NCBI GenBank assembly: GCA_904063045.1
Contig: CAJFCJ010000006.1
Span: 5,465,100 to 5,529,099 of the forward strand
DNA length: 64,000 nucleotides
Direction of reading: 5' to 3'
Source: Dimorphilus gyrociliatus
Taxonomy: Eukaryota; Animalia; Annelida
Shown: positions 1 to 64,000 of the stretch, in pieces
Layout of the letters: the number at the start of each line of letters is the position of its first letter
Position numbering within the stretch: position 1 is the stretch's first letter
The notes under the pieces: model-generated
The model's input: only the letters and a program-made list of their open reading frames with translations
The model's database searches: none
What the model was told of the DNA's origin: nothing
Program-made: the position numbers and the translations under genes

Positions 1-1475
1 GCAAATATATATATTATGTACAAATGTTAACATAGATAACATTAAATGCTATAATCAATGTCAATTTTTCGATTAAATCAATGCGTGTTAAATCATTTTT
101 ACAACTCTGTTTTTTTGCTTTAAGGTCGAAGTTACAGATGTTTGTTTGTGTTTTAGACGTGTTGTCAGCAGTTGTTTTCCAATGAAGAAGTTCTCTTTGA
201 AATTTGTTTATAGTCTTCATCTATTCTCACTATCAAAATGTAAATAGAGAAACGCGGCAGCAGCGGCAACACGAATAATTAATGCTACCCGACTAGCACT
301 ACTATTTCTCTCTATCTTTTCTCACTTTCCTCTTTCTGTATGTGTCCCTGTCTCTCTTTACCACTTATTCAGTCTATTATTTTGTATTTTTCTCTCCTTC
401 GTTTTATCTCTCTCTCTCTCTCTCTCGAGCACTTAAGCTTTATACAGTATATCAAGATAGATACTGTATAATGAGGGGAGACAGAGAGGTTTCTATCTCC
501 ATTGTATTTTTTGTGAGAACGGTGATGAGCTAGTCACTCATTAATTCCCTTCCGGTAGCGTGATGACTTACGAGTCGTTTTTTTTTCTGTTATTGATCGA
601 CTAATGTAATATCCGACCTTTTGACTTTATATCTCACTTGTAAAGAGAAATATGAGCAGACGAGCCTACTAGGCGTTACTTTTTTTTATCTTGTTGAGTT
701 GGTGAAGAATCTCTGGAGAGTGGTGACGCCCAATAAAAAATCGACCTTAATTAAACTAATCGACGAAGCAGTCTGCTGCTGGATTGACTTGTCACATCCA
801 GTCGAGTCTGACGACGTACAATTGCCTATTGGATTACGTCGTTAGTGTACGTCGCAAAGAGAGGTGGGTGGGAGTGAGGGCGGCAATACTAGGTGTAAAA
901 TTTTAGGCTGTTTTTGGTGATTGACGAGGATCTGTAATTTCATTAACGAAATAAGGCGTGAGTTTAGATTATTGACAAGGGACAGGGAAAGATTTAATTT
1001 AGTTTCTGGATAATACTATAGTAGCAGGAGGCTATTTATTGGGTTATTAATTTATTAAAGCGGGAGGAAGGGATGAAAGAAATGCGAATCTCTCCTCGCT
1101 CTGTATGCATGGTACAATCGATAGGATAAGTTTGTAAGAAAGCGAGTAACACATTTCGGTGAGGAGGGAATTCTATTGATGGGAGGGCGTCATTGCGAGT
1201 TGTGCGTTATCGATCTGGGAATGGCGTAATTTTTTCTTTCTTCCAAATACATTTTCGTTTACTACAATTACAAATTTTTTTGACTGAGGGATTTAGTTTG
1301 CATGCAAACTTGAGAATCTATCTGCTTTCGTCAGATAAAACCTATATAATGGGAAATATTCTACTGTACCACGGCAACGAATAGCTATATTTCAAATTAT
1401 CTAGGCATTTTTTACTTTTTATTAACGACGGCATAAAAAAAAAGAATGTTTATGTTATTTTTATTTTTCCTTCAG

Positions 1476-4400
1476 GCCAAGGCTTATGGTGCAACATTGT
1501 ACACCGAAGTCGTAAAAAAATTAAAGCTAATTGAGGCGGACTATTTCGATTTGGAATTTACGGAAACCAGCGGTTGCAACGTTTGTAAATCCTTTTACAT
1601 TTTAATCCATAACCAATGATGGGATTATACCTTATACAGTGTTGGCTCGATAGAGAAAAACCAGTATTGAAACAGTTGAACCCAGCCGATTATACTTTGA
1701 GATTTGTTGTTAAGTTTTACACGCCTGATCCTGGTTTGTTAGAAGACGAATATACTAGGTAAGTTAGCTTTTTTTCTTGTAAATAACCGTAATAGAATAT
1801 GCGGAAGATCACTTTTTTTTTGTACTAGAATTCGTTCAGACCGTTTTTATATAGATTGTCAATGCTCTGAAGTAGTTTTACAAGTGTTATTATCGGATTC
1901 TCTATTCGTCTCTTGTTCTCGTAATATTTTGTTTAAGGAAAGAAAAAGTTTGAGTGAAAATAATTTAAACTAGAGAACACATTTCTGGGGTAATAGATAT
2001 TTCTTTGGCGCCAAATCTTATTTATTATGGTATATGATAATAAATATAGCGTATCTAGGGGTTGGAGTATTCTCCAATTTTTTTGCCCTATACGAATTCG
2101 GAAGATTACTGACCATGTCTTAAGAAAGAGCACAGAATGCAAATATTAACTGGGATCTGCTAACCGGAAACTTGCTTCTTGCTTTATCTCTTTAAAATAT
2201 CTCATCTATCCTGCGCAAAATGTCTGACCTCTTCTGTTAAGATTTTAACATTTTACGATTGAAAGGAAGTCAAGATACATTTAATCGTAATGAATTTATA
2301 TTGATACCATAAATGTTCGCAAGTATCTACGAAATGAAAATACTCTCACCTAGGGAATCAATAATATAATCTACACTGTATTTAGTAGACGAATTATTTC
2401 AGTCTAATTCAAGGAAATCGAATAATTTGGAGCTCATTAAATATGAATAAGTTTAAGAGTACAAAAGAGCGGAATAAAATCCTAATAAAAGAATTAGCAT
2501 TTCGGGAAAAATTAATTTTTTCTAAACAGGAATTTATTGTAATAGATTTTTTACTATTAAGATTAGATATATGAATTATTATAGAATGGCCTGATTTCGG
2601 GACCGTAGGAAATGGTTTGACCGAATTCCAAAAGTCTTATTTTGATAGATTCGTAAAGATTAATAATCGCTTCTTTACATTTTTCTATTGAATAAATGCT
2701 GCAATAATTAATTTCGAAGATAAATACTATATAATAAAGGAATAGCTTGGTGGAAAATAACCTCTCTTGTCAAAACGCTTCGGTTATTTTTTTTAATCCT
2801 CATAATCACTAGAGAATCTAGTACAATTGAGTTTTTTCGAGCGTTACACTTCCTGGCCGACTTCCTTCCAGCTTGATTGGCTAGACTGAGTTATATCTGT
2901 ACCACCATCTAGGATAAGAGGAGATTTTTAGTGTAACAGTCAGTCACGATTGCTTAATATTATTCCAAAACATTTGAAGTCAAGTCGAATCGGTCGAGTG
3001 GAAAAATCAGTCACCGCTTTATCTCAATTTCCTATCCCTCTTGACACAAGTCAAAGACAAATTTAGATTCTCAGGACGTGAAGAAAAAGTATGGTATTAA
3101 AAAAAAAAAAGAATAAGTGCCGAGAAATTTAAGCCGAGTCAGACGGATAATATATGTGTGCTTCGTTGATTACTAGTGAAGAAAGTTAGATAGTGCGCAC
3201 CGATAAAAGCTGGTAGAAGAACGAATATCGTCAATGAGATGGAAAAGACATTCATGAACTCGGAAAGCAACATTTTATAGGCAACGTTCCTTCTTTTACG
3301 AGAACGTGTCTTCAGCAGCACAAGTAAATTGGATAGTGGCGGTCTTTTTAATGGCACCTCCTATACGGATATAAAAGGAGATTTTGTTCCAATTTAGAAA
3401 ATCTGAGAATGTTGCCATTTTTTTCGATGATACCTGTGTCTACTGTAGAATGAAACCAGGAATAACTTTAATAAAAATTCGCCAATTTATCTATAAAACC
3501 CTTTAGGGCAAATAACCCATGATTATCACTTTTCCTTGCCAGTCTCGTCTTCTGTCCTATTATTTCTCCATGTCTTGGGCAAATCTTGCGGTTTGTTAGT
3601 CGTCTCAAATTCCTACAGATCTCATTTATGTTGAAATAAGGACTGATCGATAGATTGCAGTAGCATTAGATTGGAGATAGATAATAGATATAGAAAAGAG
3701 TTGTGTATTTCCTGCCTACAATTTACATAGTTTAAATATTTTAATATTGAAAAAATATTTTCATATGCACTCCTTATCGGGAACTACTATTAGCACAAGT
3801 TAAACAAACCTAGTTTTTTAGAGGAAATTTAGAAATTAAAACTCCTTGAGATCAAGTCACAATAGAAGATAAAATAGATATAGGTATCTACTTTATAAAG
3901 CACTTTGTACTAAGATTTAGTCAATAAAAATTACTTTACCTTGATAAATTTTTTGAACATTTGATTCTTACTCAATAATTATAAATCGAAAATTACTTTT
4001 TATTACTACTTCCTGATGATTTCTCAAGTTCTGCATAAATATTAAAAATTGATTTTTATATGAATCATTTAAGACTTGAATAAGCTTTAACTAAAAATCG
4101 ATCAACCATTCAGACACTTTTTTATGTTGACTTGCACTTCAAGTACAATTTCTGCGACTAACTGATTAATAATATTTATTATTCAAGGACATTTTAAAAA
4201 AAAACTAGCCAATCGTAGGGACTATTTTGGCTCGGTTGCGTGCAGGCTGAATTTACTCATATTAAACGATTATTATAGTTTTATTGCTGACGACATTTCA
4301 TGGTGAACGGTATAAGACTTATTATATGAGCAGTTAAGAAAGATAACAGCCATTCAGCTGGGGAGAAAGAATATATTCAATTTTTTCAAAAGAAAATATT

Positions 4401-7400
4401 ATATTGAGAGAGATTCTATTTTATATTCGGTGAAAAGGATTCTCAGATGGCGTGCATTTCGAGTATTAGAGAGCAGAAATCAACAAAAATCAATAACAAT
4501 TTGCCGCCTGAATCAACTAATCGATCACAAAATAAATTATCAGTTACTGAAAGGTTAAAGAAACTCGTAATATTTAAATCGAGAAAACGTGGTCAGGAGA
4601 AAGGACGTCGTTTAGCCTCAATTCAGGAATTGGGTGAAAAAGTAGATATTAATATCTTTTTTGGGAGATTAGAAGAAAAGGGAGTGTTGGCAAAGTAGGT
4701 GGCAATATGTAATATTTTCTTGTCACACATTTTATGTGTGCACAACGAAATATTTTTCTCTTTTATATACAAGTGTATAAACCATATATATATATATTAT
4801 ATACGTATTCACGTATGTATTATAGATTGAGGCATGAGGGAACAATAATTATGTATGGAGTAAGGAGCAATCAATTGCAAATAATTTTAACCAGAAGTGT
4901 CGAGTCCTCTGTGCGCAATACACTTTTGGAGTCTAGCGGGTATTCTCAGGCGTGTTTGGATTACTTTATACGCTATGACTTTGTAAAATCTTTTAAATTC
5001 GAACAAGACTCTGGTTTCCTTTGTTCCAATGGTCATGGACTTGCGACAATTGGTTTTGTAATATATGATGGGAAACGCCACTACGGAGTCACAGTTAATC
5101 ATGGTGCTCATATAAATCCGTCCCAAGCATTTTACGATCAAACTAGCAAATTTTGCAATAAACAGATTGGAGGTCACTTTTTCTCAGCTTTTAGGGTTTC
5201 ACCTTTAGCTAATAATAATAATAATTATAATAATAATATATCGCTGCTCAATGATATTGAATCAGATCACCGTTCTAGAAATATATCTTCCGCATCAATC
5301 AGGACAAAGTCTTTACCATTAGTTAGTTTTACAACAGCTCCCGGTTACGTGCCTGTTCCAATGATTGAACAAGAAGTTTTCAGATCAATTAGTCAAGAGC
5401 ATAGCATGGATTTTACAGTAATAGAACTAACAGAGTCATTAGTCGATTATAAGGAATCAACAATTCACTTTGAACCTATATCAGAAGGAACAAGTCTTTG
5501 GATTGATACATGGAACGGTCCTCACGAGTGTGTTGTTCATAGTGTGTCAGTGGCTGTTCAAATTGATAATAATAGTTGCTTTACTGACATGGTATTACTA
5601 AGGAATAATAATTCAGTGCAAAGAGGGGATTCGGGTTGTGTTTATATTCGCCAGAATCGTTTGTATTTAATACACCTGGGCAGAATAACCTACGAATTGG
5701 AAGAGAGATCGAAAAAATTTAGCTTTAATGTAGCTGTTCCTTTGAAGAACGAATGGGACTTGATGAAAAAAGCAATTATTTGTAGGAAAATTAAACTGGG
5801 GTTAGACTAAACAAAAAAAAAAACGAATTCATTCACTATAGAAAATGAAGACTCTCTAAGTACATTATAGGTCCTGCTGCTGCGTTTAGTTATTTTTTTA
5901 TTTTTTATCAAAACACAACCAACTTTTTTTAATTTCTTACAAGTTTACATTTGTTTTTTTATTTTATTTTATATCCGTATATCTTACGTCATTCTAGTGC
6001 TTACCTCTCGTTACTAGTCGAATGACTGATAGTATTACACCGATAGCAGACTTACTTAGAAGAAGTTATCTGATCTTTCAATGGGCTTTATAATTTTTTT
6101 CTGGCTGCTTTATAGTATTTAATCTTTTCTTTGTATTTAGTAAATAAAATTTGTGATAAGATATTATTTTGTATTGATAAATGTACGTTGTAAAGGGGAG
6201 GAAATAAGAAAAAATTGTATGACTAAGAGAAATGTTGGCTATATAGAAGAGTTATCCATGAGGCAATATTTCACACTCTTTAGGTTCGTTTTGAGGCTTG
6301 GCTAAGTGGGGTTAAAAGTTCTCTTGTAAGTCGGCACGTAAAAGGTGGTGGGGTACGAATTGATTTCAGAGCTAACGAATATTTCATTTATAGACCTTAA
6401 TAAGACGTATAGTGTAAACAAGTAAGAATATTGGAATTTATTCTTACTGAACTTGGAACTTTGTTCGAATTCTAATTAGTATCATTTGTTTGTTGAAGTG
6501 GAAATAAAATTCGAATCTTAATGAGTAAACAACTGCAAATGATTTTTCTTAATTTACAAGGTATCTATTCGCGCTGCAAATACGAAGAGATCTACTTACT
6601 GGCGTCATACCGTGCCAAGACCATACTGCCGTTCTCCTTGCTTCCTACATTGCACAAGGTTAGTGAAATTTAAAAACTTTAAATGCGTGCGGATGATCAA
6701 AAGAAGGAAAATGTTATTGACTAATGATAATATCATTCCAGCTGAATTGGGAGATTTCATTGAGGATGAATATGTCGATCATACGTACTTGAAAACGTTA
6801 AGGCTCCTTCCAAATCAAACGGATGATTTAGAAATTAAAATAATGGAACATCATAGAGAACATATGTTAGTAGTGTTTTTTATTTAAAAGCTTCTTGTTT
6901 AGTTAAGTGATTTCTATAAAAACTGATTGTTTACTTAAATAGAGGACAAACCCCACCTGATGCAGAATTCAATCTACTCGATACCGCCCGGAAAGTAGAG
7001 CTGTACGGAATTAAAATGCACCCCGCAAAGGTACTGGTAAGGCACACTTTATCGTGCATGCTGCAATTAATTTATCTATTGTTATTTTTCTTTCAATTGT
7101 CATACTTCTGTTGGCTTCTTTATTTTTCTCATAAAAACGAAATTTCCTTCAGAACATTTAGTACTACATTATCTCTATTTTCAGGACCACGAAGGAGTGT
7201 CACTTAACTTAGCCGTCGCTCATATGGGCGTTTTAGTCTTTCAAGGATATACGAAAATCAATACATTTTCATGGGCTAAAATCAGGAAATTGTCGTTCAA
7301 GCGCAAGAAGTTCTTAACTAAACTTCATCCCGAAGGCTACGTAAGTTCCTATTAGTGTCAAATTCTATTGTGGTTACTCTTTCTTCAATTTAACAAGGTT

Positions 7401-10400
7401 TTTCTCTCTCTTACACATGCGTACACTCTCTTTCTCTCACATCCCTATCTCTATCTGTCTATCTCATTTATGCGTTTATCTGTCAATCTATCTATCTATC
7501 TATCTTTTTCCTATTCTTAAAGCATGCATTACTTATTATTATTTGGTAAAGAAGAGAGTTTTTTATTTTAGAGTTTTTATCATTGAATATTTATCTAAAA
7601 AAAAATTGTCAATTTCCTGTTTATTATTCATATTCTCTATTTAAATATGACTTTCTTTACGTGACGATAGGCCGAGGTAACAAGGATGAGCATAAATGTT
7701 CTTATTATTTTATTCTTATTGGTGTTATATTTTTACCCATTAGAAAGAGCTTATTAAGCATGAAAATAAATTTGCTTATTATCTTATACCCCGAAGACAC
7801 CTACAAATAATAATAGTTGCTATTATTAAGTTATACAGTATAGTCTTTTTTAGTAAGATTTAGCGTACACTCTTATTTAATTTGTCGTAGTTGTGTCAGT
7901 ATTTCCCTACGAATTCATTATGGAAAAGATTGAAAAGAGAAATGCTTTTTTTGTTCGTTAAATAGGGTTATTATAAGGATACAGTCGAATTTTACTTTGA
8001 CACAAGAAACGAATGTAAAAACTTCTGGAAGAAATGTATTGAACATCACGCCTTTTTCCGTTGTCATTCTGTAAAAAGATTAGCTAGAAATAAGACAAGA
8101 GTCGTCAGCAAAGGATCATCATTCAGGTAATGTTAACAGCAAAAATAATATATTAAGAATTATAAATAATAATAAAATATATTTTTAATAGATACTGCGG
8201 AAGGACTCAAAAACAATTGACAGAATTTGTCAGGGATCATTTTGTTAAGAGGTCAACATTTGAAAGGTGAATAAAATTTTTTTTCCATATAGATGTTAAG
8301 TAACTTAAATAGCGTTCTAGTTAAATATTATAAAAAGAAATAAATCGAAAAGCAACTGTATTTTGGTCGTTTATTGTAATTTAGTAAAAAAAAACAGAGT
8401 AAAAGCATCTAAATTTACGATATCAATATTTTTTGCATGCTATCTTTTGTCGAATGCACAGAAAGTAAGCATTATGTTGTAGTTGACTGAGTAATTGTTC
8501 ACTTAAATGCTTTTATATGTACAGTATAGACATACAACTAATAGTATATATCTGATTATCTGATTCTCTTTTTCGTGCACTCTTGGTTTTCTGATTCGAT
8601 ACTATTTAATTTGCTAGTAGATGAGATGGCTTCCTAATCTTAGCTTAGTAGTTGTAAATTGTATCGGATTGTAGCTTTCAGAAAACAGTATTCATTCTTA
8701 GTTGATCAATTAATTATGAAGATTACAGGGCTGTTTGTTTGTTAAAACTGTTTTATTCATCGAGTGTTTTTACTTATTTAGATCAGCATCGCAGAGAACT
8801 ATGGCTTCCGTTGGCAAAACGCCAACACCAAATACGGGAACATTGAACTCGAAGCATGAATTCCTTATGCATAATACGTCAAGTGGTTCACATACTCTTG
8901 AACGGGCACACACGATCGAAGATGACGGTTCTCCCAAACGATCTGACCGAGCTAGAAGCACGGAAAGACCGAATGAAAAAAAGAAGTCAGCTTTGGAGCA
9001 GCTAGAGAGGACAACAAAAGGTGCTTCGGACGATTTCAATTATGAGTATTATCGGTTAAGTTATGACGATAAAATAGCTAATAGTAATCGCGTTAACGGT
9101 GTGCGTAAAATTTGTGCCGGTACAAATGACAATGATGACGGCGTTTCGCGTGGTTCGTATCATTTGAGTGTTGAGTGTTCGTTGGATAAGAGGGACTCTT
9201 CCTTAGACGCACTTGACGATCATGCGCGATCCGAAAGTGACGTTGAGGAGTTGACTGTCGAAAAATCCGATTCCAATGAAAACGTAAAAAAGGTACAAGT
9301 TGTCTTAGAAGCTGATAGCTTCGATAGGGGTGGTGAAGATGAAGAAGAGCTAGGGAAAAATAAGGAAGCCGAAAACAATGATGAAAAAGAACTACCAGAG
9401 GAATCGAAGGAGGGAGCTGAAATGAAGGAAAATATCACAGAAGAAAGTGTTTCACAAGAAGAACAAGCAGAAAACATTGATGCTACTCAGGAAGGGGCAG
9501 ATGATGAAGAAGAAGCCCTCAACGAGATTAATGCGAATAAGATTAAAGATCTGCTTAGCGAAACTCTCATAGACAGTGAGCACGAGGAAGATGAGATTAA
9601 AAATGAGACTGATGTTCTTAACGGAAACACCAATCTTGATAAGAACATTGCTGAAGAGCATTTAAATGAAGATATTCCATACTTTTTGTATAAGCGTAGC
9701 GCAGATAGATCTAGATCAGTCTCTCGTGAAGCCTCTACAGAACGACCTCGAATGTCACGGGAAGACAAGCGGTTGGAAATGGAGCAGATAAAAACATCTC
9801 TTAAGTCGAACAGAACCCGCAGGGATCAATCGCCCAGTTTAGTGATAGATTATAAGTCTTTACCCTCGAAGGACTCTTTTTCGTTTGTTGACGATACCGT
9901 CAGTCCTACAGAAGAAAAAAATCTAATCGATTTGATGAGAATTAGAGATAGCGGAAGACATGTAACTCTACCACTTGCTCCTGTAGTCGTCGCAACTCAG
10001 ACCCTTCCGGTGGCCGAAAGCCTAGATATGGCTAATTATGATCCGCCAGCTCCTTTATTACCCTCTGTTCCTATTGTTGAAGAGAGTTCGGAGGAGCAGT
10101 CTTTAAGTGATACGCATTCGTCAGCTCCAACTGTTCGCGAGATAGAAGAAGATGAGAAGTCAGATAAAAGCGAGTTTATGCGATGCGATACGGTTGCAGA
10201 GACTGTTGCAAAATTTTTAGCTGATGAGCGAAATTTAGCTCCACCGTATCCGCCTCCACCAATTCCGTGTTTAGAAGAAAAGGAGAAAGAGGAATCGGAA
10301 CCGGAAGAGATTGCAACAGCTGCTGATTTGCTCAGTCCCTCTTCTTCCAAATTAAATACTATACCTGCTATTGATGACGATGAAGAAGAACAAAGGTTTT

Positions 10401-13400
10401 CCGATTGTGATGTTATGACTGAAACAGTTTCATCATTTTTGGCTAAGCCATTAGATTTAGAGCTTCCACCTCCTCCACCTCCTCCACTCCTTTGTGACAT
10501 AGATCTAGATGATGATTCTTTTAATTCATCGCCTAAACGAAAGAAATTAGTAAAATTTGCCGGTTCTAGCACAGATTCAAGTAGAACGGACCTGAGCGAG
10601 AGGCAGAGGAAAGGAATGAGTTCTGCTTCATCTGATACTTCAGAAAAAGAAGCAGAATCAAGCACAAGCGTATCATCCCCTTCTGATGCTTACGAAAAGG
10701 GTATACTTTTATCATCTGGAGCACCTAAAGCGTCGATGGAAGACTTGTCAGGCACAACAGATTCCGAAGACGGAATAGCAGCAAAGAATGATTTAGAAGA
10801 TAATAATAGACAAGTGACTGATGTAAAATTGTCTTTGGGATTTTCAGAGTCAGAATTAGAGACGCTTGTAGAGGATTCATCGTATAGAGAACATCAATCA
10901 AATGCTGGGCATCCATACATGGAGAGATCTTCTTCAGATGAAGAGGAAGATACGTTGGGACCTTTACAAAGTGATGGTATAGAGAAAAAATTCGAGGACC
11001 TACTTGAGGCTCAACTAGCTGAGGATAGTTCAGAGAGTGATGAAAACCCAATAGCTGATATAGAGGAAGCGGCGGATATTTTAGATGCTGACGTCTTCAG
11101 AAATCCTTACAATGTTAAAGGAGATCAATACGATTTTGAAATGTCCCCAATTAAGACACAGGGTTCGATAAAATCTGATGCAGAATTATTTGACAGTAGT
11201 TCTAGCGATGGGGAGGAGGTAGGTAGAATGGAAAATGAGGAGAATAGAGATTTACTGGAAGCTCTTGAAAAGCTTGATCTACCTGAAACTGTGCATGAAG
11301 ATGATGATAGGGGCATGGGAGAGGAATTTAAGGCGGAAGTAGTCGACTCTTCGTCAGCGGAGAGCGACTTTGTGGACGTAGCACAGATATTAAGAGAAAA
11401 GAATAAGTCTAGATCGTCCGCTGAAAGCGATCAACATGCAGAATCTAATACAGAAAATTAGTGAGGCTTTTTCCCTCTCATACTTCAGACTAAAAAAAAG
11501 GCTTATTGTTTTTTATGATCGTCTGTAAATAGGTATTTTTTTTTTGCCTTGGGTAAGGTGCACTGCCAAAACAAAAAAAAAGACGGGAGGATCAAGGGGA
11601 TTTACACTAGAGTTAATTTTCTCAATTTTTATCTGCTCATTGTTTCCTGAAGAATTTATTTCGCTGTAATAGTATTTTATTTTGTTAAAAAGTATTAAAA
11701 CTATAAAATCCTTTTCATATTTAGGTAAAAAAAATTGCACGCCTTGTTCTTGCTTTTGTTGCTTTTTGTTGCTTCACATAGTCGCTTCAAATTAGATAGA
11801 TATACTTAATGATATTACTTCTCAAACAAAGGCTGATAATATTAGTTGAAATATTATTCTATTGCTAATTAGAAAAGCAAGAATAACAGAAAATAAGCCG
11901 CTAGTCATTGTCATTTGACGGATATTCATTTTCTGTTTCTGTTTGTCAACAGATGAATATTCTTAGTTTTAACAAAAACAAAAACATAAAAAGAAAAATG
12001 TCTCTTCTTTGATGTCACAAATTCTGCTTGCTCTTTATTTTGGTCTTGTGAACAGCCTTTGTTTTTTTTTTCTCTCTCTCTCTCTCTTATTTATATATAA
12101 GGCGGATGAAGATTGATTTTTTCTCTCTCTCCTTTTGTTAAGGGAAAAAACAAACAAAAATTTATAAAAGAGTATTGCTCTGAGCCCTTTTGGCTATAAT
12201 TTTCATCCGCTTTGTTTGTTCAGATTGTAGTTGTTTTTTACTTAGAATAGTGGCTCTCACTAACAAGAATCTCTGACGCATATGCTCATAATCTGCTGCA
12301 GTATAATATTATAAATCGATCGTCTTTTTCGTGCAGAGACTTCTCATTCCAGCTATTTTTTTTAAAATATCGTCAAATTAATTATTAAGCAACTGTCTCA
12401 TGTACATTATGTCTTTTTTGTTTATTATTTGGAATAAAGCTTATATCTCTCCATCTTTATGATATATGTAATATGTATATATATCTATACGAAATATATA
12501 TGCATATGTATGCCCTATGTGTATTTATATACACTAAAAATCTATCCTGTAAATATAAGAAGTTTTGTGTATATATATAAAAGAATATATGTATGCATAT
12601 ATATTTTTATATTGAATGTATGTATGTATTTTATCAACGAATTGCGCGAAGAGGTCATCATTGTCATTTTTATCATCTCTGTCCATTCATCCTATATATA
12701 TATATATATATATATGTAAATAATAGGAGGTTATATTAGGTTACAGTTAGATTAGAAAGCTTGTTGAATAATTTACACTTTAGTCAATTTATAATCTAAA
12801 TAGCTGTTAGGTTTATTAAAATCTTTATAGGTAATTATTTATATAAAGCGAAAACGATATGAAAAAAAAAAGAAACTTTTTTTTCGTCTTGTGAATAGAG
12901 AATGATGAGAAATTTATCGAATTTGTAGTCTATTCATCTATCAAAAGGTGATTAGATTTGTTTCACAGATATTTATCGCTTTTCCTATTTAAGTAACTGT
13001 TATAAAACTAGAGTCAAATTCTCTCGAAGCCTTATAAAGGATCTGTAATTAGAGCTGTATATTAGCCGTTTTATGTAGGATACGAATATATTATAGGCTT
13101 CTAATTAAGCGACAAGTTTTAAGGGTCTCTCTTTCCTTCCAAAAAAATAAAAATATAGTTTAATTTACCTTTAAATGAAAATTTTCCAGCAAGTCTGTCG
13201 AATAATAATCACGCCCTTGCACAAGATGGCGTTCCACCTCAGCACCACCTACTCAATCCTCAGCAGTTTATGCTAGGAGACCGAAAATTTTCCGAGCCGG
13301 TAATGTTGGGAAGTGAGGAGGATGAGAGGAGAGAGTTAGCCCGGAGTCCTGAGATTGAAGATATTCCCGAAAAGATTGAACATATTAACTCTTTACCATC

Positions 13401-16400
13401 GAAAAACTTTTATATACAGTAAGTTCTTTTTATACTATATTTACTTTTTCTGGACAGAAAAGTTTTGTCAGAGCCGTCCCACTTCTCTGACTTCTAATCG
13501 ACCGCATTATTTACCATACTGTCAGTTATAGCTGGGCCGTCTCGTAAATAAATAAACGATTAAACGAAAAACTTTTACCGCTTTCAGAATGCTCGAATTT
13601 TCTTTTCCATCTTTTATATAGTTTTTGAACGCCTTAAGGCATCATTTTTTGTTCGTCAACATGGATTAGACGGTCAGTGATTGGACGAGCATAATCTCTT
13701 TTCCTATCTTTTTTTGCATAGTATTTTTTTTTATTGGGCGACGGGATGAGCATTAATCTCCTTTAGGGCAACCCTCTGGAGAGTTTTTCTGCCATATTTT
13801 CTGCGCATCCCTTCTAGCTAACACATTTCCAAAAAACCAATCCCATTTGCTTTTCCTTCACAGATCGAGCCCCAGTTTGAAGAGAGTACAGAGTGACGTA
13901 GGACGTCCATTATTCACGAGTACACCTTATTCTGGAAACGCATCTGCTACCCATTCGGTAACGAGCGATTCTAAGCCACCGCCACCTCCCCCACCGTACG
14001 AAGAAGTTGAAAAAGATCCGTACTTGAAACGATTAGCTCGAGAAGAAACAATAACAACCAGATCAACAACGTCAGCCGCTTCAATAACTATTACAAGCGA
14101 CGCTAGTGTTACCTCATCAAGGGGAATGACGGACGAGTCAGAGGAAGAGAGTCGGCGTAGACGCCTTCCCATCGATCGTTCCTACTTTATAGCAAAAGAA
14201 TTACTTATGACAGAGCGTACTTATAAAAAAGATTTAGAAGTATTGACTGTGGTTTGTATATCTTGGAATAATTCTCCGTAAAGTGCGTACTTTATCTTCT
14301 AATCATTTTACATAGTTCCTACGAAACTCACTTAGTCGAGACGATGAAGACTTATTACCCCCATCTTTAGCCGATACACTGTTTTGCCGTATAGACCAGA
14401 TATATGAATTTCATTGCGCTCTCCTTATTGAAATAGAACAAAGGGTAGCCCAATGGGAAGGAAAAAATGGACAACCTTCAGATCCGATTTTTCATAGGAT
14501 TGGTGACATAATATTAAAAAATTGTACCTTCCTGCAATACTATACAGACTACTTGGAGCATCATGATGATATTTTAACTGAATTGGAATTAGCTTGCCGT
14601 AGGAATAAGAAATTCGAAGTCGCTATTCGCGAATTTGAAATGGAAAAAGTTTGCTATTTACCTTTGCATGCATTTTTGCTCAAACCGGTTCAAAGACTGC
14701 AACATTATTTAATTGTATTTAAAGGTAGATTTTATTGTTTTTTCTAATTACTTCAAAGGCGATTGAGATACATTAACAGATTCGTTTTTATTAATTTAAA
14801 CAGAACTTGTTGATCATTACGACGACGAGCATATAGATAAAAAGGACTGCCAGATGTGTTTGTCAAAGATATCAAGTATTTTCCAACCGTATCAGGATCA
14901 GTTACGACATTTGGAGAATGTACAGAAATTAATTGAACTACAAAGAGAGATGACTGGCATTGATGGATTGGCTACGGCCAGCAGGGTAAGTATCTTTGAT
15001 TAAGACGGTTTTAATAAACTCTTTCTTATTTAAAATTGCTCTTCTGTCTCGTCTTCTTTTGATATTCTATTTGGTTCTTCTCTCTTTTAGTTGATATTCT
15101 TGGTTTTCTCTGCACTTATCTTTTTTTGCTTTTTTTAAAATATCTTATTGGTTTGTTAACGAGACACTCTTTTCAGCAATTTGTCAGAGAAGGTTGTCTG
15201 CAAAAATTATCTAGAAAAGGCTATCAACAACGAATGTTCTTCTTGGTGAGTCTACTTATTGCCGATCTTAATTAACTAGGAGAATTTCTTTTAATGTATT
15301 CGTTCTAAATTTGTTGACAGTTTTCCGATATGCTAGTCTACGCTAGTAGAACGTCTACTCCCGTTCTACAATTTAAAGTTCACGGCCAATTACCCTTAAA
15401 AGGAATGAAAATAGAGGAAGCAGAAGAGCGAATGGGTATATCTAACAGTTTTACTATATACGGTGGAAGCAGAAGTTTATTAGTTGCGGCGGGGTGAGTG
15501 CTGCTTAATTATTTATTAGTTTTATTTTATTTGCTCATTACTCCTTTTTCTTTAACACATCATAGGTCGAAAGAAGAAAAGGACAAATGGTCCGAAGATC
15601 TGAAAAAATCGATAAACCAATCACAGCAACGCGAAGATGATAATTCAATAAGATATCCTAGTTTAAAAAGTAATAGTTCTTCGGATAACTTAGAGGAGAA
15701 CCAAGATCACTTACCATTTCCCCTTCAAGATAAACAAGGTCAACACAGAGCTAATACTACGGTAAGTTTTCCATTAATTTTAGCTCTTATTCATTTCTTT
15801 ATTTCTCTCTTCTATGTATTCCATGACAGATGCACGTTTGCTGGCACAGAAACTCTTCAGTTAGCATGACTGATTTACATATTGCTTATGCGGTAAGTTT
15901 ACATACTTGGATAACATCACAAGCACTAAATATCCGGTCTTTTCATATAATTTCCAGAATCAATTAAGTGGCTACCTGCTGAGAAAATTTAAAAATTCCA
16001 ACGGCTGGCAAAAACTTTGGGTTGTTTTCACTAATTTTTGCCTATTTTTCTATAAAAGCTTTCAGGTAAGGAGAGAAAAAAAAGTCAATTTATTTATCCA
16101 TTGTAAAACAATATTAATCAACTTTACTACTTAATTATACGGTTGTTTTTTTTTCTCTTTCCCCTTTTCTATTAGGACGACTACCCTTTGGCAAGTTTAC
16201 CTCTTATTGGGTATACGATTTGTGAACCGTCCGAGACAGATAATATTCAAAAAGATTATGTGTTTAAGCTGCAATTTAAAAATCACGTATATTTCTTCAG
16301 AGCTGAATCTCAATATACGTTTCATAGGTATGATATACAAAAGAAAAAATTTGTTTATTTTCTCTTCATTACCCCAACTAATTGCTTTTTTTTTTCCTTC

Positions 16401-16530
16401 TTCTTCTTCTTTTTCTACTTCTTTATTCTTCATTTTCTCACCTGAATCGTTGCTTTTCTTCAGATGGATGCAAGTAATTTTCAATTCAACTAGAAATACA
16501 AGTAGAAAGCGAATAGATGATGGTCACTAA
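1476..16530 (+). CDS. FARP: FERM, ARHGEF (DH) and pleckstrin domain protein (FARP1/FARP2 family), 5'-partial, multi-exon
   Basis: Hand-spliced GT-AG exons with consistent phases: 1476-1580, 1640-1758, 6561-6658, 6742-6865, 6943-7030, 7185-7340, 7966-8126, 8192-8266, [alternative 8782-11461 and about 13159/13190-13418], 13864-14251, 14316-14724, 14804-14985, 15177-15245, 15321-15493, 15566-15761, 15830-15892, 15958-16065, 16176-16327, 16464-16530 (TAA). FERM motifs [66 protein letters not shown]; FA motif [16 protein letters not shown]; DH motifs [17 protein letters not shown] and [15 protein letters not shown]; PH1 [23 protein letters not shown]; PH2 [33 protein letters not shown]. Start codon not found in the window. 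Confidence 0.95.
4447..5810 (+). CDS. Nested two-exon gene (about 410 aa): intracellular chymotrypsin-fold (clan PA) serine protease, Ssy5/NAL1/bacterial S1-like
   Basis: Exon 1 4447-4694 (ATG; donor GTAGGT, phase 2) joins exon 2 4826-5810 (acceptor TATAG, phase 2) in frame (VLAK/LRHEG). Motifs: ATIG...YGVTVNHG (His codon 5100-5102), SMDFTVIEL (Asp 5409-5411), RGDSG (Ser 5631-5633), LYLIHLG, VAVPLK. Lies in FARP intron 1759-6560. Family assignment is by motif pattern only. Confidence 0.75.
8782..11461 (+). CDS. FARP: 2.7-kb acidic, low-complexity alternative exon of FARP (about 890 aa), probably terminal in a FERM-only isoform
   Basis: Acceptor TTTAG at 8781 is phase-2 compatible with the FA exon ending at 8266 ([14 protein letters not shown]). 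Open frame runs to TAG 11459-11461. E/D/S-rich with polyproline runs. Confidence 0.75.
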
Positions 16531-16693
16531 ACTGTTTGGATTACGAAACGAAGGATTTCAGTATACGAAATAATTTACGAAAAGAAATATGAAAAGATAA
16601 AAAGCTACTTTTTTTTTGGGTGCTCATGCCTTGGCATACTTTTATTTTCTCTTTATTTTTGCACTTTCGTACTTCCATACCAGAATATTAATG

Positions 16694-16695
<2 letters not shown>

Positions 16696-16745
<50 letters not shown>
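16696..16745. repeat. (TA)n microsatellite in the FARP 3' region
   Basis: About 25 uninterrupted TA units. Confidence 0.95.
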
Positions 16746-16749
<4 letters not shown>

Positions 16750-17613
16750 TTATGCATATTCATTATCCACACCTTTACAAATATATATCACATATAATAT
16801 ATATATATATATATGTATTTGTATATTTTTTAATGCAAGGAGCTATACTAATGGTTCAAAACAATTGTATTTTACATATTTGTATGACCTCATTGATTTT
16901 TAGAAGTTTGGTTGTGAAACTTTCCGACAGGTGTGAAAATAGTAGTATTTTTTCTATATGCGCTGTATATTTTGTAGTCAAAGGAAAAGAACAGAAAAAA
17001 AAACCGTTTAAGAGAATCTGTGTAATTGTTTTCTTCGTCTCTTTTTCGGTTTTGTTGTTAAAAAGAAAGTAAAACTAAAGATATTTTAAATATACCAATA
17101 CTATCGTAAAAACTGATCTGTTACTTTCTATTTCTTTTTCTCTCTCTCTTTCTCTCTCTCTCTCTATCTATCTCTCTCTCTCCTTCTTCCTCACTTTCTT
17201 CTTATATATCTCTGCAATTTGTTATACAAAATACACACCCGCACATTATACGTTTTACCTATATTGTGGTCACTTTTGCAGAAACCTTAAGGTATGAGAA
17301 CAATGGATATTTGATCCACGGCTTTTTTTATGATAGACTCCTCATGTCTATTTTTAACGTAAAAGTTTTTAAAGTCTTTTCTTGAACGTATACCAAGAAG
17401 GTTTTTATTTAATATTATAACATTCAATGGAGAATACTTAATACTTCTAAACTGTTAGGTGAGGAGTGTTTTTTCTTGCCTAGTCTGGCGTTATATTGAC
17501 AGAAAGATAAGTAACTTATAGATGAATTTAAAATAAAGTTGTTTTAATATAAAACATTCTTTGCAAAGGGCTGCAATTAGAAGGATTTTCCTTAATGAGA
17601 AGGAATACATCAT

Positions 17614-18642
17614 TCACTTTTTAAAACAAAGTGTTGTACCATCTCCAATGTTCAAGAGAGAAATGTTTATACGGTTATCAGATTTTAGAAATTTGTTAAA
17701 ATTATTCATAAAATAGCATAATCTTTCTGTCTCCGTTTGACTATCTTCGTTTATTTCTCCATTTTCGGCTTTTATGACCATTCCGTTCCAAAGTGTATTG
17801 TCAATTGCAATAACGCCATTCTGTCTGACCAGTTGCAAACATAAGTTGTAGTAGTTTAGATAATTGAGCTTATCAGCATCGATAAAAGCAAAGTCAAATG
17901 TTTCACGTCCTCCATTTTCTATCAATTTCTCTATTTCAAGGATAAAAGGGATTAATAATGATATATAGCGTATTACTTCAATAAAAATTAGAGATTATGA
18001 TACCTAAAGTCTCTAACGCTGGCGCTAGACGTAAATCTATCTTGTGGTCAACGCCTGCAGCTTTCCAAAAGCGTCGACCTATTTTAGTATATTCCTCTGA
18101 AACATCTAAGGCAATTACTTTTCCATCTTCCGGAAGTGCCTATTGAGAGTAAATCTTCTTTATAATATACATTACATTTATACGAGCATGTTTTGTAAAA
18201 ATCAATTACCGAGGCAATAGTTAGAGCAGAATAACCAGTAAAAACACCAATATCCAGAGTCTTCTTAGCTTGTATAGCTGTACACAAATTGGCAAGGAGC
18301 TGTAGCTCTTCGGGACATCCGAGCATATTTTTGGACGGTTGTTTCAAGGTTTCCTGGTAGAAGATTAGTTATATTTAGTTAAAGTTGTATAGTTAGTTTC
18401 TCTCTTAAATGTCTGTTTTACCAAAATTAATTCTTCCTGAACCCTTGTTAAACGAACCGAGTTGTTAACAGTGTATTTTTTCAGCGGATCAGAAGTCACA
18501 AAAGCTTTAAATTCAACTTCCTATAAATAGAATATAACGAAAGATGAATAGTCATAATTTCTTCTTTCCTAGAATATTGAAAATCGAAAAGAATAACTTG
18601 AATTACTTTAAGCGAATCATCTATCTCGACGCCGTCAAACAT
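17614..18642 (-). CDS. COMTD1: Class I SAM-dependent O-methyltransferase, COMTD1/CCoAOMT-like (Methyltransf_3 type), copy A, 243 aa, 5 exons
   Basis: Exons 18642-18607, 18520-18422, 18353-18210, 18139-18004, 17930-17614. Motifs [68 protein letters not shown]. Confidence 0.93.
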
Positions 18643-21283
18643 TGTAGTCTATCTTTGAAGTTTTTAAAGACACTATCTGCATTCGAACCACTTGTACGAC
18701 TGAGCTGTACTCGTTGTCATTCGTGTCGTTTAAAGAAGTTTTCATGCAGATTTTATGATATATATTGAAAAAATATTTTCCATAAAAGGGAATTTTATTC
18801 TTATAATTTGTATTGTTAAGATGAATGGCTTTAAAGATAAGAGGTTGAATAAACTGAGTAAGGGGTGGCAGAGGGAGGCGGAAGGGGGAGGGAGTAAACT
18901 AATTTGGTTTCTGTTTCTTTAGACTCTGCAAGATAAATGTTATTCGTTCCAGTTTTAGTTTAAAATGGCTCTACTAAGCTTTGAGCTGGAAGAAAAAAGA
19001 ATAAATCGATAGGATTATCCTTCTTAAGTTTATTATTTAAATCGCCAACGTGAAAAGCCAGATATAATATTTTACAGTTGGATTTAATTAAAACTTAGCC
19101 GAGTGATAATAAGGTATTCTTTCTTTATAGCCAATCGCTTTGACATATAATATTTATAGTCTAACAAAGACTTATGTAGAGAGAAATATTTCTTTGTTAT
19201 ATGATTTTTATACGTTTATAACATTATAGTAAATAGTATAGTTTTGTTTGGGTGTATTATCTGAAAAGTGGGTCAACTGAAACTTCTTCCATGTCTTCTT
19301 CTCTCGTCCCACTCTTCGATTATTTTAAGATAACTACCTCTCTGCTGAATTCTCAAATCTCTGCTGACAACGAAAAAGTTTATCTTCTTTAAAATGCTTT
19401 TATTCATATTTAGATAATCTTAATTTCGTCTTTTTAATTTTCTTATTATTTATTTCCTTTATTAGTTTCATTATAATAAAAATACAATCGACCTGTTCGA
19501 ATAGGAAAATTTTCTTCTTATCTAGAAGAGAGAAACTTGTTAAACCCGTGGGAGAATCTTTGATGTCAGTCTCTTCTTATTGATATTCTTATCTTCTAAG
19601 AGTTTAGAGTGGATAGCTTATGATACTCTATTAGATATAATTAAATTTTTCAATAAAAACTGACTGTAGACAAAATTAACCGCCGTTGAAATTGAGGTTT
19701 GTTGTATAAAATGTATTGCATATGCACTAAAAATGAAATATATACAGTATACATATGTACATATATAGAAACAGAAATAATTAAGCAGTCTCAAAATAGA
19801 AAATAACTTAAAAAACAAAAGGAGAAACACGTCAAAGTCTTAAAAGGAGAACAGGCCTTTGGCAATCACCTGCTATTTCTTTGTATAGTTTTTCTAAACG
19901 CTAAAGAGTATCAATAATTCTCTTATTTGAATAGGAATGGGTGGAGAGAAAAGGTGGAGAAAGTTAGAGAGAGAGAGAGAGAGAGAAGCAGACAGAGAGG
20001 AATCGAAAAATCAGGATATAGAGACAGAGTACTCTGCACTTGGGGAAAAAACTTGTAAAATGATATTGTAAAAATGTTGGATAAAGATGTTTAGCGTAAA
20101 TAGCGGAGGACCTACTTTACCGATAAAAGATTAGCGATAACACAACCAAGATAATAAAAGTAGCGAAGTAAAAGAGATAACATTATTTCATCAAAGAAAA
20201 GGGTTAAGCTGCTATTCCGCTTATCTATCCCTCTATCTATCAATTTATCTTTTGCGGTATGACCCTTCCCTCTATCCTTCTGGCTCTTACGCATATTATA
20301 TATACAAAGTATATATAACTATATGGAACAAGTACATGCATTTTCCGAAATAATGACAAGTAATTATGCTTTGTTGATACTAGTGTAAAAAAATTAAAGG
20401 AAAAGCTAAGGTTTTATTATTCAATTAAGTACTCTATTTTTGGTATGAAGAAATATGTACTCTATCATTTTCCCCTCTGGAAAAAAAGACGAAAATAGGG
20501 CGATTCTTTCAATAAGATTCTTTGGAACCGTATATACAATTTCCTTACATCCACTAAATATTTCAATACAACAAACCTATTATGTTGTCTTCCTTAAATA
20601 TCATCTACTCTTTCATTTATAAAGTATTTATATTCTTCTCATTAATAAATCACAATTATTAACGTTGTAATTACGGCTCAATAGAAAGTATAGTAGAGCC
20701 ATCTAGTATATAAATAGTTCTGTAATATGTCTAATTTATGTTAAAAGAGCGAGAGAGAGAGAGAGAGGGACAAATATATCTTTATATATACTATGAATTT
20801 TATCAATACTAAAGGTTTTAGCCTTCATTCTCCCACCTCCCACCCATTCTCCCATCCCTTTAGAAAAAAGCAACCGGTTTAGAAAGTTATCCCCAACTAT
20901 TGTCAGTCATAGATTCCAAAAGAAAAAACACTCTTCCGTCCAATAAAATATACACTATGTAATTGAATTTTTGATGAAAGAAGAGATAGCTTCCCTATCA
21001 AATTTTCTACTTTGCTGTATGACTGAGACGTAATACAGAACATCATTATAAATAAAAGAATTGTGGAAGATGGATAAGAAAGGGGAAAAGAGTATAAAAT
21101 ACAATTAAAAAACTTGACTAACCTTATCTATTTATCAATACATTTGTGTGAGTTTATATGTTATCTTATCAGAAGGTTTTATATACAAATGTAAAAATAA
21201 AACACGAATCGTTAATTGGAAATTTTTATCATTGATAGCAATAAATTTTGTAAAATTTCGACGATTATTCATTTATTAAGCAA

Positions 21284-22392
21284 TCATTTTTTAAAACAGA
21301 GTGTTGTTCCATCTCCAATATTTAGGAAAGATATTTCAATACGATCATCCTTTGATAGAAATTCATTCAAGTCATGAATTATTATTGCCGATATTTCTTC
21401 AGGATCTTTTGTTTCCCTACTAATTTTACCTTCTAAAACATCTACAACTGTTCCACTCCAGAGGGTCTGTTGTTTAATAATTTCTTTGCATATAGTTATT
21501 ATTATTATATTAATATGCAAATACAAACGTTATCAACGGCAATAAATCCACCTGGCCTTATTAATTTTAAACATAATTCGTAATAAGTCTGATAATTGAG
21601 TTTATCAGCATCAATGAAAGCAAAGTCGAATGTACCAGTTTGCCCATCTTCAATTAATTTTTCTATGAATAATTAGAGGATTACATATAATGTTATTAAT
21701 ATATGTATATTATATAAAAGTAAAGTTATCATATAAACCTAAGGTCTCAGTGGCAGGAGCCAAACGTAAATCGATTTTTTTATCTACGCCAGCTGCCTTC
21801 CAGAATGGCTTTCCAACATTTGTAAACTCTTCGGAAACATCGCAAGCTATCACTTTACCATCTTCTGGTAGAGCCTGAAATAAGAGATTTAAATGCTAGA
21901 CAATCTGAAAAAAGAATACGAATTTAAACCATAGCAATTGTTAATGCCGAGTATCCTGTAAATACACCAAGATCCAAAGTCTTCTTTGCTCCAATTACCC
22001 TGCACAAATTGGCCAATAGCTGAAGTTCATCTGGACTACTCAACATAACAGCTCGGGTTTGTTTCATAGTTTCCTAATAGAACACAAAAAATCGATAATT
22101 ATTAATAATTCATCACTTTCTATTCAAAAAATTGACTATTCAATCATTGTTATACCTTGATTAAACTTTCTTGAACGTCGGTTATACGTAGCGAATGCTT
22201 AACAATATACTGTTTACAAGGATCTCTTGTTGAATACGCCTTCGAACTAGTCTTTCAAACGAATATAATATGGAATGGAGATTCAATTAATTCATGTTTT
22301 TTGAATTCTATACATTTTTAAATGAGCTAATTAATCGAATATTAATTTACCGTTGACTTCTTGTTTAGGTTTATAATAGCGTCCGCCGACAT
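21284..22392 (-). CDS. COMTD1: Class I SAM-dependent O-methyltransferase, COMTD1/CCoAOMT-like, copy B, 244 aa, 6 exons
   Basis: Exons 22392-22351, 22251-22156, 22073-21930, 21874-21739, 21662-21529, 21466-21284. Motifs [45 protein letters not shown]. Tandem paralogue of copy A. Confidence 0.93.
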
Positions 22393-22562
22393 TTTGATCA
22401 GTTCAATTGAATATCTTTTCACTACCAAGCAAAGAGAGAAAAAATGGCTTGCTCAAGGCACTTATATGTCCTCATGGTGCGCCATCTACAATCTATTTTA
22501 AATATATAAATATATATATATATATATATACGTGTGTATAAAATGCTTATCCGCTAGATGGA

Positions 22563-23333
22563 CTATACGGATTGACTACTGTCATCCTTTGATACGGGTG
22601 ACGATCTAGAACGGGTGAACTTTGGCGATGGATCAATACTATTGTCGTAAGAGGGCGGTTCGTCGGCTCTAGACAACGGTCTACTGATAGCCATAGGTAC
22701 ACGTATAACAGGAATAGGTAGGGATTGGTCATTTGATCGATCAACTTCTACGTTTCTCTCTCTTTCATTCGCGTCTAGACGCCTTTGCCGCCGTCTCCTT
22801 GCAGACAAACAACTTACAATGAACAGCGGATATTTTTCAACGAATAGCATAGATAATAGAGCGACGACAACGAGGCTCAAACAACCAGATAAAATATATA
22901 CACCCCAATAGAGATATTGTTTAAAATTATTGTTTATATCTTCCAATTCTTCACAACATCCAGCATCGTTTTTACGGAAGTTTGCAATTGGATTAGGATT
23001 AACACAACACATTGTTCTACTAGCTTTAGAATCTTTAGACTCAGGGCATCTTTTTACTAAGAATTGTCTTTTATCCTTTTTATAGGGGTTAAGCTTTTCA
23101 CTTAGCTCTTCCGTTATTCTATCATAAGTGGTCACCGAACTATATAAACGATTAATACAAATATCTCTTAGATATTTCTCGGAATGTTCGTAGCAGCCTT
23201 GAATGATCTTCTTTGATTTAAAATGTTTACGAAATATACAGAAATAATTCTTCTTTATCTTAAAATTATGTTCATTCATCCCACTTGAATAAATATATTG
23301 AAATAGTAAGAAAGTTAATTTAATCCCTAGCAT
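22563..23333 (-). CDS. Intronless type I membrane protein, Shisa/WBP1/VOPP1-like, 256 aa
   Basis: Hydrophobic N-terminus (MLGIKLTFLLFQYIYSSG); ectodomain C..C..CP-x10-CC-x14-CC; TM segment YLYWGVYILSGCLSLVVVALLSMLF; basic stop-transfer RRRRQRR; cytoplasmic PPSY. Family is inferred from the Cys pattern and PY motif. Confidence 0.75.
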   Translation of the reverse strand: MLGIKLTFLLFQYIYSSGMNEHNFKIKKNYFCIFRKHFKSKKIIQGCYEHSEKYLRDICINRLYSSVTTYDRITEELSEKLNPYKKDKRQFLVKRCPESKDSKASRTMCCVNPNPIANFRKNDAGCCEELEDINNNFKQYLYWGVYILSGCLSLVVVALLSMLFVEKYPLFIVSCLSARRRRQRRLDANERERNVEVDRSNDQSLPIPVIRVPMAISRPLSRADEPPSYDNSIDPSPKFTRSRSSPVSKDDSSQSV

Positions 23334-24517
23334 ATTTTTAACGTTTTCAATGTTTTTGAATAATATACATAAAGATATTTTTCATATTTATATTATTACG
23401 TAATTTTTGTCTTTATTCAATTCATAATAAAAACTATATATATATATATATATATAAATAAACATAGAATGTTTTCTTAGAATTCTTCCTTTTCTTCTTA
23501 AAATAAGGTAAAAAAACGTCTCTTTCTTTTCCTTTTATTGTTTTTTTTCTCTTTTTTTTACCAGTTTTCCCTTTAAAAATTATTTTTCTCTTTTTCTATT
23601 TAAACAAATGATTAAGTTGTTCTTGTCCTCTTCCTGTTTCTCTTCTTTTCCCTCATCCTCCTCCTCTTCTTCTTCTTTAGATCATAGTTATATTTTATAT
23701 TTATTTTTCACTTAACTAACTAAAAATAGATTATCACTGTTTCGCTTGGTTAACTTTTTTTCTTTGTCTTTCCAATATTGCGTGCAACTTCCGGTAAATA
23801 TTTTTCATGTTCAAGTGCTGTTCAAAAACATACGTGTTTTAACAATGCCAAAAATTGCTCTTAACGACACTATTAACACGATTTAAATGTATAATAAAGA
23901 AAAAGTAATGCTTTTTTATAGAAAGAGAAAGAAATGAAGGAATTATTTAAATCAGTATAATTGGTTTCCATAGTAACAAAAACTAAAAGGTGTTGAATAT
24001 TTAAATTAATAGATTAGATAGAGAAAGATAAGAATGTAAAAAGTGTGAAATCTAGCAGATGTAATTATCTATTTATATACAGTGCATATATATATATATA
24101 ACTATATAGAGATACAGAGAAAGAAAGAAAGAAGGGCGGAAGAGAAAGAGAGTATAGATAAGATTAGCAGAACAGTAATTAGACACGAATATAAAGACTA
24201 TTTATATATAAATATATATTTATATGAATATGCAGTTGTATTATTAACTTACCTTTGAAAGTTATATTCATCATAATTCAATATATAAATTGCTATTTAC
24301 AAATATTGATGGACGGGAATGATAAGAGAGTAGTCGACTGATTGTTGACTAATACTAATATTTAACTAGATTATATAGAATATATACATTACTAACGCAT
24401 AATTAAAGAGATTATATACAAATTATACAGTAAATCATTGTCATCTAATAAAAATGATTTGCTTCGAAAGTTAATTTCCCGCTGCTTTTTATATGACTGG
24501 GTAGAATTTTGCATATA

Positions 24518-24527
24518 GCGCATGCGC
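24518..24527. promoter_or_regulatory. NRF1/EWG-type palindrome GCGCATGCGC
   Basis: Exact palindrome in AT-rich intergenic DNA about 1.2 kb upstream of the Shisa-like gene. Function is inferred. Confidence 0.35.
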
Positions 24528-25335
24528 ATTTCTCTCTAATGATTTTCAACTGGAGATTTAAATAGATTTAGAGAAATGATTAATTTAGAAACAATGTCCG
24601 AAAGTCGACTAAATCTAACAAAGATGTAATCCTATTACATAATTATATTACGTGACTGCCAATCTACGCTTTTACGGATGAAATATTCCATACAGACAAC
24701 ATTTCTTACGCTCTATAGGATTTGTTTTCGTTAAAAGAGTTAATGTTTATTTGCCCTTTTAATATACTGAATATGACTGTATTACATATATAAATAAAAG
24801 TTTATGTTGCATTGTTTATCTTTTAAATATTTACACTGTGTGGATAGTTTGTCATCTAATAAATTACTCATTAAAAACTGGAGATGATTTTTGCAACTTA
24901 CAAGTAAAAAAGTTAAAACTAATAAACGAGAGGAACAATGAGAGCTGGTTTGGTAATCAAAAGGACTAGTTGTAGGTAGCTTCGTGTGATCATTTTCCAG
25001 ACGCGTGCGGTCGTTCTCTTTACCGCTCTGGCCACATCAAACGTTCGTATCATTATAATAATTACAAGGATAGACGTTGATTAGCCCTGGTATATAAATT
25101 TTCCATTGAAAACTATTTTCAAACCTTTATATTAACTAATGAATTTCGGTCATCATTAAAAACAATGACGTAATTTTCAGTTAATAATAATGAATGCTTA
25201 GTGCAGTTTGCATATATAATGTATATACATATATATATATATATATATGCTGTATTTGTATGTTATTCACTGTACAATACTATTTACAGAATATAATGTT
25301 GTTAGGAAAAGAAAATAAGTCAAGTCTTAATACAA

Positions 25336-27021
25336 TTAGGATATAAATTGATTATCAAATTCTTCCAAAGTTATTTTTCTCTTTTTGAGTTTTTTTAACT
25401 GTTTAAAATCATCATTTAATTCATCAACTTCCGTTTCATCTAATTTTCTTTTCCTTTTCTTCTCCTTTTCCTCTTTTCTTTTTAATTTTTTTATCTTTTT
25501 CTCCTTTTTCTTTGACCAAGCTTCAGTCTTTTCATTTTTTATCTTCTTCTTAGTTTTTTGAGTTCCATTTAGCAATCTAGTTTGTCTTGCTTTTTCCCTG
25601 AGTTTATCTTTAAATTTAATAGATTGATAATCCATTTCGACAGGTTCAAAGTTTACGACAGTTGTCTTCCTTAGCTCAGGCATTGATGGTAGATGTAAAA
25701 GGCCAAAACTATAAGCCAATCCGCCAAAATCTAATTCGTTTACATTAAAGATAACGTTACATTCGTGTTTACTATAAGCCCTAACAAAGGATACGTAAGC
25801 CCTTATCGCTCTTTCGTAAATGGCTCTATCAGCTTTTGAGAATTTTCTAACTTTATTTAATAAGTTTACAGCTTCTATGCAATCTTGTCTCTCTAATTCA
25901 ACTTTTTGGTTAATCTTTAGGAATTTAATATAGCTCTCTTCCGAAGGAAGTAATAGAATTAGAGACGAACCGTAATTCCCTATTCTGGCAGTTCTTCCCG
26001 CTCTGTGAATAAAATTTGAAGCACTTGTAGGAGGATCGTATTGAATGACCCAATCAATTTTCGGTATGTCGACTCCTCTGGCCATAACATCGGTACATAA
26101 GAGAACAGCGCTAACCTCTTTTCCAAATTGTTCAAAAGAGTTAAATCTATTACCTTTTTTACTATGAATAGATAAAATTTTTTGCTTCGGTAATAGATGT
26201 TGTATAAGTGGATAAAAGTAATCAACTGCAGCACAAGTACTAAAAAAGACTAGTATTTTACTCTTGGCGTGCATCTTTAATAAAGCTATAAGTTGATTGA
26301 ATTTCTTACTAGCATCAACTAGACAATAATAGTTCGATAGAGTATCTGGAACGTTCTCTTTTGAGTGTTTTTCAGTTACTTTAATTTGTACGGGATTCCT
26401 TAAACCAGCCCTAATTAAATCTTCTACTTGTTTAGTCTGAGTTGCGGAGAATAAGCCAGTTCTTCTTTGTTTCGGTAAATATTCTAAAATAGTATTTATG
26501 GAGACCTCGAAGCCCATTTCCAATAATCTATCAGCCTCGTCTAAAATTAATATTTCAGCAGCTTTAACGCTTGATCTTAATCCTTCGATTTGTTTAAACA
26601 GTTCAATAAAGCGTCCCGGAGTAACAATTAGTATATTTCCGCCGTTTTCGCTAAAATCCTTTATATTCTTCTCGGTTGAGGTGCCACCAACAAAGAGTAG
26701 TTTTGAAAATGGTGCATATTTCAGGAATATCTCTAGAACATTTGATATTTGAATAGCTAATTCACGCGTAGGAGTTATTATAATTGCTGGTACATCTTTC
26801 TTTCGAATTTCATTCTTAATTCGTAATAATTTCTCTATAATGGGAATAACAAATGCTAAAGTTTTCCCGCTACCAGTAACTGCTTCTACTGCAACATCTT
26901 TATTTTGTAAAAATAAGGGTATACAAGAAGCCTGAACGGGTGTCATCTGTTTAAACTTTAATTCTTTCAGAGCTGATCTCGTCTCCGGAGATAAATTCAA
27001 GTTTTTCCACTGCAAATTCAT
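25336..27021 (-). CDS. DDX55: ATP-dependent DEAD-box RNA helicase DDX55/Spb4, intronless, 561 aa
   Basis: Q motif FKQMTPVQ, AVTGSGKT, PTRELA, TPGR, ILDEADRLLEMGF, FSAT, TDVMARGVDIP, HRAGRTAR, DDX55-type AYVSFVRAYSKHEC and a Lys-rich tail. Confidence 0.96.
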   Translation of the reverse strand: MNLQWKNLNLSPETRSALKELKFKQMTPVQASCIPLFLQNKDVAVEAVTGSGKTLAFVIPIIEKLLRIKNEIRKKDVPAIIITPTRELAIQISNVLEIFLKYAPFSKLLFVGGTSTEKNIKDFSENGGNILIVTPGRFIELFKQIEGLRSSVKAAEILILDEADRLLEMGFEVSINTILEYLPKQRRTGLFSATQTKQVEDLIRAGLRNPVQIKVTEKHSKENVPDTLSNYYCLVDASKKFNQLIALLKMHAKSKILVFFSTCAAVDYFYPLIQHLLPKQKILSIHSKKGNRFNSFEQFGKEVSAVLLCTDVMARGVDIPKIDWVIQYDPPTSASNFIHRAGRTARIGNYGSSLILLLPSEESYIKFLKINQKVELERQDCIEAVNLLNKVRKFSKADRAIYERAIRAYVSFVRAYSKHECNVIFNVNELDFGGLAYSFGLLHLPSMPELRKTTVVNFEPVEMDYQSIKFKDKLREKARQTRLLNGTQKTKKKIKNEKTEAWSKKKEKKIKKLKRKEEKEKKRKRKLDETEVDELNDDFKQLKKLKKRKITLEEFDNQFIS

Positions 27022-27442
27022 GTTTGGAACACGTGCTTTCGCAAATGAAAAATATTAAGTGTCAAGGTTAAATATATTTTAGTGTGGTATAGTGGTCCAA
27101 GCGGTCTTTTTAGGGGGATATAAAATTTCGATAACGGAACCCGTGCGGCGGACGCCCTATGTAAAATTAAGCAGTCAGAACGATTTTTCTTTAGAGGAAG
27201 ACTAAATTGTCGTTCCTTTTGTTGTTTACATTGTTAATTTTTTTTTCTAGAAGTTGATACTGATTTTAAACATCAAGTGAGAGATGATTATTAATGATAA
27301 ACAATCGAGATAAGTGAGATTTACTGAAATCACTGGAAGATATTATTTTAATTAAGTGAACGGTAATAAGGAAGAAGACTGGTTTTTTTTTACTTTACAA
27401 CAAATAAACCGCAAATCTATTAGTCATTTTTGAAAAACGAGT
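27022..27442. promoter_or_regulatory. Probable bidirectional promoter between DDX55 (-) and the four-repeat gene (+)
   Basis: Head-to-head start codons 421 bp apart, with a locally GC-rich patch around 27080-27180. Confidence 0.5.
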
Positions 27443-30400
27443 ATGCAACCGGCAACACCCTCTGCACCAGTTCCTTATGATCAGATTGATTTATTCGCTG
27501 AACCTCCGGCCTATTCGACTTTACCACAAACACCCCGTAAGTATCAGTGTTGATTAATACATCATTATTTGAAATACGATTAGTTTATTGTTCTTTTGCA
27601 ATATAGCACCATATACACCAAGTGTTGGTCTAGAAAGTAGAGGATCGAAACTATATTTTGCGGACTTTTGTCCTAATGTTGTCTCCAAAACGATTTTTCA
27701 ACCAAGAAGATATGAAGATTTAGAGTTAGTATACTTTAAAAAGAAAAAGGAGACTTTTCTTACTCTCTTTCCATATATATATAGAAATAATTACAATTTT
27801 GTTACTTATATTTATATAGGATGATATTGAAAAGAGTAAATAACTGGCTAAAGATGCACGAAGGTAAATAGTATGCAAATATACAAACATACGTTGTATA
27901 CTGTGTATAAATATATAAATAACTTTTTTATTATTAAAGATGTGAGAATTGTTTCATGCGAAAGTATTACATGGACTGGCTTAAAGTTTAATAAGATAGT
28001 TTCTGATAATTCGTCGTTTCTAACGAATATGTCAGCTGGTAAGAGAACAAAATGTTTAAGAGGCTTAAGGCTTTGGTACTTAAGAAGCATTTTTCCAAAT
28101 CGACAAATGACGCCAGAGTGAGTAACAATTCTATATTCAATAATTTGTAATATATACTACTTGTTTCTATCAAGTTTAGCTTATTAAACATTTCTACTTT
28201 GCTTAAATATCAAAAATCTACAGCGTTATAAACGAATAATTAGACGTTTTGTAATTGACTTTTAATCTATATGGTCTAGAGGGTGGAATGTGAAAAACCG
28301 TTAAAAATCAAAAATGAAAGAGATGAAACGAAATAGTAGAAAGCCTATAAATCAATATCATTAAAAATCATATACACGGAGGCATGTAAAAGAAAAAACA
28401 TAAGCGCCTAGGCAGAATCACATTACTGAAGTATAGAAATATCTATTATCTATTATTATAAAGATCTTTAATACGTTCTATATGATGTATTGTTGTCTAT
28501 ATGTACATATACAACAGGCATATACTTATATCCTTGTATACGTATTAGTATTAAGTACACTGATCGAAATCAATAGGCTTAATATTATAATTTATCTTAA
28601 TGTATCTTAATGATTTGAAAACTTATAAAATCATAGTTTAACTGCCATTTTCATCAATTTATTAATATTTTTAGTTTATATGCTATCGCTCTTTCAAATA
28701 TAATAAGACCATTTAAAAACAACAACAACAAGCAACAACAATATTGTATAACGGAAATTGCATACTTTTCATAATTAAAAGGCAAAAATTTATATTAGAA
28801 TTTATTGTTCGGTAAATTATATCAAATATGGATTGTAGATAAATTTAAAAATATAATGATTGATTACTATCTAATTGATCAATTGATTAATCAGTTCCTT
28901 TACTATTTTCAGATCCTGTCAATTGGAAATTAAGACATTTCTTCCCTTAAAACGTGAAACGTTAAACAAGCTTTTTCATCGTGTCAATGATATTATCTCT
29001 TCGGAAGGCCTACCTGGAAGAATTCTAAATATAGAAACAATTTGGGGTAAATTTCTTAATATATCTAAGAACAATGAAAGTAATAAAAGATTAGGAAGAA
29101 ATATAAGCACAAAGATGTTTAACATTTAATTAATCGACTAATTTGTTTAATTTGCACTAACGCCTTTGTAAATATCAGTTAGCATATACAGTGTATAATT
29201 GCAGAAATATATTAAATAATAGGTTTATATATAATCTTTAGAACATTCGCCATTTTAAGTTTTTCTATTGTTAGAATGAATATAGTTTGTACTTTTCTTT
29301 TTCTTTTTGAAATCAAAAGGAAGAACTTAAGACAATGAACTATATAGCATTTAAATTACTTTTCCCTAATGGGCATATTGTTTCTTTCTAGTATAGATAA
29401 TATAAAAATCTTATTGCAATTATACGATAGTAATCTTAGTTATTCATTTTATTTTGAGACGGGTAAATACAAACCATGTTTGCATAAAAATATAATGAAT
29501 AACTGTTTACTTAATCTATTTACAAATATCTGGCATATTCAGTTTATTGTAATGTATTAAATGATAATCAATAGCTACATATATGTATATATATATATAT
29601 ATATTCGTCAATACCAAAATAGAACAAACATTTCTATGTACAGTTACATAAACATTATGTTTAACAACTAAACTCTTATAAAGATTTTCTTTCTTTCTTT
29701 CTCTTCTCCTTATGCCTCCTCATCCATCGTTCTCTTCACCTATCTAACTACTTTACTATTCGTTAGCTAAACAAAGCGAAAGTGGAAAATACAAGCCAAA
29801 TTTGGTTGAACCAAATCTCAGTTATTGGAAAGTTGCTCCGGATGAAACTAAAACAATTATTATTTGCCTTCGTCTACATATATTGAAAAATGAAAATTTT
29901 GAATATCCAGAATCAATTGGTTATCAAGACTTTTTACCAAAATTTGGCTTTCAGCCACAAACAGAAATCGATAGCTACGATACTTTCCGGGAAACTTTTG
30001 AGGAGGCTGCGAAATGGATGGCTCAACAGCAAGGTGTCAAATTTGTCAATGTTCAAAGCATGCCAGTTAAGATGAAAAAGAGAGGAGCTTTTGAAGAAAG
30101 GTGTAAATTTACAGAACATTTGTGCGCAACGGACAGAATGAATGTCTTAAAGGGTTTTAATAGAACAACTCATTATCTGAGAATAGTTAGATTATTCTAT
30201 ACAGTTCCAAGAACTAGTGATATAAGTTATTCGCCCCCAATGGCTAGTATTACTTTTCGGACTTTTACTCCACTTCAAGTGGTTGCAGCCAGCTCAAGGC
30301 AACCACCTCAATTTGAGAATACGAGACAAGTTGTTGAAAGAATTAATAACTGGTTAGGTATGACAGGTAAAAGATTTTATTATTGTTTAATTGTAGAAGA

Positions 30401-31133
30401 AAGAGTTAATTTTAATCTCGTATATTATCGTTATTAATACTAAAGGTGCCAGAATATTCCATGTTGAAACTGTTGCTGTTAAAAGTCAAGGTATTGGCAG
30501 CGATGAAACATATTTTCAAAGAAATTCCAATAACCCAGGTCGAGAAAGATGGCTTTATCATATACGGTAAGTAAACCAACTCTTCGTTGTAAGGGAACTT
30601 TTATTTATATCCGATAGAGGTCTCCGCTGTATATAAATATATATTTGAAGTATATATAGGTTGTATCTAATGGTATGTAGATATATATATATACCAATCA
30701 ACTAAACATTCACGCAACCTTTTTATATTAATACTATAAAATGTCATTAAAATGCCAACAAAAGTGATTTTATTATTATGTAATTATATTTGTTTTATTT
30801 TTGAAATAGTTTGAATATTACACTTAACGAATTACTTTTTATTATCTATATTTATATATTAAGTTATTTACAAAGTATACGTTTTATATAGATTAATACA
30901 TTGTACAGTATATATATATATACATTTATACGATTGTCTATTTTTGATGATGGAATATTCAATTCAATTAGTTCACTTTAAAGAGTATTAATTGTGAAAT
31001 ATTTATATGAAAACGGATTAATAATCACTTTTTTTCCCCATTTTTTAGGCTCTATTTAGATGGTGAATATACAGAGCATCATGGAGCTATAGCTGTAATA
31101 AATCCAACTGGAAATATCGTTCCATCTATATAA
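27443..31133 (+). CDS. Uncharacterised 457-aa protein with four tandem beta-alpha-beta-beta-like repeats, 8 exons
   Basis: Exons 27443-27536, 27607-27724, 27820-27863, 27940-28117, 28913-29046, 29767-30366, 30446-30566, 31049-31133 sum to 1374 nt in frame with GT-AG ends. Repeat consensus approximately DFxP...(Y/F)ExxxxxxxRxNxWL...RIxxxET...LRL(W/F/Y). Confidence 0.85.
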
Positions 31134-32269
31134 AAATGCATAATATATATGTACTGTGTATATATATTTTACACAAAATTTATTGTACTATTTCTAGTCA
31201 AAGGAATGCTAATCCATTTAGTTATTCGATATGTTATACTTATGAATATTTCCTGCACTTATCATTTTCTGTAGAAGTGCTTTTATAATAACTATTACTT
31301 TTCTCTCATTTCTCTTTTTTGATCTGTTCAAGTATTAGTTTCATTGTATTATTATGTATTTTTTACTTTTCTCTGGTTTATGAGTTTTGTTTTTTTCATT
31401 TTGTTATTTTTTTACCGCTAATCCTTTTTCTTTAGGATTAATATTTATCTTTTATTATCCAAAGCATTTTCCCAAATTCTAGATTCTACTTACCTTTTCC
31501 CAATGATAGAGACGGCAAGAAAATTTAGATTTTACAATTAAAAAACTATGTTTACATATTTTGTTTTATTATCACAATTTTATTCCTGCATTTATTTAGT
31601 TTCATTCTTGATGTCGATTTTTATGAATACTCATTAGCATGTTTTATATTGCTTTTATTATTATAATTTCTTGCCTCATCTAACCCTTTTAAATGACTAT
31701 CAACCTCATCTGCTTTATTTTTTAAACCTATTACTCTGAAAAGACTTAATCTTTCATCCCATTTAGCTTCTTCTACTTACCCCTCCTCTTTTTTTTTTCT
31801 ATAGTACTGTTCTCCTCCCTCTCTCTCTCCTCCTCCTCCCCCCCACAATGCTTTTAACAATGATAATAATAGAATGTGCATTATTGTTCTTTACTGAGAG
31901 AAAACTTTACCTAAAATTTTTTATATTTTATTATTCTATTGGTGTTTTTTATCAATTTGCTTTTTTTACACATTGGTTTAGACAACTATGAACTTGCACC
32001 TTCATGCAAGATATTTCTATTGACTTGTTTACGTAGGTTGCTTTTTCTAGTATTAGTTTTATTTTCTGTGTAATAAAAATACAAATAAAGAACCTTTGAT
32101 ATACAGTATAAACTAATATGTTTTGATGTTTGTCCTTAGCTCTTTATATATAATTGCAAAAATTGTAACAATTGAATAAAATAATAAATTGAATGATTGA
32201 AAGAAAGGAAGATAGACTAGGAAATGAGAGCTATTAAAGAATCTAAAAGATTGAGAGACTTCAATACAT

Positions 32270-32878
32270 TTAGTGACGTGTAGCGACGCGTAAATATTGT
32301 TCATGCTTGCCTGAAAGAGTATAAACTGATCGAGACTTTAGAAATGATTGGATTTTGTTGAATAATAATGCAGTTTGATTGTTGAAAGTAATTATTTTAC
32401 TATAAATCGTACGCATGGTTTCCCTGCAATTTTGATGCTTAGAACGGACGACATATGTTGAACAGAGAAAAAGATGTTCATTACTTAAAAATTTCACACA
32501 TTCTTAGAGGGTCAAGCGTGAAAAATTTTACTAATTTAAAGCGGAAGTTAACCTATTAGTCGAATTAGATGGGATAACAATTCGGATTCCAATCGTATCC
32601 TAGAAAGCTCCAATAGCGTGTAGCTTCGCTCCCGCAAAGCCCAACAGGTGCGAATTAGGAATGCGTAGTCAAGGAGATCAAATGTTGTCGATTGCAGAAT
32701 GTGGCCCCTGTATGTTGCAGTCTGTTCATATCCATTGTTGAACACTTCATTGAAAGTGGAGCGACAACCAACTCTTGAGTATGTTCCACTTCTTACAAGA
32801 GAAGTTCGTGTCGGCGATATTAAAGGAACAGATATAGTTATTGCGAACAAATAATAATAATAACGATAATAAGATCAT
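32270..32878 (-). pseudogene. Putative two-exon secreted protein (about 185 aa) carrying a +1 frameshift in the signal-peptide microsatellite (pseudogene, polymorphism or assembly error)
   Basis: ATG at 32878 gives MILLSLLLL, then one extra T near 32851, then LFAITISVP...LIRLI. A 50-nt intron (32552-32503, GTTAAC..TAAG) joins in phase to ECVKFLSNEH...VATRH-stop at 32270. Confidence 0.5.
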
Positions 32879-34425
32879 CTATACATAGAGTAAAGGCTAA
32901 ACTAAATATGCCATTTCCTATTTTTTTTGAATAAGCCTATAAATAAATAAAACACCTGCGTGTCCAATTCTTCATCTTTTTACAATCCTATCGCCTCTTT
33001 TCATGGCTAGAAAGAAAAAAAGTAAATTTTTCGGGTGTATCCGCATCTGCTCGCAGGTGCGCGATTATATATCAATTGGTGGTGGAGACCTTGGCTGCTT
33101 TATTACGCGTCTCTTTTCAATAGGCCATTTCCTTGCACCTTTAATAGTCTTATTTATATTTTCTTTAAAAATACATTTAACTCTTTATATGGATTTATTA
33201 TATTATAAAATAAGGAATATATTGTATGTTTATATAAATATATTTCTTTCTCGACTGACGAATCTTCCTTCCGCCTTTTCTTCCTATTCTCTCTTTTCTT
33301 CCTTCGCTTCTTCAACTTCTTTTTCTTCTTCTGTAATAGTCTTTTTTTTCGGTACTCTCGTCGTTACTTTACAATAATATAAAAAACATATTTATCTAAA
33401 TTTTTAACAGTTACGGAGGACAGATGGTCAGCGGAGACTCGAATGCGGGAATAATAGAAGTTATGATGGAGAGTTAGCGCTCATAACAGATGCGTCACTG
33501 ACCCTTTTTTATTCTTTAACCGACTTAATCTCGTATTTTTCTTATAATTTTTAATGATAAAAAAGAATTTATTTTGGCAAAGTGAAAAGGAAAAGAAAGA
33601 GAATGCAATTGTATTGTTTGTATTGTTTGAATGAAATAATCATTCAGATCTATAGATGTACAGAAATATAGATAGCTAAATAGATAGATAGGGATAGAGA
33701 GACAGAGAGATAGCTAGACAGACAGAGAAAGAAAGAGAGAGAGAAAGAGAGAGAGAGATAGAAAGAAAGAGAGAAAGAATGGAATTTTTAAATCCTCCTT
33801 AAAGAAAGAATTTTATATCTATTCAAAAGGTAAAAAAGTTTTGCAAGGAATTTACTAAATGTCTATGTAATTTATTATTATAAAAACATACAAAGAAAGA
33901 AGGAAAATGATGGAGAAATTGAGGCCAAGGAAGGACAGGAATAAGAGAAATTAATGGAAATAGAAAAACTATTTAACGAGAGAGTTTCAAGGGGAAATAG
34001 AAAGGTTATAGAGGAAGAGTTAAATGAAAGAAAAAGACAAATATAAAAAGCAATGTCCGGAAGAGACTATTAGGCTCAATTATGCAAATGAGCAAGACAT
34101 TTGTGCATATAATTGGACAGCTATCTAACGCTTACTTCCCTTCTAGCACAATAGGTGCAAATGACACGGAAATTATCATAACAAAACGGCGACCGCGGCG
34201 CTAGCGGCGAGTAGAGTAGCACTTTTCTCAGCGGGACAGCGCACGCGACTCGTATAGAATCGTTTACATTTAAAGTCGAAGAAGAAACGATTCCCTTGTC
34301 GCCTCTTTCCTTCATCCTTCAACAATCCAATTCTCTTTAGTCAAAGAGTTTACGGATAGTTTGTCTAGTAATTCCTTTAATATCTTTTTGATTTTTCATC
34401 CTCTGTTTTCGAACGTTTGTTAACG

Positions 34426-35175
34426 ATGGCTGAAACGGATGCTGCTCAACTATTGAGTTTCGTAGACAATCTTAAGATAACGCTTGACAAGCGACAGACA
34501 AGGTCGAAGAGGAGAGTCAATCATAGGAAATATATTGAAAAACAACTAAGGAAAAAAGGAACAGCAGGGATAGATGGTAAAGGTGAGCAAAATGACACTT
34601 CCTCATCAGTCGCCGCCGTCAGGCAGCCCAAATCTGTTAAACGGAAGCAGGATGAAAGAAAAGGTGTTAGTAAGCAAGTCAAATCATTGGACGCTCTTTT
34701 CGACCCTCGAACTCTGCACGAAAAATGCTGCGCTGACCAAAGTAAAAGAGTACCGTTACGGAAGAGAAAACTCCCCGCTTCCTTCTTTACCGAACCCACA
34801 TCTTCTCCCGAACAAAATTGCTACTATAACCTACCACCTTCTCACCATTATCAATCTCTTTCTTCAGGTCCAAATGTCCATTCGCAATCTCAGCCTGTTT
34901 CCCAACAAGTGACAAGTATGGCAACAACAGCTCCGTTAACTCCATGCGCCTATCAAAATTGGACTACTCCAATACAACAGCAGCAACAACAGCAACAACA
35001 GTATATTCCCTTACAAGAAGAAAATTACCAAGTTCCCCTCCAAGAAGAGTATTCTCCCTATTGCAATTACCCCCAACCTGACTGCAATCAACTACCAACT
35101 TTTCCTCAAGCCTTTTCACCACCAACCCTCGATTGGTCGGCTCCTTCTTCGTGTTTGACAGCATACATGTTCTGA
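34426..35175 (+). CDS. FAM181: FAM181 family protein (TEAD-binding), intronless, about 249 aa
   Basis: LLSFVDNLKITLDK...SKRRVNHRKYIEKQL, SLDALF and VPLRKRKLPASFFTEP match the FAM181A/B conserved blocks. ATG at 34426. Confidence 0.92.
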   Translation: MAETDAAQLLSFVDNLKITLDKRQTRSKRRVNHRKYIEKQLRKKGTAGIDGKGEQNDTSSSVAAVRQPKSVKRKQDERKGVSKQVKSLDALFDPRTLHEKCCADQSKRVPLRKRKLPASFFTEPTSSPEQNCYYNLPPSHHYQSLSSGPNVHSQSQPVSQQVTSMATTAPLTPCAYQNWTTPIQQQQQQQQQYIPLQEENYQVPLQEEYSPYCNYPQPDCNQLPTFPQAFSPPTLDWSAPSSCLTAYMF

Positions 35176-36264
35176 TAGAGTAATATAGTAATGTTATATA
35201 AAAAAATAAAATAACTGTACATTGTACCACTGCTTATACAGTATAAAAATAGAATTCGTATGTATATTATACATATATTCTTTGTGATATAAATGAAATA
35301 CAGACTAAAAAGTAAACAAAGAGAACTCAAGAGAGACAGAGAAGAAGAAGAAGAAGAAGAAGAAGAAAAAATAAGAATTTTAACGAATGGAAAGTTAATG
35401 TTCTTTCCCTTTTAACGGTTTCAAAGTGAAAAGTAGGGCGACGAAAAAATACTCCTGCGATAAATAGGGGAGGTACTCGAGAAAAATCACCGTTTTTTTG
35501 TCCTGCCAAACAATAAGTAGATAGAACGCGTTCAAACACGTAGAAGAAAAGAAAAAAAGGCGCGTAATTAAAATTAGATTGGTGAGCAAATAAACAATTT
35601 TCGAGTATTTTTGCCCATTTCTCTTTCTCTCTTAAGGATTTTGTCTTTCGATTTTTCGTTCTATTCATTGAACACAATAAAAAATGATCTTTCCTTGATT
35701 TATTCTTTAACACTAATCTTTCAGCTTTTTAGTCTTTTATACCAAAGTAAACACAATAAGTAAAAGTGGTGTGAATAATTGCGTTATTAATGTTTATTTC
35801 TTTATCGGCGCACCTATCGTTTGAACAATAGAGGGCGCTGGCTGCGATTACAGACGGAAGCATGTTTTAGTTTTTATTAGGGATATATAGATATGTATAT
35901 ATACAGATGTAAAACAAAAAAAAACAATGCATTTGACGTGCTTCATATTCTATTCCTTCCTTTTTATGTTGTTTTTTAATGGGGAGAATGTGGAGGGCGC
36001 TTGGAAGGTGGGCAGTCCGAGTGGGAAGGGATTATCTTTATTATTATTCTTCTTCTCTTCTCTTTGACTAGATTATTCAAATGAGAACGAAAGGATAAAT
36101 GTAAAAGAGATTAAACAGTTGTTAAATGGTTATTGTTCAAACGTCCCAGTTAGTTTGAACGTTCAAAATATACAGGCGAGATCCAATTGAGAAGGCCAAT
36201 CTCTAAATTGAAAAGAAGGGGAATAGATTAGACATAAATAAATAAATTCGAATTATAAAACGTT

Positions 36265-37006
36265 TTAGTGCCGTACGTTATCGAGACCTTTGCATAAATA
36301 ACGAACAATCTTATTCCGCTTATGCCGTAAAACGGCTTGTAAATGACCAGTCACGTGACAACGCATTTCTATTCTCTCCTCGTTCCGAGCTTCGTAAGAC
36401 GGAAGTGCAAGCCGTTCGCTTTCTATATGCATGAATGAATATAGGGATTTTTAGTAACTTAACCCAATAAACTTTAGCTTGAAAAAAATAGGAGAAATTC
36501 TTTTTTATATATGCCTATGATAAAACTAACCATTTGGAAAGTTATCATTAAGATCAGGGCCATTACTCTGCAAAAGTTGTATTAAATAAATTAGAATAGA
36601 GGAAAGTCAAATTCCTTAAATAGGGTTTAATAATAATAAAAAAAAACCACATGTATAATTATAAGTGTTTAGTGTTTAAGGAAGCTTCAACGATTGACAC
36701 GTACCTTGTATTCAATGATCCGAGTCCGCGAAGCGTCGACAATGATGTAAGAGTTCAATGAGCCATCAACTTTCCCCTCTAATAAAGGCGTCTGATCAAA
36801 GCTCGTCTTTAACTCGTGAATTGGAGTCAACTGATTACGTAATAAAACGCTAATTTCTTATGCGCATAATTTTGTAAAAGATATGACGTAATCTTATTCT
36901 TTACCTTTAACGTTTTATCATTACTTTCGTAAATTTTGTAATACTTTACAGTATTTCCCTTGCCGCAAATTGTTGTTAGAACGTTATTTTCATAATCAAT
37001 TTCCAT
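36265..37006 (-). CDS. Hypothetical four-exon gene, about 140 aa (may extend further 5')
   Basis: Exons 37006-36905, 36830-36705, 36567-36531, 36422-36265 with donors GTAAAG, GTACGT, GTTAGT and phase-consistent acceptors. Product MEIDYENNV...TLK/LTPIHELKT...IIEYK/SNGPDLNDNFPN/ESERLALPSYEARNEERIEMRCHVTGHLQ...NVRH. CTCF-like motif 170 bp upstream. Confidence 0.55.
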
Positions 37007-37175
37007 TCTATTAATATCTCTACTTTTCAATAATTTCTTCTTTTCTAATAAAAATAAATAGAAACACATTAAAAAAGTAATAGAATTACCATTTTATTTC
37101 TTTTAACTTTTACCATAATCTCTTTTATTAGATATATAAAATAAACATAAATTTGCTATTTTGAAACTGGTTGAT

Positions 37176-37189
37176 GCGCCATCTAGCGG
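37176..37189 (-). promoter_or_regulatory. CTCF-like motif CCGCTAGATGGCGC
   Basis: Close match to the CCASYAGRKGGCRS consensus. Related cores at about 22479, 35826, 40842, 43383, 49761, 49810 and 59808. Confidence 0.55.
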
Positions 37190-39189
37190 TTTACTATTTA
37201 ATTATAGAATAAGATATGTCATGTTTTATGTAGAGAAAGCTTGTTTGTTTTGTTTGTTTGTTTGTTTATTTATTGTTTAAAAGCTTACTTGTATTGTTTA
37301 TTGAATATAGTCCATTACTGGTTGAGTAGAGTAGATGACAATCTATAAATAAAAATTACAAGATATAAGATATACTAGAATATATAAACTTGCATAAGGA
37401 AGAGAAGGAGGAAAGGGGAAGAGAAAAAGGAAAAAGTTAAGAAAGACTAAAGAATAATAGTGAATTATTCTATCTTTCCCAACTATAAACTAGTATTTAT
37501 CTTTAATTCTATTTTAGATTAAATCTTACCATAGAAAAGACCGCAATTTACACTAGCGTTTATTGGCTTCTTAAACGTTTTCACGCAAATAGAACGTTTA
37601 GCAAATGGCTGAAGATATGTCGAAAAATATTATTATAACTATGAAAAAGTGTTGATTCTATTGGCTATCGCAAATATACTTTACCAGATTACGATTAGAC
37701 ACATTTTCGGTTGTTGCAACCAAGTCCGGTAGTAATAATTCTGTATTTATAGGTTTTTATTACAGCTGTTGTTATATTTAAATTCGTGCATTCGGCTTTT
37801 ATTTAATTCAACTCTTTGTATTAATTCTTTCTAATTAGTTTACTAATTTTCTCTTTCTATTTTACACTTATTTACCTGTATTTTCCAATAGATGGCAGCA
37901 ACGTTTTCTTGTATTCTGTTTGTATGTGGAGGGACAAAAAGGAAAGATAAACAATTAGTTGTTAGAATTGTCTTATTTTAATAGAATTCTTATGATTTCT
38001 GCTGATTAAAGTGAAATATGGGAAATGATAAATAATTGGTAACGATAGCATAAAAATGTACATTTAGGAGGCAAAGTTATTTGAATTTGTTCTAACGCGT
38101 AAACGGATGTAGTATATCCGTTCTAATTGGTACATCAAAGTCAAAAAAGTAACGCTCTCCTCCAAATCTCACTTCATACACGCTTAAGAAGAAGAAAGAA
38201 AATTGCTATTTCGAATAAGTGAAAGACTCTATTAGACGCTCTTGTCAAGGAACGCCCTTTTGTTGGGCCTACGGGGCTAGGGGTTAGTTGTTGTAGAAAG
38301 ATGTAGCCCTAAAAGTTATAAGAAAAAAAGGGAGAAAAATGTAATTACCGAGTCCGTATAGCGTGACAAACAATACCCTAGTCCGATTTTGGCAACTCGT
38401 TCGATTAGTTAGAGAGAAAAGCGGGCTTTAAAGTGGGTGGAGGGGCGGTAGGAGAAGGAGGCAAGACGAGTGGACAACTGTAATGATTGATTATAAATAT
38501 GATGGGAATATCGATTCCGGTTGTTACCGTTTTACGCCAAGCTATAATGGGTATAAATTGGCTAATTGGACGAAACGACTCCGTCATTATGTTGGGCCGG
38601 GGGGAGGGTAGCATTAGTATCAGTAGAGGTCTAAGGGGTGTTGTTTGTAAAAACAAAATGCTTGCCTTCTTAAAAGGGCAGTTTTTTCCAATACCTTTTC
38701 TTTTTAGTTGTAGAAGCTGGACTGCCTCTGGGACACCCTATGACAAACATTTTCAATTCCTTTGTATCACGTGATATTATTTTTTTTTAACTAAAGAGCT
38801 GCAAGGAAGAAAGATCTAAAGGGAAAAATTCTTACAGTTCGAATAAACAAGAGACCATAGTGTACTTTTAAATAATAATAATATATTGTATTCTACGTAT
38901 ACTTTGTACCTTGTGAACGTATACAACATACAAGAAAAGCCTATTCTATCTGTGATACAAACTGTTAAAAAAGGACGATGGTTAAATCATTTGAAAGCTA
39001 TCGAACTGGACGAAAACAATAACTGAAGAATGAGCAAGGAAGGAGATGTAAGAAGTCGCTAGAATATAATAAAATACTTGACAAGGACGACGCGTTTTTC
39101 GTTCATTTGTCAGCGGGCTTGACATTGATAAGAGTAAATTCGGCCTCGAGGCGGATTACAATGATTTATAGTGTTAAAAAATATATATA

Positions 39190-39192
<3 letters not shown>

Positions 39193-39226
<34 letters not shown>
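39193..39226. repeat. (TA)n microsatellite
   Basis: About 17 TA units. Confidence 0.9.
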
Positions 39227-39228
<2 letters not shown>

Positions 39229-39576
39229 TAGATTTACATAGAACAAATTATAGATCTATATTTCTATACATTCCGTTAAAAATAAAATAAACTTCTTTAC
39301 TTGAAAAACTAGAGGCGAAAGAAAAGGGAAGTAGGAGAAAATATTCCGGAAGTAGTACATAAAAGCGTCGCATAAGACAATGAATACATAATGAAGGGAG
39401 AAAACGTGCCGAGCATGCGTTCTTAATGCTTCGTTACTCTTTTTTCCCTCCCTTCCACCGTCCCTTTTACTCTTTAACGTCGATATCGCTTGTTAAGGGC
39501 GTAATATTTTTACCTTATTAAATACTATGAGAAAAAAAGTTACAGACAAAGAGAAGGAGCGAGAGAGTAATTGTAA

Positions 39577-39607
<31 letters not shown>

Positions 39608-39636
39608 AAACAAGTTTAGCAACAAATAGAACTAAC

Positions 39637-39891
39637 CTTTAAAAATGAGAAGAAATTTCTCAACTTATTAGATAGTAAATTTATTCTTTTATCCGAATTT
39701 AGAGGAACCTTTTTCCAATAGTAATTATCCTCAATTTCGTAGTAATCGAACACATCATCGCCGCAATTGATCCAAGAAGCAGAAACTGGTTGCTTACCGG
39801 AGATTATATCTGGACGCATTCCCCTTTCCAATATCCGTTCGACCATGTGAGAAATTTTGTTTCTTTGGTTGCTCCAGTCGTCTCCTCTTCT
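39637..39891 (-). CDS. Possible orphan coding exon (85 codons) of an unresolved gene
   Basis: Open frame RRGDDWSNQRNKISHMVERILERGMRPDIISG...WINCGDDVFDYYEIEDNYYWKKVPL...FLK flanked by a pyrimidine-rich CAG acceptor and an AAG/GTTAGT donor. Neighbouring exons are ambiguous. Confidence 0.3.
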
Positions 39892-42800
39892 CTGCCTTAA
39901 CGGAAAAGTATTGAAAACGAGGTCAGTTTAACATGGTACAATGGGAACTGAGTAGTACTTTTGCTGAGATTTCTCAACTCTCTAATTTATGACGTTACTT
40001 ATCTAGAGTATATTATAGATAGTTCAGTAAGAAAGAATCCTTACACATGAATAAATTACGGCAGCTTCAAAGAGATACTTGTAAATGATTAGGTTTCTAC
40101 GCTCAGCTTGTAATTTACCTTGTATTCTATTACAGATGCATTCGTCAGTTGCTCGTCTAAGCAGTTATTAACAATACAAATGGAATTGGATATACACAAT
40201 ATTAAAGCTTGACAGTTTTCACCTTATTATCGGCCAGCTTTCATTATTTATAATGAAATAATGTAAAAAGAGAATGAATAGGGAGCCTTTATTACTTGGA
40301 CAAGTTTAAAAGCTGGTACATCATTGAGAGCCTAGTCTGCATACACAGCTATAAATAATTAAACAACTCTCCTAATTACGTTAATATAGCGAAAAGGTAG
40401 AACGTTTTAAATAATCGAAATCCGTGCTTTTCTATTCCTTTTAAATTAACTACTATTGAATAATAAGTACAGATGAAAAAGAAAATAAAAGAAACGGAAA
40501 AGAAAGCGTCTCTTTGGCAGGTGCTTTTGAAAGCGAGCAGGTGTTTATCCCTATCTAGCAATCTAATCAACGAACCTGTTTTATTCCAATGCGTCTTCTT
40601 TGCTGACCGTCCTCGGGGGATACGCCTTAACTGTTAATTAAATTACGTCAAGCGATCAGTTTATTGTAGAAAACTATAATTTAATCCACAGAGAGATAGA
40701 AATAATCCTGCTTAATTCCAAGTTTTAATATTGATTCGTTAGAAAAATGTCCACAATAAAAGACGCTTAAAATAGACGATTCGACTCTTTCCAGTCGCCG
40801 CTAACGGCAAACAATGAGAGAGAATATCCTACCTAAATTGAGACTAGATGGCGCGCCGGTAAATCTCCGTTAATTCTCGTTTCATGTATAAAATATGTTA
40901 TATACGTGTAATAAACCATACACAGTAGTGGTATACAGTATGTATTTATACGTTGCATAGATTTTTCTATCATTTGCACAACATGATATGTTTGTTTGAA
41001 CGAAAATAAATGAGAAAGAATTGATTTATTAACTAAAATATTTCTAATTAAAACACGACTAAGCTTTACTTTCGATCCGCTTTATTAATCAGACATTTCT
41101 ATTAAATCTAGTATTATAAGGGCTAGGGAGAATTTTCTCTGTTTTCTATTATATTTTGCCTCTTTTTTATTATTGACAAACTAGTGAAAACTGATGGTTT
41201 ACATATATTTCCTCTTTTTATTTTATCCCTCCCTCCCTCTCTCCATTTCTCTCTCTGTCTCTCTTCACTCTATATTCTTTCTTTATACTGCAAAAAAATA
41301 CGATAAATATCGAAATAATCCTCAAAAGCTTTGCAGTAAATTTTTCGCGCCAAAAAAAATGAGTTAGGCCTAGGTCAATTTCTCCTATTCCTTTATAAAC
41401 GATGCAATTACTTTTTTTTAGTTGATACTTCAAAAGGAAAAGCTTTTGTTTTTTGTTTTGGTCTTAAAAGGGATGGGAATATGCCTTAACACTAGACTGC
41501 AAAGTAAAAAAAAAATACTGGAATAGAACGTATTGTATATACAGTACATTTGCTATATATAATGTTGATAACGTTTTTGATTTTATTACCTTAACAAATA
41601 TATCAGACGCTTGTGAAGCTTTCGAATTAGGGAAAGAACGACATGCGAAAAGGTCAAGGACGATTGAGCAGCATTCGCATATAATGATCCGATAATTACA
41701 GCGTAAACACTTAACGTTCTAAGATATATACATAAATCAATGTAAGTAAAGTAGGAAACCAAATCACCTCTTTTTTCTTTTCTCCTTTTACATACTCCAC
41801 TTAATCCTTACGGTTTCCCTCTTCCAGTTTTACTAAACAACTAATTCTCTTGGTAGGCCCATATTTAATGCTACTGACGTATTTTTGTCATATATTTATG
41901 CATGATTTTAAGTGTATTCCTTCAAACTAGTACTTAAATATAGACGCAACAAGTAAATAGGTTGGCCTAGAAAGGAGAGTGCTTCTTTCCTTAATTAAAT
42001 CTCTGCAAATGCGCACCTCGGGCTGCAATTAACGCCTATGTTCGTTCTTTTTTTTGGTAAGTCTAATTAAATCGTAAGAGGTAATCGCCGGTGCATTTAC
42101 AATATACCTAAGTGGGTAATACATCAAGAGTAAATACAAAAAAGATGGCGTCTCTTTCTTTCTCCGTCCCTATTTCAATATGTATTCAGATAAAGCAACA
42201 GACGCCGATTTCTATGTAAAGAGTGGGAATAGAAATGATTGAATGGAAGGGAAGAAATTGTTTTCGTTCGGTTTTTTTTGCGTCGGGAGATTAATTCTGG
42301 TATAATCGACCGTTTCCGTGTCGAAAGGCGTATGAATAAAAAAAATAGCAAGAGAGGGAGATAGGCAGAGCGAGAGAAGAGAGACAGTGAGCTAGCGAGT
42401 TGGTGAGCCAGCGACAGAGTGACAGATAGATATACGGACATAGAGAGATAGAAATAAGGGATGGGGGTAGAGGTTAAGGGACAAGTGGGAAACGGATGGA
42501 CGAATAACAAAGAGAAAAAAACAGGAAAAGAAGGAGAGAGGGGGCGGAGTGGGGGTAAGTTAGTGTTAAGAGAGGGGGGGGAGGAGGAGTTGGCAGGAGG
42601 GAAATCGCCCGACAGGATTAAGGGTGCGAAATCAATCGGTATATATATCGTTTCCACTGAATTAAGTCTGATTCACTTTAGCGCATTACGTCATTTGCGT
42701 GCAGGGGTTTATAGCCTCTTTTGTACTGCAATTTCTTCCCTTAAGTCCTTCGTTCTTTCTATCCTTCATTTACGTTTATCCCTAACATTCTTCTTCTTCT

Positions 42801-43466
42801 CCTTACGCTTCATCTTTCTCATTGAAAATGAAAGAAAGAATGATGTTGGTATGGAAATTGGGGTAGTATCCACAGGGACTATCTGTAGCGTTTAGCTTCT
42901 ATATTTTTATTCCCTGATAGTCGTTGATCATAGGATAGGCAATTATTGGCTAACGAAAGAAAATTTGCATATTACGTCAATAAAAGATACAAGTAGAAAC
43001 TTTATAGACAAAATACATAAAGTCTATCTCGTTAATATGTTTACATATATAGTAGAAATATAAATATACAGTATGCATAATGGGAATATACTCGTATGAT
43101 AATTAAATTTTTCTTGGTGACAGGATGTAACCAGCTCTTCATGTTTGTGTAGTGGTGTGGGGGCAGGTGGTCTTGCCTGAGAACAAACAAAAGCCATAAC
43201 GAATGAGTAAACGGATGCGTCGCCATCTGACTCGAATTCCCTAAGGGCTTTTCCGTCAAAGCCTGTCCTCAAAAAGTAGATAATTTTCGCTTTATACACA
43301 AAAATATCGGGTTTCGAAACAACTGATTTAATCCCTACCCTAATCCGACAGAAGGCGTCTTGTATTTTTCTACAGACTCAACGGCGCCATCTATCAATTG
43401 AACAATATTTATTAGACGCCTAATTTTTTTTATTGCGCAAAGATGGATGTAAAAAAAGGATTAGTA

Positions 43467-45782
43467 TTAGCACGTTGTTTCCTTTGCTTCCAATAATTCA
43501 GGCTTGTCAAATACTGGATTTTCCTTGTCTAAATCTTCTTCATCCTCTTCCTCTATTATCTGGTGACCGAACTTCCTCCCCCTATTGTTTATTTCGCTTT
43601 GACCTTCTTTGACTTCCTCAAAAGTATCGAGAATTCCTTTTCGCTTCTTATAGGTTCTTAATGCTAAACAACCAATTAGGCAAGGTAATAAGGAAACAGT
43701 TGTACACACTGTCAATGAACAATTAGCTATATCGCCTTCCGGCTTTTGTACGGAATCTTCAATCACTTTGGCAGCAATTTCACCACCCCTTACGCCAATT
43801 TCCATAGAAATAACTAATAGTTTGGCAACCGTTAACCTAGCAGCATAAGGAATAAGAGCACCGATTAGAAAGGAGATGGCCGATAAGAGTGTAGCTAATG
43901 AGACCATTTTAAAGTTGATAACGTAAAAGATATATGAATTAGTTGAAAGTCTAACAATAATTCTAAAAAGCAGAACTAAGGCTATGTAATGCGGAAACGC
44001 TTTAACGAGTTTATGATAAAATTTAGCTAGCTTCTGATATGCAAAATAGCCAATGAGGATGACAGCAATCAGGAGGACGAAGCAGATGAATAAATTCTGA
44101 AAGATAAATGAAAAATTTTTCTGAGAATAAATACAATTCAATAGGCCAGAGGGATTTTATGCGAATATACCATAAAAGGCAAATGCAACTTGCCCGCGGC
44201 TCGTTTGTAGATTTTCGTTTCGAAGGCGACGCTCCATAGAGGCAACATTCCTGTGGGAAAAATTGAAAAAAAAGGGTAAAGAGCAACCCTTCATCATGAG
44301 TCTGTAATCTGTAAATGTGATTTGTAATATTTACCAATGGCCGCAAAGTTTACGATGACGGCTAAAGTGACGCTGAACGTCACGTCAACCGATGCCAGAA
44401 ACGCTAATAGAATGACTACGCCATCTGATGGGGAACAAGTTAGGCAGAGGAGGGCGAAAGATGAGTCTGCAGTGGGTTGGAAGATGAGCACAATTCCCAG
44501 CCAAATCTGCGATGAAACAAACCTAAAAATTTTATTGACAGACAAGGTCAAACGTCATTCAAAGCTATAAAAGTGATATTCGGTATATAAATAAATTTTA
44601 TCTGTATATATAAATAGATTATAGGCAGACATCCAGCATTTTGATCCCTTATAAAGTGTTTATAATTTTATATGTCTATATGAAGTCATATAATTATGGC
44701 GTATGCATTTGACAGCTTTTGCCGTCGATAGCTTTTAGGCAACCTATTGTCCCTTTTCTTTCTGTACTCTTTCTCAACGACCTCGATTAATGGAAAATCG
44801 ATGCTTGACCGGTAAAAAGTTAATCCGCGTCGAAACGACGCCTTTCAACGTCTCTGCCTTCCCTCTGGTTTTTCAACTGTGTCCTTTTAATATTGAATAG
44901 ACGATAGATAAAACAAAAGAGGAGAGGAAGAAGAGCGGACTTAAAGAGAGAGATTAGAGACTAACACCGATGATGATGAAAAATAACAAATCGTCCTCCA
45001 TTAGAGTTTCTCTTTTTAGATGACAATGAATTCTCATGAGATAATGAATCGAATTCTAAGAAAAGCCCCCCTAATTAGACATTAAAGCAAAAAGTGTGAC
45101 AATTAGTGAAGCATTCAATGTTCTCTCTCCCTCCCTCTCTAACTTTCATTCTCTTTTCTCTTTATCATATCTCACCTAAACACAAAAAATACTAAAGGAT
45201 ATCAAGCAATCCAAACGAATGGTTTAGAGAGGACTCTTTCGCACGCACCCGCATACTTACGGCTGGCAGGAAGGCGAAACGGCATAGTAAAGCCACACCA
45301 AGACAAGTTGGCCTTCGGATTAAACGTAAAACAATATCCCCATTGACAACAGCACCGCAACCTCCAACTGCAATAAGAATGAGGGATGTTGAAATTATTT
45401 CCAAAAATTTACCGGCGTCTCCGTTCTCATCACCCCTTACGACGGTTATATTGAACGCCTCATTTATTCGGAAAGTGCTATTAGAAGAGTTATGACCGTA
45501 GAAAACTAAAGAAGTTCTCCCAAGCGTCTTAGGCTGAATTTTTAGCGGAAAGAAGACGGTACTGTTGATAATTGTTGATTTCTCACCGGAAGACAGATCA
45601 AGTACATCGGAATCTGCACGAAACACCTGAAACTCAAAGTTATCCAATTGTTTCGTAGTGAATAATATTGTTAAGTTTAAATATCCAATATCCCTTAGGG
45701 TTACGTTGGCGTTTTCTGGTTGAAATTTTAAGCCTAGACAGGTAAATTTAAAGAGTACAGCAACTAAGAAGAACAAACGCAT
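43467..45782 (-). CDS. SLC10: SLC10 / bile acid:sodium symporter (BASS) family transporter with N-terminal ectodomain (SLC10A3/A5-like architecture), about 467 aa, 4 exons
   Basis: Exons 45782-45261, 44506-44335, 44250-44171, 44096-43467 are phase-consistent. Signal peptide, N-glycosylation-rich ectodomain, IRRPTCLGVALLCRFAFLP, LTCSP, DVTFSVTL, MLPLW, SMEIG. Confidence 0.85.
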
Positions 45783-46776
45783 TTTTCGGTATTTTTGCAG
45801 TTTGCCAAAGTCTAATACAATCAGAGAGGATGTCAAAAATGAGTAAACTCGTAGAGAATTGATCGAATCACGTGATATATAGGAACCAATAGGAAAGTAG
45901 AATGTAAACAACTAACCAATAACTGGCGAACGATTTACTCATTCCTAGCACGTTTTAGAATAGTAGAAGATGAAGCTACTTAGAATTAGAGCCTGTCGTA
46001 TAAATAAGCTTTGTTAAGCTTCTAATTATCGAAGTTCTTCGCCCTCCTCCATACCAATGGCCAAACCTCGGGCGCCTGGCTAATAATAAACATCTTATCG
46101 TTAAATACATATAAACGTTGCAGTATTTTTTTTCTTGCAGTCGGCGCCAAAAAGAAATTTCTTCCATTCGCCGAATATGCTGAGGTGATGAGTTGCTAAA
46201 AGATCAAAACCGTATAGCGCAATCCCTGATAAAATTTTTGTGCATTATACACAAGAGTAGAGATATATAATGTCTTATTTTTAGCTTTCAAAGCCGGGGT
46301 ACCCTTTTCAGTTAGAGAATTCTTTAGTAAGATGAAGTTTACCCCCTGAGAGAGACGCTTAAGAGTGTATTTTACCTGATTAAAATCGAATTAAGCATTG
46401 AAAAAAGGAGAATAAAGATACAATCAACCAATTACTTTTTTAATCTTTTCCCATTCGCTTTAACATTTGCGATAATTTTTTTTCTCTCTTTCTTATTCTT
46501 TATTTAACTTTTTATTTATTCTTTTTCTATTAAAAGTGATTTCTTTATTTAAAAAGAAAAGCCAGAAAAAAGAAGCTATTATCCATACACGAAAAATAAT
46601 GCTGACTCTCACAATAGATTACCAACTTAAGCATAAGAGAGAAACGTTTCCCCCGAAATGCGGAGGTGGTGGGGGAGTGGGAAAATAGTAAATATAGAAA
46701 ACAAAAGGACAATCAATGAGAAAAGTGAGAGATAGAAGATAGATAGATAGATGAATAGACACAGATATATACACAT

Positions 46777-46779
<3 letters not shown>

Positions 46780-46811
<32 letters not shown>
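46780..46811. repeat. (CA)n microsatellite
   Basis: About 16 CA units. Confidence 0.9.
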
Positions 46812-46814
<3 letters not shown>

Positions 46815-47182
46815 AGGAGTTTGAGAGAGGAGAAGGACTAGAAAGAAAAAAAAAGGAAAAAACAGAGTGTATTTGAGCGAGTTAGTGAGTTAGAGGGAAC
46901 TAAGTGGGGAAAAGTGTAAAAGACCAAAGAAATAAATAGTTCGTTTTTCTCTTTCCTCTTTACATATTTTTTTATTCCTTTTCACTTTCTTTTTGTTTTA
47001 CTGTATCCTGATTTGTTCTTTTTTTTACGTTTTATTAATTTGATTAAATACGCCTCTCTTTCTCTCTTTCTTTCTTGTTTTTTTTTCTCTCTATCTCTCT
47101 ATCTATCTATCTCTCTAACTTTTACTCTCTCATTTCTCTTAAACATTACATTAGATATTCACTATTTCCTTTGTCTTTTTGT

Positions 47183-48364
47183 TTAAAATTGGCACGAAAA
47201 GTCTATGCTGTCACCGTAATCTTGTAGAAATTCACCAAGACTGTTCATTAAAGTTCTACACGTTAACTTTCTACCAGAGTCCAACAGTTCTACCCTTCCA
47301 ATGAGGGTCACAGGGTAGCAATTGTCATCTTTTTCTATTATTTCATCCGGTATAAAGCGCATCGATCTTTCTATAAGCGTCTCTTTCAACTGTTTGATAT
47401 ATTTTTATATTTTTATTATATATATTTAATACATATTTATGAAAAATATGTGCATTCATATACTAATATATATATAAAGCTACTATGGCTTACAGCTATT
47501 CAATATTCAGTTTGTATGTGTAATAATACCGCAAGCTGCATATCAAATACATTTACATTGTTAATCTTTCTTGTCCAGATAAAACCCTAGCTACTCTCCT
47601 GTCCTAGCTTCTTAACTAGTTTTACTTACAGATTATTGTAGAAAGGGTAGATTGGTTGGAAGGTTGATAGGTCAGGAATTGTTTAAATTAGACAATCTAA
47701 AGATAGAAAGAAGGAAAGAAAAAGAAATAAATACGAAACCTTTTCATAGACGCCTGTATTTTCGCATTCTTTATATTGAAATGATGCTACCAGTTTCGAC
47801 GATTTATTTTCTCTTGCTAAATACAAATAAATAACTATTGCAATAATCATTAAAAAGAAAATTGTAACGCCCAATAAAATCGTTCCAAAGCGTTTCGTCT
47901 TCTTTCCAGTTTTTTTTCCTTCTAATTCTAACATTGATCTATCTCTTGGAAGAGTATCAAAGCCTTTTGCGTAATCTAAATATTCATAGTATTAGTACAA
48001 ATTTAATAATATCCTTTTTTCTTAATTTAATGAATATTCATAACTTCTACTCAACTGTTATATTTATCATTATATGCACTTAAACAATATTCTTTTTTAA
48101 TAGAATTCTTTACTGCATTTTTGATATAATTCTGCATTTCTGTCGGTGATATGTTTAATTTAATAAGCAAAAAGGCAAAGACGCCGAAATATCAGTTTTT
48201 TGTAGTCATATTTTTAATGTTTAACCTGCAACTGAGGCTTCTATTCTCTCAGGCGTTCCATCTTTAGGTTTTTTATAAGAAACCAAGAAGTCTTCATCTT
48301 TAAATTCAAGATAAGGTAAATCGGTTAGGGTGAAGGCTTCTTCGTCTTCTAATCGGGGATCCAT
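47183..48364 (-). CDS. Uncharacterised type II single-pass membrane protein, about 221 aa, 4 exons
   Basis: Exons 48364-48226, 48139-48056, 47975-47740, 47389-47183 sum to 666 nt in frame. Basic residues precede the TM segment FGTILLGVTIFFLMIIAIVIYLYL; the short C-terminal ectodomain carries four Cys. Exon 2 is the least certain. Confidence 0.65.
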
Positions 48365-48730
48365 AACTCGACTGCCAAGACTTAAACTAAAGTAATCATA
48401 AAAACTCTAACGAGTACTTGTATACTACTAATATATTTCAATAGAGTTTGTTCTCAGATTTTATAGGCCCACGGACAAAATCTAGGTTCCCAATTTATCA
48501 AAAAAAGAAAAAAAAAGATAGAGAGATTGAAAAAATTTAAAGAAAACGAAAACAAAAAAAAAAGGAAAAGAAAGAAAAAAATAGATATTATATTGGAGAG
48601 AGAGAGAGAGAGAGAGAGATAGATAAAAAGAGAGAGAAAGAAGGTAAAACGAAAAATATCACTATTATTAAAGTTCTTGTTAATAATTTATAGAAACAAA
48701 AAAAGAAACGAAACATTCTTTTCGATTGTT

Positions 48731-50324
48731 CTAATCAGTTTTTACTCTAAACTTTATCTTCGGCTTGGGAGGTGAGAGAATATTCTCGAAAAGTTGGACG
48801 AAAACGTTTATAACCATACCATAAACGGCTAAGCCGAAGAATAGGTAGAGCGATGATAGTAGGAAGAATTTGGAATTCTTTGGTAAAAGATCACCAAAGC
48901 CAATTGTTGATAAGGATACAAATATAAAATAGATGCTTTCGGATATTGTCCATTCTTCTGTTAAACTGTATAATAACACTCCTGCTCCGGTGTAGATTAT
49001 TAGAACAAAGGTGGCCGTAAAAATGTTGACATTGAAGTTGTCATCAACTTTACTCTTATAAATAATTGATCTAAACAATTTGAAGGATCGGACGAACAAT
49101 TTAGCGAATTGATTTAAAGCCGCCAAACATAAAGGAATTCCAAAGAAACCGTAGATGATTGTTGCTAGTCGACCATTCATAGAATTAGGAGCAATGTGAC
49201 CATAACCTATAAATAAAGTAATAGTTTTATTTGAGGTTTTATTATATAAATATATTGTTCTATAAATAACTCTTCTCTTTCTGATGCATTTTAAACATAG
49301 TGATATATTTATCTATTAGCATATACTGCATTTTAACTTTATATTCTTACTACTAATTTAATATTTATCATGTGCTGCCATCTCTTATTTATAGTTAATT
49401 TGTTTTCTTTTATTGCAGGGGGTTTGCAAGATGAGATTAACGGTCACTTATAATTATTTGAACCTGACTGCCGAAGAAAATTTTATCAGCTTATAAAAGT
49501 AAATGAAATGAATAATTCTCTGTTTTATTTATGAATGAAATAGGAAAAGGAATCAGGTCAATTAAATCAACCAATAAAATCCTAGACACAAAAATATTTG
49601 TAAATGTATAAATAAAGAAGTAGTTATTATTATATTAAATGCATTTTTTAAGATATATTTTGCGTGGTAGACTATTTGCCATTTACTTTTTGTTTAGTAA
49701 TTTAATCCCCTCTAATATTTAAGAAAGAGAGGTAATGTTTTCTTTAATTTCAATAACGAATGCCATCTATTGGTTTAAATGATACATCTTTAGAATTATG
49801 ATTTATTTACCTAGATGGCGTTAAAAATGATTTGTTTTATGTACGAAAAAAAAGTGTGAATGAAAGGAAGAATAATGAACTATCTAGCATATTAGGAGAA
49901 TATTAATGGCGATTTCTTAAATGTATAAACACTCACCTATAGTTGTAAATAATGTAAGAACATAATAAGCACTTTCTTCCAAGTTCCAATCTGCATCTGG
50001 TGTAATTGTATCATCCTCCTCTGAAATTGCCCTATGCTTCTCTAAAGCTTGATCATATTGGTTAATGATGGCTTCCATCGTTCTAGTCCATTTGTCTTTA
50101 TTCGATTTGGGCAGACTCCAAGAGGCCGATAACAGTGAATGCTTGGCTGCATTTAACTGCATCTTTGCCGTTCGAACAGTTGATAAGCTGTTATCCTGTT
50201 TCTCCAGATATGCAAACAACATAGCGCCCATGTACCAGTAGCTAAGAATAAGAGCCAAAGGTTTATACAAACCAAAAGTTTGCTTAATTAATATCCAAAA
50301 TTCACTGCCAAATTTTCCAATCAT
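48731..50324 (-). CDS. Two-pore-domain potassium channel (K2P / TWK / KCNK18-like), about 287 aa, 2 exons
   Basis: Exons 50324-49937 and 49206-48731. P1 TTIG/YGHIAP, M2 GRLATIIYGFFGIPL, P2 SLSTIGFGDLLP, four TM segments and a cap helix. A short upstream coding exon is possible. Confidence 0.9.
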
Positions 50325-51244
50325 TATTACAGTTTCGCTTAATTCCGATAAATAATCTTGAAGAAAAACGAATCAAAACGATGAAAGTTGAGAGTTTATA
50401 TTGGGAAAAATGTAGAGAGATGGTTCTCTAATAAAAGCGGCCGAAAATGTAGGGCGTAGACTGCAAACTTTACAGATGTTCTGCACCAGATCTGTCGGCG
50501 TATATATACTGCTGTATATAAACTGACATATACGCTGTCTTACAATATATTTTATAAGTAGAATAATTTAAGAATCTCACCTATTTTTAGATTAATTATT
50601 AATAGTTACGAATAATAATTTGGCAAAATATTTCGCTCTGTAGATTTTTTATAAACTTATTGGAAAGGCTGAACGAAGAATAAAACGACTGGTAAATCAA
50701 CAGGAATACAACTAAAACGTACACCTGTTACAAAACAGCTTTTGGTTATGAATCCTCTCCTATTATAATCCGATTACGTTATGATTTAGGTCTATACACA
50801 AATGATATTGATATTACTTTCTAAATATTTTACAATTAAAAATTTATAGATAGAAATTTTGCATAAAAGCATAAATAGGAAACTTTTGTTTTTTTCTATA
50901 TTTTTCACTCTCTTCTCTATCTCTCTCCATCTAACTACATCTTTTTCCTCTTCTCTCTCTCTCTCTCTCTGTCTCCCTCTATCTCTCTTTTCTCCTCTAC
51001 GCCATAACGCCATCTGCAATGTTTGTTACAAAAAATATGATATAATTATTTTTATTTATTATAAACTATAATATTCAAATAGTATATTTATAAATTAAAA
51101 TTGGGCAAAGCACCTTTGTTAACTGTATTACTAATAAAGTAGTGCTACATAAATGTATAAATATAATAATATTTACATGATTATATCTCTCAGTGTAGAA
51201 AAAAAAAGTTTGCTATTGAAATTGTTTCTTTCTTCTATTCTCTT

Positions 51245-51281
<37 letters not shown>

Positions 51282-51495
51282 AAAATTATTATAGCAAAGT
51301 GTTGACGATGATTAATTTAAATATCATTAAACTTTAGAATTCGTTGCAGTTCTTTGAGTAAAAAACAACAAAGGGAAAACAAACAGGCTAGGATAAAAGA
51401 ATATTTTGTTTAATAATTATTATAATACAAAAAATATGAGCACATAACGCAAAAGAGTGTGAAAGAAATATAATTATAAAGATTTCTTATTATGT

Positions 51496-54400
51496 TCAAA
51501 ACATTAACAAATCATTTGGATTATCGATTTCGTCGAGTACTTGTTGGAATTTCTCTGCTAGTCTCATCTTCTTAGCTGTTGAATCGTGATGTAAACTTTC
51601 CAATAATTCCACACGGTAAGTTGAAGCATATTTGTATAGAGAATACAACGCTTGCGATATATTCAGTTCTGCAAAGTTCGCCATGGAAAAGTCAAGCATT
51701 GTTAGAGCCATCTGATTCTCGTCGATGCTAGCCATCTCCGAGACGGAATAATAAAATTTTTCAACCATTTTCTTATAATCTGCCATGTCTCTCGCAAACA
51801 ACAACTTATTTGTTGGACTGTCCTTACCCAATTTGATTTCTGACGTACTGCAAGCGTCCATTAATGTCTGAGCGATTACAGACAGACAAGAATCGACCGT
51901 TATCGATTTGTTGATATCAAACACAAAGTCTGGATTCTTGACAACATTTACCCAAAAACGCAAAAGGTACGCGTTACTCTTCCAAGTGTGAATTGTATCA
52001 GTGTCATTGATATTGTGACGCCGAGCGGCAGCGTCCAACATATCAAAAAGGTATTTTAAGCATGGTGGAAAGCCTTGATCGACAGATAGAATAGTCCGAA
52101 AGAGGTCGTGAATAAACTTGTGCAAAGTACCCTTCGTTGTTAGTAGTCTTGTTAAAAATAATTCTGATATGACCCTTGGCCCTCTAGTTGGTAAAGTATC
52201 GTCATTCGGAGCTGACAGATGAAAGACTTTATAATTTTCTTCATCTAAAGCCAACATATGTGACGAAAGCCCAGGTGACGCGCCGGAAAATAATTGCAAT
52301 CTACCATGAATTCTTCTGATTGTTCCCTCGTCTGCATTGTCGGGAACCCTGACTACAACTAGTTCGAAACTACAGTTGTTAGAGATACCGTAATGCGCCA
52401 TTGTATTCAAACGTTTTAGTCCATCTTCAATTTTACTCGTTTTATCCTCATCATAGAGACGTTTCCTTGTCAATGTGTTCCTTCCGTTATCATCTGCTAT
52501 AATCACTTCAAGTTCGCAATCGTGAACGTTAGGTCTGGCCGAGTAGCACTGCCCTTTATAAATCATGTCCAGCATCTTCATTTTTGCTTGCGTGACAGAG
52601 TCGCACTGGAGAACCCTGACTGGGAGAAAATCCTTCGAAACCACTTTACGATTGCTGTTGGCTATTTGATTCGTTTCTATAACCAATACATGCTATAGAA
52701 GAGAAGAGAATATATTATTAAATTTATCTTTCCTATTCTTAATAATATATAAGCAAAAAGAAACGGTTTTATAGAAAGAGAAGAAGAGGGAGCTTACAAG
52801 AGTCTCTGGCATATTATCTTCCAGTTCTCTAACCCTTAATAGTTTATCCTCGGATAAAGAGTAAAGGGCTTCTCCAGTAATCGCGTCCACTGGTCCTTTT
52901 TCCGTTTGATGTTTAATAGCCTAACAAAATGTATTTCTATAGTATTAACATAGAAAATATATAAATTATGTAAATCTTGTACCATGAATAATGTGTATAA
53001 AGCTTTTCCCGATTTTTCTTTCAAATAGGAATAAAAGCAGAGAGACAACCAGTTTGTGATTAGTTTTTCAACGACTCCTTCAGTGCTAAAATTAGTTAAA
53101 TGATTTTTATGGCGTGTAAGAAAGTTATTTAATTAAGACAAACCGTCTAAATAGAAGTTTAACAGATTTCTTTTCAACGTATTTATCAATTAAATCATTT
53201 ATTAAAGTCTTCATAATTCTGAAGAAAAGTTATATTTAGCATACAATTCCAATAATAAAGTTTATAATTCTTTTCTTTTTAATATCAATATACAAATAGA
53301 ATAAGGCAAGGAAAATCAATTGAATTAAAATCATGAATTATAATCTTACTCTGTAGCGTATTCCATTTTATCCTGTAAGACAACCATTAAAAGAGACGCT
53401 AGCTGTGCTCTATAAAAGAAGGAAGAGAAGTACATAAATGTAAAGGAAAGAATTGGTTCATTAATTTGTTAATTATATACTATATACGATATATAATTCA
53501 CTCACTTTTCAGTTACTGTGAAATTCTTATGAGCTTCTAACGTCTTTATAAGTATTAATAAAAATTGTTTGCAGCTCAATAACTGGTTAAATTTATCCAG
53601 AGCTGGCTTTTTGGCGTGATGGATTTTTTCCTTCTGCAATAGAGTTGAAAAAAAAAAGAAGAGTATATGAAGATTGGAGTGTTAATTAAAGAGAAGGATA
53701 AAGATGTATCTTCTTTCTATCCCTTTGAAAACTAACCTTTAATACAGCGTTTTCACCGTCATAGATAATACTCGGGAAAAGGACGTTTATTGTATATTGT
53801 TTGTAATCGACGAAGGGAAGTGAAATGGCTGGATGGACGTCAGATGTCAAATCGGTCATGTCAGTTTGTAATTCTGTGAAGGCTGATAGAATAAAAAAAT
53901 AGGTTATTTAAAATTTATTAGGTTTACAGTTAATAAATAGATGAATAAATGAATAATAACTATTATTATTTATATCAAATATAAGTATACACTCTATATT
54001 ACCACAGTATATAATCAAAGATGCTTTATAATAAATACAAACCTCTTCTACAGGTGTTTCTTACGCTACTCTCCAACGTTTCCAACTGGATATTCATATT
54101 CTTGCATTCTTGTTTAGCTTTCCAAGCTTTTCTTCTATAGATTATACCGACGATTAGAGCGACTACAACGATGAATCCGACAACTGCTGATATACTCAAT
54201 AAAGCTTCTAGTGGCAGTGGCATGTTTGTACCAGAGCTTTCTTCGATATCAACTCTCCCCAATGTATAATTTAGATAACCAATGCTCACCTGAAATTAAT
54301 ACAAATAATTCATATAAAACAGCAAAACCAGATAGCAATATATTACGAGGGTGAGAGAAAGAAAGAACGAAGGAAGGAAAAAAAAACAGCTAGGCCTATA

Positions 54401-57400
54401 ATTATTCTATGTTTCTCTTTTTTATCATTTTAACGAGAGGCGGCTGGAAAGGCACATTTTACCCCCATTAGACGAGTTTATTATTTATTTCCTCCCTGTT
54501 CGACAGTTAAAATAACCTATGAAAGAAAGTAAATGATAGGACGGAAAAAGTTATCTTATTTGTCAAAGCTTGTTTTTACTATTTATAATATAATATAAAT
54601 CTCAAAATAGAAGATTTTTAAAACTATATTATCGCTCGAAGCTGACATGGTATGATTTCTCTCCTCCGTTACACATTCAGATGTATTTGTTAATCGATGT
54701 TTGAGAAGTCCATAAGCACTTTATATATATATGTATAAAGCGAGAAACGTTAATTTTCTCCTTATCTTAGACTAGTTCATTTTTGTTCTATATATAGAAT
54801 ATTCAAATCGGAATGAACGATTATTTTGCTATTAAGAGTATGAAATGACGTTAAAACCTTTATTACAAAAGAAAAAAATTCGGCTGTCTGCTAAAGATAT
54901 AAATAAATAGATGTTCTCAGAAAATAAAGGCTTCAAGGCTTAATTCACTGGACAATTCGCTCCTTGAGAAAATAGGCAAATGAAGGAAAGAGTTGTGTTC
55001 TTTTTTTAGTTTCGTTAAATGTTAAATAAAGTAGATTTTGGTTTTAATGATTAACTAAAATATTAATAATAATAAAAATACCGTGACGTAAGCTTCCCTT
55101 TCTAATAATTTCTCCAAATTGTCAGGTAATTTGCATACAATGTTCTCTTTACCAACTGTGGTTACTTTACACTGAGTATTACGTATTTTAACCAAAATTT
55201 CCTCGGCTTTAGACGCGCATTGTAAATTCTCCCCTTTAAGAACTAAATCTCCATCTAAATTGTTTCTGGATATTGAAACTTTCTCGTCTTCAAACGCTCT
55301 AAATACAGGATCAGGGCATATTGTAAACGATTGAGCATCCATATTTTGAAAGAAATTTTCATAAGTTGTTATACTATCCAAAGTAACACTTGGATATAAT
55401 TTCGAACTTGAACGTCTCTTTCTATTTGATTGGGTGAAATATTCCGGTATTAAAGGCGATTTGAATAATAATCTCGAGTCTGTTTTATTCGTTAAAATCT
55501 GTTGGGAAATGCATAAGAAAAAGAGGCATAAAGTAATAATGATGCACGTAAAATTCTTTGAAGCGTATTCGAACGTGACTGGTAGATAGTTTTAGGATTT
55601 TTTTTTGTTCTACTTTAAAGACGTATAAAGGGCTTACCGCCTCCTCCGATGTATAATTATTAGGCCCAACGATCTTCAAAATCGGCTTTACAATGGACAG
55701 GAAGTTGGTACCGTGAACAGCTATTAGTCTACCGCCAGATGGAAATATTTCTAACGGACCGATACCAGTAACATTAGGATTTCCGGTTACAGTAAAGTTA
55801 ACGATGAGAAATGTTACTGCTTGATGAACCTTAACGAAGACCTTTGGAAGTGTCGTCGGTACACTTTTAAACGGCAAAGTACGACATGTCAATAAATCAG
55901 CTTGGAAATGTTGACTTGTCAAGCTACAGTCGAGTTCTCTGCCGTCTGTACCAAAATAGACGCTTGTGGCGTTAGGAGAAAAAATGTTGCGGCCCTGTAG
56001 TGTAATTAACGTTCCTCCGGCAAGTGGCATTAATAAAGGATCGACTTTCGTAATAATTGTCCTCTGCAAAATGAAAATTACAAATTAGCGTCTCCAAACA
56101 ATTTCTTCCATAAAAAAATATTATAAAATATTAAAGACTCAAGTAAACTTACTACAAAATTAAATAATTTCCATACAGCAAATTTGCTATCCTTAAACTG
56201 AATTGTAACATTTCCTGATTTCGGTCCTGGAATATTCGGCTGCAGTTCGCAGATAATCCTAAACAATCCCTCAATCAGCTATTAGGCCTATTAAATTGAG
56301 TAACATACTTCTCTGCCACGTCGTAATCGACTACGACACAGATTGTACCCGCAACGTTAATAGATTTTATGTCCGACTTTTCTATTCCCATATTCGACCC
56401 TTTTATGGTTATACTGGCGACTGAGTTGTAAGGTACCCATGGAGGTTGGACCGATCCTATTACTGGATTTGGACAGTCTTTCACACTCGGATTGTTTTCA
56501 GACCAAGGTCTACAAGAATGAGAATCAGCGTGCCAGCTACAGTTGTAAGGACCCTCGCCACGTTTGAAGCATTGGCTACAATCTTTGGCCAATGCGGAAC
56601 AATCGTAAAATTGGACTGTTGTGTCAATAAGCAATGTTGTAGACATATCGTCGGTAAATATTGACAAACAAACCTATTTGCGAATCGATAAAATATTGCC
56701 TTCCGTCCCAAACGATCTCCAGTTTGACATTCATACTGGGAATTGACTTCGGTAGACGATACTAAAAAAATTTATAATGCACTTTCCCATTTTGCTTAGG
56801 GTGTCATTATCGTTGTTTATTACACTTATCTATTATTGGTTTTTCTTTACGCGTGAGCCTACTTGATAAATATATTTTATATCTAAATGGGATCGGGAGA
56901 GCTTCCTCGGGGCCGTGTCAGGCTATTCGCCTCCTTTCTTTTTATTACCGATCAATCAATGAAACGGGGACGTGGGTAAACAATAAATAGTTTATTAAAA
57001 GGCCCCACGTTTTTTTCAAGTGCTCAATATTGCTAACTGTTTAACTTGCTATATCTATCTTTAGACTCTTTACAAAAGAAAAACCGTGTAAGTGTTCTTG
57101 TTTTTTCCCCCTCTCTTTTCCTTTCTTGGTACAATAAGCGACGATAAAAACGTTAAGTTTATAGAATAGTTAATTACCATCAAATCTTTGCAAACAATAC
57201 CGTCATCTTCTTTTGTGGCTGACAATCTCATCACTTCATCTCCTTCTCGGAAAATACATTCGTATTTTACGTTGTTTCTCTGTTTGAAAGGAAAATAATT
57301 ATTGGCTTGATCGTTTTCTCTCACAAAAATACTAAGAAACAATAATATAAGAACAAGAGTAAACATAAAAGAAAAAAAACCCAGGGCGAACAACAAATTA

Positions 57401-59619
57401 CTGAGTTTATTTAGCCGGCTTCTCTTTCGCGTCATTACCTTTGGTGCGAATTGATACGGCACTTTGACGTCCGACGCAACATTTTCGATTCTGTAGACAA
57501 CACGTTCTGACGTTGTTATCCTTGGACAGCGCCACTGATTTTTTAAATATTCAGTGGGTTCTTCACAAGAGCTTATAGTTGATTGAGAAACACATGATGG
57601 TGTATCCAGACAAAATCTACAATTCCATCCGTATTCCATAGAAGAATTTGAACATGCTGAGCATCTTTTTTTAACGAAAAAGGCAACAATAAGATAAATT
57701 TGATTCTTATATTTTATAAGAATTAATTAAGGCCAATACACTTACGATTCCAAAGTACTGCAATTATAAATCTGTATAAAATTAGACACTATTATCTTGT
57801 TAAAATTCTTATGGCGAATGTCCAAACGCCTTGTAAAATCTGTAAATTAAAAGAAATAAACATTACATAAGCTATTATATAATGTTGATAAATTTGCAAC
57901 AGATTTACTTACTAGTTGAAGGGAATTCTTTAACTTCGGGAAAATCTTTACAGACGATTGTTTTCGAATCGGATCGAAGAATGGCTTCAACTGACTGAAA
58001 GTTGTCATACAAACATTCATAAACATCACTGGGTTTGTTTGGCAGTGGTAAATTCAACTCCAATTCTACATCCTTTAAATCATTCCAACTCACTTTTGCC
58101 GGACGGATAACAGTTTCTGGACAAATGTTTTGTTTATAAGGCGTCCACGAAGACACAGGACACGAAGACTGTGTTGTGCATGCTGTTGAGGGTAAGCACC
58201 ACCCACAATGTGGATCTTTTGCCAGGTGGCATTCTTCACAGGTTTTGTAGTTTTCACAATTACTCAATTTAGCTTTATAAATGCCTTTTTCGGAAGGAAT
58301 GATGAGATAATTCTCATTCAAATACATTCTTCTAAGAACTTTTCCCGATTCTGGCAGTTGCCTTATAGAATACGGTGTAGACATTGCTGAGTTAAGAATC
58401 TCTACTTTTGCTACAGCACCATCTTCTAAGCCCACAAAGGCTGCGGTAAACGACGGTTTCTTCTCAAGTACGAAACTAACTGCAATTTTTCCATCAAGAA
58501 ACGCCCGCTGTCCGAAATATGAAAATTTCTCCGTCAAATAAACACCATTGTCAAGACTAAAATCTGTAGCACTAGGACAATATTTAGTCCAATCTTTCTT
58601 TTTACAAATACTGTCAGTTAATCCGACACACTTTTGATCATTTTCCTTAAAAATCAAGTTGGAGATGTCTGTAGAACAAATAACACTGTCTCTTCGATCA
58701 GTAAAGATACCGTAGACGATATTCCCTTCAAGGTGGATAGCATTTAATTTTCGATATTCAACGCCATTTGTTCCGTTGCAGGCTACTCTCCAAAGCTTTA
58801 AACTATTAAAAACTTTATCCTGACCGCAAAAGCTTGCAGCGAATCCATCTTCATTTGAATTATTCAAACCGAAAAAAAAGATGAAGTTTGAATAGGCAAA
58901 ACCGTCGAAAAATGTCATGTTGTGGAAACGTTTTTCGAGTGAGTATAAAGAAGCTGTCTTTAGTATCTTTTCATATATGACTGAGCCTCCACTCAAATCG
59001 TATGGTATTAATTTTTCAGGTTCTCTTCCGGCAATAAAAACACTTGCTAGGTTTGAAATGTCTTTTTCATTCATTCCTTCTACTGTTGAAGATGTCAATA
59101 CTCCAGTTTTTGTGAAATTATCAACTCCAATAACAAGGCCGAATGGCTTGCCATAGCCAACCTTTGTGTTGAATATTGAAGTTGATCTAAAGCTGTTGAA
59201 TGGCTTTAGATCATTTATGGAAAAATGTTGGCAAAGACCAGCAAGAGTTGTATTGGATATACATGATATTAAGAAGTCCTCTTTAGATTGATACTTATCA
59301 TGAACGTAGACTAGTAGAGTATTATAAGTATCAACTAAATCATCTATGGATATTGAATAGGAAAATAAAGAGATATTCGTATCAAATATAAATAAAGTAA
59401 ATACTATAATACGCAAAGAGATAACTTACTAGATATATTTCGTCTGATGTATTTAAACGTAGAAGTATCTAATCTGACCAGAGAATTCCTACTTCCAAGG
59501 AATGCTATTCCATTGGAAAAATCAACCGTCTGAAAATCGCTATCGTAACGATCGATGATGAAACAAGACACAGGATAATATAGTAACAGTATAAGTAGTA
59601 GTCTTATATGGAAGGTCAT
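51496..59619 (-). CDS. PlexB: Plexin-B-type semaphorin receptor, about 1821 aa, 18 exons
   Basis: Exons 59619-59430, 59343-57913, 57839-57746, 57664-57439, 57279-57178, 56761-56674, 56615-56309, 56258-56153, 56063-55638, 55498-55082, 54289-54043, 53882-53737, 53633-53506, 53409-53350, 53218-53144, 53085-52983, 52920-52798, 52692-51496, all phase-consistent. Signal peptide, Sema, PSI ([15 protein letters not shown]), IPT domains, TM segment, split GAP with [62 protein letters not shown] and [23 protein letters not shown] and an ectodomain RKRR favour class B. Confidence 0.93.
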
Positions 59620-59807
59620 CCTCTAATACCTCCCAACAGCCGAATTTTCTGTCAAAAAGAGAAAATATGATATATACTATACAACATCTTTGTATTTGTA
59701 CTCTGTACAATTTATATAATATATTATATTATACACTTTCATTTGGAGACAAAAAGAGAAATAATAATAAATGAGAGGTTGTTAGAACTAGGAAATACGA
59801 TAAGGGG

Positions 59808-59829
59808 TTAGAGGGCACTGTCACGTGAC
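59808..59829. promoter_or_regulatory. Adjacent CTCF-like core (TTAGAGGGCACT) and palindromic E-box (GTCACGTGAC) upstream of plexin
   Basis: Both motifs are seen about 190-210 bp upstream of the plexin ATG. Function is inferred. Confidence 0.4.
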
Positions 59830-62800
59830 CCGTAAAACGATCCAATCAACAATCAACGCCCCGTCCTCATCAGGACCGACCACCAGACTGCATACGATAT
59901 TACTCTAAAGGCGTAAAAAGGATATAGGAAACTCATATAATTTTATACAGCTCTTATCGGCACCTTCTCGAGTTATAGCAAGTGCAAAAAAGACTGCTTC
60001 TAATTATGATTTCGCCGCCGTTCTATAAGTTAACCGTTGCAGATGTTTCATTAAACCAATATAGACTCAGTAACGAAAGAACAATTACTCGAATGAAGTA
60101 GAGGATAGGTTTCAGGTTTAGCTGCGTTAATTAAAAAGCTTTGATATATTATACCTATTACCTAGAACCAGTCTATCCCTTTTTCGGGTCAATCTTCTAA
60201 GCTAACCTTACACCTCTTTCAGGCCTCTTTTCTACAAGTCCGGCGACATTTTTTGTATGGGCAAATATTCCTTAATAGGCCTATAATGTGAACTATATAG
60301 GTGTAAATATGCATCTTGAAGAAACTTTTTCTTTTCTAAGGCGCTTCACCTGAAAAACACCTGCGTTGTTGGAAAAACAATAGCCACTTGTTAAATGGGC
60401 TTGAAATCAAACAAATGCGCGCGCTCGTAACAAGAAACATCTGCACCGAGCGAACATTCTCTTTGTTCTACCACAAAATTGGAAGAAATGTAAAAATATA
60501 TACTTTGAAGAAATATAGAGAAAATAAACGACTAAGAGAAAGAGAGAAAGAGAGAAAGAAAGAAAGAGAGAGAGAGAAAGAGCGGGGGCGTGTATATATA
60601 CCTTAGAAAAGTATATATTCTTTAGAAAAGTAAAGAGAAAAAAAATCCAGAATTTTGATCTCATTCCTTTTCTTCATTTTCGTCCTTTTTATTGCAGTCT
60701 TGCAAATTAACGGACCAGTAAAAGAAGCCTCCTTTACAATTTGACTTAACGTATAATCGAATAAAGTTGCATTAAGTGACTACAGCTACTTAGATTGTCA
60801 TTGTTTATATAAATTTGGTTTCCTGTTGCGGATGATCTTTCACTTTTGTTGTTATCAATGAACTTATAAGCTGAAGAGGAAAGGGGAGAACACTTTTCAC
60901 CGACAAGCAATTTGCGTAAAAATTTACAGACCGATCCGGATGAGGGTTTTTTTACAGTCGGCGGTCAGAGTCGATAAGGTCGGCTAATGTATAATAGTAA
61001 ACTGACGTAGAGGGAATCGTATAAAAAACACGTGTAAGCAGATTTTAGCAGGGAGGGGAGGCTTTTTTCTCCCCCGCTAGTTTCTGTCCAAACATTTCTT
61101 CTGACTTTTATCGGCTTGTTTACATTAGATAGAATAGTTTTATACAGTTGCTAGTAGTCGTTTTGTTTACGCGCCTTTCGCCAAATTGCCTTGATTAGTT
61201 GGTGGAATAAAAATGTTCTTCTTGTTATAGAGTGAATGAAAGATGTATTGATCATGCAATCTGTTACCGTAAAGCTGGGCCCATCCACTCATCGTCTCCC
61301 ACTCTGCTGGCACGCGTCGTACCGAATTAGCTTCAGTATTTTATTATAAATTAGACGTTCCCTCTCATCAACCATTTACTTTCTTTCTGTTCACCCGCTT
61401 TCACTCCACAGTTATCACCTACTTTCATGGATCACTGACAAGAGGAACTATAACAAGAAGGACGGTCGTTGTAAAATCATTTATCCTTGTTAAAGCCTAA
61501 ATCGGTTACGGGACACGAATAACTCTTCCTATTTATCCTAGTGCTTTTCCGCCTATTAATACGATTTGCGAGGGTTCGCCGAACATAAAAACACGCGATT
61601 TTATCTAGTGTCCGCGAATGATCATCTTCCGTAGCTCTAAGAGATATTCCAGTCATGAAAATTCTGTCAAGAACAATAAGTAAGACGGACGGGCTAATAA
61701 ATTTAAAGTACGACTAGCGAGACGAATTGAATGGACGCTGCGATCATATTACTTGCTAATTTTTCAGATGGGCAGCAGGGCGATCGCAATGGCGGGGGAT
61801 GGAAGAGTGAGTAGCTACTGTCCGACTGCAAATCGGGCTTGTAAATATAATATATTTTGGTTATAACCGCCGGTGAGAAATTGTATCCAAATAGGGAACG
61901 ACGTTAGTTTTTTAGGTTGATATATATCTTCATCCACCACGTTTCTCCGACACATTATATCAAGCCGGTGAAAAGGTCCTACTTGGATTTCCTCGAGTGA
62001 AAAATGGCAAAATCCTAGAACGATATCCCCTTGTAAATCCCTTCCCGTTAATCAACGCTGCCAAAAGAGACGCCGAAAGAAGGATATATAAGAGATTTTA
62101 GAAGTTATCACGTGACTGACGTAATCTTGTTCAACTTACAAACCAGATATTCCCGCAGCTAATTCCTAACTTCGTGTCGATTAATTGACTTAGGAGGCAA
62201 AGCACGCTATGGCAGCGGTATTCAATGGTAAAAGTCTGTTAATGGCTAATTATTGCTTAAGGGGAAAGGAAGAGAGGGGAGACAGATCGGATAGGGTGAA
62301 CCAACCGAAAAGAGTCACCTGCCTTAATTACCGGTCCGGTAATGGGCTAGTTGGAACAAAAAAGCACGGTACCAGCTGCGGTACTCAAATTTAATAATTC
62401 AGTTAAGTAGAGAATTATTCCTGCAATGTTATATAAAAATACGAGACGGGAAGGAACCTTTAGCAGTTGATAAGAAGAAATGAGAGGAAGCATTCTGAAT
62501 ATAGGCTTATGGCCCAACTGACTAAAAGTTGAATGGATCGTTTAGGAGAAGGAACGGGCTGATTATATTTTCCCGTTGATTGGGGGAGTTTGTTGAAAAT
62601 AAAAAGCAGCTTTTCTCTCCTTAACTAATTTATAATTGTTTTTTTTTCTTCAATGTAAAAAGGGAAATATGAGAATTGATAGTAAATATGTTATCATCGA
62701 GTAGCACTGAAAATATTGCTCGTTAATCAAAGAAACGCATTAAACTAGATAAAAGACGATCCGTTATCTACACAGATGGGCCCCATTGCAGACAAAAAAA

Positions 62801-64000
62801 GAGAGAAAAGATTCCTTTCTTGAAGGCAAACTATGAAAATGCCTTTCTAAGCGTCTACAAGTCATCTTTATCGTTCCGTTTTGATCGTCTCTGAGGCGAT
62901 CAAAAAGCTCGGCGCGCAATCTTCAAAACGTTTCGTCTATAATAAATATTCTAAGAGACGTCAAATGTCTAAATAGACGCCACCCGAACAAAGAGACGCT
63001 CGCTCTTTTACTTATATCCTAACGACACATCGCCATCGTATAACACCCCAACGCCCTCCCTCCTTACATTCTTCCCCCCCGCTAAGACGGGTGTCGAATT
63101 ATTTAATTCGTTAGTCGATATGAGAATTCCTTTTTTTTATAGTCCAGTCTAAATCATTCTTTTCTTTCTCTCCAGCATTTTCACACCTTTCAATCGGCGA
63201 CCGCTGATTATTTCCTTTTCTCTTCTAATTAATTCTTAATTAAATCTAACAACAGGAAAGAATAATATTGCCTACATTTACTTAAAATGTAATTTTAGCA
63301 ATGTTTACAGGAGGAGCGACAACTGTGATATCCGATATACCAGTCGGTGATAGTTTTATTCCCATATACAATCAATTTTTTTTCGATTAACGGATACGCA
63401 TGTTGTCTTAATCGTATACTAATGACTAAGTCGTGGTATTAATCCACAAGAAAGGAGAATATTTATATACATATACACGTGCTCTAGTACGGTAAAGGTC
63501 GACCACACCTCCCTATAAAACTGATTGCAAAATGAGAGGAATAAAGTTGTAAGAAATGTTACTTGTAAGCCTACATTGTAGAAGAACTCTTGTACAAGTG
63601 TAATGTAAATCTTAAGTATCAAAAAGCTAAAAGTTGAAAGAAATTGAAGGAGAGGTAATGGGATGAATGAAGCAAGAGAAGGGAGACAGAAAGAGAGAGA
63701 AAGAGAGAGAGAGAGAGAGAAAAGACAAACGAATGAACGAAGACGAGTAAGAATGAGGCTTATGATTGAAGGCGTAAAATTAATATAATCTAAATACTAC
63801 ATGTATCAACACGGCGAAAATCCTCAATTCATCGGTTCCAAACTTAATTAACTCGGTCGACCGACTCCGAATGACGTAGATTACAGAAACCAACTTACCT
63901 TAAAAATTCCTCGATTAATCATCCGGTTATACCAGCATATATTAATAATAAGTTATAATAAGGAAGTAGTAGTACGTTCCGATTTCTGCTGTTTTTTAAA

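Follow-up and report, generated by a model that had tools for sequence, protein, structure and literature searches.

An expressed two-exon gene nested in a FARP-type intron of Dimorphilus gyrociliatus that probably encodes a highly divergent intracellular PA-clan serine protease

Plant NAL1 and the fungal enzymes Ssy5 and SltB are chymotrypsin-fold proteases that work inside the cell, where they turn transcriptional regulators on or off. In the literature that we searched, we found no description of an animal counterpart of these three proteases. Does an annelid intron hide such an enzyme? This question is raised by a 64,000-nt stretch of the D. gyrociliatus genome (hereafter, the window), in which the open reading frame list shows two plus-strand frames, at 4447-4698 and 4734-5810. 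A sequence-only reading of the window had joined them across an intron into a protein of about 410 residues. It proposed that this protein is an Ssy5/NAL1-type serine protease encoded in sense orientation within an intron of a FARP-type gene and possibly acquired from a foreign source. Here we ask whether the gene is real and independent, whether its product is a protease, and where the gene came from.

Results

A spliced and transcribed gene lies inside a FARP-type intron

The proposed join is borne out in its coordinates, splice sites and phase. The intron begins with GT (4695-4696) and ends with AG (4824-4825). The two bases left over in exon 1 form a codon with base 4826; thus, the intron is phase-matched, and the spliced frame of 248 + 982 nt gives 410 codons (Table 1). 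Performing exact-sequence look-ups, we found none of the window's own ORF products on record.

Table 1. Positions of the nested gene, its putative catalytic residues and the host exons in the window
Feature	Position	Strand	Remarks
Host exons upstream, FERM_N	1437..1759	+	PF09379, E = 6.4e-5
5' leader	4300..4446	+	collinear with the genome; record 6 of X6 covers 4300-4694 with 0 differences
Exon 1, coding part	4447..4694	+	82 codons + 2 bases; orthologue 70% identical, with the same MACIS start
GT-AG intron	4695..4825	+	131 nt, AT-rich, with a (TA)n palindrome inside
Exon 2, coding part	4826..5810	+	327 codons + stop; orthologue P0001 75% identical
Putative catalytic His	5100-5102	+	exon-2 residue 92, in an 18-residue motif stretch; invariant in P0001
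Asn-rich insertion between the His and Asp strands	5199..5321	+	exon-2 residues ~125-165; lowest identity, sole exon-2 indel
Putative catalytic Asp	5409-5411	+	exon-2 residue 195, in SMDFTVIEL; candidate assignment
Putative nucleophile Ser	5631-5633	+	exon-2 residue 269, in QRGDSGC; invariant in P0001
3' UTR	5811..6040	+	transcribed; contig evidence
Host exons downstream, FERM middle and C-terminal lobes	6520..8127	+	FERM_C 2.8e-15
Host RhoGEF	14316-14744	+	7.1e-22
Host PH	16176-16442	+	0.0022

We checked the predicted junction in transcript data. The joint 4694/4826, which skips 131 nt with GT..AG borders, was present exactly in contigs from three public runs. The contig of one run showed 0 differences to the window over 1,366 nt, and the contigs of the other two runs came from relatives that are about 8% diverged. 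Beyond the leader, the X6 contig extends 286 nt further upstream, which would place its end at about 4014 if collinear. Short upstream ORFs start within the leader at 4300 and 4326. At the other end of the transcript, the 3' UTR and the last 75 nt of the coding sequence are unusually conserved (85-98% identity); an Rfam scan and RNA folding of this conserved region found nothing. An AATAAA sequence lies at 6143.

The host is a FERM_N/FERM_C/RhoGEF/PH (FARP-type) gene on the same plus strand. The nested gene lies wholly inside one of its introns, between the end of the FERM_N exons at 1759 and the host exons that follow from about 6520. With plus-strand host exons on both sides, and the same arrangement in a related species (locus L001), the claim of sense-oriented nesting stands.

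The shared strand would also suit the idea that the ORF is carried on alternative or unprocessed FARP transcripts and is not an independent gene. Consistent with this idea, a 727-nt contig extends 539 nt past 6000, towards the next FARP exon. However, the internal intron is precisely removed and the 5' leader is collinear in three taxa, and the coding sequence is under strong constraint, so we consider passenger status highly improbable. An in-frame stop at 4405, upstream of the ATG, prevents fusion to an upstream FERM exon; the exception would be a splice acceptor at the ATG itself, which the contigs do not use.

The gene is syntenic, constrained and host-like

To return to the gene itself, we made the suggested comparison with the FARP intron of a related species. 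Locus L001 holds a syntenic two-exon orthologue at the same place, in a same-strand intron of its FERM/RhoGEF/PH gene, and both splice sites are kept. Between the two species, dN/dS is 0.16 for exon 2 and 0.29 for exon 1, at a dS of about 0.95. The exons carry 3-nt indels only, in contrast to the many non-3n indels of the flanks; the intron is 70% identical and also carries non-3n indels. In a closer relative, nine of the 11 exon-2 substitutions listed fall at third codon positions. The gene is thus real, spliced, transcribed, syntenic and under purifying selection.

These data also bear on a foreign origin, in which a protease gene of bacterial, viral or mobile-element source would have entered the intron recently and become domesticated there. 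Viruses and bacteria often carry small GDSG proteases, the protein is an orphan at the sequence level, and the top, non-significant Foldseek rows (see below) are viral 3C-like proteases. Against such an acquisition, the GC content is host-like, with a GC3 of 0.29-0.30 that resembles host exons; a spliceosomal intron of its own interrupts the gene, which lacks terminal repeats; its position is kept in a relative at a dS of about 0.95; and its nearest feature neighbours include mollusc clusters. Searching phages and plasmids by tblastn, and viral, bacterial/archaeal and metagenome collections by a related-loci search, we found no relatives. With a host-like composition, an intron and conserved synteny, gene transfer or a viral origin is unsupported, and we regard this part of the sequence-only reading as very unlikely.

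The product carries a putative catalytic triad

The spliced product contains three motifs, TIG...YGVTVNHG, MDFTVIEL and RGDSGC, which bring His, Asp and Ser in the canonical order, as had been claimed. The local context of the three residues (exon-2 residues 92, 195 and 269) is that of the PA clan, and the residues are invariant in the orthologue, the Asp as a candidate assignment. This arrangement is of the type seen in non-S1 chymotrypsin-fold proteases. All three motifs fall in conserved blocks of both orthologues. Asp195 shows the local pattern D-hydrophobic-x-V-I-x-L, and after Ser269 come a hairpin, an AVP strand and a helix at the C-terminus.

We infer a triad of His92/Asp195/Ser269, in which the Asp is the least certain member. 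Only an extended alignment of low confidence places Asp195 on the HtrA Asp; the full-length alignment does not pair the two, and an Asp block test did not pick Asp195. The uncertain Asp, together with the extreme divergence of the protein and the large insertion in its first barrel, would fit a chymotrypsin-like fold that is inactive, serving as a pseudo-protease or binding scaffold. Dead proteases, however, usually lose at least one of His, Asp and GDSG. Here no such loss is seen: both orthologues keep the His, the candidate Asp and the GDSG, each within their best-conserved blocks, and we find an inactive protein improbable.

Other features of the product agree with an intracellular location. 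The N-terminus is not hydrophobic and the product has no transmembrane stretch (maximum 19-residue hydropathy, 1.06), in line with the signal peptide reported as absent, and the translation contains none of the IVGG, TAAHC and GDSGGP patterns. The exon 1 product is very basic (pI 10.3), with a cluster of 12 residues; against Pfam it gave a sub-threshold Cue1_U7BR match only (E = 0.007). Exon 2 encodes a helical segment at its N-terminal end and, after it, the putative chymotrypsin-fold domain.

Feature-level and profile-level comparisons point tentatively to PA-clan proteases

The question of the fold was approached by several kinds of search. In an ESM feature search, both orthologues scored 0.96-0.97 to Nal1_C, Peptidase_S64, Trypsin and Trypsin_2 clusters, with 176-196 shared features; by the tool's own calibration, about 1 in 100 shuffled proteins reaches such scores. 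Every named top cluster belongs to the PA clan, and mollusc clusters are among them. Since the two queries are orthologues, they count as one source of evidence.

Performing hhalign comparisons, we aligned the whole protein to DegP/DegQ/DegS with P = 0.02, with GDSG opposite GNSGG and the His residues paired; His92 was aligned to the catalytic His of these proteases with high posterior. The His-bearing part alone gave P = 0.0016 against HtrA, and none of 120 shuffles reached its score. Against an 80-sequence HtrA profile, the same part gave P = 0.01. The C-terminal block of AVP strand and helix reached p = 0.0065 against shuffles. The C-terminal match (P = 0.042) is not discriminating, because deliberately mismatched halves reach P of about 0.04. 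With the deeper, 80-locus HtrA profile, the P of the whole protein rose to 0.12.

Standard searches returned no protease. The exon-2 protein, its orthologue and sub-fragments matched no protease family in Pfam, NCBIfam, PHROGs or PADLOC at E values up to 10. Nal1_C gave no row even at E = 10 with the whole protein, fragments or orthologue; NAL1_N matched neither exon 1 nor the N-terminal part of exon 2. Peptidase_S64 (PF08192) also gave no match, and only feature-level neighbours carry this domain. There was likewise no match to the secreted S1 trypsin/chymotrypsin family (PF00089). PDB sequences, searched with the single sequence, a profile and two fragments, yielded no protease match. Using the single sequence and a two-sequence profile as queries in a word search across 5.8 billion proteins, we found only the orthologue P0001; an exhaustive HMMER search across 1.84 billion representatives returned P0002 only. 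We rejected P0002 as a relative: it is a HEAT-repeat protein that matches many unrelated Pfam families, its score is inflated by repeats, and a single repeat gives only about 34 bits.

AlphaFold2 models built from the two-sequence alignment had pLDDT values of 28.0 for the whole exon-2 protein and 28.6 for the trimmed domain. HtrA sequences were kept out of this alignment, as adding them would force the fold and make the result circular. Foldseek against the PDB and an atlas shape search, both run with the low-pLDDT model, gave PA-clan proteases in the top rows, which were not significant.

The blank HMM-level searches and the two blank very large protein searches, the marginal hhalign significance that weakens with a deeper template profile, and the pLDDT of about 28 would all suit a lineage-restricted conserved protein of another fold and function, with the motifs and trypsin-like neighbours coincidental. 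Set against this are the feature scores, seldom reached by shuffled proteins, with PA-clan neighbours throughout; the best local profile matches, which coincide with the catalytic His and Ser and are collinear; and the motif contexts, the Asp-Ser spacing and the C-terminal strand and helix, which suit a chymotrypsin fold. We therefore hold another fold to be unlikely. As for the protease fold and NAL1/Ssy5 affinity that had been proposed, the language-model neighbours and the weak HtrA profile match give them indirect support, but all HMM libraries stayed blank.

Discussion

Taken together, the locus is probably an independent, expressed, two-exon gene on the sense strand of a FARP-type intron, which encodes a highly divergent intracellular PA-clan serine endopeptidase. 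The protein would probably add a new, very divergent member to the intracellular proteases of the chymotrypsin fold. Its 410 residues would be cytosolic or nuclear. The first ~140 residues would comprise the very basic exon-1 part and a helical segment, and the C-terminal ~270 residues would most likely form a PA-clan serine endopeptidase domain in the Trypsin_2/Nal1/Ssy5 style, with an Asn-rich loop of 40 residues interrupting the first barrel. We infer the fold, the triad assignment, the catalytic activity and a role as an intracellular signalling protease. That the N-terminal extension serves in targeting or regulation is speculative, as is regulation by a pro-domain.

How does the protein compare with known systems? 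Animals already have chymotrypsin-fold proteases that are not secreted, as HTRA2, TYSND1 and FAM111A/B show; set beside the present protein by description, they differ in being recognised by Pfam Trypsin_2, and no sequence relation to them was detected. In S64 proteases (Ssy5), an inhibitory prodomain is removed after autoprocessing. Ssy5 and Aspergillus SltB act in the cytosol as signalling endoproteases, and their chymotrypsin-like catalytic domain follows an N-terminal regulatory domain (PMC3145550, PMC4985261). Our feature neighbours include S64-bearing clusters, but PF08192 does not match and the N-terminal part here is only ~140 residues long.

Rice NAL1 is an intracellular serine protease of the chymotrypsin fold with the triad H234/D291/S385, N-terminal and ATP-binding domains and a hexameric cage (PMC12012508). 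NAL1 (NARROW LEAF 1; Nal1_C PF25819, NAL1_N PF25608) and the present protein share the His/Asp/Ser set, a GDSG-type nucleophile motif, an N-terminal extension and the lack of a signal peptide, and Nal1_C-bearing clusters, mollusc ones included, are among the nearest feature neighbours. In contrast, the His-Asp spacing is 103 residues here versus 57 in NAL1, and the Asp-Ser spacing is 74 versus 94. Pfam gives no Nal1_C or NAL1_N match, the NAL1 chains in the PDB are not matched by sequence, and the present protein, known from its sequence, shows no sign of an ATP-binding domain or hexameric cage.

The HtrA family (DegP/DegQ/DegS; Trypsin_2, PF13365) is the only one that could be aligned. The likeness covers the strand-turn-strand leading into TxNH (P = 0.0016-0.01), the GDSG on GNSGG, an FTD motif before the Ser loop, the AVP strand with the C-terminal helix, and the Asp-Ser spacing (74 residues versus 75 in DegP). 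The similarity lies under every HMMER threshold, and, unlike HtrA proteases, the present protein has no PDZ domain and no signal peptide and carries the 40-residue Asn-rich insertion.

The gene may, somewhat doubtfully, be the annelid member of a lophotrochozoan clade of NAL1/Ssy5-like signalling proteases beyond the reach of HMMs, cleaving a regulatory protein, for example a latent transcription factor, in the manner of the plant and fungal enzymes. The mollusc clusters from the feature search are only partly recognised as Nal1_C. Should the fold prediction fail, the locus would be a lineage-restricted gene of unassigned function. In any case, the locus shows that a conserved and well-expressed gene can escape every standard family model and lie hidden within the intron of another gene, even in a compact genome. 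Should both this gene and the mollusc clusters prove to be such enzymes, they would represent an unstudied class of animal signalling proteases, and regulated intracellular proteolysis by a NAL1/Ssy5-type protease would be an animal mechanism too.

A two-exon gene is transcribed within a FARP-type intron

The sequence-only reading had proposed that two ORFs, joined through a phase-matched GT-AG intron, encode a serine protease hidden in an intron of a FARP gene. Both ORFs lie where it placed them (Table), and the intron is as described (AAA/GTAGGT at 4694/4695, TATAG/A at 4825/4826). Exon 1 ends two bases after its 82nd codon, the split codon is completed by base 4826, and the spliced frame (248 + 982 nt) has 410 codons; the two exons were analysed one at a time. 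The translation carries the proposed motifs, with the codons of the putative triad correctly located.

Comparing contigs of three public runs with window 4300-6000 only, we found the exact 4694/4826 joint, which skips 131 nt (GT..AG), in contigs from all three. Two of the three joint-bearing contigs are from relatives about 8% diverged. A 1,652-nt contig shows 0 differences from the window, spans 4300-4694 and 4826-5796, and carries 286 nt further upstream; RNA is the simplest source of such a contig, which matches the locus exactly but lacks the intron. The gene is real and expressed. The 5′ leader is collinear with the genome in 3/3 joint-bearing contigs and, therefore, there is no splicing from the upstream FERM exons to the AG preceding the ATG. 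For the D. gyrociliatus genome, the reported median intron length is 66 bp, with neither operons nor trans-splicing (PMC7854359). Thus, the nested gene should have its own promoter, and it would account for the unusual length of the ~4.8-kb host intron.

Short uORFs of 9 and 3 codons begin at 4300 and 4326, respectively. Window 4060-4180, 270-390 nt 5′ of the start codon, is 90-92% identical to L001, a Logan contig of a related species, versus 47-74% in the flanks. The identical transcript contig would start near 4014, if collinear, so this block may correspond to either the 5′ UTR start or the core promoter. The same run also gave a 727-nt contig of similar depth, which covers 5813-6000 and extends 539 nt past 6000. 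There may therefore be a 3′ end other than the AATAAA at 6143, and transcripts may read through toward, or splice into, the following FARP exon (~6520).

The claimed same-strand nesting was also borne out, as the host domains all lie on the gene's strand (Table), and their predicted order is the FARP architecture. The host intron runs from the FERM_N exons (end 1759) to the next FERM exons (from ~6520). Window 6520-6640, just 5′ of the FERM-middle exon, is 85-97% identical to L001 and is probably a further short FARP exon starting the FERM middle lobe, which would set the intron end near 6520, not 6690. Between the FERM and RhoGEF parts, a 913-codon open exon (8720-11458) showed no Pfam domain; its L001 counterpart is an 864-codon ORF (13778-16372). 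No terminal repeats flank the nested gene, and no paralogue lies within the window. Upstream of the FARP-type gene, L001 531-3177 holds a LisH/WD40 gene (+) and an RNase P Rpp14 gene (-), a region whose match the window does not include.

Features of the nested gene and Pfam domains of its host (window positions)
Feature	Position	Strand	Source
First ORF	4447-4698	+	
Second ORF	4734-5810	+	
Putative catalytic His codon	5100-5102	+	
Putative catalytic Asp codon	5409-5411	+	
Putative catalytic Ser codon	5631-5633	+	
FERM_N	1437-1616	+	Pfam
FERM_C	7071-7352 and 7966-8127	+	Pfam
RhoGEF	14316-14744	+	Pfam
PH	16176-16442	+	Pfam

The encoded protein is under selection

Performing a word search among 5.8 billion proteins, we found a sole orthologue, P0001 (75% identical). 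It sits on the 23-kb L001, whose first 12.5 kb aligns with the window at ~77% identity, and there too the gene occupies the same FARP-type intron. The L001 first exon also has 82 codons (70% identical, with a shared MACIS start), and both splice sites are kept. Exon nucleotide identity (78-79%) is not above that of the flanks. Each exon has one indel, of 3 nt, whereas indels of lengths not divisible by three are numerous in the intron and flanks. By the Nei-Gojobori method, exon 2 has a dN/dS of 0.16 (dS 0.95) and exon 1 one of 0.29. Of 28 substitutions listed for a closer relative, 17 leave the amino acid unchanged, and 9 of the 11 in exon 2 are at third codon positions. The protein is under selection.

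Window 5733-6040, where the CDS ends (75 nt) and the 3′ UTR begins (~230 nt), is 85-98% identical to L001, versus ~78% (dS near 0.95) for the remaining CDS. The final 27 residues are identical, with one synonymous change in 15 tabulated codons of these. An Rfam scan of this region gave no family, and its RNA folding is not unusual (z 0.27); the 3′ UTR may hold a linear regulatory element here.

Evidence for and against a chymotrypsin-like fold

The catalytic-type motifs have the canonical order and surroundings. T-V-N-H comes after a strand-turn-strand, D-F-T-V-I-E-L resembles the Asp strand, and R-G-D-S-G has F-T-D before it and a hairpin, then an A-V-P strand and a terminal helix after it. 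These motifs all fall within the blocks most conserved between the two orthologues, and the Asp-to-Ser spacing is 74 residues versus 75 in DegP. A language-model feature search matched both orthologues to clusters at cosine 0.96-0.97 (176-196 of 256 features shared); according to the calibration that comes with the tool, 0.95 is attained by ~1 in 100 shuffled proteins. The two queries, being orthologues, count as one source of evidence. The Pfam-annotated members of these clusters are Nal1_C, Peptidase_S64, Trypsin or Trypsin_2; two clusters are mollusc, one of these 16% Nal1_C.

HMM scans with Pfam, NCBIfam, PHROGs and PADLOC gave zero protease matches, and PDB sequence searches none, fragments at E = 10 included. 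The sole match of an exhaustive HMMER search over 1.84 billion representatives was P0002, a HEAT-repeat protein (562 aa, 64-residue HEAT-type repeats), to exon-2 residues 12-61 (window 4860-5009, E = 5.7e-8). We rejected it as a repeat artefact, since five weak repeat matches add up to its score and unrelated Pfam models, among them L27_N and NleF, match P0002 too. A helical hairpin at residues 12-61 is the most that the hit suggests.

Profile-profile comparison took the HtrA proteases DegP/DegQ/DegS as the only PA-clan (chymotrypsin-fold) family. The whole protein gave hhalign P = 0.02 with GDSG over GNSGG, and the extended alignment set the His on the HtrA His with high posterior. The His-bearing part alone gave P = 0.0016 (0.01 versus an 80-sequence profile), a score matched by 0/120 column shuffles. 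With a deeper HtrA profile, the whole-protein P rose to 0.12, and the C-terminal match (P = 0.042) is at background level because deliberately mismatched halves reach ~0.04. In a block test, the top-scoring blocks for His, Ser and the C terminus fell at the expected places (p = 0.086, 0.47 and 0.0065, respectively); Asp195 (exon-2 numbering) was not picked, and the full-length path paired the HtrA Asp strand elsewhere, with low confidence. The AlphaFold2 models reached pLDDT 28.0 and 28.6. With so poor a model (~28), the top Foldseek rows were norovirus 3C-like and coronavirus main proteases (E 0.4-1, non-significant), and a shape search put a Trypsin_2 cluster among its top rows (TM 0.29, non-significant). 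On balance, we regard the protease fold as likely, and we lean, a little less firmly, toward an active protease.

Origin, family and possible function

Nothing supports a recent horizontal or viral acquisition; a foreign origin had been raised as a possibility. The GC3 of the gene (0.29-0.30) is like that of the host exons, and viral, bacterial, metagenome, plasmid and phage collections hold no relatives. Its own intron, the synteny with L001 kept at dS ~0.95, and the mollusc clusters among its nearest feature neighbours argue against such a recent acquisition.

The protein would resemble the intracellular non-S1 chymotrypsin-fold proteases NAL1, Ssy5 and HtrA. NAL1 has the triad H234/D291/S385 and forms a hexameric cage (PMC12012508); Ssy5 is prodomain-regulated (PMC3145550). 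Membership of the Ssy5 or NAL1 families is not supported: neither Nal1_C nor Peptidase_S64 was matched in Pfam, NAL1_N is absent, and the His-to-Asp and Asp-to-Ser distances are 57 and 94 in NAL1 versus 103 and 74 here. The protein is clearly no secreted S1 trypsin, as the sequence-only reading held; its observations stood, and its overall interpretation did so in part. Exon 1 is strongly basic (pI 10.3), and composition and hydropathy calculations show no hydrophobic leader, in keeping with the claimed lack of a signal peptide. No 19-residue window of either exon reaches transmembrane hydropathy, so the protein is, by default, intracellular.

The C-terminal ~270 residues would fold into two PA-clan barrels that bear the triad His92/Asp195/Ser269 (exon-2 numbering), and the Asn-rich 40-residue stretch (~125-165), the least conserved part, would be a surface loop of the first barrel. 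The basic N-terminal ~140 residues might target or regulate the enzyme, and a cluster of 12 residues could be NLS-like. If NAL1 and Ssy5 are a guide, the putative enzyme might cleave a regulatory protein.

Animals already have intracellular PA-clan proteases (HTRA2, TYSND1, FAM111), so the kind of protein is not new. The gene, which lies nested in a FARP intron and is conserved there, most likely encodes an extremely divergent intracellular chymotrypsin-fold serine protease.
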